Of a DNA stretch of 64,000 nucleotides, positions 1 through 64,000 are shown piece by piece. Below the pieces are notes generated by a model. It was not told the DNA's origin and did no database searches. It saw only the letters and a list, made by a program, of their open reading frames with translations. The DNA is from Chrysomallon squamiferum. Taxonomy: Eukaryota; Animalia; Mollusca. The translations under genes were made by a program, and so were the position numbers. The stretch's first letter is position 1. The number at the start of each line of letters is the position of its first letter. The DNA lies in assembly GCA_012295275.1 (NCBI GenBank), contig CM022671.1, positions 28,086,001 to 28,150,000 of the forward strand, in the 5' to 3' direction.

Positions 1-63
1 ATTTTTTTTTTTACCTTGTGTGCTGTTTGCACAAATGTGTTTATTATAGTAGTCACACAAAAT

Positions 64-243
64 TACATTTAAAATTTATTATTATCCTGAATTTTTAATA
101 ACAGCATTATTTATTTTTCTTTCAAGTTAAAAGAATATTTGTGCAAGATTATACATTTGATATTTATTATTTTCCTGAAATTTTAATCACATACTTCTGT
201 TATTTTGTTTGTTTTGTTTTTTGTTTTTTTTCAGTTTAAAAGT
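64..243. repeat. Degenerate two-copy tandem duplication, about 87-bp period
   Basis: TACATTTAAAATTTATTATTATCCTGAATTTTTAATAACA near 65 and TACATTTGATATTTATTATTTTCCTGAAATTTTAATCACA near 152; both copies end near TTCA(A/G)..TAAAAG. Confidence 0.6.
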
Positions 244-3200
244 TAAACTTTTTTAACTATATTACACTGCAAAAAATTAACACCAGTGGTTTTAAAACTC
301 ATGGACTTTTCATTTAGATTTATTTATATACAACAAACAGCAGAATGTTAATAGCATTCAGTCCATTTCCCTCCTGTGTTTGAATGACAATCAGTTCAGC
401 AAGTTCCTGCCTCACTTCCATCTCGTAATTTTCCTGCTTCGAGAAGTGTGCAAAAGAACCATTAGCTTTATTAGGTTTATCCTGGGTGTGAAACTTTTCT
501 TTTGTGATAGGAAAAGATTTATAACAAACAAATGGGTCAGTAATATATTTGGTAGGAGCATTACCAAAAGCCAGCACATTGATATGGTAATGTTTACATT
601 ATTTAAAAATATCAATACTAATAGTAATATTAATACTAATACCGATACTGGTAAACTGTGTGGCAGTAATAATAATGAAAAATTATTAGTAATGACGTGT
701 AATATTTAATTAGATTTTTCTAGAAAGCTGAAAGTTGTAGAACTGAACATGAAGGTGTCACAGCATTAAAAATGAAATTGGGAGTGAAATGTTTCAGTGA
801 CAAACATTAACAGCAGATAATACATATTTAAAAATGAATGATCTAATGGATATAACCTCTGGATCAATATACAGTATGTGCACTGCCTTGATCCCAATCC
901 ATTTCCTTTTACAATAAAAAAACCAAAAAAATTAAAAAAATTAAAAAATGAAGAAGAAAAAAAAAAAGGAAAGAAAAAAGAAATGAATAACAACAATCAA
1001 AACCTTTTATAAATAAAACGTCAATCCAAAAGAATGTGGCTTGAAGATTCATTATTGTTATGTCAGAGAATTATTTTAACTGTTTTCTTTCTTTTTGTTT
1101 TCCTTAAGCCTTTATTATTTTATTTTATTTTTTTTAGAAATAAGACATCACAGATAGTTATGTTTTTAATAATGCTACTGTAATATAAAAGTATAACTGG
1201 TTGAAGATCAAATTATAAAAATTAGAAATCATTTAAAAAAAATATTAAAAAATTAATAATAATAAAAATAACAACTGTCTTAATGTATTTATATTTCTTC
1301 CTTTTTTTCTCCAATAATTTTATTAAAACAGTATCACATCTTAATTCCACAGCAAACTGCTCAGTTGCAAACACCAAATCTGACTTTAATCTGTCAAGCA
1401 ACCTTTCTGCCTGATGGAAAATAAAATAAAATGAAATTCAATGAGTCTACTCTGTACAATTCTGCCAACATTTGCAGGAAAACATGCAGAGGCAAACCCA
1501 TTGGTAATACAATTTACCAAATCTATTTTCGACTGCTACAGTTATGTGAATCTCAACTGTCTTACACACTGGCCACATCTGATTAGTTATGGTCACAAGC
1601 ATCTGAATTCTGTGTTGACTTTCTTCTGGCTATGTTTACAAATGGAAATTTGGGTCCATAATAAGGTGAGGTAATGCAAAGCTTGATTATACAGCCTTTT
1701 GCAATGTTACTGAAGGCAAGAGGATAAGATATTCATTTGGCTGCAAGAAAAGCAAAACATTTTCAGTAATTGAAAAGTGAAAGAAAAACTATTGCAGCAG
1801 ATGGAAGATTTGACTTTTTAAAAATGAATAGATCAAAAGATGCCAGTTAAGTGTCTAATAAAAAGATGAAAATTAATTCACAACTCAAAACTCTTCCTGT
1901 TTTTTTGCAGCATTTCTTTCTTCAAAATAATGTTCTGATTATAAATAACAAAAGGCAGTTTGTAAGATTCCTAAAACATTTTTTTAAATGTTTCCCGTCT
2001 TGTACTGTTTAATAATAAAAATATATATATATATATATATATATAATAATAATAAAATAAAACAAAAATACTAAAAAAAACCTAAATAAATAAATAAATA
2101 AAATACAGAAATGTATCAAGAATTCAGATTCTATATTTATGTCGACCCTATCATTATCAAGTGCAGATTCATGCAGGTTTCCTTTGTTTTACTTCCTAAT
2201 TGAAACAGAATATCAATATTAAATCAAACAGATTTGTTATCAGCTGATGTGCAACAGACAGAAAAAGCAATTTCTGATGTTCAGCATTCTGGATTTGACA
2301 GCATAAAAATATTCAAACAACACATGAAGCCAACTCTTGATTGCTTTATATTTTGGATCAGTATTGATCTAGTGACGTTTTATCTACTTATTTCATGCAC
2401 ACAGATTGGATACTCAGTGAGTTATTTGTTACTGGTGAAGAGAACATTATAGCGTCCAGCATAAAAAATGTAATGAAACCTAATTGGCACAAATTCTGAG
2501 AACAGGAGAGTGATATATCTGGTTTCAAATTTACAATATAATGTACGTGGAGGATTACTCGGTGTTAACATTTGAGCATTTTAATGAGAATGGTCGAATG
2601 GAAGATATAACCTGAATCAATCAACTATCAGTATTGTGATTTTAATAGGAAATGTATGATCAGGAATCTCATTATATATACATATATATAAAATATAAAA
2701 CTAGGCATTATAATACATTGACAAATTTTAGCTCAATTTACCAATATAACATAATTTTTGGTATTGTATTAATGATGACAATAATTCAACTTGATCTGTT
2801 CTAGAGAAAGCATGCTGTGATGCTGGAATATTTTCACTTTTAATAATTAATAGGCCTGCACTAGTTCAACAGAAACTGTTCAGATATCAACCATTAACTA
2901 AGCAGCCACCTATAAACACAATACAACGTAAAACCATTTAACCTAGACATTTCTTGGTCTCTACATCCAAATGATTAAAGGCTGGAAGAAGAGGAAGAAG
3001 CAGCAAAATCAGAAATGGTCAAGCTACTTCATGAATAGGCTAATGTGTCAAACACTGAGGCAGTTCTATGTATGTACGTCTCTGCAGAATTCAAGATGGC
3101 AAAGCAAATACAATTAGAGCTCTCCGGCTATTCTAAACAGCCAGACTTTCTCCACTGGGAATGTGGATGATTTAACATGTCAGTGTCCATCTTCACCAGT

Positions 3201-6200
3201 TTGTTTTAATACATTTCCTCAGACCTTGGTCACAAGTATACAATCTCTTGCCACACGGGCTCATATACAAGCGAGATTGAATGGCCATCTGTAGCAGTTC
3301 ATGTTGTAAATTAAAGGAAAAGAAAACACTGACAATCACTACTGACTGTACATTACAGTTAAACACTCGGCATCTTACCATGCCTGTTAGAAAAATGTAT
3401 AACTGTTACTAGGGACATTTTAGGTTGATTCCAGCATTCATTTTGATCTTTCTGAATTGCCTATTTTTGTAAATGTTGTAATAAAAAAAAATATTTATAC
3501 ACACAGCAAAATAAAATTCTTCTATAATCATTAATTAATTTTATATTAAATTTATCTTTTTCAGAATTCAAAATACATGATCTAATTGACTAATATTACA
3601 AATGGTGAAGGTTACTGAAATAAGCCAATTATTTGCAATCTTTAGTTTTTCTCTCTTTTTTTGTTTTAAGGTTAATAAAGAAAACGTTAGAATAAAAAGA
3701 AGATTATGCAATTGCGGACTGGCTGAAGCTGGAAAGAAACAAATGAGAGCACTCAGTAATGATCCCATAACCTTTTATTTCTCACTATCAGTAATCTCAT
3801 GAGGCTCTGAAACAACTATAATGTCACTATTTTATGTGGTTCCTGGTAACTGTTGAAGTTTTGGATAATTAGCTCAACACACCATTTAGTCTGGTTTAGC
3901 ACAGGCAGTACATGGACTGCTTCAGTAAGACCAACACCATCAAGACAGAGATACAAAAAATCAAATAACAACCTAAAATCAATGACAACGTGCATTTTTA
4001 TTTTGTTTTTCAGTAGGTTAATGCTTTTTACACAGTATACACACTAATGTATGTAGATTTGGAAAAAGTGCAGTTTACAGTAGGAATTATTATTACATCT
4101 TAATCCGTACAACTAATTAAAACAAACATTAACCACAGTTATTATTTTCTTGAGACCAATGAAATAAATATTAATATACATGTTATTTCTGTCGTTTTAA
4201 TTTAATGGTAAGGCCAATACATCATAAACAGTATCTCCCAAAGTAACAATGTAAAACACAAGAAAAATCAATATTATTTTTAAAGTAGTACATCTATGTT
4301 AACATTAACTTCCTTTTTCAGTTTTAAATTTAGCTTCTTTTTTTAAATAAATAAAAACAAAAATGCTTTATAAGAAGAAATATATTAATGCTGTGGTTAT
4401 ATTCTAATGAACATGATTTGGTGGCAGGAATATGGGGTTTTTCTTCTTCTTTTTAAACAGTAAATCTTATATTTTTGGTATGGCTGGGTTGCATTTTTTT
4501 TTCTCTTTCTTTTAGGAGCAACTAATTTGATTTGGTGGAGGGGTTTTTTCTGCATTAAAAAAAAAAAAAAGTAGAAAAGGAAAAATAATCTGGATTAATC
4601 AGTAACTGCAGACACGGTAATGAAAAACAGGAAAAGCGAATGTAAAAGCAGCAAATGTATAGAAAGAGACAGCAAATAATTTTGTCCACTTTAAGACCTC
4701 CAGATTAACTTTAACTCCTGTCAATACCAGTGAATGCGGATGATGAAGAAAGTATTTCCAGTGGCTTAAACCTGCATCAAACACAGACCAGTATCACAAA
4801 ATTTCATTTCTTGCTTATTCAAAAGAATAAAAGCAAATATTTTGGTGAATTGAGAACTGGTGTAGGTCTGTCTGCTTCTCTGTATATTTATGTGACAAAT
4901 AACCACTCAGACAGTGACACTCGAAACCAGATCCAGCTGGTGTTTTGCCATTTCTAGCTTTAATGATATAATTAAAAGACCAGTCTAAATATAACATTAA
5001 CTAATTCAGAGAAAATGAGTGACTACCTATAAAGGTTTTATAGGAACTCTAATAACATCAAAAATTTTGTTAATATCTGGTGTGTATAAATTGCACAGGC
5101 TGTGGTCTGCAACGTATGTAGTTTATGTGCTGTTTTCAAATATCACACAACACATGAACATCACTGTATAACAACAATGATGAATACATTTATGCAGAGT
5201 TGACACAGTAACTAATACAACCAAGATAAATGTCATTACATCACTTGCACACACACACTTTAATATATATGCACACAAACAGTCCCACAAATACATGAAG
5301 AACAACCAGACACATACACAGATACAGAACAACACATATTCACACATAAGTGTGTATTATAAAGAGTAAAAATTATTTTGGCTTTCTATTTCCAGCAAGT
5401 CAGCTGTTGGTGAAAAATCAATATCTACCAAAAACAAATGTTACTGTATTTGTCTTGTTGATGCAGTCTGATTGTCCTGTCAATAATAACCCTGATCACC
5501 TGAATAAAGACGTTCGGCAATACAGTTTGCATAATCACTACTCAAAACTGTGACTTAACTACTAACTCAAGATCTCTTGTGCTAGATTAATGTCTGCTAG
5601 TCAGCTGATTAGATCAAGTACAGATACCAAGTATACTCTCCATCACTTTCTTTTCTGTTTTGATAAGGTCAGTTTATGCAAATATAATGAATAATAATCA
5701 CATATTCTGATTCTGTCAAAATGATACAACGTTCAGCAAATGGCTAACTAAAGGTCTAGGATACATTTTATAAAAAGAAGACAAAAATAATAATAATAAT
5801 AACCTTGAAAAACAAAGAACACACATACATACACACCAAAAGAACAAACAAAACCCCTTTTCCCGACTGATTTAGGTAATTAAATATGGAAATAGGTGTT
5901 GATATAGAAAATATTTGAGTAAAAAATCCATCAATGAACTAAATTCCAATGATTTCAGTCTCAGAAATACAATTTAATGAATTCACAACTGCTAAGCCTT
6001 GACAAGTCTAAACTTTTTTTTTTTTTTTTTTTTAAATATTGAATTTAATGTAATTTTAAAGGGATAAGGAATATCGACCACACTAATTAAATTTGTGTGA
6101 ACTTTTTTTTTTATCTTGACAGATTTCTTCACTTTATAATTGATTGCAATATTAAGCATGAATAAACAGAAAACTTAGAATGACAACGAAAAATAATCAC

Positions 6201-6754
6201 TTATTTTTTATTTTTTTAATACTTGCAATAATTTGAACTGAATCTGGCACATCTTGAAATCTGTCAAGCAGTAAAAATCAATCTATAGGCATCTTTCCAA
6301 AAGATACTCAAATTGCTTTCTGGGCTTTATAACAGTCTTTATAACCATATTAGTATTGGCAAAATATACTAGTGGGTGTTTTGTTGGATATAATGCGAGG
6401 GAAGGTATTTCTAGGTTTACTCTTTTTTTGTGAATGCTTATGTTCAAACTCCGAATAAAAAAAAATTATTCCACTTTTAAATAAATAAATAAATAGAGAA
6501 TAAAAAAAAATTAAAATAAAAGAGTTTAAATATTTCAACTTTAAATTAAGAGAGAAAATCCCCATTTACCATGTAAAGCTCTTTACAAGCTTAGATTTTA
6601 TAGCACCTAAAATAATTACTTGTATTGAATATGCTGACTGAAAGGGGAAACAGTTACAGTTAACTGATTAAGTCAGTATTAATTTTTTTTAAATAAGAAG
6701 TATCAAGAATGAAAAAAACAAAAATAAAAACTCTATAATAATTTCAACACTGAC

Positions 6755-9700
6755 CTTTTAATTTTGCCCTGACTTTGTTTGCATTCTTTTTGATTTCAGA
6801 CATAAGTTCTTCCAGTTCTTCTTTCATTTCTGAAATAAACATGTATTGTTGTTAATTCAGTGTTTCCATTTCAAAACAATTTTTCTTCTTTTTTGCAGAT
6901 ATTAAAATATGAAATAACTGTTTAGCAACACTTCATGATAAAATTACACTGGATTTTAGGTGTTATTGAGAATTAAATAATGAGGCAAAAGTTAAAAATT
7001 ACGTACATAAAGGTATCTCTTCACATATCTTGCATTTGTAGTCCATAACAATTTACAGTGAAAATGGTTGCTATATGTTGCAGCAAACATTATGTATGTT
7101 GATAAATTTATGTTATGTAATATAAAAATAAAAAATAAAATATGTTTGCCCCACTTTAATTTATATAATTTTTTTTAATATAATAATGATAAAGAAAAAT
7201 ACACACACATCAAGCTCTCCAAAAACAAATTTCATTAAAACTTACTATCGTCTGTTTGAGGTGCTGACAATATTGCACTGTGCTTTTTCTTAACTTCGTC
7301 CACATTGGAAGATATTTTGTCTATCATCCCCCGGATTTCTTCAACCTGAAAACAAATTATTTCATTTCTGTTATTTTTAATTAACAGGAAAACAGTTAGT
7401 ATTAAAACAAAAAATGAATATTCTTTCAGTGAATCTGGGATTGTTTTTTTTCAAAGTAATATCAAGTATCTTTTGGATATTTCTCAACGTTAATTGTTGA
7501 AAGTAGTATAATTTTATCTGCTTTCCAAATAAACTAAATAATAATAAATATTCTTGACATAAAAACTGTTTGGAAGCATGATGCACATTTCTGTTAATAT
7601 ATGCCTACATAATATATAAGATTTACCAAATGGACACTTTCTCCAAACTTGCTTAAATTAAAAATCATTTTTCTTGCACATTCAAATGCAGTACCTGTAT
7701 CCCTTATTGGTGATGTAAGTATTATTAAATTTAAACAAATGGAAATATATCATGCAAGAACTGACTACAGTTTTCATTCTGTAATTTAAGTAGTTTCATT
7801 TCTGTTATTATTATTTAATAAAACTAAGGAAGTGAAAACAATGACAGGTAACTTGCGAAAGTAAACCAAATGTTAATCAGTGTTTTCATATCTGTATGTA
7901 AACAAAATACATTCTTGTAAAGAAAAAAATGATAAAGGGTTGCTGATGAACGTTGTTTATGTGAAAGAAATATCAATGAAGGAATTGAATGTACCTATTG
8001 TATCGAACAGTAATTTAAAAAATGATAATGAAGTAGCCCAGTTTCCACACAATTCACAGTTTATGGTTTATATAGCATGATATGGAAAATACCCACTTTT
8101 AATAGATTGCTGGGTAAGGCCAATCATAATGATAATCATAATCATTTCTCATTTCTACATTAATATGTCTTGGTATGGTGGTGGTGTTTTGGTGGGGGGG
8201 TTTAAAATATTTTAATTGTTATTATTTTTATTTTTATTTTTAATTCTCTACTGCTGAGCATGCATGCTTTTCTATGAAAAAAAAATAAAAATAAATAAAT
8301 AAATAAATAAAAATTAAAATTAAAATAAATAAATAAATAATTAAAAATAATAAATTTCCAGACATCTCTGGTTTTGTTTACCAATACTGAAATTATAATA
8401 AGGTATAGATTTTTTTGCTTATTTTTTATCTGTTCTTGTTTTCTGTCACAGAACTGAGGTTTTAATACCTTTGGGACTGCCCATCTGAACTTAACCCTTT
8501 CAACATATAATTCATATCTGTCAGATTATTGCCTCCATGGTGACCTCCAATTCAAACAATTTTCATGTTATTTCATATAATTTTTTTTGGTTTATAATCT
8601 ATCAAAAAGCTCTGCCGAATGCATCACTGACAAAGATATAAAATGCAGTAACTGCACAATATCACAAATAGTTAGTCTGGGTTTATCATTAATGGCCTGA
8701 TTCATAGCAGCAACAGATGTAAACGCTTTTCAAACAGGCTGTGATAAAAAGTCACTAGCTTTGAGCTGGCCATTCAAGATACAATGACGAACAATAGTAA
8801 TTGTTAGCCACAAGCAACAACATCAGATTTGTCGTTCATGTGGAAATTCACTCCAACACCAGACAAATGACTTATTATTATTATTATTTATATTTATTTA
8901 ACAAGTAGTTGATTAAACAACTCTCCATATTGCCAATCATTAATATTAATTTTAAATTCCACAACGAATGTAAGTTAACTAAATAAAAATAAATCAATAT
9001 TTTGATTTGCAATGAAAGTTTTTGTGTTACAATTTTATGTGTTAATAAATAATTCATTCTTATAGTTATATACAAAGATTTGATATGGAACAATTTACCA
9101 TTCAGAATTATTATCTGTATGTAGACTGTGTTTATAGTTCGCATAAAAGAAAAAAATGATTATAGGAGTAATTATTGATGTTTGTAGATTGTGACTGCTT
9201 GTTAAAGATTAACTGAACAGATATGTGTAAAATTAATTAATTATGAACATTAATACCTGATAATAAATAATTCGCTGTAACCAACGGAAGAAAAAAAAGA
9301 GTAACAATAATAAATTGATTTATAATTAGCTAAACGGTGTTATTTATTGTGTATAACTGCATGGATACTAAGCTTGCAGTGTTTGTTGTTTTTGAGTGTA
9401 GTCACTGGAGATCACAGTCAATGTAACAGTATTCTATTATTAATGTCAAAACCTGGCGTTTACTTATGAAGGATGGCATAACTTATCTAATAGTTTTTAA
9501 TGAGTATGTAACTGAAATAAAATGTATTAAAGACCAACGTGGATTTGCTGATTTCTAATTGGTTGCATAAAATTTGCCAATATCAGCAAAAAAGAAAACA
9601 ATTGGAACAATAACAATAACAACAACAACCAGTAAATAATAACAGAACTGATTTTAAAAGCTACCAAAAAAGAACAGGAATAATGAGATATTATGACTAC

Positions 9701-12700
9701 AATTGGATAGCATCAGTTAAAGATAGAGGAATACCTGGGAGTAAATAATATTTAGATGTTGTGATATGTAACCTTGTGTCAGGTTAAGAAAACATTGCCC
9801 TGTATGAATCTAGAATTATTGAATTTCTGATTGTGACAAGGCAAGATTTGACAACACAGAAAACAGCTGTGTTCAGAATTATTATTTACTTTCAGATATA
9901 TCTCAGTTATAAACTTTTGACTGGGATTTGAGTTTTTACTTGAAACAAGTATAAAATAATTGGAAGCTAATAGTACATGTTTTAAAACTGGAAAAGCTTA
10001 ACTTTCATTTTCTGCTTAAAGTGTTTCAAGCATAATTACGTCCAGCTTAATTTGTATATATTGACAAGTTTTATAAAATATTTTCCTTGCAATTAATCTT
10101 TGTAGACACTATTTACAGTTTGTCCCCAAGTATATCCGATAAGAGTTGTCTGAAAACATGGGCATATTTTTTAGGGGTACTGGGAAAATTTGGGCAAAAC
10201 CATAAAGAAAATATGGACAAAGCAAATAGCAAAATGCTTGTTGTTTTATATATATTTTTTTTTAATTATTGATTTCCTTTTTATCTGTAAAAACTTTCTG
10301 TTAATCGTCTATTTGGAATCCTCTCTTAACCAAAGAATCCCATAGTGACATACTTTTTATGACATTAGATTATTTAATGATAACATTTTGCTTTGGATGG
10401 CAAGCACTGTCCAGTATTATTTAACTCTATTTATGTCCACTGACAGCTTTATAGCATACATGGACTATTCTGTCTTGTATAAATTATCCACTTAATAGCA
10501 AAAGTATTAAAACAGTTTGCTGGTTCAGACTGACATTCCTGCTAGAACAACTTTAACTTCATCTAGTCACCCCACATATTCAGGGATTGTTTTATTTTTT
10601 AAATAATCTTTTTAAATTCATTTATCCACATCATTTTTACCATCATTAACTGCAAGAATGCACTGCTTTTGAATTCTCAATTCTCAGATGACAAGAAAAC
10701 AGATCAAGGTTGGTTTGGTCTGCAATCATTATAAATTATACCTCATGTTACTTTAACGTCACAGGTGTTATTATGATGATATGGAGATTTAATAAATCCC
10801 AGCAGCAATTTATTGATGTTTCTCACAAACGATATTAAGGAATTAATTTTTGATAAGTGATTTGAGCTGCTAGGTACCTGTGTAAACATTCTGTGCTATA
10901 TATTATGTCTTCAAATATAAACATTCTGTGCTTTAAATTGTGTCTTCAAATAGTTTTGAATACATGTAGGGGAATTAATAAATGTCTGCATACATAAGAG
11001 GTTATTGTTGGTTACAGACCTTCACGTTGTAATACACATATAAAATCATACTTCTGACTTGTTAACAAAAGGGGTTTTTTGTAAACAGTTACAACTTTTA
11101 TATTCTACACAGTAACTGAATATGACTGCAAAGGAATTTATTTTACATAAAACTTAGGTTTTTGCACCTCTTTGTTTTTTAAAAAGGCAACTAATCAACA
11201 GAGTACAACTTTTAAATATCAATAGCATATTCAGCAAACAAAGTAAAACAAAATTTAGACCTTTTTGTACTGACAAATCCAAAAACGATTATTTCATAAA
11301 GTTAACGAAATTAATTTAGATATATGCACATACCTTCACACACATTTACATCTTTAGGTTCATCTGATTGTGATTTCTGACAATATTAAATAATGTGATT
11401 GTATTTTTAAATTGAACAATATTATAGCCACCAATTCAAAGAATATAAACATTTGGCCTAAATTTGAATGCACAGTGTAAATTGCATATTAATTCATATT
11501 AATCGGAGGTCTTTTTTAATATAATTTTTATTATCATTTAAACGTTTTTAATGATTTTTCTAAGTTTGTATTGCAAGCTTCTCATCCCTCAGCAAAGTGA
11601 AGGAAACAAAATATTGATTCAGGCTGAAAATCTCAAAAAGTAATGACAGTACCTAAATGTACCAAACTACCCACTTCCAAACCAATACTATCTATACTGT
11701 ACTTTGGTTAACAAATCTAAACTAAAAATAGAATTAGAGTAAAGTCAGAAATAGATTCAAGCAAGAAAAGATCAATAGAAATATAAGTGGAGAATTAACA
11801 GCAAGTTGTTGGGTTACTCCAGGTTATCGTCTGATTGTGTTCTTTCTACGTGGGACGTTGGTCGACTTCAGATGACTTTTTCATGAAAGACTAGCAGAAT
11901 TTCACATCAGATTAAAATATGACTAATTGCTGCTTGCTAATAAACTTTGGCACTGCCAATAAATACGTCAACAGTATAAATAATTATTTTAATTTTATTA
12001 CACTAATGCAATACATTAAATCTACTGTTCATATTAGCAAATCATTTTAATATTACAAAATTATATTTTTATAAACTACTTGTTCTAGTAAATAAAATGG
12101 ACAGAAAATATCAATTTTGAAAACAATATAAGTATAAAAAGTACTTCATCTGATAGTAACAGCCTTTTTTTCTATAATTGCTTTCATCTTAAAGCAAATA
12201 TAAAAAAATAAAAAAATAGAATTTTGAAATTATAGTACTCAACTGAAAAAGTTATTTTTGAATAGTAAATATTACACTGCTGTGTTTTGTGACAAATATA
12301 TGAAGTGTTTAATTGTGCGTATCAGAAAAACAGGAAGTTTTTCCCAAAAATATATTTTGTTACACCTGACATCAGAAAACGTTTTACTAACTGATGTGAC
12401 TGAACAAAACCAACAATATTTAGTAATAATAAGAAAAACCATACAGTGATTAACATATGTTTTGTGCAAAAACAATTTCACAAGTTTTCGTATATTCACA
12501 GCATCCTTAATTTGTTTGTAGATAAACTGTCAACTGATACACTGACAAACATATACAGTGTAGATCAGCAGAATCAGTTTCTGAAATATTAATCAGAAGT
12601 AAACATACTGAATAGTAAAACCAACAGAAAGAAAAATTATTCCTTACAAAACAAAAAATAAAAAGAATTTTAATTTTTAATCTATTAAAAAATATATAAT

Positions 12701-15700
12701 TCAATATAAAAAAGTAAATAATGATAATAATAATAATAAATTAATAAATAAATAAATAAATAAAAAAAATAACTCTGAAAAAAGTTGGTATTTCTCTAAA
12801 ACAATAGGAAAATTAACAAATAAGTAAATAATAAAAAATAACATTATTACAGCATTTATGTCATGGAAATGTAGAAGAAAAATGTGTTACAAAATGCACA
12901 AAATCAGTTTTGTTTATTGTTTTAAGTGTCAAGCATTTTTCTTATATAGCATTATCTCCCATGGAGATATAAACACAATCCTTTCATTCAAGAAAAAAAT
13001 TATGTTCAGTATGAATTTTCCCATAAACAGGTTTTGATTTGTATTTGCCTATGATATCTTGTACTTGGTGTATTTATTCAGGGTATTGTGGTAGATATTG
13101 AGGGTCAAGAAAATAGATTTGCAAAAGACAAAAAAAAAGAAGAAACACTTGTTTCTTTCTGGTGTGCATTATCTCAGTATCTGAATAAGCATGTGTACAA
13201 AGGAATGAAAACTTCATTACAGGTGACAATCACCACCTTGAGACTGAAACTGTACACAACAGCCAAGGCTCAAGAAACAAACTCCATTGATCTAACATCA
13301 GCAACAAACAATATCTCACAACTAATGCTGTACGTCTTTTGATTTATTTGCCTAATCCCATTGTGGACCTCATAAACACAATGGTAGACTTCCTATTGCT
13401 AAAACTCCGTCCTTATATATATTTGCTCCCCATTGGGGCCTCCTGCTTCACCAAGTCATCAATATCCCTACGCAGAAAGTGTGTATTGATTGATTGTCTC
13501 AATAAAACAGCTCGTATCTACTGTGAAATCTGTACTGTACATTCTTTAACCACACAAGCAGAAGTAGACAACACCAGCAGAAACAGTCAGCTTTTCCTAA
13601 AGGCAGATTTAGCAATAACTCATAATGCAAAACAGTTGATTTTACTCTAAGACTTAAGACAATAAAACAGCTCATAATGAGAAATTGTTTAACTACTCAT
13701 GAAGAAGCAAACAAAACAAGGAATTAAAGAGTTAACTGTAATATCCAGATCACAGCACAGATTACATCCTTTTAATAAGAAAATTAACCAATTTGAAAAT
13801 ACGTTCTTCAGTTGTTAGATAGTCAGTAATTGATTTTAGACGTATCTGACTGAAACATCAAGTGAAAAGATCCTGGCTTTCGTGGAACAATGTGTTATAC
13901 CATTAGCAGGCAATTACCTGCATGTCCATTATCAGAAAGTGGTAATGACCAAAACCTAATAAAATATTAAAATGAAAATTAAGAGAAAGGTTTTCATCAC
14001 TGAAGTTCTGGTTATTTCACCATAAAATGAAAATAAGCTGAAACATGCTTATTTGCAAATTATTATTATGGTCAGACATTAAAAAGATATATCTCTGTAG
14101 CTTACAAGTTATATTTTATGCCAAGAGAAAATCAGAGATAAGATGTACATGCATGTCATTTGATCAGGAGTTTTCAAAGTGGCTGAAATCAATCCTCAGG
14201 TGCTGATGAGATATTTCTGAAGGTTGAAAAATTGCCAGGGGTCAATTAAGGTTTTGTACTACTGGAATAATATAATTACTTAAGTTAATATTCCATACTT
14301 TGTCCAAAAAGATACAATTTTTTCTAATTGCATTCATAACACAAGAATATATTTGAGCCACTTGAATTCAGTCTTAATGAATCAGAACAAACAAGATGAA
14401 CATGTTGATTTATGACTAAAATGTAACAATTTGCAAACATACATTAATGTTCTTCTAAAGATCAAAAAGCATTGTATTAAATATTAATAAATCTACTAGA
14501 AATGTGGAACAAATCAATAAATATTGCATAACATTATTAACAATGTTTTATTATAATATATATTTTTCCTCTAATTATTATATTTTTCTTCTTTAAAGAA
14601 CTGGGCAATGTTAACAAAGAATGTCAAAGCTTATATCAAATGGATGACAGTCAGAAGATGTTTTTGGTTCCTAGGCATTAAAAACTGCTTGAAACATATT
14701 CTCTTGGTTTCTCTTGGTATACATGTACATATATATACATGTAAATATACCATACTAAATGCAAAATTTCAGCTCTTGAAGAACAAACCATAAACCAAGA
14801 ACAAAATAACACCAAGCTGGTGAAATGTTAGATATATGAATGTTATTATTAAACAACTGATAAGGACTGCCAGTTACATGCATTCCTTTGCAAACTCAGA
14901 CAAACAGATCAATTTTCATTATCTCACAATGTGAGTGTTTTTGTCACTTCTTTTCAGGAAGTGATTAACTTCTATACTTATGATACATACACTTGCTTGC
15001 TGTCAAAAAAACCACAACAACAACAACAAAAAACAAACAAAAAAACCCCAATACATGACAATATTAAAAGACTGTAAAGGACATTACCAATTTGGTTTAA
15101 GTGTATTTGTTTTCCATTTGATGAAATCATTATTAAAACTAACAAAGAAATTAAATTATGATTGATAGACAATATAAAATCCAGTCAGAGTTGTACTTTA
15201 CATGAATAAAGGATTCAATATACATTTTCTGTGGCATAGAGTATTTCCAAGAAGAACTGGTTACTCCTACATAAAAATCCAGATTTTCAGATTATCACTG
15301 CCATTACATGAGTACTAACTACTCATTATTAAGATAAATCAAGATCAGAAGAAAGAACTTTATAATCTCATTCATCTTAAGAAGGGTTTGTCAAAGCAAC
15401 ATGTTACTGTCTTAACAAAAACAAACAATAAAATAAAGAAAACAATTTCAACACTCCATACTGTATAGGTGAGTTTTCAAAAACAGCTGCAGAAATAAAA
15501 CATAAAATAATTTTTTTTTTTTTTTTTTTTTTACCTGATCAAAGAACTCTTCCATAAATCCACTTGTGTCCACATTGACAGCCACATCATCAGCATCATC
15601 TTCATCACTCTGGGCCTGTAAATAGTAATTGAAGGATATCTTTAAATCAGAAAAAAAAAAAAAAAAAAAGTATTTTCAATACTGATACCATAAAAGAATT

Positions 15701-17321
15701 TATAATATGTCCCTAACAAAACATGTATTTATTACTGATTGAGAATCTTTTATTTGAAATGTTTGGGACCAGAAGTATTTTGGACTCCGGCATTTTTTCA
15801 GATTTTGGAATACAAGTAGATGGCCTCAGAACAGTATATAAATCTAAATATGAATTCCATTTATATTTAATATGCTTCTTACACAAATAGTCTGAAGAAC
15901 CTTTTATACAATATTTTTAATAATTTCCACTGCTCAGAAAAAAATACATATTTGAGAATTTTAGATCATATTCTGTTCTGTTATTATTCAACAAGAACAT
16001 GGTATTAATGTTTCTAATCAGCATCCTTAAAAAATAATATGAAAACATGCCTTTATTATTCCTTTTATCTTTTCAGTTATTTGTTTGTTTATTTATTTAT
16101 TTTTATTATTATTCTTCTTTTTTTCTTCTTTTTTTTAATGGGCAACCAGTTCAGTTTTGAGATCACATGCTGTGGACAAGAAAAGCTGTCTTGATCTTGC
16201 ACTATGTGCCTTACTTTTTATTTTAGTTTTTTCTAGCACAATATAAACAAGTTAAGCACTTTTGCAGTCAATAGGTATTATATATTTATAATACTAATTC
16301 TGAAAATTAATCATAAACCTTTTTTAGGTATATAGATATAAGGCATACATGAGCAAGAATGAGAAATATTCCAGCTACATTAGCATTTTAAAAAAAAAAA
16401 AAAAAAAAAAAATATTTAATAATAATAATAATAATAATAATAGTAATAATGTTCTCAGAAAGACTGAATTTCTCATAATATTTAGCTAAGATCAAATCTG
16501 GATGAAAATTGATCAAATAATTCATCACGGTTAACAGTTCAAATAATGGCAGATATAAAATTTATTTTTAAAAAAAATCTCTATTTCAACATAACAGTTC
16601 TCATCCCTCTTTATTTGTATACACATACACACACATATATATATATATATATACAGTATACCCTCACCTGTTTGCGGTTCCCCATTCGCGGCCCCGCATA
16701 TTCGCGGGTTAGGCTCTTAACCCTATCGCATCGTATGCTGGTATACAATATCAAATTTTTTCAATTATTATTGCAATACAGTACGTATTTTTTTATAAAT
16801 GCATACACTGTATGTACAGTGCATATTTTTTGTGACCGTGTATTAATAATGTTATTAATTGCATATTATTACTGAATTGTATTATTATTACCTGAACTGT
16901 GCGTACTGTATTTATCTGTCTGTTTGCCTTTAAATTTGTTCCACTTTCTGTCAATTCTAATACATATGTTGTACGCATAGAAAATGACTTTACGGTACAG
17001 TAATACTGTATGGGTAACTATGCTATGCGGTGTTACTGTCCTCCTGTACTTACTTTTCTTTCTGATTAAAATATTGTTTCAGTACAAAATTAAAATGCGT
17101 TTACATTATCATTACTACATTAGTGAAATACATAACTGCATGCAATATTACTACATTATTACTGTATTAATGAGTAAGAGTGTCTTTAGAAAGTGTTTGG
17201 GAAGCATTTAGTACCGTATATAATCTCATAATAGATGTTTTAAAACTGCATCCAATATTCGCGGTTTTTCGCTATTCGCGGGGGGGTAAAGAACGTAACC
17301 CCCGCGAATAGCGAGGGAATA

Positions 17322-17360
<39 letters not shown>

Positions 17361-18897
17361 ACTAGATCCTTTCATTTATTACTCCACCTATAAACGCATA
17401 TACTCATCCAAATTTAAAAGGAGAAAAATAAACCCTCAGAAAATGGCTGATATTACTTTAAATAGCATATTAAAGAAACAAGCTACACAAAAGAGAAATA
17501 AAAAGAAGATATTTCATTAGACTCAGTCTTTTTAGTCAAAAACATCAGTGATAGTTTTGTTTAACAAATTAAATATATTTCATCATAATATAAACATTAT
17601 TACTACAGACTATTAACAGTACAGTTTTTATTGTATTTTTCTTTCATTTTATAATTACAATGACTAAAAGGACAAATTGATTGTAAACTATGTAAAGTCA
17701 CAAGAATAACAATACAGGACATTAAAAATTACAAATTCTCCAAAAAAATTATAATATTGACACAATCAAAGAACTAAGGTTTTTTGGTATAGGTTTTGGT
17801 TTTAATATTTTAAAATGTAAAATAAAAATCAGAATCTATTTGTCAGGTGGAATTTTAATATTTAATCCTGTACCAAAAAATTCACATTCTAAATAAAATT
17901 CAGATAGCTGTAAATTACTTCAACATCTACCATATCATTTATGTCAGTTTAGTTTGAAAAATGAAAATGTTTGTTTTTCAAAAAAATGCAATACCAAACT
18001 TAACATTTTCAAGATACATGTCCTGACATAAAACATTAAACATGCTTGTGTATGTGCATCTGTTAATTTTTTTAAAGATATCAATAATTTATTATGTAAA
18101 TGTTTTTTTATACCTTTAATTTAAAAATCTTGAACTGTTAATTACAATCTTAAAAAGTATTAAAACGTTTACAAGATATTATTTACTGACTTTTCAGTAT
18201 ATAAATTTAGATAAAAGTAATCTTACACTTGACCTTAACCCTAAACATTAAACCTAAACCTAAGTCTAGTCTGCCCATTTAATGGAATGAAAACTTGATA
18301 CTGACGGAAAATGTATTTTTTAAAATAATAAATATAGGTAACTTGAGCATGTTTATTGCCAATTTAAAAATAATATTGAATGGTACGTTGATACAAACGT
18401 ACATTACTATATTACAGTATATACTCATGATATATCTATAAATAAAATATACACACGATACAGCAAATGATATTTACTAAAGTACCTTTCAAGTTATAAC
18501 AGAAATGTCATATAATCGACTACGTAAAAATTTTAAAATAAATATATTAATTTCCATTTTATGACAAACTAAACACTGCTTGAATATCAATTACTGTGTT
18601 TACTAATTTATCTCTGATTCACCGGTGAAACAGACCACTCCCACCTATGCAGTTGACAGTTTAATGCTATTTCATCTTATTCCGTGGATTTCACAAAGTT
18701 CTACAAAACAGTTATGGCACGCTTTATATACGTTCAACCTATGAATACTTAAAATAATAAATGTCCAATTGTTAATGAAAATAGTGGCATTTTGCTTGGT
18801 AACACCTCCGTTAACTTGGGTTCACCAGTCGAGATGGCGAGTTTATCAATGGCCTCACACCTACCGCTTTTAGAGCAGCCAAACGGTCCTTCGTCAT
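6755..18897 (-). CDS. STX1A: Syntaxin-1 (neuronal t-SNARE), first four coding exons; the gene continues beyond the window start
   Basis: Exons 18865-18897 ([11 protein letters not shown]), 15535-15615 ([27 protein letters not shown]), 7246-7345 ([33 protein letters not shown]) and 6755-6829 ([25 protein letters not shown]). All boundaries are GT-AG and phases match. This is the N-peptide plus Habc start of syntaxin-1. The next exon was not found in 1-6754. Confidence 0.96.
10883..10952. repeat. Two-copy 35-bp tandem duplication
   Basis: TAAACATTCTGTGCTATATATTATGTCTTCAAATA followed by TAAACATTCTGTGCTTTAAATTGTGTCTTCAAATA (3 differences). Confidence 0.85.
15735..15995. mobile_element. Degenerate Tigger4/MER46 (Zombi)-like MITE
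   Basis: TA|CTGATTGAGAATCTTTTATTTGAAATGTTTGGGACCAGAAGTATTTTGGA...TTTTTTCAGATTTTGGAATA...TTTTATACAATATTTTTAATAATTT follows the Tigger4 5' consensus as I recall it. The right end is decayed, so the end coordinate is approximate. Confidence 0.7.
16654..17324. mobile_element. pogo/Tigger (MER2-like) MITE inserted in a (TA)n tract, syntaxin intron 1
   Basis: TA|CAGTATACCCTC...GAGGGAATACTG|TA. CpG-rich subterminal TTCGCGG repeats and an internal palindrome (TATTCGCGGGGG...CCCCCGCGAATA). Confidence 0.88.
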
Positions 18898-19845
18898 TTT
18901 CGCACCAGTTTACTAGTCAAAAAATGACTATTATTTGCAAATAATCCAAAATCTTTTTTCTAGGCCATACATTTAGGCATACAATGTATTGAAGCACAGC
19001 TCAAATGACAAGGATCAAATCAATACAATTTTAATATTTGCATGTACACCGTCTCCATTTTTGCGCATGTCAAGATTTCTTCTTCCGCTTCTTGATAAAC
19101 GCGCCACCTTCAAATTTGACAGGTGCCTGTTTAAAAGCTAGTTCATTATCATTTTATGTCTATTTTACTGTAGCTGAACATGCATTTATATAAATTTAAT
19201 GTTATTTAAATTTATGTAATTCTATTTAGATTTTTTTTTAGCTTCATAACAACGAATTTGCATAAGAAAGCATCTGTTAAAATTAACTAAATTTAATAAA
19301 AACGATTAACTGCTGAAGTCTGTAGGCAAGTACCATTAGAAAATTTAAATAAAGAAAATTTTGATTCTAGAATTAATAGATTTCAATATAATAGATTGTG
19401 TTAATAAAAACTTCGCAACATCCACATTAATCATAAGTGATAACATTTATAAATTAATGATGGATTGGTTTCGTTCCGGATCAGCTATTTTATCTTATGC
19501 TTTTCTTTAAAATCCAAAAATTATGTTCATACGGATGGCATGCTAAAAAAAGAAAAAAGAAAAGAAAAAAAAAAAGGAGCTGAAGACAACACTGCTGAGG
19601 GTATTCAATCTGAACATAGTTATGTATTTACTTTTACTTTGTTTAATATTATAACCATTAATAATTTGAAATATTAATATAAAATAATAATAATAAAATA
19701 AGTATTATAGTAGGAATTGCATTCTTTATTAGCAAGCATATATATGTGCATATACATGTGCATGTTGCATTTGTTTGTGAAGTGAGTTTATTTTATTTTA
19801 TTTTTCTTCAATTTATAAAATCAGATCAGATATATCGTAAGGTTT

Positions 19846-19846
<1 letters not shown>

Positions 19847-19884
<38 letters not shown>
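19847..19884. repeat. (CA)n microsatellite
   Basis: About 19 perfect CA units. Other simple repeats: (AAT)n at about 20860, 21003, 41016 and 61809; (TA)n around the 16654 MITE. Confidence 0.9.
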
Positions 19885-19886
<2 letters not shown>

Positions 19887-20475
19887 GATTAGCTGAAATA
19901 TAACTCATTGACTGACGAAACTGCATTTTGTTTTATTATTATTATATATATATTTTAAAGACATCTTTTATGCAATAAAGCATTAGGAATAAATAATCTG
20001 AGTAGTGATCGGCAATATGAATTGTAATTTCGCTGGAGCAATTTGTGAATGTTTTAGTAAAAGCAGAACTAGCCATGAAACTTTTAAGACTAACTCATTA
20101 TTTCAAATTAAAAATTAATTAAGAACATCAGCGTATATTGTAGCAGACGGAGAAAGTCTATTATTATGGCGCCCGCTGCTTAGTAGATTACATAATACGG
20201 CCTCACGTAATGCGAGTAACTCGAAACCTTAATTACATTTTTATTTAAACTTTAATAAATACTATTTAAGTTTAATCCGGTAAATCTAAAATTATTTTGA
20301 GACTGGTGGGCGTTCTAAATGTACAGTATTTAAAAGTGGATAGCAGAGCATTATATACTCACTTTTCTTTGATCATTTCCCACCTACAAATGTTATTTTC
20401 GTCGCATATGTTTCGCTATTGGTTTTATTTTTCTTGCTATTCAGTGGTATAAGGGAAATAATTCATTATAACTTA

Positions 20476-20937
20476 CAGGTACCGAACCATTTATCAGCCA
20501 AGCTTGGGACCGGAGGAGTTCTGGATAAAGGTTAAATGTATACTTCAAATACAAAAAATCAATGAAACTGTATTTAATAGAGGCAAATTATTATACCGTT
20601 TGATCTTTATTAATCCATTATAATTCTTAAAATATCTTTAGAGAAAAACATGTATTCTATTTTTATAAACAATGAAGATTAAAGAACAGAAAGAACATTA
20701 TTTAAAAGATACAGTTACAAATTAAGACAAATTTCTTAATACATTTAATAAAAAGAAGGGAGGAAAAAAAAAAAAAAAAAGAAGAAGGAAAAAAAAAATT
20801 AAAACTTATATTAGAAGATAACCTGTACCAAAATAACTGCTGCCAAGCGCCGAGTATTACAATAATAATAATAATAATAATAACCGGTTTTCTAGATTTT
20901 CCGGATTTCTGGAAGCCGGATAAATGGTTCGATAGTT
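20476..20937. mobile_element. pogo/Tigger-type MITE between syntaxin and Ran
   Basis: TA|CAGGTACCGAACCATTTATC at the left end; GATAAATGGTTCG(ATAGTT) at the right end (13-bp perfect inverted core). Subterminal GCTTGGGACC and TCCGGA-type repeats. Confidence 0.72.
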
Positions 20938-22777
20938 TATTTTATTAAAGGGTGCGGATGTTGATCAGACGTAAAATATAGGTACTAACAAAATTGGTCT
21001 CTATAATAATAATAATAATAATAATAAAAATAATAATAATAATAATTATTATTATTATTGTTGTTGTTGTTGTTGTTATCTTTCTTTCATACATATTAAA
21101 AAAAATAATAATAATGAAATTATTATTTATTTATTATATTATTTTATTTTATTGTATTTTATTTTACAGTAATTTAATACATTAAAAAAAAAAAAAAAAA
21201 AAAGCATTTTACTTGGAATTAGAATCCGGTTGCTATATGTCTGAGCTGCACGTGCTAAAATATTTCCCACGTTATCACTTTCCTCCTGTACTAGTAAATA
21301 CTTTGTATACGTATTATGTCGTTCTTCTCATATTGGTGAACATGTATTTTTACGGATATATATTTTTATCCCACCTTTAACATAAAGACAGAAATGAAAA
21401 AAAGCCAATAATTTCTTTGCTAAATATTATTAAAATATATTTGCAAAATACAAATTGCGATTTCATTGATGATTCGATTATTACGACATAAAATTAATGG
21501 AACTGTCTCTTTAATTATTTGCTCTCTTTTTTTGTTTTGTTTTTACAAGTATGAGTTTCGTCAAATTTCTTTGTATTTTATTTACCGACGAAATACAAAC
21601 ATTAACCAGCAGATAATTTTAATTACTAGTGTTTTGTTTAAGTCGGACTGAGAATTTGCATACAGGGCGCACCTAATTTTAAAGTTAGTCATTAAATAGT
21701 TTGGATGCCTCATCTATTTCATCGACTATCGTAAAAAAATTAGTTGTTGTATAAGCATTCACTTTTATGGTCCTCGATGGCAGCTGTTGTAAATTTTCTA
21801 CTAAATAAGTTATTTTGATGTTGTAACCTTGTTCGCAAAGAGGAAATCAGTTTTATGAATTGTTGAGTGCATATTTAACTTTTAAAAGTATCTGTAAAAT
21901 AAATTAACAAAATAATCAGATCATAATTAAGTATTGTTTTCTTTATTTGTATAGTTATTCTTCACTGGAAATTGAAAAGTATATATAGTCACCCTTCCAG
22001 AAGTGCAGTAAATTAAATGATTGATACACTGTATTTATTTATTTATTGGTTGGTTGGGTTGTCGGTTCGCTTTCTTCTAAGCTGTCTTTTCACGTTAAGC
22101 CAGAAATATAGTCCGGTTCAGCAATGAAATATTTGCATTACTAAATTTCTATGCATTCATATATTATGTTCGATAGCACTTTTTATACATTTATGTTGGC
22201 GTGATGTGAATGTGTAAAAGTATATGTGCGGGAGTGCAGCGTGTTTATGTATCTGCATCAGAGCTTTAAATTATATCATAACAGTAGTTCATTTTTATAG
22301 ATATGTAAATATATAAAAGACAGTATAATATGATATGAAAAAATTAAAAGGATAATACTAAATTGTTTAATGAGACTTAAACATTTCAAGTTTTAATAAT
22401 ATAAATCAAAGCAACTTCATTAAAGAAGTGACAAATGTTAACTGAATTAGAAAAAGATAAGATGTATTAAACATTAGAGGTGGATTCGAGATTATAAGAG
22501 AATGCATTAAAAAAATGAAAAAGAAAAAAATATATATATAAAAAAAAAAAAAAAAATAATAATAAAAAAATAAAAAAATAAAAAGAAGAAAGCTGGATTC
22601 CAGTGAATCGGTGACTCGTCGTTTGGTGGTTTTTTTTTGTTGTTTTTTTCTCGCAGGTAATGCTGGGCCGATTTTTCGTTATCTTATTCTGCTCATTCAG
22701 TGTGTTAGATTTTTTTATGTCAGCATCATTACAACCTTTGTGAATAAACCTGTGGACATGGATTATTTCGGAAAGTG

Positions 22778-22809
<32 letters not shown>

Positions 22810-22839
22810 CGTATAATTCTTGTCCTGTTTGAAATCTCC

Positions 22840-23090
22840 AATATCTCGCGAATTCGCACAGAGCGCGAGAATCTGGCAAGGATATCGTGAACTGAGCCTC
22901 TTGATTCGCAGATAGCCGATATGTTCCGAATTTCTACGATCGACGCAACTTCCGCATGGAAAATTACTCGCGCCAAAACCGGTTCAAACTGCCTAGAGAA
23001 AAAAGAAATTTTATGCGCATTCATTTTTCTAGTTCAGCTCCATCGTTCGGAAATAGATTTGTAATCCAAAGAACATCGTATACATCGTAA
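22840..23090 (+). promoter_or_regulatory. Ran promoter / 5' exon region, CpG-rich
   Basis: Sharp local CpG enrichment. TCTCGCGAA and GCGCGAGA motifs at about 22844-22870. Canonical E2F site (CGCGCCAAAA = TTTTGGCGCG) at 22969-22978. TTCAAA (reverse CHR) at 22983-22988. Donor at 23087. Confidence 0.65.
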
Positions 23091-24038
23091 GTCTTTTCGT
23101 GATGATTAATCGTGGAAACTGTAAATTTTAAAGAGATTGTTAATATATGTTGCTCTTGAAATAGAAAATAAATCCGCTAACTGGAATTTTCCCCTCAACG
23201 GTCATAATTATTTACAATATTCAGGAAATGTAATAATTTTATATGATAAAAATTGTGTTTAAATATAATGTGATAACATAAAATGAACAATTTTGGACAC
23301 AGTCTTGAAGAAATTAATAAATGGGACTAGGGCGCCTGAACTGGAAACGAAAATCGGAATGAATAACAACTAATATTAATATAAAAAGTTGTATAGACTA
23401 GAGCAGACACATTATGATTGTTGTTATGCAACTTACGGTATAAACAATAAGAAACTGTTTTTTTTTATTTAACCATTCATTTGGTACGTGAATCCGTAAA
23501 CCTGTACTTTCTTTTCTGACGTTTTTTTCAAATCGTACTACAATTTGAATTTATATCAAGCTTATTGTTATGATCATATGTTTTCATTCTTTTTCGATTA
23601 CTTTGAATTTGAAGATCGATCTTTTTTTATTCGTTTGTTTTTGTTTTTAATACTCTCAAATGATTTTAACTGGATTTAAATACGACAACCATAATCTAAG
23701 ATGTTAAATGGCAGATAAAATTGTATACTGAAATTTTGGATATTCATCACATTACGGTTTGTGTTATGATCATTCAACCACCATTTACTGATTTAGGTAG
23801 CAGAATGAGAATGTGAAGTAAACATTTATACTTACTAGCCTTCATTTTTCAGTAAATCATTTTTGTTTATATATATAGCTGAAATATCAACTTGTTTTGC
23901 ATGACACATGAAACATAGTTGTGTATACATAGAGTAAGTAAAATTGTGTACTTGATCAGAATATTGTAATAATTATTTATTTTTGATTTTCTTATTAAAA
24001 TTTTAATTTTTTTTTTATCCTTCATAGGTCAATTAAGT

Positions 24039-26095
<2,057 letters not shown>

Positions 26096-27393
26096 GCAAG
26101 ATTTTAATTACTTTGTGGACTTTTTTTTAATAAAATGAGACAAATTCTTTGGCAGCACAGTGATTTACATGACAACTGAGTTGGATGAATAGAAATAATA
26201 TTCGACCAGGTTAAGTTGCATCAGAAGAAAATAAAATAACGGTCAAATAATGTGCTGTTTAGTTTATAAAATGGGTTAATTTTTGGAAGAGAAACAACAA
26301 AGAAAAAATATATGCTGTTCACCTATACTTTTGTGCTGTGCTTCAGTAGTTGATACATGACTACTTCCGACTCTGATAGTGGACTTAATCACAGGAGTCT
26401 TTCAGCGTGCTTTTAATACAGGAAATTAGCAGCAAAAATTCTCAGACTGTTTTGGATTTCATTATTTTTCTGTGTCTTGTGCGACAGATGTGTGCTCGAA
26501 GAGGAAAAGCTGCTTAGAACTATGAAATGAAATTATTTAAATGTAAGTTCTCACTCAGTGATGCCACATATTTAAAATAAAAGTTACCTTCAATTGTGGT
26601 TTTTGTTATTTTTTTAACACATCCTTAGTATATTACATGCACAAAATCTGATGGTTCTACCAAGAATATTAGCCTGTATAGAATACTTGGGCCACATAGA
26701 GTCCTACCAGCAAAGCTTGTTGAAGAACATGGACAGTATTTTCATTTTTCCTGCAACCCCTCTATGCAAATATTAAATAATTCACTATTTTATCATCAAT
26801 TTTATTTTATTTTGTTCATGAAGTTATGGAAATATTGACGTGGTTGCCGTATAAAAATGAGAGTACAGAATCCAGCATTAATGTATGTAACAAAAGAAAT
26901 ATTGAACTGAAAAGAACAAATTGAAAAATAAATACCTCATTTTCGAGTGATTTATAAATACTTGTATATACATTGTGAAACTTATCTAACGACAAAACAG
27001 TAAATCAAGCTTTTTAAACAGTTGTCATCAAGTACTAATTGGTAATTGTATAAATAAAGGACAACAAATATTTAAAGCACTGTAAACTAAACCAGTTTTA
27101 GAGGATGTTTCATCTAAAGAAAAACTGATGTTATAATGGAAATGTGTGTTAAATTTCCATGTTGCAGAAACTGCACTGAAACACATAATAAAATTCATCA
27201 AACTGTTTCATTCCTTGAACTCTGGGTTATTTACAATCTCAAGAAATATAATGGACACTTCAGTACATGAATATTTTTTTTATGAAGGCACATTGTGAGT
27301 GGAATGGAACTTGGGGTTTCAGCTGCATTATTTAATATACATATATATATATAAAAAGGTTTATCACAGACAATAATTTTAATCTAGAGATGA

Positions 27394-30300
27394 CTAGCAT
27401 ACTCTGTCCATAATGACATTTCCATCTTTGTCCTTCAATCTTATCCTGCCTGTTGAGTATCTTGTTTCTTGGCGACCATCTGGGTACACTGTTTTCACTG
27501 TACCATCAGGATATTCACGTTTCTGAGGACAAAAAAAAAGAAATCAAATTTAGTTTTTAGAATATACTGATAAAAACATTTATAGTTTTCGTAATTGTAT
27601 TTGAAATAAAATTATTAGTGATGATGATCAACTGAATTATCAAATGCATACCTTCACACAATTATGTATACGGGTCATTCCGTGTCAAATCACCCAATGG
27701 TTTAAACCCGACCGTCTCAGATTTTTATGAAACTTGGTATACTTGTTGACTGGGATCCCACAGCACCAAATCTGACATTTTAGCTCAATCAGACCAGTGG
27801 TGTGGGAGATACGGCCCACGGAATTTTGAGATTTTTGCCAAAAATGGGTGTGACCACCAACCTTAGAACCCTCATATCTCAGGAACTACTGGGCCAATCT
27901 TCACAAAATTGGTATTGTTACAAAGGCAAAATGACAAGGATACCAAATCTGCCAATTTTGTTTAGTTTGGAAAATATTGGAGTACCTTGACCTTTTGACC
28001 TTGAAATTGACCGTGTGGATCACGTGATCTTGAGATGACCTTTATTGAAATTTAATCTCCCACATGTTAACTAAAACATATAAAAGTTTCCTGGGTGTAA
28101 TATTTTTTGTTTAGCCACAATATAGATTTAAAAAATGCACATACCTGAAAATAACACCTTTTCAGCCATTAACATCTGATTGACTAAAACCTGAATGATC
28201 AATTCTGGATGCTAGGAATCACCATCTCTCTTGATCATCGAGTAAGACATTGTAGGCCTACATGTATGCATAAAGTTCACATATAAAAGTTTCCTGGGTA
28301 TAATATTTTTTGTTTAGCCTTAATAGAGATTTAAAAAAATGCATACCTGCATGGATGATTGATACAATGCATTACAATGTACATTTTCTCTGAGACTAAA
28401 AACTCATCTTTGGAGTTAAAACCCACCTGACATGTCTGAAGGAATGCCTGAAGGATATGAAAAGATGCCAAATGGCATGACATGTTCTACACAATCAGGC
28501 TCAATGCATTTTTTAAATCTATATTGTGGCTAAACAAAAAATATTACACCCAGGAAACTTTTATATGTTTTAGTTAACATGTGGGAGATTAAATTTCAAT
28601 AAAGGTCATCTCAAGATCACGTGATCCACACGGTCAATTTCAAGGTCATAGCAAAGGTCAAAAGGTCAAGGTACTCCAATATTTTCCAAACTAAACAAAA
28701 ATGGCAGATTTGGTATCCTTGTCATTTTGCCTTTCTGACAATACCAATTTTATGAAGATTGGCCCAGTAGTTCCTGAGATATGAGGGTTCTAAGGTTGGT
28801 GGTCACACCCATTTTTGGCAAAAATCTCAAAATTCCGTGGGCCGTATCTCCCACACCACTGGTCTGATTGGGCTAATATTTCAGATTTGGTGCTGTGGGA
28901 TCCCAGTCAACAAGTATACCAAGTTTCATAAAAATCTGAGACGGTCGGGTTTAAATTTCTTTTTTTTTGGGGTAATTTGACACAGAATGACCCATACTGA
29001 TAAAAATTACTGATAACATAATTTTAAGCTGGGGAGTATCTTTGTAACAGTTTTTTGAGACAACAGGATTTAGATCTAATGGGGCTTATGTCCATTATAA
29101 ATCAATTCCCAAAAATCTCACAAACCTTAAACTGCTCTGTGTGTATTTCTCTCTGACCATTTGGAAACTCCATTGTTTTGTCACCATTACTCTCAACTCT
29201 AATGACAGTGCCATCTGGAAATATGCTTTCTTCTGATCCATTTGGAAAAAGATATTTTATTGTTTGATCTGGAAATGTGATTTCTTTTGTTCCATCAGGA
29301 TAGTGTTTTTCTATTTGATCACTAAAATAAATTTTAAAAAGAAACAATTACAATTTAGGTTCTCACGATGTCAAACAGAAGACTAACAAATAAGAATGGT
29401 TTTATGAAAAATACTAATATATTAAATTAAAAAACCCACAAGATTCATGTTTTGTTGCATTATTTTCATTACTAAGTTTAATATAAATGAATATATTTTT
29501 ACTTTTTATAGAGATTGGCAGTTAATAGTAACTACAACAGCATTTATTCCCTATAATCGAGTTTGGTAACAAAATATTATGAGAACAAGTTTTTATTAGT
29601 ATTCCTTACTTTTGAAACTGAAGTATCTCTAATCCATCTGGATATGTAGTATGGGTAGTTTGGGCATCAGCAAAAAAATAAACCTGTTTAAGGAAAAAGA
29701 TGTGATATTTATTGAGATCGGTGAATGCCACAGAAGGATAAACATGCATCTCTGCAATGATTGTTCGACTTATTTTAATAATAAAGTGTTTTACAGGTGC
29801 ATATAATTCATTGTCATAAATAAATAATATATACATACATCTTTGAAATCTGTCACATACACAGACAATAAAACATTTAGTAAGTTGATGCTGCTGTTAA
29901 TAGAAATATATGAACAAAAAATACATTTAACTTACAACTCTCTGATCTGGAAAAATCTGTTTGATGTCTCCATTAAAAAAGGAAACAACTATGGACTGAC
30001 CATCAGAAGATATCTCCTTTCTTGTTCCATTTGAGAAGAGAATTTCCCGAGCACCATTTGTATAAGTCCGTTCTATCTAAAAATATATTCACCAAATTGA
30101 ACGTAAGTTATCAGTAATATGCCAAAAATGTTCAATTCTGATTAATATTTTAAGGTTCCTTTTAATGTTTTATTTTTAAAAATTGTATCCAACAAAAACA
30201 AAACTATGTATTATGTCATACTAAATACATTTACATTTAATTATATTATAAATGTAAAGGAATAATTCAATGCACCCACTATTTTTGCTTTCAAAGATAA

Positions 30301-33300
30301 TAATAAAAAAAAAATGTTACTTCTTTATGCACCTTATAAATAAAAAGTATACCAAAAACAGATTTGGCATCTTATCTTGTTTTTTAATGTTTAGTATAAT
30401 TTATATTTCATTCTCCAGATTAATTCTAAATCAAAATCTTATATTTTTCTTATGTGATTTGAAAACATAAAAAACCCCTAATAATCTAGACATATATTTT
30501 AAAAAAAGGAACACTCAATTTAAAAATAAATTTTCAGATTACAAAACAACGAACATCATATATGTTCTAATAAAATAATTTTTATAGTTGAATTGAAGAA
30601 TTCTACTAGAAAGAAATTTCTTCACCCTTCCATCAGGATTCAGTAACTCTTCAAACTGACAATCTCCTTTGTCTATACCAGGATTCTGAGAGATGAATTT
30701 GGCAGACTGCTTACGAGGTATACTGTTATTCACAGATGGTGGGAAACCATTATCCTTCATTTCAGGAATGCTAAAAATATTAAATAACTATAACATCCAA
30801 ATTATCTTTATTGGTAAATAATTTATTTCTTGATTTCGAAAGTTAAAAGGATTTGTGGAATGCTGTGTCAAATAATGTGTTAGAACTTACTAAAATGAAT
30901 GAATGAATGTTTAACCACAGCTCCACCTTGAAAAACATATCAGCTATATGTTGTCAAAACAAAGGTAAATACAGAACTTATTAAATCTCCTTGAAATTAT
31001 AATCAATACTATATCCATGCAAAGTGAATTATAAATAATCATACTGTTACAAACATTAGTCTGAAAGTCACATATGATATACATCAGTTAAAAGTAGACA
31101 TTTTGGATGATTCCAGTATTCTGATGTTTTGTTTTACTGATACATTATCTATTAAGTTACTGGGACATCACTATTTTTGTAAACATGAATAAATAATATA
31201 TTTTTTTACATAATTGTAAATAATTTCTTTTTTTTTTTTTTTTTTAACACTGGTATTAAAGTATATGATGATAACGAGGCAGTGACAGACAGGGAATCCT
31301 ACCTGTGAAGAGTGGCTGCAGCAGCTGGGTTTCCTCTTGGAACAGCATCTACGGATACACTCAGTGATGGGTGGGGTTTTGAAGTGGAAATTGAAAGGGA
31401 AGCAGCTACTGGTGCATGGCTGTTTACAGCAGGTTGGGGCTGTGTCAGGGTGGAGGGAGAAACTGCAGGATATACATAATTGATGAAAGGATACATATAA
31501 TTAATGAGAATATATAAATAATACAGGATATAAATATGTAATGGTAGGTTTCTTTTAAACAGTGAACATGAAATATGGAAATCTTCAATTTCATGCAGCA
31601 GATTTACAATATACAGCAATTTTGTTTCTTTAATTTAAGAATACATTTTATGAATATATTTATTTCAACAATAAGTCAGTCTCAGTGAAATAATTTTAAG
31701 CAACAGAAAATCATCATCTTCTTAGTTATTAATTTCTCAAGCAGACTTAAGAAAAGGAACAGTATGATAATATTTTCTTACTTGCTTTTGGAGGTTCCCG
31801 CATTCCTTGATAGCTTCTAGTCAAATTGATGTCTTCTGTTGGAGTACTGCTCCGAGGTAAGCTATGTCCAGTGATTTTCTACAAGAACATACATAAATTA
31901 TCAACTATAAGAAGTAACATAACTAGATATGTAATATAGGGTGCATTTTAAAATTTGTGAAATTTACAAAGAAAAGTCTACACTTAAGTCTTAACACAAT
32001 AATGACATTTAGTCAATGAAGCAGTCCAATAAATTTATTTTACTGACTAGAAGGAAGCTAAGGGGATGGAAATTCAGAGTAAGAGAAGCAAAGAAGTCAT
32101 AAGTTATGGTAAATTAATGTTTAAGGAAAAAGGAATATTTTGAGTTAACAAAAAAAAAAAAAAAAAACTAAAAACATTAAAAACAAAAAGAAGCAAGAAA
32201 TCTTCTTAAATAGATTACATGAAAGCATTTTGTTTATTTGAAGTGATATTTCAAGTCTATGACTGTCCTAACCTTGTAGCCATTTTCTTTCTGCATACTT
32301 TCCAGTCTTCGTTTTTCCAGCAGTTTTATCTCTTCTCTCAGTTCCTTGTTCTCCAGCTCAGACTGTGCTAACTTGTCTCGTAAACGTGAGTTAGTGGCAT
32401 TCCACCGAGCTTCCTTACGTTTTAATTCTTCTTGTAATTCCAAGAGCTAATTTTTAAAAATAGATAAAGAAGAATTAATAAGACTCAAAGATGTTTCTAA
32501 GTCTCTTGTGTTATACTAGAATATTCTATTTAAAGATATGTCTGTTAAATTAAAAGATAAAAAAAAAAAAAATAGTCTGTTTAAAATAAAAGAATAACAG
32601 TAAACAAAACACAAGATCTTAAGATCATTTTAAAGAAATGGATGACAAAGTAATGTTCTCAGTAAAATACAATTTAAATTTCTGAAAAAAGTTAAAAATA
32701 AATGATGAGGTTAAAATACTTAAATACCTGTGTTTTCAACATTTCAATTTCTTCACGATCTTTCTTATCTGGCATAGAACGAATTGTTTTCTGATATTTA
32801 ATAAACATCTTTCTCTCATGTCTGAAATTTGAAACATTTATCTGTATTAGTAATGAAAACAAAGAGTAGGGTTTTTTTGTTTATTAAAACCGAGTAAATA
32901 TTTTTTTTAAGTATAGGATAAATTATACATTTAATATATTAATAAAAGTATCTGCATTCAGTAATTCATATATGAGATTTGACATTAATTTGTAACAAAA
33001 ATATAAGTTTCTTTTTAATTTTCTTTGTTTAATTATAAATTAATATAAAATAACCTTATTTTTTTCATTTCCTGTGTTTTGAACTCTTCTAGTCTCCTCA
33101 GTTCCTCTGCCTTTTCTTTTTCAAAATCACCAATTTCTTTTTTCAATTTATTCAAACCCTTAAAAGAAAGAGTAAAAATCTATAAAACAGCATCAAATAA
33201 AAAGGATATATCAGCTCACAAGGCTCTTCAAGAGACTGTTGTTTTTTATTATATTTTATTATTTACAAATACTGATTGCTTAAAAAAAATAACTTGGAAG

Positions 33301-36300
33301 TACAAAAATTGAACTTAAGCCAACTGCAAACATACATTGTAATGAAATTAATGGGGAAAAATAAATAAAATAGAGAAAGAAAATAAAACCTACCTCTTCT
33401 CTGTCTCTATGAAGTTTATCTAAAGCTGCATTTTCTTCTCTAAATTTCTCAATTTCCATTTCAAGTTCCATCAGTTTTTCTCTTAAAACCTTGGACTGAA
33501 TTCCCTCTCCAAGTCCAGCATTTGCAGCAGACTGCAGCTTTTCTTGTTCCTGAATCACAATCATAGCATGAAACAAAACAGAAGTGATGTATTTTTATCT
33601 GTGATTATTATAAAATCAATGTATAGCTGTCTGAAAAAAGAAATTTATTTCATGTTATCTTAATTATTTTTTTAACACAATAAAGATGGATTCCTTTTAA
33701 GAACATTCTCTGAAGTATACAGTCCACAAAAACAGATTTGTTCTTTAAAATAAGCAAAGAATTATAAATATTTTTATGAATTAAAACATATATGACATAC
33801 TTGTAGTTTTTTCTGTTGCTGCTTAACTTGTTGCGCCTCTTTTAACTTAGGAAACAGTCTTGAAACCAGCCTGGATGTTGGAGGTGTGTTGGAAGTGTTT
33901 GATCCTTGCTCTATGGAATCTATTCCTGAATCTTTAGTGTGTCAATAAAAATAAAATAAAAAGCAGAATTTATATACAGATAACAACAGCTTTTATATTA
34001 AAAAAAATAACAATAATACAAAATGGAAGAAATTTTTGAAATTACTAACATTTTAGATATTGATGGTATAATATAAATTCAAACTCAGATTGCAATGCAA
34101 TGAATGCTATGCATCAAAAACTTTTTAAAAAAAGACAAAATAAAAATTATTAATTTATAAACATGTTTCCCAACTAAAATTTCATTATAAATTTAGGGTC
34201 CAGATTCAGTTAGTGTGTTAAGTGTGAGTCAGAGGACCCAACAAAGATTATCACTGCTGGGTTCTCCCAAACCCAATACTACAGTACATTCAACGCTGGT
34301 ATTATAACAAAATAATATTTGGCATAAAATATTGGTGCAAAGGAAAATGAAGAACAGAACTTGCTGTTGTATGGACTTTTGTGGACTTTTGAAAATGTTC
34401 CCAACATTTAAGGATATTTAAACTTGTAAGTACCTTAATTTCTAAGGGTGTTAACAACTAGTAGGAACCATATAATACACAAAGATTAATTTTATAGTGC
34501 TAAAAATAAATTAGAAAATTAAAAAATAAATAAATAGAAAGAAAAAAAGGAAAATACAATCAAGTAAAATGTTACCTCGTCCACTATGAACTTTTGGTGC
34601 AGTATCAGTCCATTCTTCAGTGTCACCAAACTCATCCTCTTCTTCATCCTCTTCTTCATCACCATCATCATCATCATCATCATTATTTGCATTAGCATTT
34701 CTGTTCATCTGATGCAGAGATGTATCTTGCTCTTTGGCATCATCACTCTCTACAGAATCATCGTCACTGTTTTCTCTACTGTTCTGATATGTGGTACTAA
34801 CAAACTCTTTTCTAGAGTCACCAACATTATTTACTTTTACTTTTTCAATTGCTGAATGCACTGGTTTTGGTCTGACGTTTTCACTTTCTTGGTTTTCTTT
34901 GGTGGCACCTGCGCACATCCCTGAGTTTTGAGATAGTTTCTTTAACAGTGACAGAGTATCAACTGAAGTTCCATTGCTAATATCCTTACTAGCAATTTTC
35001 CTTGTAATTGACTTAGATGGGGACAAAGGCATAGACACACACATTTTATTATCAGTGTCTGCTTGTGTTGCTGGCCTGGTGAAAATGATTCCACTCTTCA
35101 TGTTATTATTTTGGGAGATATCTGATACACTATAATCTTGATCATCATTGCGGTCTTGTGGATCTTCTTGTCCACTGTCAGTGGCAAGACTGCTGTCAGA
35201 GTCTGTCAGAGTGCTGTCTAAAGAAGAATCTGAATCACTGATATCATTCACATTGTCAGCTTTTTGAAGAACAGGTAACTCTTCACTAACAGTTTTATTA
35301 CTGTCTTTGACTTCTTTCTGCTTCTGTGCCATTTTTTCCTCTATGATACCTTTGATCTCTTCAACTGACACCTATGAATAACAATAGTATAAATAGTAAA
35401 ATCATAATTTTAACAAAATATATGTTTCATAATGCAATTAAAACTCAGTTTTAAGTTATCATTATTTCCTCCAGTGTCAACACATGCAAAAGGAATTCTT
35501 AATAAATTTAATCATAAAAACAGAAAATAATACAACAATCGAACAACAATTTGTTCTTTATTTTTCTGTGTTTTTTCCATAAAAGGTCAACTGTAACAAT
35601 ATTAGTGAAAAAACAAAAACAAATGAACCTACATTATCTCCTTGTTGTTTCTGACGATCTTTTTCCAAAAGCTTGACAACAACAGAAGAATTGCTGCAGA
35701 ACGACACATTGTCAGCAAAATCTTCAAACAATTCAAACATTTCCAGTTCCTGTTTTTCAACCTGCATTCAAAGAACAGTTAAAAACTTCTTAAGTTTGCT
35801 CTAAACCTTAAATTTGTATAATATCAAAATCAATGTATCCATTGTCTATCCTAATTTTACATTTAGGAAATGAAGATTAAGTAATTGTTCAGTTTAACTG
35901 TTGTGTATTTTTTTTTTTATAATGCATGTAATAAAACATAACAAATATAGAAGATTTCATAAACAGTTTTCACAATGAATTACAGGTGTTAAAAAACATT
36001 TATTGCTTAGTTCTTAGTTTATATGATAACATAATTTATAAAAAATAAATCTTCAATAATGCAAATATGATAACTAAAAAAAAACATTGTTTTTATTCCT
36101 ATTTTGTTAACAAAACAAATATCCAATAAAAATCTCAGTTTAAAATGCTGAACACAATTTATTCACATACAACATACTTTTTATTTATGTATTAAAATGA
36201 CTACTTACTTTTTCTTTACGTTTGCCTTTGATGCAAAATGAAGGTTCATCTGTATCTGTGGCTGTTTCTGAAACAGAATCTTCTTGTATCTCTTTCCTGA

Positions 36301-39300
36301 TATTGGTTTCAGTGTCTGCTTTCAGAGGTGTTGACTGTGTTAGTTCATTTGGTGGGGAGATTGTATTTTTAGTGGGTTTTTTATCAAGCTCAGGATGTCT
36401 CATTGTGGTGGTTTTATTTGGAGGTTTTAACGGTTTCTGTGATGGCTGTTTTAAAGATTTAGAATCAGCTATCTGAAAAATTTATTTAAAAAATATATTA
36501 AAGACAAACATTGTTTTTTTTCTTTTATAGATTAAAAGAATTTAGTCTATGATGTAAATAAAGAAATTGCAAAAAAGGAGAAAACAAACAATATAAATGA
36601 TATTTATTCATATAATCTCAAAATAAAATAGCAAAAACCCCCAAATCTCATTATGTTCTCAAAATTGCATATCCAGATACTTAATAATATTCATTGAAAC
36701 AAAAACAATAATGTAATTTGGATTTTAAAATTTTATGCTTTTATACCTTGACTTCTTTCTTCTGTTTTTGTTTTGAAGAAAAATCTTTAGGTGCAGACTG
36801 CTCACTAATTTTTTTCTGGTTGTCTGTATTTATTCCAGTTTCTGCAGATTTGCGTTTGTTTTCAGTTTTAACTTTTGTCCTTACTGGAGGCTTTTTGAAT
36901 CTTGAAAGACCTTCACCTTTTCTCAGAAAAGGTTTTTTGCTTTGACTAGGTGATTTTTCTGCATTTTTCAACTGCAATATAATTATTAGTAAGTTTTCAT
37001 CTCAATCAATGTAGTAAAGTAATTACTTCTCATAAGAACATAACCCCAACATTTACAAGTCAAATGCAATAATAATAGACATTTCTGTACCTGAAATTTT
37101 GGAATAAAAGTGACAAATTTAATATATTTATGTGTTAAGTTTCAAACATAATATTTCTGATTTAATATTACATCTTCAGTTAAAAGACATTTATAGATAA
37201 TATAATTGTAAAAAAAAAATCCACAGAATCAAATACCTTTTCTTCTTCAGCCAACATCTCTTCTTCAAGTAGCTGTTCAAAAGTTTTCTTTCCTGTAAAT
37301 AAAACAATAATTAAAATGGCGCACTATTTAATTTCACATTTGAATTTCAGTTCTGCATTACATGCCTACATGCTCATGAGATTATTAAAACAGTAAAAAA
37401 TAACACACTTTTAACAGTACATGGATTTTAAAATCTAAGATACAGCACCATCTTTTTAAATTAATTTCAATTATACATTTATTTGCACCAACAATTCAAA
37501 ATGAAAAATAAGATGAGATAATAAAAATGTAAGATCTGCCTCGTATTTTAAAAATAAAATTAACATACCTACAATGCCTGGCTTAATCGGTCTGTCATCA
37601 AACTGAGGTTCTGTGTGCTATTGAAAAATAATCATACCATTATTATATAACAATGCAATTTTTTAAAATCACATATTATGGGTTCTCTTTTCATCTAAAA
37701 ATATTACTTCAATGATAAATGAAATTCCATATGAAAATAAAGGTACTTAAAGTTTATGATGCAGTTTTTAATCTCAAGCATGTAACAGAATTACATTATC
37801 ACCAAAATGTGAAAATTAAATATTAAAAGATAGTAAACCTCATTTTCTTTGACAGTAATATTCTGAGATTCCTCTTCATCTTCAATTGTATCGTGATTAG
37901 ACGAGAATTCGTCCTCTCTTACACACTGATTTACAGGTGACCTGCTTTCCTGGAAACAGTTTGTATTTCTACCAACACACGACTCAGGATTGCCACGCAA
38001 TTGTTCTGACACTGTCTGCGAACTTGGCAAATTCTGTGGGAGAATGCCTAACATCCTACGAAGGGTATTTGGTGTGGTGGTTTGCAACATTTGCTGCAGA
38101 CTTGCAACTGACTCTATAGAATTCAAATCATCAGCTGTGAGAGATCGCAAAAACTCCATGCTCTGATGATGATTTGTAGAGAGACTGGTTCTGGGTGGTG
38201 GGTACTCATTTTCAGTTCCAACACTGAATTCTGAAACCGAGTCACGAATGCTAAATACATTTCTGTAGTGTTCACTTTGATCAGAATCTGTTTCTTGCAA
38301 AGGAAACATTCCGTCATCAGATCTGAGATCAACCTCAATGTCTTGACTCCTCCCATTGGAATCTGGATTACTGAACAGTTCAGGATTTGTGGCAGCATCG
38401 TTGTCGTCGTACTTTGGTTCTGCATAGATGATGGGTTGAGGAAGTGAAGAAGATGGCACCTGCAAAACAAAAGAATCACATATTAATGATTTACTAAATA
38501 CACATGCTCAGAAAATGCTTACATTGGGATATGCTGAAACACATCTTGTTTCAACAATATATTATATTTGAGAAAACAGAAACTCTATATCAGAATACTA
38601 CACACACCTACACATGCACTAACATTCACCAGTATAAAAACTTACAGCTGTACAACTGACAGGCTCCTCAGATTCACTCATCCCAGAATCCATTGTAAGT
38701 ACTGATGCAAGAAGTTCTCTTTGGTTGATCTGTCGTCGAGGTGGAGTTCTTGTTGGGCTCAAACTTTGCCTTGTAACTGTCAAATAGAGATTAACACAAC
38801 AAAAGTCAAAGCACTGATATTTTAACCAATTAACTACTTCATCTTTTTTTTTTTCAATTTTCATGGAAAGGTAAAATTCATGTTTATTTAATAAATGGCC
38901 TATTTTGCTCTTTTGGTGTAAAATTTGGTCCATCTGTAGATACACCTTTTATGATTCTTTTTTTTTTTTGCAACGTACCTCTGCCAGCTCCCCACTGGGA
39001 CTCTCTCTGTTTTGTTAACATTGTCTGAACTTTCATCTGCTCCTTTCTAAGACCCTCCAGTTGTTGCTGCTGCTGTTTCATCAACTGTTCTTGCTGTTTC
39101 AACTGCCACTGCCGCAGTTCACGAAATCGTTGTAGCAGGCGAGCCTGTTCCTGGGCCTGCTTTTGCTCAAGAAGATCCAGAGAGACATCTGAAAAATGTA
39201 TCATACTTAATTAACTGCTTATCAATATGGCATATTTTTAATAAGCATAAAAACAAAAAATTAAAGGATGTTGAAAATAAAATAAAAGTTTAAATCTTAT

Positions 39301-39795
39301 GCAGATCACACGATCAACCATGTATTTAATATTTAATAATAATTAAAACTGTGTTACTAATATTTTAGTAGAAAAATGTTTCTTTTAGTAAACTTCAATA
39401 TGTGTACAACTTCTGGAATGCAAAAAGCATACTTTAAAATGATATTTTTAATTCAGACTATATTTTGTGATCTGAAATATACACATCACAAATTGGTAAA
39501 AGTATATATATGTGCTGCATTCATCTTTAGTATCAGTAATCCTGGTGTTGGAAGAAAAACCAGTGTAAAAGATAATAACAACTTTAATGTCAAAACTATC
39601 AAATATGGGTGCACATGGTCATAGTAATCAGTCACAGCATTTATTTATTTATTCGTTTGGTTTGTTTAATGTGGTATGTTAAATAGAATTCAGTTAAATA
39701 AATGGATCTTCAATACCTCCGTTTGAAATATTTTCTTTTTCTTCACGGTTTCCAAGTGCAGAAATTTTCTCAGAACTTATATATTCTGTCTCCAT
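27394..39795 (-). CDS. CENPJ: Centromere protein J / CPAP / SAS-4 centriole assembly protein, about 22 coding exons
   Basis: Probable ATG exon 39717-39795 splices in phase to 39188 ([11 protein letters not shown]...[10 protein letters not shown]). PN2-3-like DDRPIKPG|[50 protein letters not shown] and coiled coils. C-terminal TCP/G-box repeats ([22 protein letters not shown]). Last exon 27394-27522 [42 protein letters not shown]. The start codon is less certain than the identity. Confidence 0.94.
27672..28993. mobile_element. Non-autonomous Sola2-type DNA transposon (foldback, about 470-bp TIRs) in the last CENPJ intron
   Basis: Termini GGGTCATTCCGTGTCAAAT...ATTTGACACAGAATGACCC. Perfect 4-bp TSD ATAC (27668-27671, 28994-28997). 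Near-identical inverted arms about 27672-28139 and 28505-28993. 5'-GRG...CYC-3' ends, 4-bp TSD and long TIRs are the described Sola2 hallmarks. No transposase ORF. Confidence 0.88.
30895..30972 (-). mobile_element. 5'-truncated SINE/LINE 3' end with (TTCA)n tail, in a CENPJ intron
   Basis: Insert starts ATGAATGAATGAATGTTTAAC on +. Flanked by a 13-bp direct repeat with 1 mismatch: AGAACTTACTAAA (30882-30894) and AGAACTTATTAAA (30973-30985), consistent with a target-primed insertion. Confidence 0.68.
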
Positions 39796-40843
39796 TATTA
39801 TGTTGTTCTGAAATTAAGTTAAACAAATTAGTTATATAAAAATGAACATATTATAAACATCATTTTCAATTTTTTTTACACTTAGTAGTTAGTGGACAGT
39901 GAAGCAATTTCTGAGGAATAAGTGACACTTAAGTCTTATAATAATAGTGTCTTACCAATCTATGGTCTAACCTTAGTTTTATACCATTATAAAAATTAAT
40001 CCTATTTTAGTATTTAACTTAAAGAATCCTTATCCATCAGTTTCATATGCTTTATTTATAAATTTTAATTCTTTCTTAAAATCACCTGAATCAGTTAATC
40101 CCTGTCAATCATCAATGACAATGCTGCGATGCATCAATGATCAAGAAACTTAGACATGTTGACACTTGAACTTTCAGTTGTACTCTGTGCTGCAGGTGGA
40201 ACGCTATTAAATATATTGATATATTAATTATAATTGAGAAAATGTACTGCTGATCAAGGGAAATAAATATTTAATAACAACTTATATTTTCATGTTAAGG
40301 ATAAAATTATCTGATTACAGTTAAATATACCATGATAACCAAAAAGTTCTCTTTAGGAAGAATAGTCCGCCATATTTAAACAAGGTAAACACCAAGAATA
40401 CATTTTTGTTACGCTTTTCTTAGCAATGCATTTCGGACGTTTTGAACCCATTCTAATTTGTACCAACAAAAAACATCCCTATAGTATTAAATCTGTTATC
40501 GCAAATACACCACAAATATAGAAATGAGTTCGTTATATTGTTAACATTTGTGATAAATCTTAATATTTGTTATACTCCAAATATCGACACAGCAATATTT
40601 GTATATGAGTCAAATATCATTATATAAAAATAAAAAAATTAAATTAATTTTTTATTCAGTTTTTCAAGACGTTAGATTCATATCGTGTCACCAGCATAAA
40701 ATGCTGTTAAATCATTCAATATCATAATTATAATACCATGGCATCAGTATATGTTCTTCATTTTTAAAAACATTTTTAATGTGTGCGTGTGTGTGTGTGT
40801 GTTGTTTGAATTTTATATTAATAGAGAACGGTAAATTGTAAAA

Positions 40844-40874
<31 letters not shown>

Positions 40875-41014
40875 CTTTAAATAGTTTTAAGAATTTATCT
40901 TTTATTTTATTTTAATTTATTTTTTTAATTTAATTTTTTTTTTTTTTTTTTTTTTTTTTTGTACTTTGATATCCGGCTTGTACACTTATGTAAATCTGAT
41001 AATCATAATCTAAT

Positions 41015-41047
<33 letters not shown>

Positions 41048-41985
41048 GACTTATATTTTGCTTAAAATAAAAGAAAAAACCCAGTAATAAACCACAGTTT
41101 TTATTTATTTCAATATGACAAAAAGAAGATGCATCAACGGTGATGTTTTGTATCAATTTATTCTCAGTCTTTATATCAGGTACAATGAAAGCTAGTGAAA
41201 TAATTAATAAATCTAGGGGAGATAACTGCAATGTTTGTCGACTGCTAGAAGTTTCAAGAACGGTTACAGCAACTTTTCGGTTTTATTTTCACATGGACAA
41301 GGTATCTAATATCATGTTTAAGCAGGCATATTTTTAATACTGTGGCGTATCATGTAAAATAGGAAAACATTAAATCAACTACATTAAATCCTTGCTACCT
41401 TGTTTTGACCTTCGTCAGAACATTATCTAGTTATTTACTATGTTAAATTAATTTTGATAAATGTATTATTATTATTATTATGTAATGATTAATATTATAG
41501 TTCAGTGACTATTAGACATGCAGTGATTATTATAATGTACCTCGTTATTCTGGACAGAAAAAATACACATTTAATTATTAATTAAAGATCTTAAAACTAA
41601 AGGTTACAAAACAATGAATCATTTAATTAATATTAATTTCTGTATATTAAACTGACGCACAGAAGTGATAGTTGGTGTAAATATAAACCTAAGTTGTTTA
41701 TTTAAGTGTGCATTCTTTTTCGAGATACAAATAGAGATTATTTTTAGGAAAATTTTATTACATTTGTTTTTAATTTGGAAGGGACTTCATTGATAAATAA
41801 ATAGTGGAATACTTTAAATTTTTTAAGTGAAATTTGAGAGTGAAAAAGGACTCGGTAAAACTGAATAAAAATGTTTTATATGCTGTGATCTGTTATGTGT
41901 TTATTATTTTCAATACTTTGTAATATTTTTGTTTTTGTCTTTTTTATTTGTTATTAATTTATTATTGTAACTTTATTTCACAGTC

Positions 41986-44101
41986 ATGACAAAGGTGATG
42001 ATCAATTTTCGTTGTGAGGAATGGATACATGAAAGTTTGTCGTACTCCAGGCAGCTGTCTCCTATATTTTTTGATGAAGGTGGAATTACAGTCACACTTT
42101 TGTTTACTATTAGCAGACACATATCTGATGATTCAAAAGATGCAGACAGTGAGATAACAAAGAATCCAGTTCAACAGAAAAATAATCATAATTTAACTTA
42201 TGAAACACCTGCTGATGAAATCAAAGTTTTTGAACATCCTCTTTGTTCGGAACCTCCTACACAAGATGAAATTGAGAGTAAATATCTTCCAGAAAATATG
42301 GCTATATGTATTATTCCAGATAGTGCATGTGAACTGCACATGAATGCACACTTAGCCTGCTGTGTGTCTGCTGAGCTGAAGAGAAGTAGGAAATTTAGGA
42401 GACGGTTTCTCAAATATCTTGGCAGAAAGTATGGATTTTCCTCCCTTGATAATTATTATGAAAAAATGGATTTTTCTCAGCTTCAACAGTGTGAGTTTAT
42501 GAATATAATTTATATGGTGGATATTACAACTGTTTGGGCAAAACAGAAAATTGATTACCCATGGTGAGACAATGTGCTGTTTTGTTTTGTATACATTACT
42601 TTTCTTTGCTTTTCATTCTTATAATGCATGGGAAATGTTAGCAGAATAAAGTATTTTAAAATCTCTTTAGAGTAAAAATCTTTTCAGTAAATAAATTTCA
42701 AAGTAGGACGGACATTTTTCTTTCTTTCTTTCTTTTTTAATTTTTTAATTTTTTAAATATTTTTTTATAAATGATAAAAAGATAAAAAATATATTTAACA
42801 TCTTGTTATGTATCAAATTCTGTAACATATTTTTAGATGCTGCCAGTATTGCTTTAAAATATTAAATATAATTATTTCCTTTAATGGAATTATTTTGTTT
42901 ACAAGTTAATTTGTTTTTATTCAAAACATTAATTTATTTTTGCACCATCTAGCTATCACAGTGTTTGCTCGGTAAAACTATTTTTTGTTTCAGGAACTAC
43001 AGATTGCAATGTCTGGTTGCTAAGAGACAGATTTTGGAGGAAGTTATGTCTTGGTTATCTACTCTGGGGGGAGCATACTCTGCACTAGGAGATTATTTTA
43101 AGAGTCATGTATGTGATGTTGTTTTTGTTTGTTTTTTGCTTTGTTTATGCTGTAGTGTAAAGACTGTAAGAACATTTTTCATTGGTCAAAGAATTCACCC
43201 ATTTTTAGCAGTGTACACGTTATTATATATCCTACTGCAAAATACATAAACCAAACCCTCAACACTGAATTCATAAATATATATTATGAATTGATTTATA
43301 GAAACATGTTTCAGTACTGTTGTCAGTAATGTTGATTGTTAAATTATTTTAAAATATTTATGAAAGTACTCTCTCTCTCTCTCTCTCTGTATTTTATCTA
43401 AAACTACTGTGAAAACTGTTGCTATTATTTATTTACTGTGAAATCAGGCAGAGGCAGCTGGAGAACTTTCAAAACAGCAGCTACAGATTGCTATAGAACT
43501 TGGTGATCCCATTGTTGCTGCCAAGTGTCGTATATTCTGGGCACTAAGTCTACTGCAAAGAGGACATCTCAGAGAATGTAGAATAATTGTCAGGTTAATA
43601 TTCAGTTTAATATTCAGTTTAATATCATATAGCATAAATAACACTGTGTCTATATATAATAGTCAGTTCATTATAATTACATAAAACATGTTTGAAATTA
43701 AACTTCATATGTTTACATGAAACATAAAATTTTTGTCCAACTGTTCAGTAAAACATTTGTTTTTATAAAAACAAGTTTGAAATTATTTTTCACATTTATT
43801 ATAAGGTTTAATAACAAATTGTGTAAAAGTTTATAATAAGGAAGTGTAAAATAATTATCACGTTAAGATTCAATTTAGAAAAGTTTGAAATCTGCTAAAT
43901 AATAGCAAAGCTGAGTATATAATATAAAATAATAATAATTCTCTATTTTGGGGGTTTTTTCATTTCAGAAGTCAGTATCGATTTGCCACTACCTGTGTTG
44001 TGTCTGATCAGAGATTAATCAACATGTGTCTTGCAGTGTGGCAGAGGCTGCAGTATACATACAAGATCAGGAAAACGCACAAAAAACTTAAAGCAAAATA
44101 A
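41986..44101 (+). CDS. Uncharacterised DUF4807 / C. elegans F58A4.6-like protein, 323 aa
   Basis: Exons 41986-42563, 42994-43108, 43448-43593, 43969-44101 join in frame (972 nt). Contains MSWLSTLGGAYSALGD...AGELSKQQLQIAIELGDP...KCRIFWALSLLQRG, the STLGG motif I recall for DUF4807. Confidence 0.85.
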
Positions 44102-46983
44102 TTAGGTATCCAGTGTAATTATTTTACAGGCAGCGAACATTTTACAACAAAGATTGCTAAAAATATTTCATTCAAAATATCAAATATAATATTTAATTTA
44201 TTGTTGTAACTGATTTAACTTGTTCTATCACTATAATGTTTGCTGGTATTAAGCTCTTTGATATGATAAATTAAAACTGAGTAAAATAGTTTCATTTTCA
44301 GGCATATCTGCATTAAATATTTCTCAAAATACTATGATCTACAAAAATAATCAGCTATTTGACATTAAATAATAATGGCCTGTAAAAATTATTTTGTTTG
44401 GTTATGTTATCAACTCTGTTATTTGAAAGTGAAGCTTTTATAATCAGTATTATTTGTGCCATAAAGAGTGTTAACGAGCAATAGCTTTATGTCAAGTTTA
44501 CTGCTGTCAGATTAATGGTCTTTTAATGCTTATTAAATAAAAACAAACCTATCACTGCCTTTGAAAAACCTTTATGACACAGCAGAAAAGGAGGACTATG
44601 CACCACTTTCTTTTTTAGTTAAAGTACTTCATTTGAATTTTTTAAATAAAACTATTAATAATCATCTGACAGATGCAGTTTTAAAAGATTTTTTTCTTTC
44701 TTTGATAAAGATTTAAAGCCACTTAAAGGTCTCTTTTACTACTTATTATATACTAGATGTTTATTTTCCCCTCTCCTTTACTTCTTAAGAGACCTTTTAA
44801 AAATGTTACAGAACCAGTAAAGAAAATTGTATATAATTCTGTTAAATTCACTTGAAATAATTTTACAGGTAATTTGGTACACCTAATCTCATGACAGTAT
44901 CCATAACATTATTTAACTTGTTGTTACATTGTACTTTTGAAATGCTGACTGCATGACTGAACTATGCTAGATAAAGCTGAAGAATATCCATGATTAACAT
45001 ATAATAATTTGTATGTGAAGTTGAGGTTTATGTTTTTGTTTGAAGTGTTTATTTGGATTTAAAATGTTCATCTTTATTTTAATGCTAATGCTAATAGAAA
45101 TTATTAATTTGTTCTCATATATGTGTGATTACTTGTAAAATATTTGAGTTGTATTTTAATTTGTTGCAAATTCAGACACATTATTATTTTATGTTTACAA
45201 ATAAGACTGAATTACTGATACATGTCTACATCTAACTGAATGCAGAGTAATGCTACTGTTTCTTTATGTAAGTACAATATTTAAAATAAAACAAACAGGA
45301 ACAAAGTTGCATATGAAGTGGGGAATTTAAACAAAATTTGTTTTTTATTAATAAATGATGATGTAATTGTGAAAAATTTGTTTTTGGAAATTAGATGCTA
45401 AATATTTATTTAAAAAAAGAAAGTGTTGTTTCTGTTCAAATTAATATTATTTGCTTAAGATCTTAAAGCAATGCATATAAAAATATGTTTTGTTTTGAGG
45501 AGATGCCAGATTCATGGAATATACGTTGTACATGTTATATATAAAACATCTTAATTTATTTAACTGTAGCTGTTCCTGATTTCAACTATTATAAGCTCAA
45601 AGTGATCTGATCTGTGCCAAATAATGTATTTTAAGTTTGTAATCAATTTTTAAATTATCTTTTTATCTGTTACATATCACAGTTCCACAAAAGTTTCTAA
45701 TTTTGAACTTGAACAGATTTTTTTTGATTTTTTTAAATGTTTCTTGAAAAACATTATTATATATTTAAATGTTTTGGCAGTTAAAGTCATTTGTGAAAAT
45801 CTAAGTATTTAATATGTTTATTATTATAGTTGGGTTTCTTTTTCTTTTTTTAAAACTTCATTCTCCCAATTACATCAAAAGACAGCAACAAATCCATGTC
45901 ATATACATGTACATATTTTATTTTACATTGAAAAAAAAACAACTGTCAAAATGGAAATTAGTCATTTTGTATTGTAATTATCGAATAACAGAATGAACAA
46001 ATATTCTTTACAATAAAATAATTTTAGCTATAAATACATTTTTTAGGTTTTGTCCTAGTAGCAATATGAAAAAGGGTTAAACATTTTTTTTTTAAACCAC
46101 ATTTTGGACTCCAAGTGATATCAGATCATTTAGTCAGCAAATAAATATGTACTTTAAATTTGAACGTCTTTATGGTTCAACATTTTATTCATTTTTTATG
46201 TTTAAGTGCCTTTTCAATTCAGGTTTATCCAATGCTATTGCAGTGGATTGTTATACAAAATAAATTATTTTAAAAACCCAGCAAACTGTGTGTTTTGGTG
46301 TTTAGGAATGTTTATTCAGGACATTTATTTGCATTTGTTTTTACATCTGATAAATTATGTGGCTGTTAAATAAATAAATATCAACATATCTATCAGTATC
46401 ATGTACTTTAATGATTCACTGATCCTGCAGGTATTATGGAGGACAGTAATTTTTAAAAATTGAATGTAAATGTAGACAAATTTGTTTTTGTCAGTGTAAA
46501 AAACAAACACATTTTGTATCATAAAATATATTCCTCACATATTACCTAAAATTGGTCTAGTCTAGTAATATTACTGTATACTGGATTTTATGTGGATTCA
46601 CCAGTAATGTCATTATGAGAGAATAACTGAACTGGACTCTCGTGCATAGCCTGTTAGGCATGGAATTATTGTATGATAAAAAAAATAGGTTTTTTCTTTC
46701 ATAAACATCTGGATTTGTTTAATTTGTCACAAATATCATGCCTTTAATGAACTTTCTCTCATTATTTACATCAATGATCTTTACAGATGAAGAAAAGTCA
46801 CAGGCATATCTGGACAAATGTAACCTGATGAAATTACTTTTTTGGTTTTGACCGCAGTCAGTGAGGTTAACATCGGAACTTCCTTACTTGAAACCATGCA
46901 AGCAGTTTAATATTAAATTTCACCAACAGATCTTTAGTACAGAGAAAAATATTTCTCTGTTTTGTGTATTCCTTTTGATTAAT

Positions 46984-48973
46984 TTATGATGGTTTTTTCT
47001 CCTGTTTTTGCTGATTAATTTCTGCCTGTGTCTGAAGCATTTCCATGCGTTTTCTCTGATAATGCTGCCAGTGTAGAAGTTGTTGATCATCAAGGAATTT
47101 GGCACACTGCGCATTCACGAGCTCTTTACGAAAATGTTCATACTGTAAGAGTTCAAGGAAGTGGAGGCACTGAGGGTATCTGCCAAAGTTAAAATGAAAT
47201 TAGTAATGAAGACTTATCTGTACAGTAAAATTAAGGTCTGAAATCACCTTTCTGTTTGGGATAATAAAACAATGTAAAAAAATGAATGAAATGACACCAA
47301 ACCTAGTACATGTGTGTGAACTTTGTCAGGTTAGTTTCAAATTGGTATTCCTCCCAATAAGTATGTATTTTTTTTAATTTAGACTGGTTTTCAAATTAAT
47401 ATAAATTTGCATTAATGTTCTCAGTAGACAATGATTTAAGTAGTTAAGAAAAATGATCTATTGCTCCCTCTTGAAGTGCATCTGTAAATAATTTATAAAA
47501 TCATTGAATTTCTACATTTGATTGTAGTTAATAAAGCTCTTTATATTATATAAGCTATTGTCTTCTTTTTAGCAATATCTAACTGAAAAGTCATTTGAAC
47601 TTACTTTAGAAATTTTGCATATTTTTGTTCCTTCCAATACTGAAGATATTTAAGATAATTGATGAAAGCTGGATTTTTGAAATAATTGCGCTGTGCCAAA
47701 ACTGAAATGTAGAAATAATGTACATTAGAAACTACTAAAATCCATAAAGTGCTAACCTAACACAAGGTTACTGTAGATACTGTATTTGTAACAATAACAT
47801 ACGAAGATATGAATGTGAAATATATCAAGTTTCTGTGCTTGTGTGTATATGTCATACAAAGTTATCTTCTCTTTGTCAGTTCTTTCTAGTTGTAAATAGA
47901 CATATCTAAAATAGAATAAAGTATTTCAAAGCTTGAGCAAATTATTATAAAATCAGTGTTTTATTAAATAATATTCATTAGTAACATGAATGTCAGTAAC
48001 TTCCTTGCAGAACTGCTAGCCACAGTGTTTATTAGACAAACTTACAGTTGAGATAGTTAGGATTTGCAAGACACTGCACAAACTCCAATTCAACTTGGAA
48101 TCTGATCTTTTGTTGCTCATCAGTTTCTAAAATGTTAAACAAAACTTAAAATGTAGTAATTACAACAATGACAACATCTAAAAAAAAGTGCATCAAATAT
48201 GTATGTATATATTCAAATATATTAAAAAATTAATTTGGTTGGTAATCATTAAACAATTAGCAACAAAACAGTAAGATAATACTGTGAAAAAATAATTTTA
48301 CTTTTGAAATTATTAAATGAAACTTTTACTTGACTAATGTGTATCTTCAGTTGTTTGTGATATTTGGTGCTTTGTAATATTTCAGTATTAAATGGTAGTC
48401 TTATACCAGTTTCATGTGCAAACAATATCTACCACTTCAAGACACCATGACATGGCCACTGCAAAGTGTAATCCCTAGCTAATGAGATACAGGATAATTA
48501 AACACTGCAAACAGACTCCATTAAGATTACTGCAACTGTATCCATTCTTTTCTCTAACATTAAACATAATTAACTAAGCTATGGCAGTATAGAGATGGCA
48601 GGCATGGCAGATCTCTGTGCCTGAACCAGATTTTATAGTAAATTTATATTAAGAGAATGTAAATTCTTTTCATATGACAGAGGTCTATAATCAGCAAAGG
48701 CTGCATTATAATTATATAATAATAATGGACGTCAGAATCATTACAGTGATATTATTAGATATTAAAAACCTTTGTCACAGTATGCTACATTAGTTTAGAT
48801 TGCCTATTTATCAATCATAACAGATTTATTGTAATTTGCTGATTATGTCTAGATGACAATGATTCTTGACACTGATACTGTGACAGGCTTTTAAATACTA
48901 AATAGCAGTATAACGAGTATTCACCAGTTCCAGGAACAAATGGCAGTCCTGCTCCTCCTCCTCTTCCTGCCAT
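46984..48973 (-). CDS. MED31: Mediator subunit 31 (SOH1), complete, 140 aa; not in the ORF track
   Basis: Exons 48925-48973 (MAGRGGGAGLPFVPGT), 48046-48126 (ETDEQQKIRFQVELEFVQCLANPNYLN), 47605-47701 (FLAQRNYFKNPAFINYLKYLQYWKEQKYAKFL) and 46984-47179 (KYPQCLHFLELLQYEHFRKELVNAQCAKFLDDQQLLHWQHYQRKR...*). Total 423 nt, all GT-AG. Confidence 0.97.
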
Positions 48974-49247
48974 TTTGGCAGTGCAAGAATGAACTAATTA
49001 ATTACGAATCGGCGGTTTCGTCTTGCGCAAAATCATGAACTGCTTTTAAATAATAATGATTTATTCCAACTTTATTTTAAATTACGCCTGTTTTCTATGA
49101 AATACTGTTATTCATTAATGTGTTACGTTTAATGAAGCTAATCGCTCAATTCTAGACTGTAAACCTTTGCTCTGTTTACATAGTTTACAAACGTTGTTGC
49201 GAATTATAGAGAAGAATCAGTCCAAAAGCACGTGGGAGAAAAGCAAC
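48974..49247. promoter_or_regulatory. Bidirectional promoter shared by MED31 and TSR1
   Basis: Only 274 bp separate the two divergent ATGs. CpG cluster at about 49005-49030. E-box CACGTG at 49229-49234, just upstream of the TSR1 ATG. Confidence 0.8.
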
Positions 49248-52200
49248 ATGGCAGTAGAATCACAACATCAACATAAGCCTGGTGCTTTAAAGCAACAAAA
49301 CAAATCACATAAACATGGTAGACACAGAAGTAAAGGACAGTTAGATCGAGATGCTCAAGGTTTTATTATTTCACTATGTTATTAATAATCTGGAAAATGA
49401 TCGGCTTGCAAAATAAATAATTATTTCGGTCAATCACTCTGGCTACTGGCTACTCGAATTATCACTAACAGTAAAAAGTGCCTTATAGTTATAGTAGGAT
49501 ATGTCACATGGTGTAGTAGGCCAGTTAGTCCATTGAATTCATTTTATTTATATTTTGCCCATCAACAATAAGTTTGATAGGCGAGTAAGATCGAGCGCAT
49601 GGTAAATATATGTTTCATTAATCATTAATTTAATGTAAAAATAATAATATTAATATAGATTATATACTACTTTACTAGATAATAGATATACTAAGATAAT
49701 AATTCGTTAATTAATATGATAAATAATGATGGATGTGAGATCTTGCCGAAATTGTTACTAGAGCGAAATTAAAAAGTCATAAAATTCTCACCCCTTAACT
49801 TCTGTTTTACTAAAATTAATCTTAGTTTTTATTAGTTGAAGTCGTCTAAGATTAATTCGAATCTATATATGTAACGGAATTACGGAGATGAATGAATTAT
49901 TGTCTGTAGAGTAAGGTTATGATAATATAAATATTTTTATGATTGTTTGTACTTTTTTTTAATTTTAGGCAGAGTAAATGTGAAAAGTCTCACAAAGAAA
50001 AATAAGCAGTTGATGAGAAAAATGGACAGACGAAACCAGGTAATGTTTGTTTTTAAATCTGTAATGAAAAGATAGACATTTTATGATAATGCTAAAAAGA
50101 AGAAGAAAGTGTGTATACTTAGATTAATCACAAAGTTAATCTTTAAATAATGTTTGAATTCAAAATTATTTGGTTTGACTTTTTCTTGCCTAGGCCCTTC
50201 AGAAAAGAAAGCAGAAAAGAGATGAAGTTTTGGAGAAAAAAAGAAGTAGAGGTGGCTATGGAACTCCTCCCCACTTTGTGGTGAATTTCATTTTGGCTTT
50301 TAACAGAATCACAAGCTGTAAATATTTTGAATTATTTGTTACTCCAAATGTCATAAACAAAATCATAGTCATATTAAAAAAAAAAATATATTAGTAAATA
50401 TTTTTTTTCTTCTGCAATATTAAAAAGAAAGTGCTACTGTGGAGAGATTACGATTACAGTAAATCATTTTATAAATGAAGATGTTAACTGTTTTCAGGTT
50501 ATTTTGGCATTACACAAAAATGTTGATCCATTATCAGCTTTAAATCTCCTGAAGCAGTGTGATGAAGAAGTAGATTTATTTCAAAATGAACAAGGAATCA
50601 CACACATCAGGTAAATATTTTAGCTGTTTTATATTAAATTGTAGACAGATTATTACTGTGTATCTGTGCGGCATAAAAATAATGAAATTTGTAAACATTG
50701 CGTATTATTTTTCAAAAAGTTATTTTTGCAGAAAAATAGTGGTATCATAACAATAATGATTAGAATGTATGTGTACATAGTGTAACAACATATTTTTCAA
50801 ATTAATACTGTCATACCAATGGCTTCTGTTACAGTTTCTATATATAGAAAGATAGATACAGATACAGATACAGAGATGAATCTATATCCATATATAAATA
50901 TACAGGTAAATCAAAGATATATATAAATATGTAGAAAAATAAATAGATAGATATATATATATATAGATGTGGATATATATACACACACAGGGCTGGATTT
51001 CTCATGTAGGCTTTCTAGGCTAGTGCCTAGGGCGGCAGTTTAGTTACATAAATTTGTATTTTCACATTTGATTTATAAATAAATCCTTATGTAAATGTAA
51101 AACCATGTTTTTGCTTTCAACTAGATCATAAGTTATAACCATTCATATTTTATAAACTAAGTAGGAAGGGTGAGAAGTGTTGACGAGGGGGAGGTAAAAT
51201 TTCTTTAGCCTATGGGTGGCAAGCACATTAAATCCAACTCTGCACATCCATACACATATTGATAGATATATAGATTAAAAATTTCCTCATTTGTCATTTA
51301 TTGTTTTTTAAATCTAATTTTAGCATACCCAGATTTAAGCAGCGTACTTCATTTTTCATACCTGAATGTGGAAACTTGATTGCTATATTGGATGCAGTAA
51401 AGATCGCTGACTCCCTGCTTTGTGTTTTGTCTCCAGAAGAAGGCATTGACTCAGCTGGTGAATTCTGTCTCAGCTGTTTGTGTGGTCAGGGAATTCCTTC
51501 TGCTACATTTGTTTGTCAGGTAAATTAGTTTATTTATTGTTAGTAATTCTGAATATACCACATTTTTGTGTATATTGAAATCTCTGTTTCATGCTAAATT
51601 AGTTTTATTCTGACAGAAATATGATTTTCTTATATCTTGACAATCAAAAGTATTGATATTTTCAGATTTTCTTTGATTAATAGAGAAAAAGTGACTTATC
51701 TCTAAATATGAACTAAATACTTTTTTTTTCTTTTACAGGGCTTCAAGAATTTATCACTAAAAAAACAAGCAGAATCAAGAAAATTAATCCAAAGGAAATT
51801 AGAAAAAAGGTCTGAAAACACTGTTTTATACGGAAAATTATAGATTTGAAGTTTGTCATAAACAAATAGTTTTATACATGTAGCTGTTTAAGTATGGGTT
51901 CTATTTGTTTTAAAAGATGCATTGGACAGTTAATGTATTTAAAATATTGAAAAGTCATTGTGTGTATTATTTTTATTTATTACTGTATTAAAATGACAAA
52001 TTTGTTGAAGGTAAATTTTTCAACATCTGATTTTGATAGATTTCCTACTGACAAGTTCCATTCTCTGGACACATCCCAGGATGCTTTGCTGATTATGCGG
52101 CAAATTACCAATCAGAAGCTTTGTACCATATATTACAGAGAACACAGACCACATTTAGTTGCAGAGAATATAAGTTTTGAAATGGATGGATCAGAAGTGA

Positions 52201-55200
52201 GTATTTTTGCTAATAATGTTTTAAAATAAAGAATTTAATTAGACAGTTTCGATGAACTAAATGGGATTTTTGTTCTAAAAATTCTATAAATATCAATGTT
52301 TCATAGCATGTAGAGATTTTTTAAGTCTGTAAGATTGAAATTATATACCTGTATTATTTATCAGTTGCATATATTATGATTTTCTTAAAACTGTTGATAT
52401 CAAACATTTTAGAAATTATAGTTAGAATTCTTAACAGTTTATGTTTGAATTGTCTTGTCAGGCCTTTGTTTTTTATGTTTTTTTTATATCAAGTAATAAT
52501 ATTAATAAAATCCAAAAATGATGGTTTTAAAGTGATATATGTATTTTGTTGACAGAGTGATTTTGGCACTTTGAAAGTAACAGGATATTTACGTGGGCGA
52601 GCTCTGTCTGTGAATAGACTAGTTCATCTGCCTGGTTGGGGTGACTTTCAGCTGAAACAAATAGATTCTCCAGCAGACCCATATCCTCTGTATTCAAAAA
52701 CAGAAAAACGCAAAAGGAAAAATAGTATAGGAGAGGTAATGGTTAAAATGGGTTAAATTTCAGTGTTTTTGTTTTAAGATTCACCAAATTGTTACATTAA
52801 AGATAATTAAAATATAAAAGTAATTTGAAGAGAGGAACCAACTACATAATCATACTAATTTGTGATTGTTGAAAATATTTTTGTAAACATTTTAAGTATG
52901 TGTCATTAAACTTCGACTTTATTTTTGTAGAACATTGCATACATAATTATTTATGATGGAAAAAATGCCAAAATCACTAATCTGACTTTGTAAATGTATT
53001 TTTAATTTTCATTATCTCACTGCAGTTAGTTATGATTTCTTGTCATACAATATTTAATTATAATGTGATAGAAAAATACATTTACACACACTTATTTGTA
53101 TTGTCACACTGATATTCTGATTTTTTTCTCTTCAGTATTTAAATATTAAATTTATTTAATTTTTTTTCAAATATTTAATTTTAGGACGATGCCAGTATGG
53201 AATCTGAAGACACAACTGATGTCAGGGTATTGGCTGTAGCTGACCAGTCCAAACAAGAATCCCTGCAAGCCGAGGTCATTCCTGACCCACTTGAAGGAGA
53301 ACAGACATGGCCAACAGATGAAGAACTTGCAGATGGTAATAATAAAAAATATACCTGTGTCTGAATCTCCTTCTCGTATGGAAATAATATTGATAATACC
53401 TTTACTATATTTGTAAACAATATTAAATGATTAAATTTTTCAGGAAGGACAAGCACTTGTAATCAAACTATTTTATAAAATATTGAATAATATTGTCTTT
53501 TGTTCCGTATATAATTATGTTTACCTTTCAAAGCTGAAAGAGAAGCTAAGAAGAAAGTCACCAAGCTAGTCCCCAAAGGAACTTCAGAATACCAGGCTTC
53601 ATGGATTATAGATAGTGGCGATGAAGCAGTGAGTATGCCAAATAAATCTTTGGACAAAATAAATATTATATTGATATCTTAAATTTTAAAAACTTTTTTA
53701 AAAAATTTAATTATTTTTATGTGCATTTTGGGAGAAAAGTTACTATTATTATTATTATTATTATTTTAATATGTTGTATTTTTCTTGAGATTCTGAAATA
53801 TTATTTAAAACAAATTTTTTTTTTAGAATTTAAATCTAAAGGAAAATATTTTAAATAATAATACAATATTATTAAAGATGATTGTTAAAGCCATTACCAT
53901 AATCTGTTATATTGTTGAAGTAAGAAGCGTCTTCAGAATAGATGGAGTTATATCTTATTTTGACAGAATGCTGAAGATGATGATGATAGCTCAGATGATG
54001 ATATGGATGCAGACATGCAGGAAGCAGAGGAAGAGGAGGATTCTGATGAAGAAAAACAGTCGGAAATGGCCGAAGATAATGAGGAATATGACACAGTGAG
54101 TTTTTGTTTTCTTCCTCATTAGTTTATTTTCTTACATCACCATTGTTTCTTTTGTTTGTTTCCATTCTAAATGAAGTAGAAATTGCAGACAGATGTATAT
54201 ATCATTTTATAGCGAAATTAGCTGATAACATCATGTTTGTCAGCAATGAAACTACTATAAATGTTAGCAGACCCACAGAATTTAAATTTAAATTTGTGAC
54301 CAGTACATTTTGTTCTTTTTATAAATATAATTTTTAACATTAAAACATAATAATAATAACAAAATCAAAAATAAATTAGAATAAACAGAATGAACAACCA
54401 GTAAATGATGTTTATTTAAAAAAAAAAAATTTGTACCTTGTTTTATATTACATACCAGATTTATTTTTTTGTTCCTAAATTTTCTTGTAAGCATGTTATT
54501 TTAACCAGTTAATATTAATTTTTCAGATGACTATAACTGAAGGAGATGATGCTGCAAACTATGATGCAGCAATGGATTTAGATGAAGAACAGAGGATGTA
54601 AGAATTACATTTGACATTTATATTACTGTTCTGGTCTTTGTAATTAAGAACGTTTCTGTTGTGAAAACAGAATCATGGCATGTTTATTCACCATTCTAAA
54701 TTGGAAAAAAATAATGAAAATGTTTGTAAAGTAGTCTGCAGCAAATGCAACTGTTTAAGTTTATAATGCAGGATCAACTGCAGGCTTTTATTAGTTTAAT
54801 ATTGTGGGGTTTTTTATATTTGATATTATTTTAGGTTAGAAAAGATCAAAGAAGAAAAACTGAATCAGATGTTTCCAGATGAAGTAGATACTCCTGTTGA
54901 CCAGTCTGCTAGACAGAGATTTGCAAGGTGTGGTTTTCATATTTATAAAAAAAAAAAAAAAAAAAAAAAACATTTTTAAATAAATTACTTGAAGTTTGAA
55001 AAACAAATGAAAGTAGCGATGCAGGATTGTTGTAGATTACAATTATGCTGATTAAAAATTACCATTTCTCTGTCAATATATTGATCTATATGGCATAATC
55101 TCATTATCTTATGTACGTTTTGTTCAATTAAAATATTTATTTTTTATATTTTTTTTTATTTATTTAAGTAATAGAATTTGAAATCAGACTGTTGAAAAAT

Positions 55201-58036
55201 AAAATAATATCTTATTTATTTGAAAGTTTTAATGTTTTTTCACATCAATATATTCGCAGATATCGAGGTTTAAAAAGTTTCAGGACATCACCATGGGATC
55301 CAAAAGAAAATCTTCCTAGTGATTATGCCAGAATCTATCAGTTTGAAAACTTTGCCAGAACTAGAAAAAGATGTTTGGCTGAAGACCCAGAAGATGGAGC
55401 TTTGGTACAAACAAATTTCCTGTCTTCCTTTTATTGCATAATACAAAATAACATACTCTAAAGTAAAAGTAAAATATGACATTTTTTTTTTAACAAATAA
55501 TTACATTCACTGTTACTTGTATATGATTATAACTAATATTTTATAATATGAAAAGTTGATTCGAGGCAGATTATAACCTTATATATATATTTGCAAATAT
55601 TCAGTCTCTGTAGCAACTGTACAACATAATATTTTTTCCCTTTTTATCTGATTTAAAAAAAAACAAAGAAAGAAAGAAATTCTTTTGCTTGGATTACTGT
55701 ATAACTAGACATTTTTTAATTTAAAATGATTAAATATAAATATATGTATGTATGTGAAGCTATTTCTTGTAAATGTATGACTATTTACATTTTACTGTTT
55801 ATTTTACTAAATAATTAAACTTTTTTGTTTGTTTGTTTTATAGGCTGGCTGGTTTATTACTGTTCATGTGGCAAATGTTCCAAAAGCTTTTATGGGTAAA
55901 TCCAATAAAATATTTATCTTTGCATGCCTCAAAAAAGTAACTCCATAGGAAAATAAAAATTATTTTGAAACTCTTCATGAAAATATATTTAATAATATCT
56001 GCACTTTCAGTCTAATCTAAATTTGAATGTATCTATGGATTAATGGATATTTTAAAGTCGTACCCTGTCCAGTCCTTTAATAAGTATTGAAAATATGAGA
56101 CTTTTTACATAAAATAAACAAAATATTTTTCTGTCTTTTCACTAAAATTGTATTATTTTTATATCTGTGTTTGCAGAAAATTACAAGCCTGGAACTCCAG
56201 TGGTTTTATTTGGGTTATTACCCCATGAACACAAAATATCAGTCATGCACTTTGTTATAAAAAAACTGCCTGCTGTCACAGAGCCAGTGAAGTCAAAAGA
56301 GCGATTTGTGTTCCATGTTGGATATCGAAGATTCTCAGCTTGCCCAATTTTCTCTCAGCACACAACTGGTAATAAACATAAGGTTGGTGTCATCCTGTTG
56401 AAATATTAGAGATTAGCTTTGTTATTTTTTTTGTTTTGCTTCTGTCACTGCAGATTGGGAAGTTTAAATTATAAGTATTGGAATTAATGTATTCACATAC
56501 AGACTGAAAATGTTCTGTCGGTTTACAGCTGGTAGTAAAATAGAAGGTGTTTGCCGATATATTTATAAATAAAAATATGTTGTGGCATAAGAATGACTGA
56601 TCTCGTTTAAAAAAAAAAAAATGTCCACATTTTTCTTCAGTTTGAACGTTTTCTTCCTCCTGATGCAGCAACAGTTGCCACAGTTTATGCTCCAGTGATG
56701 TTTCCTCCAGCACCTGTGCTTGTTTTTAAAGAGACACCAGAAGGTATTGACATTAACTTCATAAAAATAGATCCACTAGCATTTTTGATATTGACTCATT
56801 TTAACATTATTTCTGTAATGAATATAAATTTTTCAAAATTAAAAAAAAATTAATAAAAAAAAATTTCATAAACGGTAGAAATGCATTTATGGTTGCTCAG
56901 TCTTCAACATGCTTGTAATCATCATAAATGAGGAAAATGGATTGGAGCACAGTTTAAAAATTTTGTTACTTCCTATAGTCTTTTTTTCAAGATTACATTT
57001 TTATGTAATGAGTGTGTGACCAGATATATTTTATTTTATTTTGTGTACTGTGCAGGTCTTCATCAGATAATTGCCAAGGGATCTTTGCTTTCTGTCAATC
57101 CTGATAGAATTGTGGTCAAACGAATTGTTCTTAGTGGATACCCATGCAAAATTTTGAAGAGATCAGCAGTCATCAGATACATGTTTTTCAGCAGAGGTTA
57201 ACAACTTTAAAATGATACTTATAATGAGGAAAGACATTCACTTTCTTGCAGATAGATAAATTTATTTTTGTGCCATACTCCAAAAAATAAACACCTCAGA
57301 ACAATTGAATTCTGATGAATAGAAGCAAGAAAATATTTTCAGTTGTTATAATGTATATGCAACTGTAAAAATTTCTAAAAGCTGGCTATAAATATATTTC
57401 AGTATTTACAGTTGTTACACAAGAAATAATTTTTGTTTTGAATTAATTTATTAACTGATTTTTCATTTTCCTTTGCAGAAGACATTTTGTGGTTTAAACC
57501 AGTGGAACTGAGAACAAAATGGGGAAGGAGGGGACACATAAGAGAACCTTTAGGTTGGAATTTTTTTATATATATAAATCAAGATACATAATACAAGGTT
57601 TCTGTTAAATTAATATAAAATAATTTTAGAATTATGAATTAATTTATTTTTATACCAAAATGACAAAATAAAATATATCTTTTCAAATGGAATGACCAAA
57701 AAAGAAAAAAGTTTTAAGATAATAAAAATTAACTTTTCATGAATTGTAAATACTTTCAATAGTTTTTAAACTTCAACTGTTTGATAAAATTACTTGCAAT
57801 TGATCATTGTATTCTTTATCTGCACTTTTTTTATTTCAGGAACCCATGGTCACATGAAATGTGTTTTTGATGGCAGTTTGAAATCACAAGACACCATTTT
57901 AATGAATCTCTACAAGCGCATGTACCCAAAATGGACATACAACCCCTACGTTGCAAAACCACTAGCTATCAAAGATTATACACAGGAAACAAATAATGTA
58001 ACAGGAGAAGGACAAGCATATGAAATGTTTGAATAA
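49248..58036 (+). CDS. TSR1: Pre-rRNA-processing protein TSR1 (40S maturation, Bms1-like), 20 coding exons, 814 aa
   Basis: Exons 49248-49359, 49969-50039, 50194-50280, 50498-50610, 51324-51519, 51739-51809, 52040-52196, 52556-52735, 53185-53335, 53534-53628, 53967-54095, 54527-54597, 54835-54927, 55260-55404, 55844-55895, 56177-56382, 56641-56743, 57056-57196, 57479-57553, 57840-58036 (2445 nt). Motifs [63 protein letters not shown] and [12 protein letters not shown]. Confidence 0.97.
50988..51242. mobile_element. hAT-like MITE in TSR1 intron 4
   Basis: TIRs CAGGGCTGGATTT...AAATCCAACTCTG. Subterminal GCCTAGGGCGGCA / GCCTATGGGTGGCA repeats. The candidate 8-bp TSD is degenerate (TACACACA vs CACATCCA). 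Confidence 0.62.
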
Positions 58037-58312
58037 ACATTTTTAATAAAAGAAAATAAATTTTAAAAAGTGGAACATCTGTGTAAGCTTTTATAAAATA
58101 GTGTACATTTAGAATAGAATGATGTGCCCAAACATAACTTGATAATGCTGATTTGGATATATTGTACAAATAAATTGTTTACCTCCAGTTTTCAGGCTTT
58201 GAATTTGATAGTGGTGGTTATACATTTGTTACAGAAAAATTTATTTTAAAAATCTTGCCAATTATCTCCTAAGAGTGGAAGTCATCTCTGACAAATCAGT
58301 GTGACTAAAACA

Positions 58313-58351
58313 AATAAACCAGCCAGCCTATAAAACAAACAAACAAAAAAG
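58313..58351 (-). repeat. Perfect 39-bp inverted copy of 55820-55858 (TSR1 intron 14 acceptor plus first 15 nt of exon 15)
   Basis: 55820-55858 = CTTTTTTGTTTGTTTGTTTTATAG|GCTGGCTGGTTTATT. 58313-58351 = AATAAACCAGCCAGCCTATAAAACAAACAAACAAAAAAG. 39/39 reverse-complement match, checked base by base. Confidence 0.95.
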
Positions 58352-58645
58352 CTTTCTTTTATTTATACATTTTACTAAAATTTAAAGGATATTCTTTTTC
58401 ACTAATTGCCAATATTAACTTCAGCTGCTGATCAACTATTATTTCCTGCCTGAATAAGATAGAAAGCAACCACATATCACGTTTATTTTGAAATCTGTTC
58501 TGTATTCTCACAATTCAGAACAGCTCACCAGATACAATCAGGAAAATATCTCAGAAACATCACAATAAAACAATTTTTGTTTAACAGAGAGAACACAATT
58601 TCCTCAGCAGATGCTTGAAGATTCTTGATAGTTCTGTTTAGAAAA

Positions 58646-61600
58646 CTAAGTTTCTTTGCACTGTCTGTCAAACATTTCTTTCAGCAAAGTCAGACTGTCA
58701 CTATATCGAAGCTCGTTTATAAAGGCCTGGTTACGCCATCTGAAATGGTAAATGGTGTCATTTAAATCTGATGGATATTATGAAAAAAGAAAAAAGAAAA
58801 TTTCACTTTGTGGACTGGAATATTATTGTTAATTGGAATATAAAACTCTTACCCAAGTAATAGCACAGAAACTGTTTTCAAATTATGAACAAAAATTATA
58901 AGATAATTCTATAATGTTAAGAATTTTATATTGGCCATATATACCTGGCTCTGATCTGCTTCCATCTCTCCATATGATTCAACAGTAGTTGTTCTGGACG
59001 TGTAGCTAAACCAGGATCCTGTAAAAATAGACTACTCAGTTACATAACAGTTCATAAATTTGATTTTGTGTGAATGTATGTATGTATGTATGTTTGTATG
59101 TATGTGTATTTTTACCTTGCTCGTCAACAGAATTAAAATAACATGTATGAAATAACATTTCATAAATTTTATATATATAAACTGTTTCAAATATTAAAAA
59201 CATCAAACATTTTTTAATGCAAAAGGAAAAAATAAAGAAATTGTTTCTAGTAGTATTATCCTTGTTCATATGAAGAAAACATTTTTGGATTTATGATATA
59301 AATATTAAATGTACTTTTTAAGAAATGTTTGAAAACTTAAAGAATAATGGAATGAGTTAAATACAACTTACAGCATGGATGTCCAGACTTGGGTCTGTCT
59401 GGGGTAGTGGTTCTGGTATGCGCTGGTCTCGATAAACTTCAGAGGTTTCTTGTTTTACAGGGGGTGGCATTGTGTAAACATCAGGAAATTTTTCACTACC
59501 CTTAATGTTCAAAACAAACAGTGAAACTACTTGTGAATGTCAGTATTACAATACGCATCCTGAATTCAAACTCTATCAAAAAAAACATTTTCATAATCAA
59601 ATTCCGTTATCTAAATACTATTAAATTAAAAAACTGCATAAATAATCGAAGTAAATGAGATTTGAATTTCTTATTATTTATGAACACTTATTTTAAAGTC
59701 ACAATGAGATCCTTTGACAAAGCTTTTTGAGAAATATTATAAAAGACAGCTGTGTAATGTGTCACAGGTTGAGATCACCTGTGCCCAAGTATTACATTTC
59801 TTATCACAACAGTTTAAATGTTTTTCTCATCATGATACATTTACAACAAAAAGGCTTTATTATTTACCTCTTCATCTTGAGTACTGTGTGTCTCTGGGGT
59901 TGGTGAACGTTCCCGTACATCTGATTCTTTGACACCTGGATTGTTCTTCATCCATGCTCTGCATATTGGATACAGAGGTGTTGATTCGTCAAACTGAGCC
60001 AGATCCACACTGCGATCAAACAATTTCATCACATATGTATCTGTGAAAAAAGAAAAACAAATTACAATAAAATGCTGTTACCTTTTTCCACTGAGCACTT
60101 AAAAGTTTATCAAAATAAAAAGACCTTTACGTCAATATACCATTATCCAAAACTCTGAAAACTGAAATGCTACCAAAATTTTTTAAAATTTTTGCTTCTC
60201 AAAATGGAGGATAACTCAAATATAAATTGGACACTTTTTAATTATGAGGATACAAAAGCTTTGTCTAATTTACTCACGCTGCTGCTGAGCTAAATCAAAA
60301 TCAAGATCTTCTTTTCGTTTTCTCTTTCTGTAACTTTTCCCTGAGGATTTGCGAGGAGAAACTGCAGGAGAAGCAGACCTAGAACAAAATAATTTAACAC
60401 TAGAATGTAGTAATGTGGATTCCATATCATACCACTATTTTATTTAAGAAAAATAATATAGAATAAACTGCATTAACAATTTAGATGAACCTTTTTCTCA
60501 AATAGTCGTATTTTGTTTTCATAAATCTTCTTAGATAACTATTCAGAAACTATTCAGAAACTATCCCTAACATATTCAGAAATGCAAAGGAACAAAAACA
60601 AAAAAGTAAATTCATGTTACCCACCCAACTGGCACATCTGGCTGACTGCTAGTTCCTTCATCCTCACTTTCCGGCTGACTGAAAATGACAAATCACACAA
60701 CTATTAGAAGCAAATAAACATTCACATTTAGAGCATATAATATATTAATAACAGATATAGCTAAAATCTCTTTAAAAATTGTCTTCTATAAACATTTTGA
60801 TTTTCAAATGTGTTTCATGCTGCTTCTGTTACCTTGTTTGTTATAAAAACTATAAGCCTACAGATTTTCTATTTTTAAAAATATGCTGATATTAGTAACA
60901 TTTCTGTGTTTGGAATACCGAAGTTCTTTCATATTATCTCAGTTTATTAAGTTATCAAAATACGATCCAAACCTTTCATCTTTTTTGTCTACTAAATGTT
61001 GCAGTGTTGCTCCTAATCGAGATCTGGCTGTTGCAACCTCGGCTGAGATACAAATTAATTAAAACATATTAGTATTTTATTGTAGCTATTTGAAGGGTGA
61101 AAGAAAATTTGTTTCTAGCAGAGACACAGGATATAAATAATCTATGTAACTGAATAAAATAAGATATAATATTTTTTTTCTAGCTAATGGGAGTTTCCCC
61201 AAGTTGTGGCATAAATGTTTGAGTTTTCCTATCTATAGGAAATTCTTTCATCACTTGTAAGTATAGAATAAAAAAAATAGACATTAAGTAGGCATTTTCA
61301 TTATGGTACAATCCAATGCTGTCAAGAAAGCAATACATGAATGCAAATGACATTTAAGATATTGTAATAAAAGTGGCCTTCCTACATGGAAAAATCTGAA
61401 TGACATTTTGTCATTTCTTGAATGTGGTCAACATCATTGCGATAAAAAAAAATGTGTTGTTGTTGAAAAAAATATCAGTTCTATATGTAGAAATGTATAA
61501 TGAATGGTCCAAAAATTGTTTTAAATCTAGAATGCAGGAGATATATTTCCCTGCATTCTGGGAAGTAAATTGACAAGGGAGATAAGTGTCTATCAGAAAG

Positions 61601-61805
61601 GATCTGCTGAAAAGTGAATGATACTTGTTATGTTACAGCACATTTTTACAACATGGGACCTGCCATAACTGCAAAAACGTCATACAGTTCTCACAGTCAG
61701 GCTATTTTTTTTATTTGCTTTACGTGTTCATGGGCAGACCTTGGCAGAGTATGGGAGTGCACGTGTGCGTATGTGTGTGTATGTATAAATAAAAAAAAAT
61801 TAACA

Positions 61806-61844
<39 letters not shown>

Positions 61845-62307
61845 TGGCTTTTTGCCAATGACCATTAAATATATATATAAATATATCTATTCACATCTAT
61901 CGACACAATTCAGATGATGAGATATTATGTGATTCACTGATTGTAGAAATTGTGCTCTTTCAAGTCTTTGCATTTGAATAAAAACATTTAACATTTTAAC
62001 TGTTTAATTTTTCATGAACGTGCTTAATTAAAACCAAAGACATTTTGTTTAAATGCAAACAAAACTAATTTATGATTCATATCGCCAAAAGCGGTCCATG
62101 TTTAACATTTAAGTTGACAATGACATGCCGCAGTAATTAATGATTTAAATTAAAATTAAAGCTCAAAACAATTCCCAAGAAACGTTGTATTGGCTATTTG
62201 GCAATTCGGGGTCGCAATCGCAATCGGTCTGCTGTCAATTCAAATTAGCTGTATCTATTTTTCTAGTATACTTAATTCTGTTTACCATGTTTATGTTTTG
62301 TCGTCAT
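58646..62307 (-). CDS. LIN37: LIN37, DREAM/MuvB core subunit, about 238 aa
   Basis: Exons 62286-62307 (MTTKHKH, inferred start), 60973-61042 ([19 protein letters not shown]), 60625-60678, 60278-60378, 59868-60040 ([34 protein letters not shown], the family hallmark), 59372-59500, 58945-59018 ([13 protein letters not shown]), 58646-58739. Total 717 nt, in frame. Confidence 0.93.
60134..60260. mobile_element. Possible highly decayed Tigger4-like end in a LIN37 intron
   Basis: ATTATCCAAAACTCTGAAAACTGAAATGCTACCAAAATTTT resembles the recalled Tigger4 terminus. No clean TIR pair or TSD. Confidence 0.3.
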
Positions 62308-62470
62308 TATATTGTAGTGGCTTTCACTTTAGACAAGCCGCCATTAAGAACCTAGATTTCTCTTACAATTGTTTTGATTGGTTACAGAAATGAAAAATTG
62401 TAAGCATAACGATGATTTGCCACTTTGTTTTGAAATTTCATTGGTGTTTTGCAACAAAATGGAAGTGTAA
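62308..62470. promoter_or_regulatory. Probable bidirectional promoter of LIN37 and the downstream + strand gene
   Basis: YY1-like GCCGCCATT at 62337-62345, two ATTGG (CCAAT) boxes at 62377 and 62440, TTTGAA at 62429-62434, and a + strand donor GTAAGT near 62466. Confidence 0.55.
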
Positions 62471-63704
62471 GTAAAGAAAAGCTTATTATTTATAAATTAT
62501 TATATCAGTAATGATATTACACTATTTAAGTTATTTTATGTTTTATATCCAGGTCAGTTAAATTCAACTTGTAAATAACGATTTGTAATTAGATCGTTTC
62601 AAAACAAGATTTTGTCAGGTACATATTTATTATTCATTTTGCTTTTTATTATCGATGTTTTTTCGAACATTACCTTTTTTCGCATTCGCGGTATTGCTAT
62701 TACTTATGTTTTTTTCGCTATCTGCATGTAATTAATTACATATAATCAATATATTTATAAATGAGATGGATACAGATCTCCCAGTATTTATATTTTTAAA
62801 AAATATGTCTTCTTTTCTTATTCTGATAATAATTCTAAATTCAATTTCTATTTTCGTATGAAATATTTACTAGTTAAAGTAGTTTCGATTCTTCAGTCTG
62901 TTATTATTTTATTCGTAATAGATTGATTATTAATACACATGTATTTTATTTTAATTTTAATTTTCATTTGTTTATCTATAATTTTTTTTTTTTTCTTTGT
63001 TGGTATATTGACACTAATTATTTTTGTACATAAACAAATTTGTATCTATTTTTACTTGAAAAATACGATTATAGAAAAATAATTAAATTTTATTTTCATC
63101 TTAAAGGTTGGATTCTTCTTCTTATTATTATTATTATTTTATTTTATTTTATTTTATTTACTTATTTATTAACTAATTCATTCATTAATTCAGTATCAGT
63201 GCTTTTGAATAAAAAAAAATAAAAATAAAAGGTAATATGTATGTCATAATTTGTATATGGTAACAATTCTGGATCATAAAATTATAACTATTCTGGAATT
63301 TGGACAAAATGTAAAAACAATTATATTGTGTTTCTATTTCCTTATTTGTCCTTTCAAAAGCACATAACATTGTATCCTCAGTTCAATTTAGTTTCAGTTT
63401 CCTGGATTTACGTCATTATATAGATTCTTTTTCCTGCTGTCAGGATTGATGATCAGTCTTTAACTGAAGGAAAGAAGAAGAAATATTCAAATAATTTGCT
63501 GTAACCTGCAAGTTTGTTAACATGTCATGTATATTATTTTTATATAACTTTATATAGATATTGGATATAAAGATATAGATATTATACAGTAATAATCAGT
63601 TTTTAGTTTCAGTTTTCATTTCCTGTTAGTCATACATCAAATGAAAATGCTGAAGTAAATGATTCTGATTATTTTTTTCAGATGTTCTGAAACTTTTCTT
63701 CTAC

Positions 63705-63844
63705 ATGTCCCTTGTGTGTGCATTCTACAGTATCAATCGATTTGCTAAATTATCTTTTGAAGGGATTTCAAGCACTTTCCATTTCAATATCCGGAATCAG
63801 TTTAAAAACACAATGTCTGATGTTGACTCTGGAAAACAAGAAAG
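63705..63844 (+). CDS. Probable first coding exon of an unidentified gene that runs off the window end
   Basis: Exon 63682-63844 has a tttttttcag acceptor and an AG|GTAAAT donor, and is open in one frame: MSLVCAFYSINRFAKLSFEGISSTFHFNIRNQFKNT-MSDVDSGKQE (ATGs at 63705 and 63813). Upstream UTR-like exon 62553-62618 and a donor near 62466, divergent from LIN37. Too short to identify. Confidence 0.45.
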
Positions 63845-64000
63845 GTAAATACCTTTAGTTTAGTTTAATAATACTAACAATTACAGTATATTTCACTGGT
63901 GTGATATGATTTAAAGAACAAAAGTAAATATTTACTGAACATTTTTTTTTTTAAATTACTTTGTGAAGTGCTCCAATACTAGAGGTTATGTAAGAAATTT

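What the first reader, a model, noticed from the sequence alone, without database searches (positions are those of the whole stretch)
55820..58351. Perfect 39-nt antisense copy of a TSR1 3' splice site, located just downstream of the gene
Seen: 58313-58351 is the exact reverse complement of the polypyrimidine tract, AG and first 15 nt of TSR1 exon 15, about 2.5 kb away in the convergent TSR1/LIN37 3' zone. The copy begins with AATAAA on the TSR1 strand. On the LIN37 strand it places a ready-made splice acceptor in or near the 3' UTR. Exon 15 is 52 nt; skipping it shifts the frame to a stop inside exon 16, an NMD substrate. Inference A: TSR1 transcripts reading past the proximal poly(A) signals (58033-58174) could fold back, mask the acceptor and couple 3'-end choice to unproductive splicing. 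Inference B, simpler: a recent templated insertion from break repair. An adjacent direct 11-nt match (ATTTTACTAAA, 55801 vs 58369) fits that patchwork signature but is low complexity.
Basis: partly seen in the sequence, partly recalled or inferred. Interest (0 to 1): 0.8.

Follow-up and report, generated by a model that had tools for sequence, protein, structure and literature searches.

The report
Backwards splice-site copy behind TSR1
A 39-base piece of an intron-exon border of the TSR1 gene sits copied backwards 2.5 kb away, between the ends of TSR1 and LIN37 in a mollusc; it is real DNA and most likely an ordinary DNA-repair scar, with no sign so far that it controls splicing.

Summary
58313-58351 is the exact reverse complement of 55820-55858 (24 nt of intron 14 plus 15 nt of TSR1 exon 15); chance is excluded. 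One DNA run's contig carries the left junction and breaks where a repeat of 31 nt or more predicts, so an assembly error is unlikely. The exon arm is the donor: the 52-nt exon is found in 15 of 28 distant animal loci, none with a copy, though only one has a long 3' flank. A donor within 5 kb, no added tail and filler-like patches matching DNA beside the donor fit a repair-mediated duplication (PMC2671141). The regulatory idea is possible in energy (-59 kcal/mol) but unsupported: four AATAAA hexamers lie upstream, the arm is made about 2.5 kb after the acceptor, a random nearby 39-mer covers an acceptor 6% of the time, and perfect identity gives no covariation. No RNA could be laid. A side lead: on the LIN37 strand the copy is a U/GU-rich tract right behind an AATAAA, so any effect is more likely on LIN37's 3' end. 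Low interest.

The parts
55820..55858 (+). Donor arm: last 24 nt of TSR1 intron 14 (polypyrimidine tract with a short tetranucleotide repeat, AG at 55842-55843) plus first 15 nt of exon 15
   Evidence: exon conserved at 52 nt in 15 of 28 distant loci
58313..58351 (-). Copy arm: exact inverted copy, 276 nt behind the TSR1 stop and 294 nt behind the LIN37 stop
   Evidence: left junction and first 12 nt seen in a contig of run X2, whose end and length fit a break at the repeat
58366..58379 (+). Filler-like patch: two overlapping 11-nt direct matches to 55786-55796 and 55801-55811, just upstream of the donor arm
   Evidence: reached by 1 of 529 non-overlapping control windows at the first setting, weaker at others; post hoc
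58306..58314 (-). 9-nt inverted match to 55832-55840 (inside the donor arm), possible aborted first round of copying; low complexity
58347..58355 (+). 9-nt match to 55882-55890 in exon 15, overlapping the right end of the copy; possible template switch; low complexity
55844..55895 (+). TSR1 exon 15, 52 nt; skipping shifts the frame to a stop at 56258
49248..58036 (+). TSR1 coding span, 20 exons, 814 aa (predicted from splice signals and an open frame)
58032..58174 (+). Four AATAAA hexamers upstream of the copy (58032, 58045, 58055, 58169); 58169 has the most U/GU-rich downstream stretch of the six on this strand
58358..58363 (-). AATAAA on the LIN37 strand, 6 nt before the copy; the copy supplies its U/GU-rich downstream stretch
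58646..58739 (-). LIN37 last coding exon (acceptor at 58741-58740, stop at 58648-58646); preceding exon 59018-58945
   Evidence: Pfam LIN37 on the exon at 59841-60077; this last exon itself had no Pfam match

Best explanation
The copy is most likely a repair-mediated duplication: a DNA break or stalled fork in the 609-nt gap between the TSR1 and LIN37 stop codons was likely patched by copying from the intron 14/exon 15 border 2.5 kb away, and the scar is likely neutral or nearly so. Shown: the exact inverted match, its presence in a DNA run, the direction (the exon arm is ancestral). Inferred: a free 3' end primed on the nearby template, copied 39 nt in inverted orientation, switched template once or more within about 105 nt of the donor (patches at 58306-58314, 58347-58355, 58366-58379) and rejoined. 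Inferred: in normal TSR1 transcripts intron 14 is removed and the RNA is cut at an upstream poly(A) site before the arms can meet, so the duplex would form mainly in unspliced read-through RNA that is already bound for decay.
For: Exact, single, nearby copy. Donor within 5 kb, chimeric donors, filler, and copied exon/intron borders are all described for repair-mediated duplications (PMC2671141); multi-template germline insertions in PMC8421209. Flank patches match the donor's neighbourhood more than control windows: 1 of 529, 1-5 of 396 and 5-12 of 262 non-overlapping windows reach the observed cover. No antisense match over 11 nt in 15 distant loci with exon 15, including L002 with 4,413 nt of 3' flank. 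A random 39-nt donor within 5 kb covers an acceptor 6.4% and any splice site 12.1% of the time, so hitting an acceptor needs no selection. Identity even across an unconstrained tetranucleotide repeat fits a young copy (95% upper bound about 5-8% divergence). Mouse nascent-RNA data place splicing within 75-300 nt of the 3' splice site (bioRxiv 10.1101/2020.02.11.944595 abstract), against about 2,470 nt here.
Against: No empty site was seen: no close relative and no second allele were available, so insertion is inferred, not shown. The X2 contig runs through the left junction without a branch at depth 81, which suggests both chromosomes of that sample carry the copy; a common or fixed allele fits drift but also selection. 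The patch test is post hoc, uses AT-rich low-complexity words, and vanishes with 25-nt flanks (119 of 638 and 638 of 638 control windows). The copied unit is close to an ideal antisense mask of tract, AG and exon start, and it pairs fully in the predicted fold (39 of 39 pairs). Splicing speed in this mollusc is unknown.
Confidence: 0.78

Rival explanations
1. Same origin, but the copy now serves LIN37's 3' end: on the LIN37 strand it would act as the U/GU-rich downstream element of the AATAAA at 58363-58358, with cleavage predicted inside the copy (about 58348-58328).
For: Of three LIN37-strand hexamers in the gap, this one has the richest downstream stretch (U 0.50, 8 GU/UG pairs at +20..+60; the others 0.30/3 and 0.17/3), and that stretch is largely the copy.
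Against: A crude count on three sites; the hexamer occurs once per about 350 nt on this strand; no 3'-end data; the state before the insertion is unknown.
Confidence: 0.09
2. One reading: TSR1 transcripts that pass the four upstream hexamers fold back, the copy masks the exon 15 acceptor, and exon 15 skipping or intron 14 retention sends the RNA to nonsense-mediated decay, coupling 3'-end choice to output.
For: Duplex -59.4 kcal/mol against about 16 kcal/mol to open both arms locally; 39 of 39 pairs in the minimum-energy fold of 55700-58500; even cleavage 15 nt after the copy's own hexamer leaves a 21-bp, -34 kcal/mol duplex over the AG. Skipping and retention both give early stops. Long-range pairings that block acceptors and control unproductive splicing are known (PMC8052449, PMC10789245). 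Unspliced transcripts read through more often, so both arms can co-occur.
Against: Any perfect inverted copy folds like this, so the energy says nothing about selection. No conservation or covariation. The arm is transcribed about 2.5 kb after the acceptor and behind four hexamers. The read-through, unspliced class is already non-productive. No paper with TSR1, exon skipping and NMD terms together in the library (0 hits).
Confidence: 0.06
3. The copied AG acts as an alternative last-exon acceptor for LIN37, replacing the 31-residue C-terminus by 15 residues and ending at the hexamer at 58245-58240.
For: A simple weight matrix scores the copied acceptor 6.3, about the same as LIN37's own last acceptor (6.0); open frame to a stop at 58284; a hexamer follows.
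Against: The native acceptor comes 412 nt earlier and two hexamers lie before the copied AG; the matrix rests on 18 sites and real acceptors score from -2.9 to 12.3; no junction reads.
Confidence: 0.04
4. Assembly artefact: the copy is not in the animal's DNA.
For: Only 1 of 4 laid runs gave a spanning contig, only the first 12 nt of the copy were seen directly, and X2 may be the source animal.
Against: The X2 contig matches 57841-58324 with one substitution and no gap, has 18 more letters beyond 58324 and is 2,515 nt long; a 31-mer graph of the window predicts a unique path 55829-58342, 18 letters beyond 58324 and 2,514 nt long.
Confidence: 0.02

Closest known systems
Repair-mediated duplications (RDs) by capture of proximal DNA (Pace et al. 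2009, PMC2671141; parts 1-2 of 8, section 10 and passages read), and the 'doublets' of Thomas et al. as cited there (not read)
   Same: Single copy with its donor under 5 kb away (824 of 1,136 human cases); can be inverted (ACSBG2 exon); donors include exon/intron borders (4 partial exon/intron donors) and acceptors include 3' UTRs (2); filler and chimeric donors occur; no added poly(A) tail.
   Different: The core is 39 nt, under that study's 50-bp detection limit; the host is a mollusc, and that study covered vertebrates only; no empty orthologous site could be shown here.
MMBIR-type templated insertions (MMB-TI; Osia et al. 2021, PMC8421209; passages read) and polymerase-theta/SD-MMEJ templated insertions (PMC7165422, PMC2943611; search listing only)
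   Same: Short insertion built from several nearby templates by switching at microhomology; present as germline variants.
   Different: The yeast model cited there has templates within 100 bp, here 2.5 kb; junction microhomology cannot be counted without the empty allele; the enzyme is unknown.
[quoted passage not shown]
   Same: Long-range, strong complementarity; blocking of tract and acceptor is a described geometry; a link to nonsense-mediated decay is known for BRD2/BRD3.
   Different: PCCRs are defined by conservation of both arms within one pre-mRNA; here one arm lies behind four poly(A) hexamers, is a perfect DNA copy of the other, and shows no conservation or covariation.

Membership tests
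Repair-mediated duplication (PMC2671141) | Donor within 5 kb on the same chromosome | tested here: met
   2,454 nt between arms
Repair-mediated duplication (PMC2671141) | Only one other copy in the genome (not a mobile repeat) | tested here: inconclusive
   Unique within the 64-kb window; no whole genome is held
Repair-mediated duplication (PMC2671141) | Donor and acceptor can be told apart | tested here: met
   The exon arm is in frame in TSR1 and the 52-nt exon is conserved in 15 of 28 distant loci
Repair-mediated duplication (PMC2671141) | No untemplated poly(A)/(T) tail of retroposition | tested here: met
   The A-run at the right end of the copy lies inside the 39-nt match, so it is templated; the copy spans an intron-exon border, so it is not from spliced mRNA
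Repair-mediated duplication (PMC2671141) | Microhomology, filler or deletion at the breakpoints | tested here: inconclusive
   Filler-like patches match the donor's neighbourhood (P about 0.002-0.05 with flanks of 35 nt or more, not with 25 nt); the match ends sharply on both sides; true junctions need the empty allele
Repair-mediated duplication (PMC2671141) | Empty site in an outgroup or another allele | not testable with these tools
   Organism B aligns only over 103 nt of exon 20; fetched loci are 52-68% identical in protein and too distant
Regulatory long-range RNA pairing (PCCR) | Both arms conserved across species | tested here: inconclusive
   Absent in the one distant locus with exon 15 and a long 3' flank (L002) and in the stretches held for 14 others; close relatives not available
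Regulatory long-range RNA pairing (PCCR) | Compensatory changes between arms | not testable with these tools
   One sequence with 0 differences; nothing to covary
Regulatory long-range RNA pairing (PCCR) | Stable duplex | tested here: met
   -59.4 kcal/mol, 39 of 39 pairs in the predicted fold; expected for any perfect inverted copy
Regulatory long-range RNA pairing (PCCR) | Both arms in the same pre-mRNA before splicing commits | tested here: inconclusive
   RNA run X8 gave no laid contig; four hexamers precede the copy
Regulatory long-range RNA pairing (PCCR) | Disruption changes splicing and compensation restores it | not testable with these tools
   Needs a minigene or antisense-oligo test

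The most novel reading that the evidence does not exclude
A single repair accident built a two-way 3'-end device: in TSR1 read-through RNA the copy is a built-in antisense mask that forces exon 15 skipping and decay, and on the other strand the same bases serve as LIN37's poly(A) downstream element, so one 39-nt scar ties the outputs of two convergent genes and shows a regulatory long-range RNA duplex at birth.
Probability: 0.05. Interest if true: 0.65.

Novelty: new member of a known kind. Interest (0 to 1): 0.16.

Why it matters
As a neutral scar it adds one molluscan example to a class mapped mainly in vertebrates, which matters little. If the fold-back were shown to work, it would be a case where an element behind the poly(A) signals controls an internal exon, and a natural test of how conserved long-range RNA pairings first arise: a perfect young duplex whose effect could be measured by comparing chromosomes or species with and without it.

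Tried and rejected
No whole genome is held, so the genome-wide rate of such copies is unknown. Rfam found nothing in the window (0 matches), so no snoRNA or other known RNA explains the copy. DNA shares of 0.93-0.94 in X1-X4 cannot tell presence from absence (the copy is about 2% of the words). X5 gave only a 36-nt low-complexity piece and X10 (organism B) only exon 20 (11 differences in 103 nt); neither covers the copy, and holes prove nothing. Of 42 fetched loci, 14 were left out of the orthologue test (intron-less, too short or weak matches); of the 28 examined, 13 had no exon 15 in the stretch held. Local templates within about 200 nt of the copy explain nothing beyond 7-nt matches. Chance similarity was rejected. 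Retroposition was rejected because the copy spans an intron-exon border. The copy's AATAAA as a designed signal was rejected as common (20 such hexamers lie in TSR1 introns). No look-alike windows or notes exist for this genome or its relatives in the scan's index. Paper searches for a direct precedent: 0 papers; 0; 1; 6; 3. No supplements were opened; Table S1 of PMC2671141 may hold orientation counts.

Full report
Positions 58313-58351 are the exact reverse complement of 55820-55858. The match ends sharply on both sides. Under Markov models of order 0 to 6 trained on the rest of the window, the expected number of such pairs in 64 kb is 1e-11 to 1e-13. A blastn of the window against itself reports only this pair and a foldback element at about 27.7-29.0 kb. 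The other 18 TSR1 acceptors have downstream antisense matches of 8-14 nt.

Twenty exons from 49248 to 58036 give a stop-free frame of 814 aa; exon 15 is 55844-55895; skipping it gives a stop at 56258, 124 nt before the end of exon 16 with four junctions downstream, and keeping intron 14 gives a stop at residue 575. Three exons match Pfam RIBIOP_C and one minus-strand exon matches Pfam LIN37. The best named relatives of exon 16 are TSR1 proteins of Lottia (76%), Haliotis (73%), a chiton (72%) and Pomacea (71%), so the host is a mollusc, likely a gastropod. The LIN37 stop is at 58648-58646, which leaves 609 nt between the two stops, with the copy near the middle. Rfam finds nothing in the window.

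It is in the DNA. Eleven runs were listed, nine holding the stretch or a part. Four were laid on 57841-58324, which includes the first 12 nt of the copy. In run X2 one contig of depth 81 covers the whole stretch with one substitution and no gap. It has 18 further letters beyond 58324 and is 2,515 nt long. A 31-mer graph of the window predicts a unique path between the arms of 55829-58342, that is 18 letters beyond 58324 and 2,514 nt. This reading assumes the tool counts record positions on the record's own strand, and the close match supports that. So X2's reads hold the copy as a repeat of at least 31 nt. The lack of a break at the left junction suggests that both chromosomes of that sample carry it (inference; contigs drop rare variants, and X2 may be the source animal). 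The other three runs gave nothing on the copy: X8 (RNA) had no laid contig, X5 only a low-complexity piece, and X10 (organism B) only 103 nt of exon 20 at 89% identity.

Direction and anatomy point to a repair patch. The exon arm is the donor: it is in frame, and a 52-nt exon 15 was found in 15 of 28 distant animal TSR1 loci examined (28 of 42 fetched). The copy spans an intron-exon border and has no added tail, so it came from DNA or unspliced RNA, not mRNA. Around it lie short matches to the 105 nt around the donor: 58306-58314 to 55832-55840, 58347-58355 to 55882-55890, and 58366-58379 to 55786-55796 and 55801-55811. With 35-nt flanks and words of 9 or 11 nt, 1 of 529 non-overlapping control windows reaches the same cover; with wider settings 1-5 of 396 and 5-12 of 262; with 25-nt flanks, which cut off the main patch, the signal is gone (overlapping-window versions give P of 0.001-0.025). 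This is modest, post hoc support for several rounds of template switching. Pace et al. (PMC2671141; parts 1-2 of 8, section 10 and passages read) describe this class in vertebrates: 824 of 1,136 human duplicons had donors within 5 kb, breakpoints showed microhomology, filler or deletion, some were chimeric, one exon was copied in inverted orientation, four donors were partial exon/intron pieces and two acceptors lay in 3' UTRs. Osia et al. (PMC8421209; passages) describe germline insertions from up to five templates.

The regulatory reading is feasible but unsupported. The duplex is -59.4 kcal/mol, opening both arms costs about 16 kcal/mol, and all 39 pairs form in the predicted fold of 55700-58500; cleavage 15 nt behind the copy's own hexamer would still leave 21 bp over the AG. 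But any perfect inverted copy gives such numbers. A random 39-nt donor within 5 kb of this site covers an acceptor 6.4% of the time and some splice site 12.1% (LIN37 borders approximate). An AATAAA lies in 9.6% of 39-mers. Zero differences bound the age only loosely (under about 5-8% divergence) and give no covariation. None of the 15 distant loci has an antisense match over 11 nt, but only L002 (4,413 nt) and L011 (273 nt) reach past the last exon, so this is weak. Four hexamers precede the copy, and the one at 58169 has the most U/GU-rich downstream stretch. [quoted passage not shown] The duplex would then form mainly in RNA that has already failed. These kinetics are borrowed from mammals. 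Known regulatory pairings (PMC8052449, PMC10789245; passages) are recognised by conservation and mutagenesis, neither available here. Searches for a TSR1 precedent and for this geometry returned 0 papers; these are narrow word searches of one library.

If the copy does anything, LIN37 is the nearer target. On that strand an AATAAA at 58363-58358 stands 6 nt before the copy, and the copied tract gives it the richest U/GU downstream stretch of the three hexamers in the gap. The copied acceptor scores like LIN37's own last acceptor on a crude matrix (6.3 against 6.0) and would give a 15-residue tail in place of 31, but it lies 412 nt behind the native acceptor. Both ideas are untested.

Four earlier findings of this scan describe similar short copies of exons or splice sites in other genomes, each read as a repair or replication scar. 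They are unchecked AI notes and are not support, but they suggest that the pattern recurs when gene-dense windows are scanned.

Verdict: a real, probably young repair-mediated duplication (origin by templated copying about 0.95; neutral or nearly so 0.78), a new member of a known kind. Interest 0.16. The most novel reading not excluded, a working antisense mask with a second role at LIN37's 3' end, has probability about 0.05 and would deserve about 0.65.

Noticed in passing
window about 27670-28995: A foldback element of about 1.3 kb: inverted arms of about 450 nt at 96% identity (27701-28139 and 28505-28955) that extend to imperfect terminal repeats near 27672 and 28993, with a third 60-nt copy of an arm segment at 28279-28338 in the spacer. 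Looks like a non-autonomous DNA transposon; it is the strongest RNA hairpin in the window if transcribed.
   Followed up: partly
window 58032-58037: The first AATAAA of the TSR1 3' zone overlaps the TSR1 stop codon (58034-58036), and two more follow within 30 nt.
   Followed up: no
window 57895: Synonymous-looking variable site in TSR1 exon 20: C in the window, G in the X2 contig, A in organism B.
   Followed up: no
window 62090-62400: Short stretch between the likely LIN37 start region (minus strand) and what looks like the start of another gene on the plus strand, suggesting a head-to-head promoter; seen in the sequence only.
   Followed up: no
L001, L002, L007, L010, L011 and ten more loci: TSR1 intron positions around exons 13-20, including the 52-nt exon 15, are shared with distant animals whose protein is only 57-68% identical in exon 16.
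   Followed up: partly
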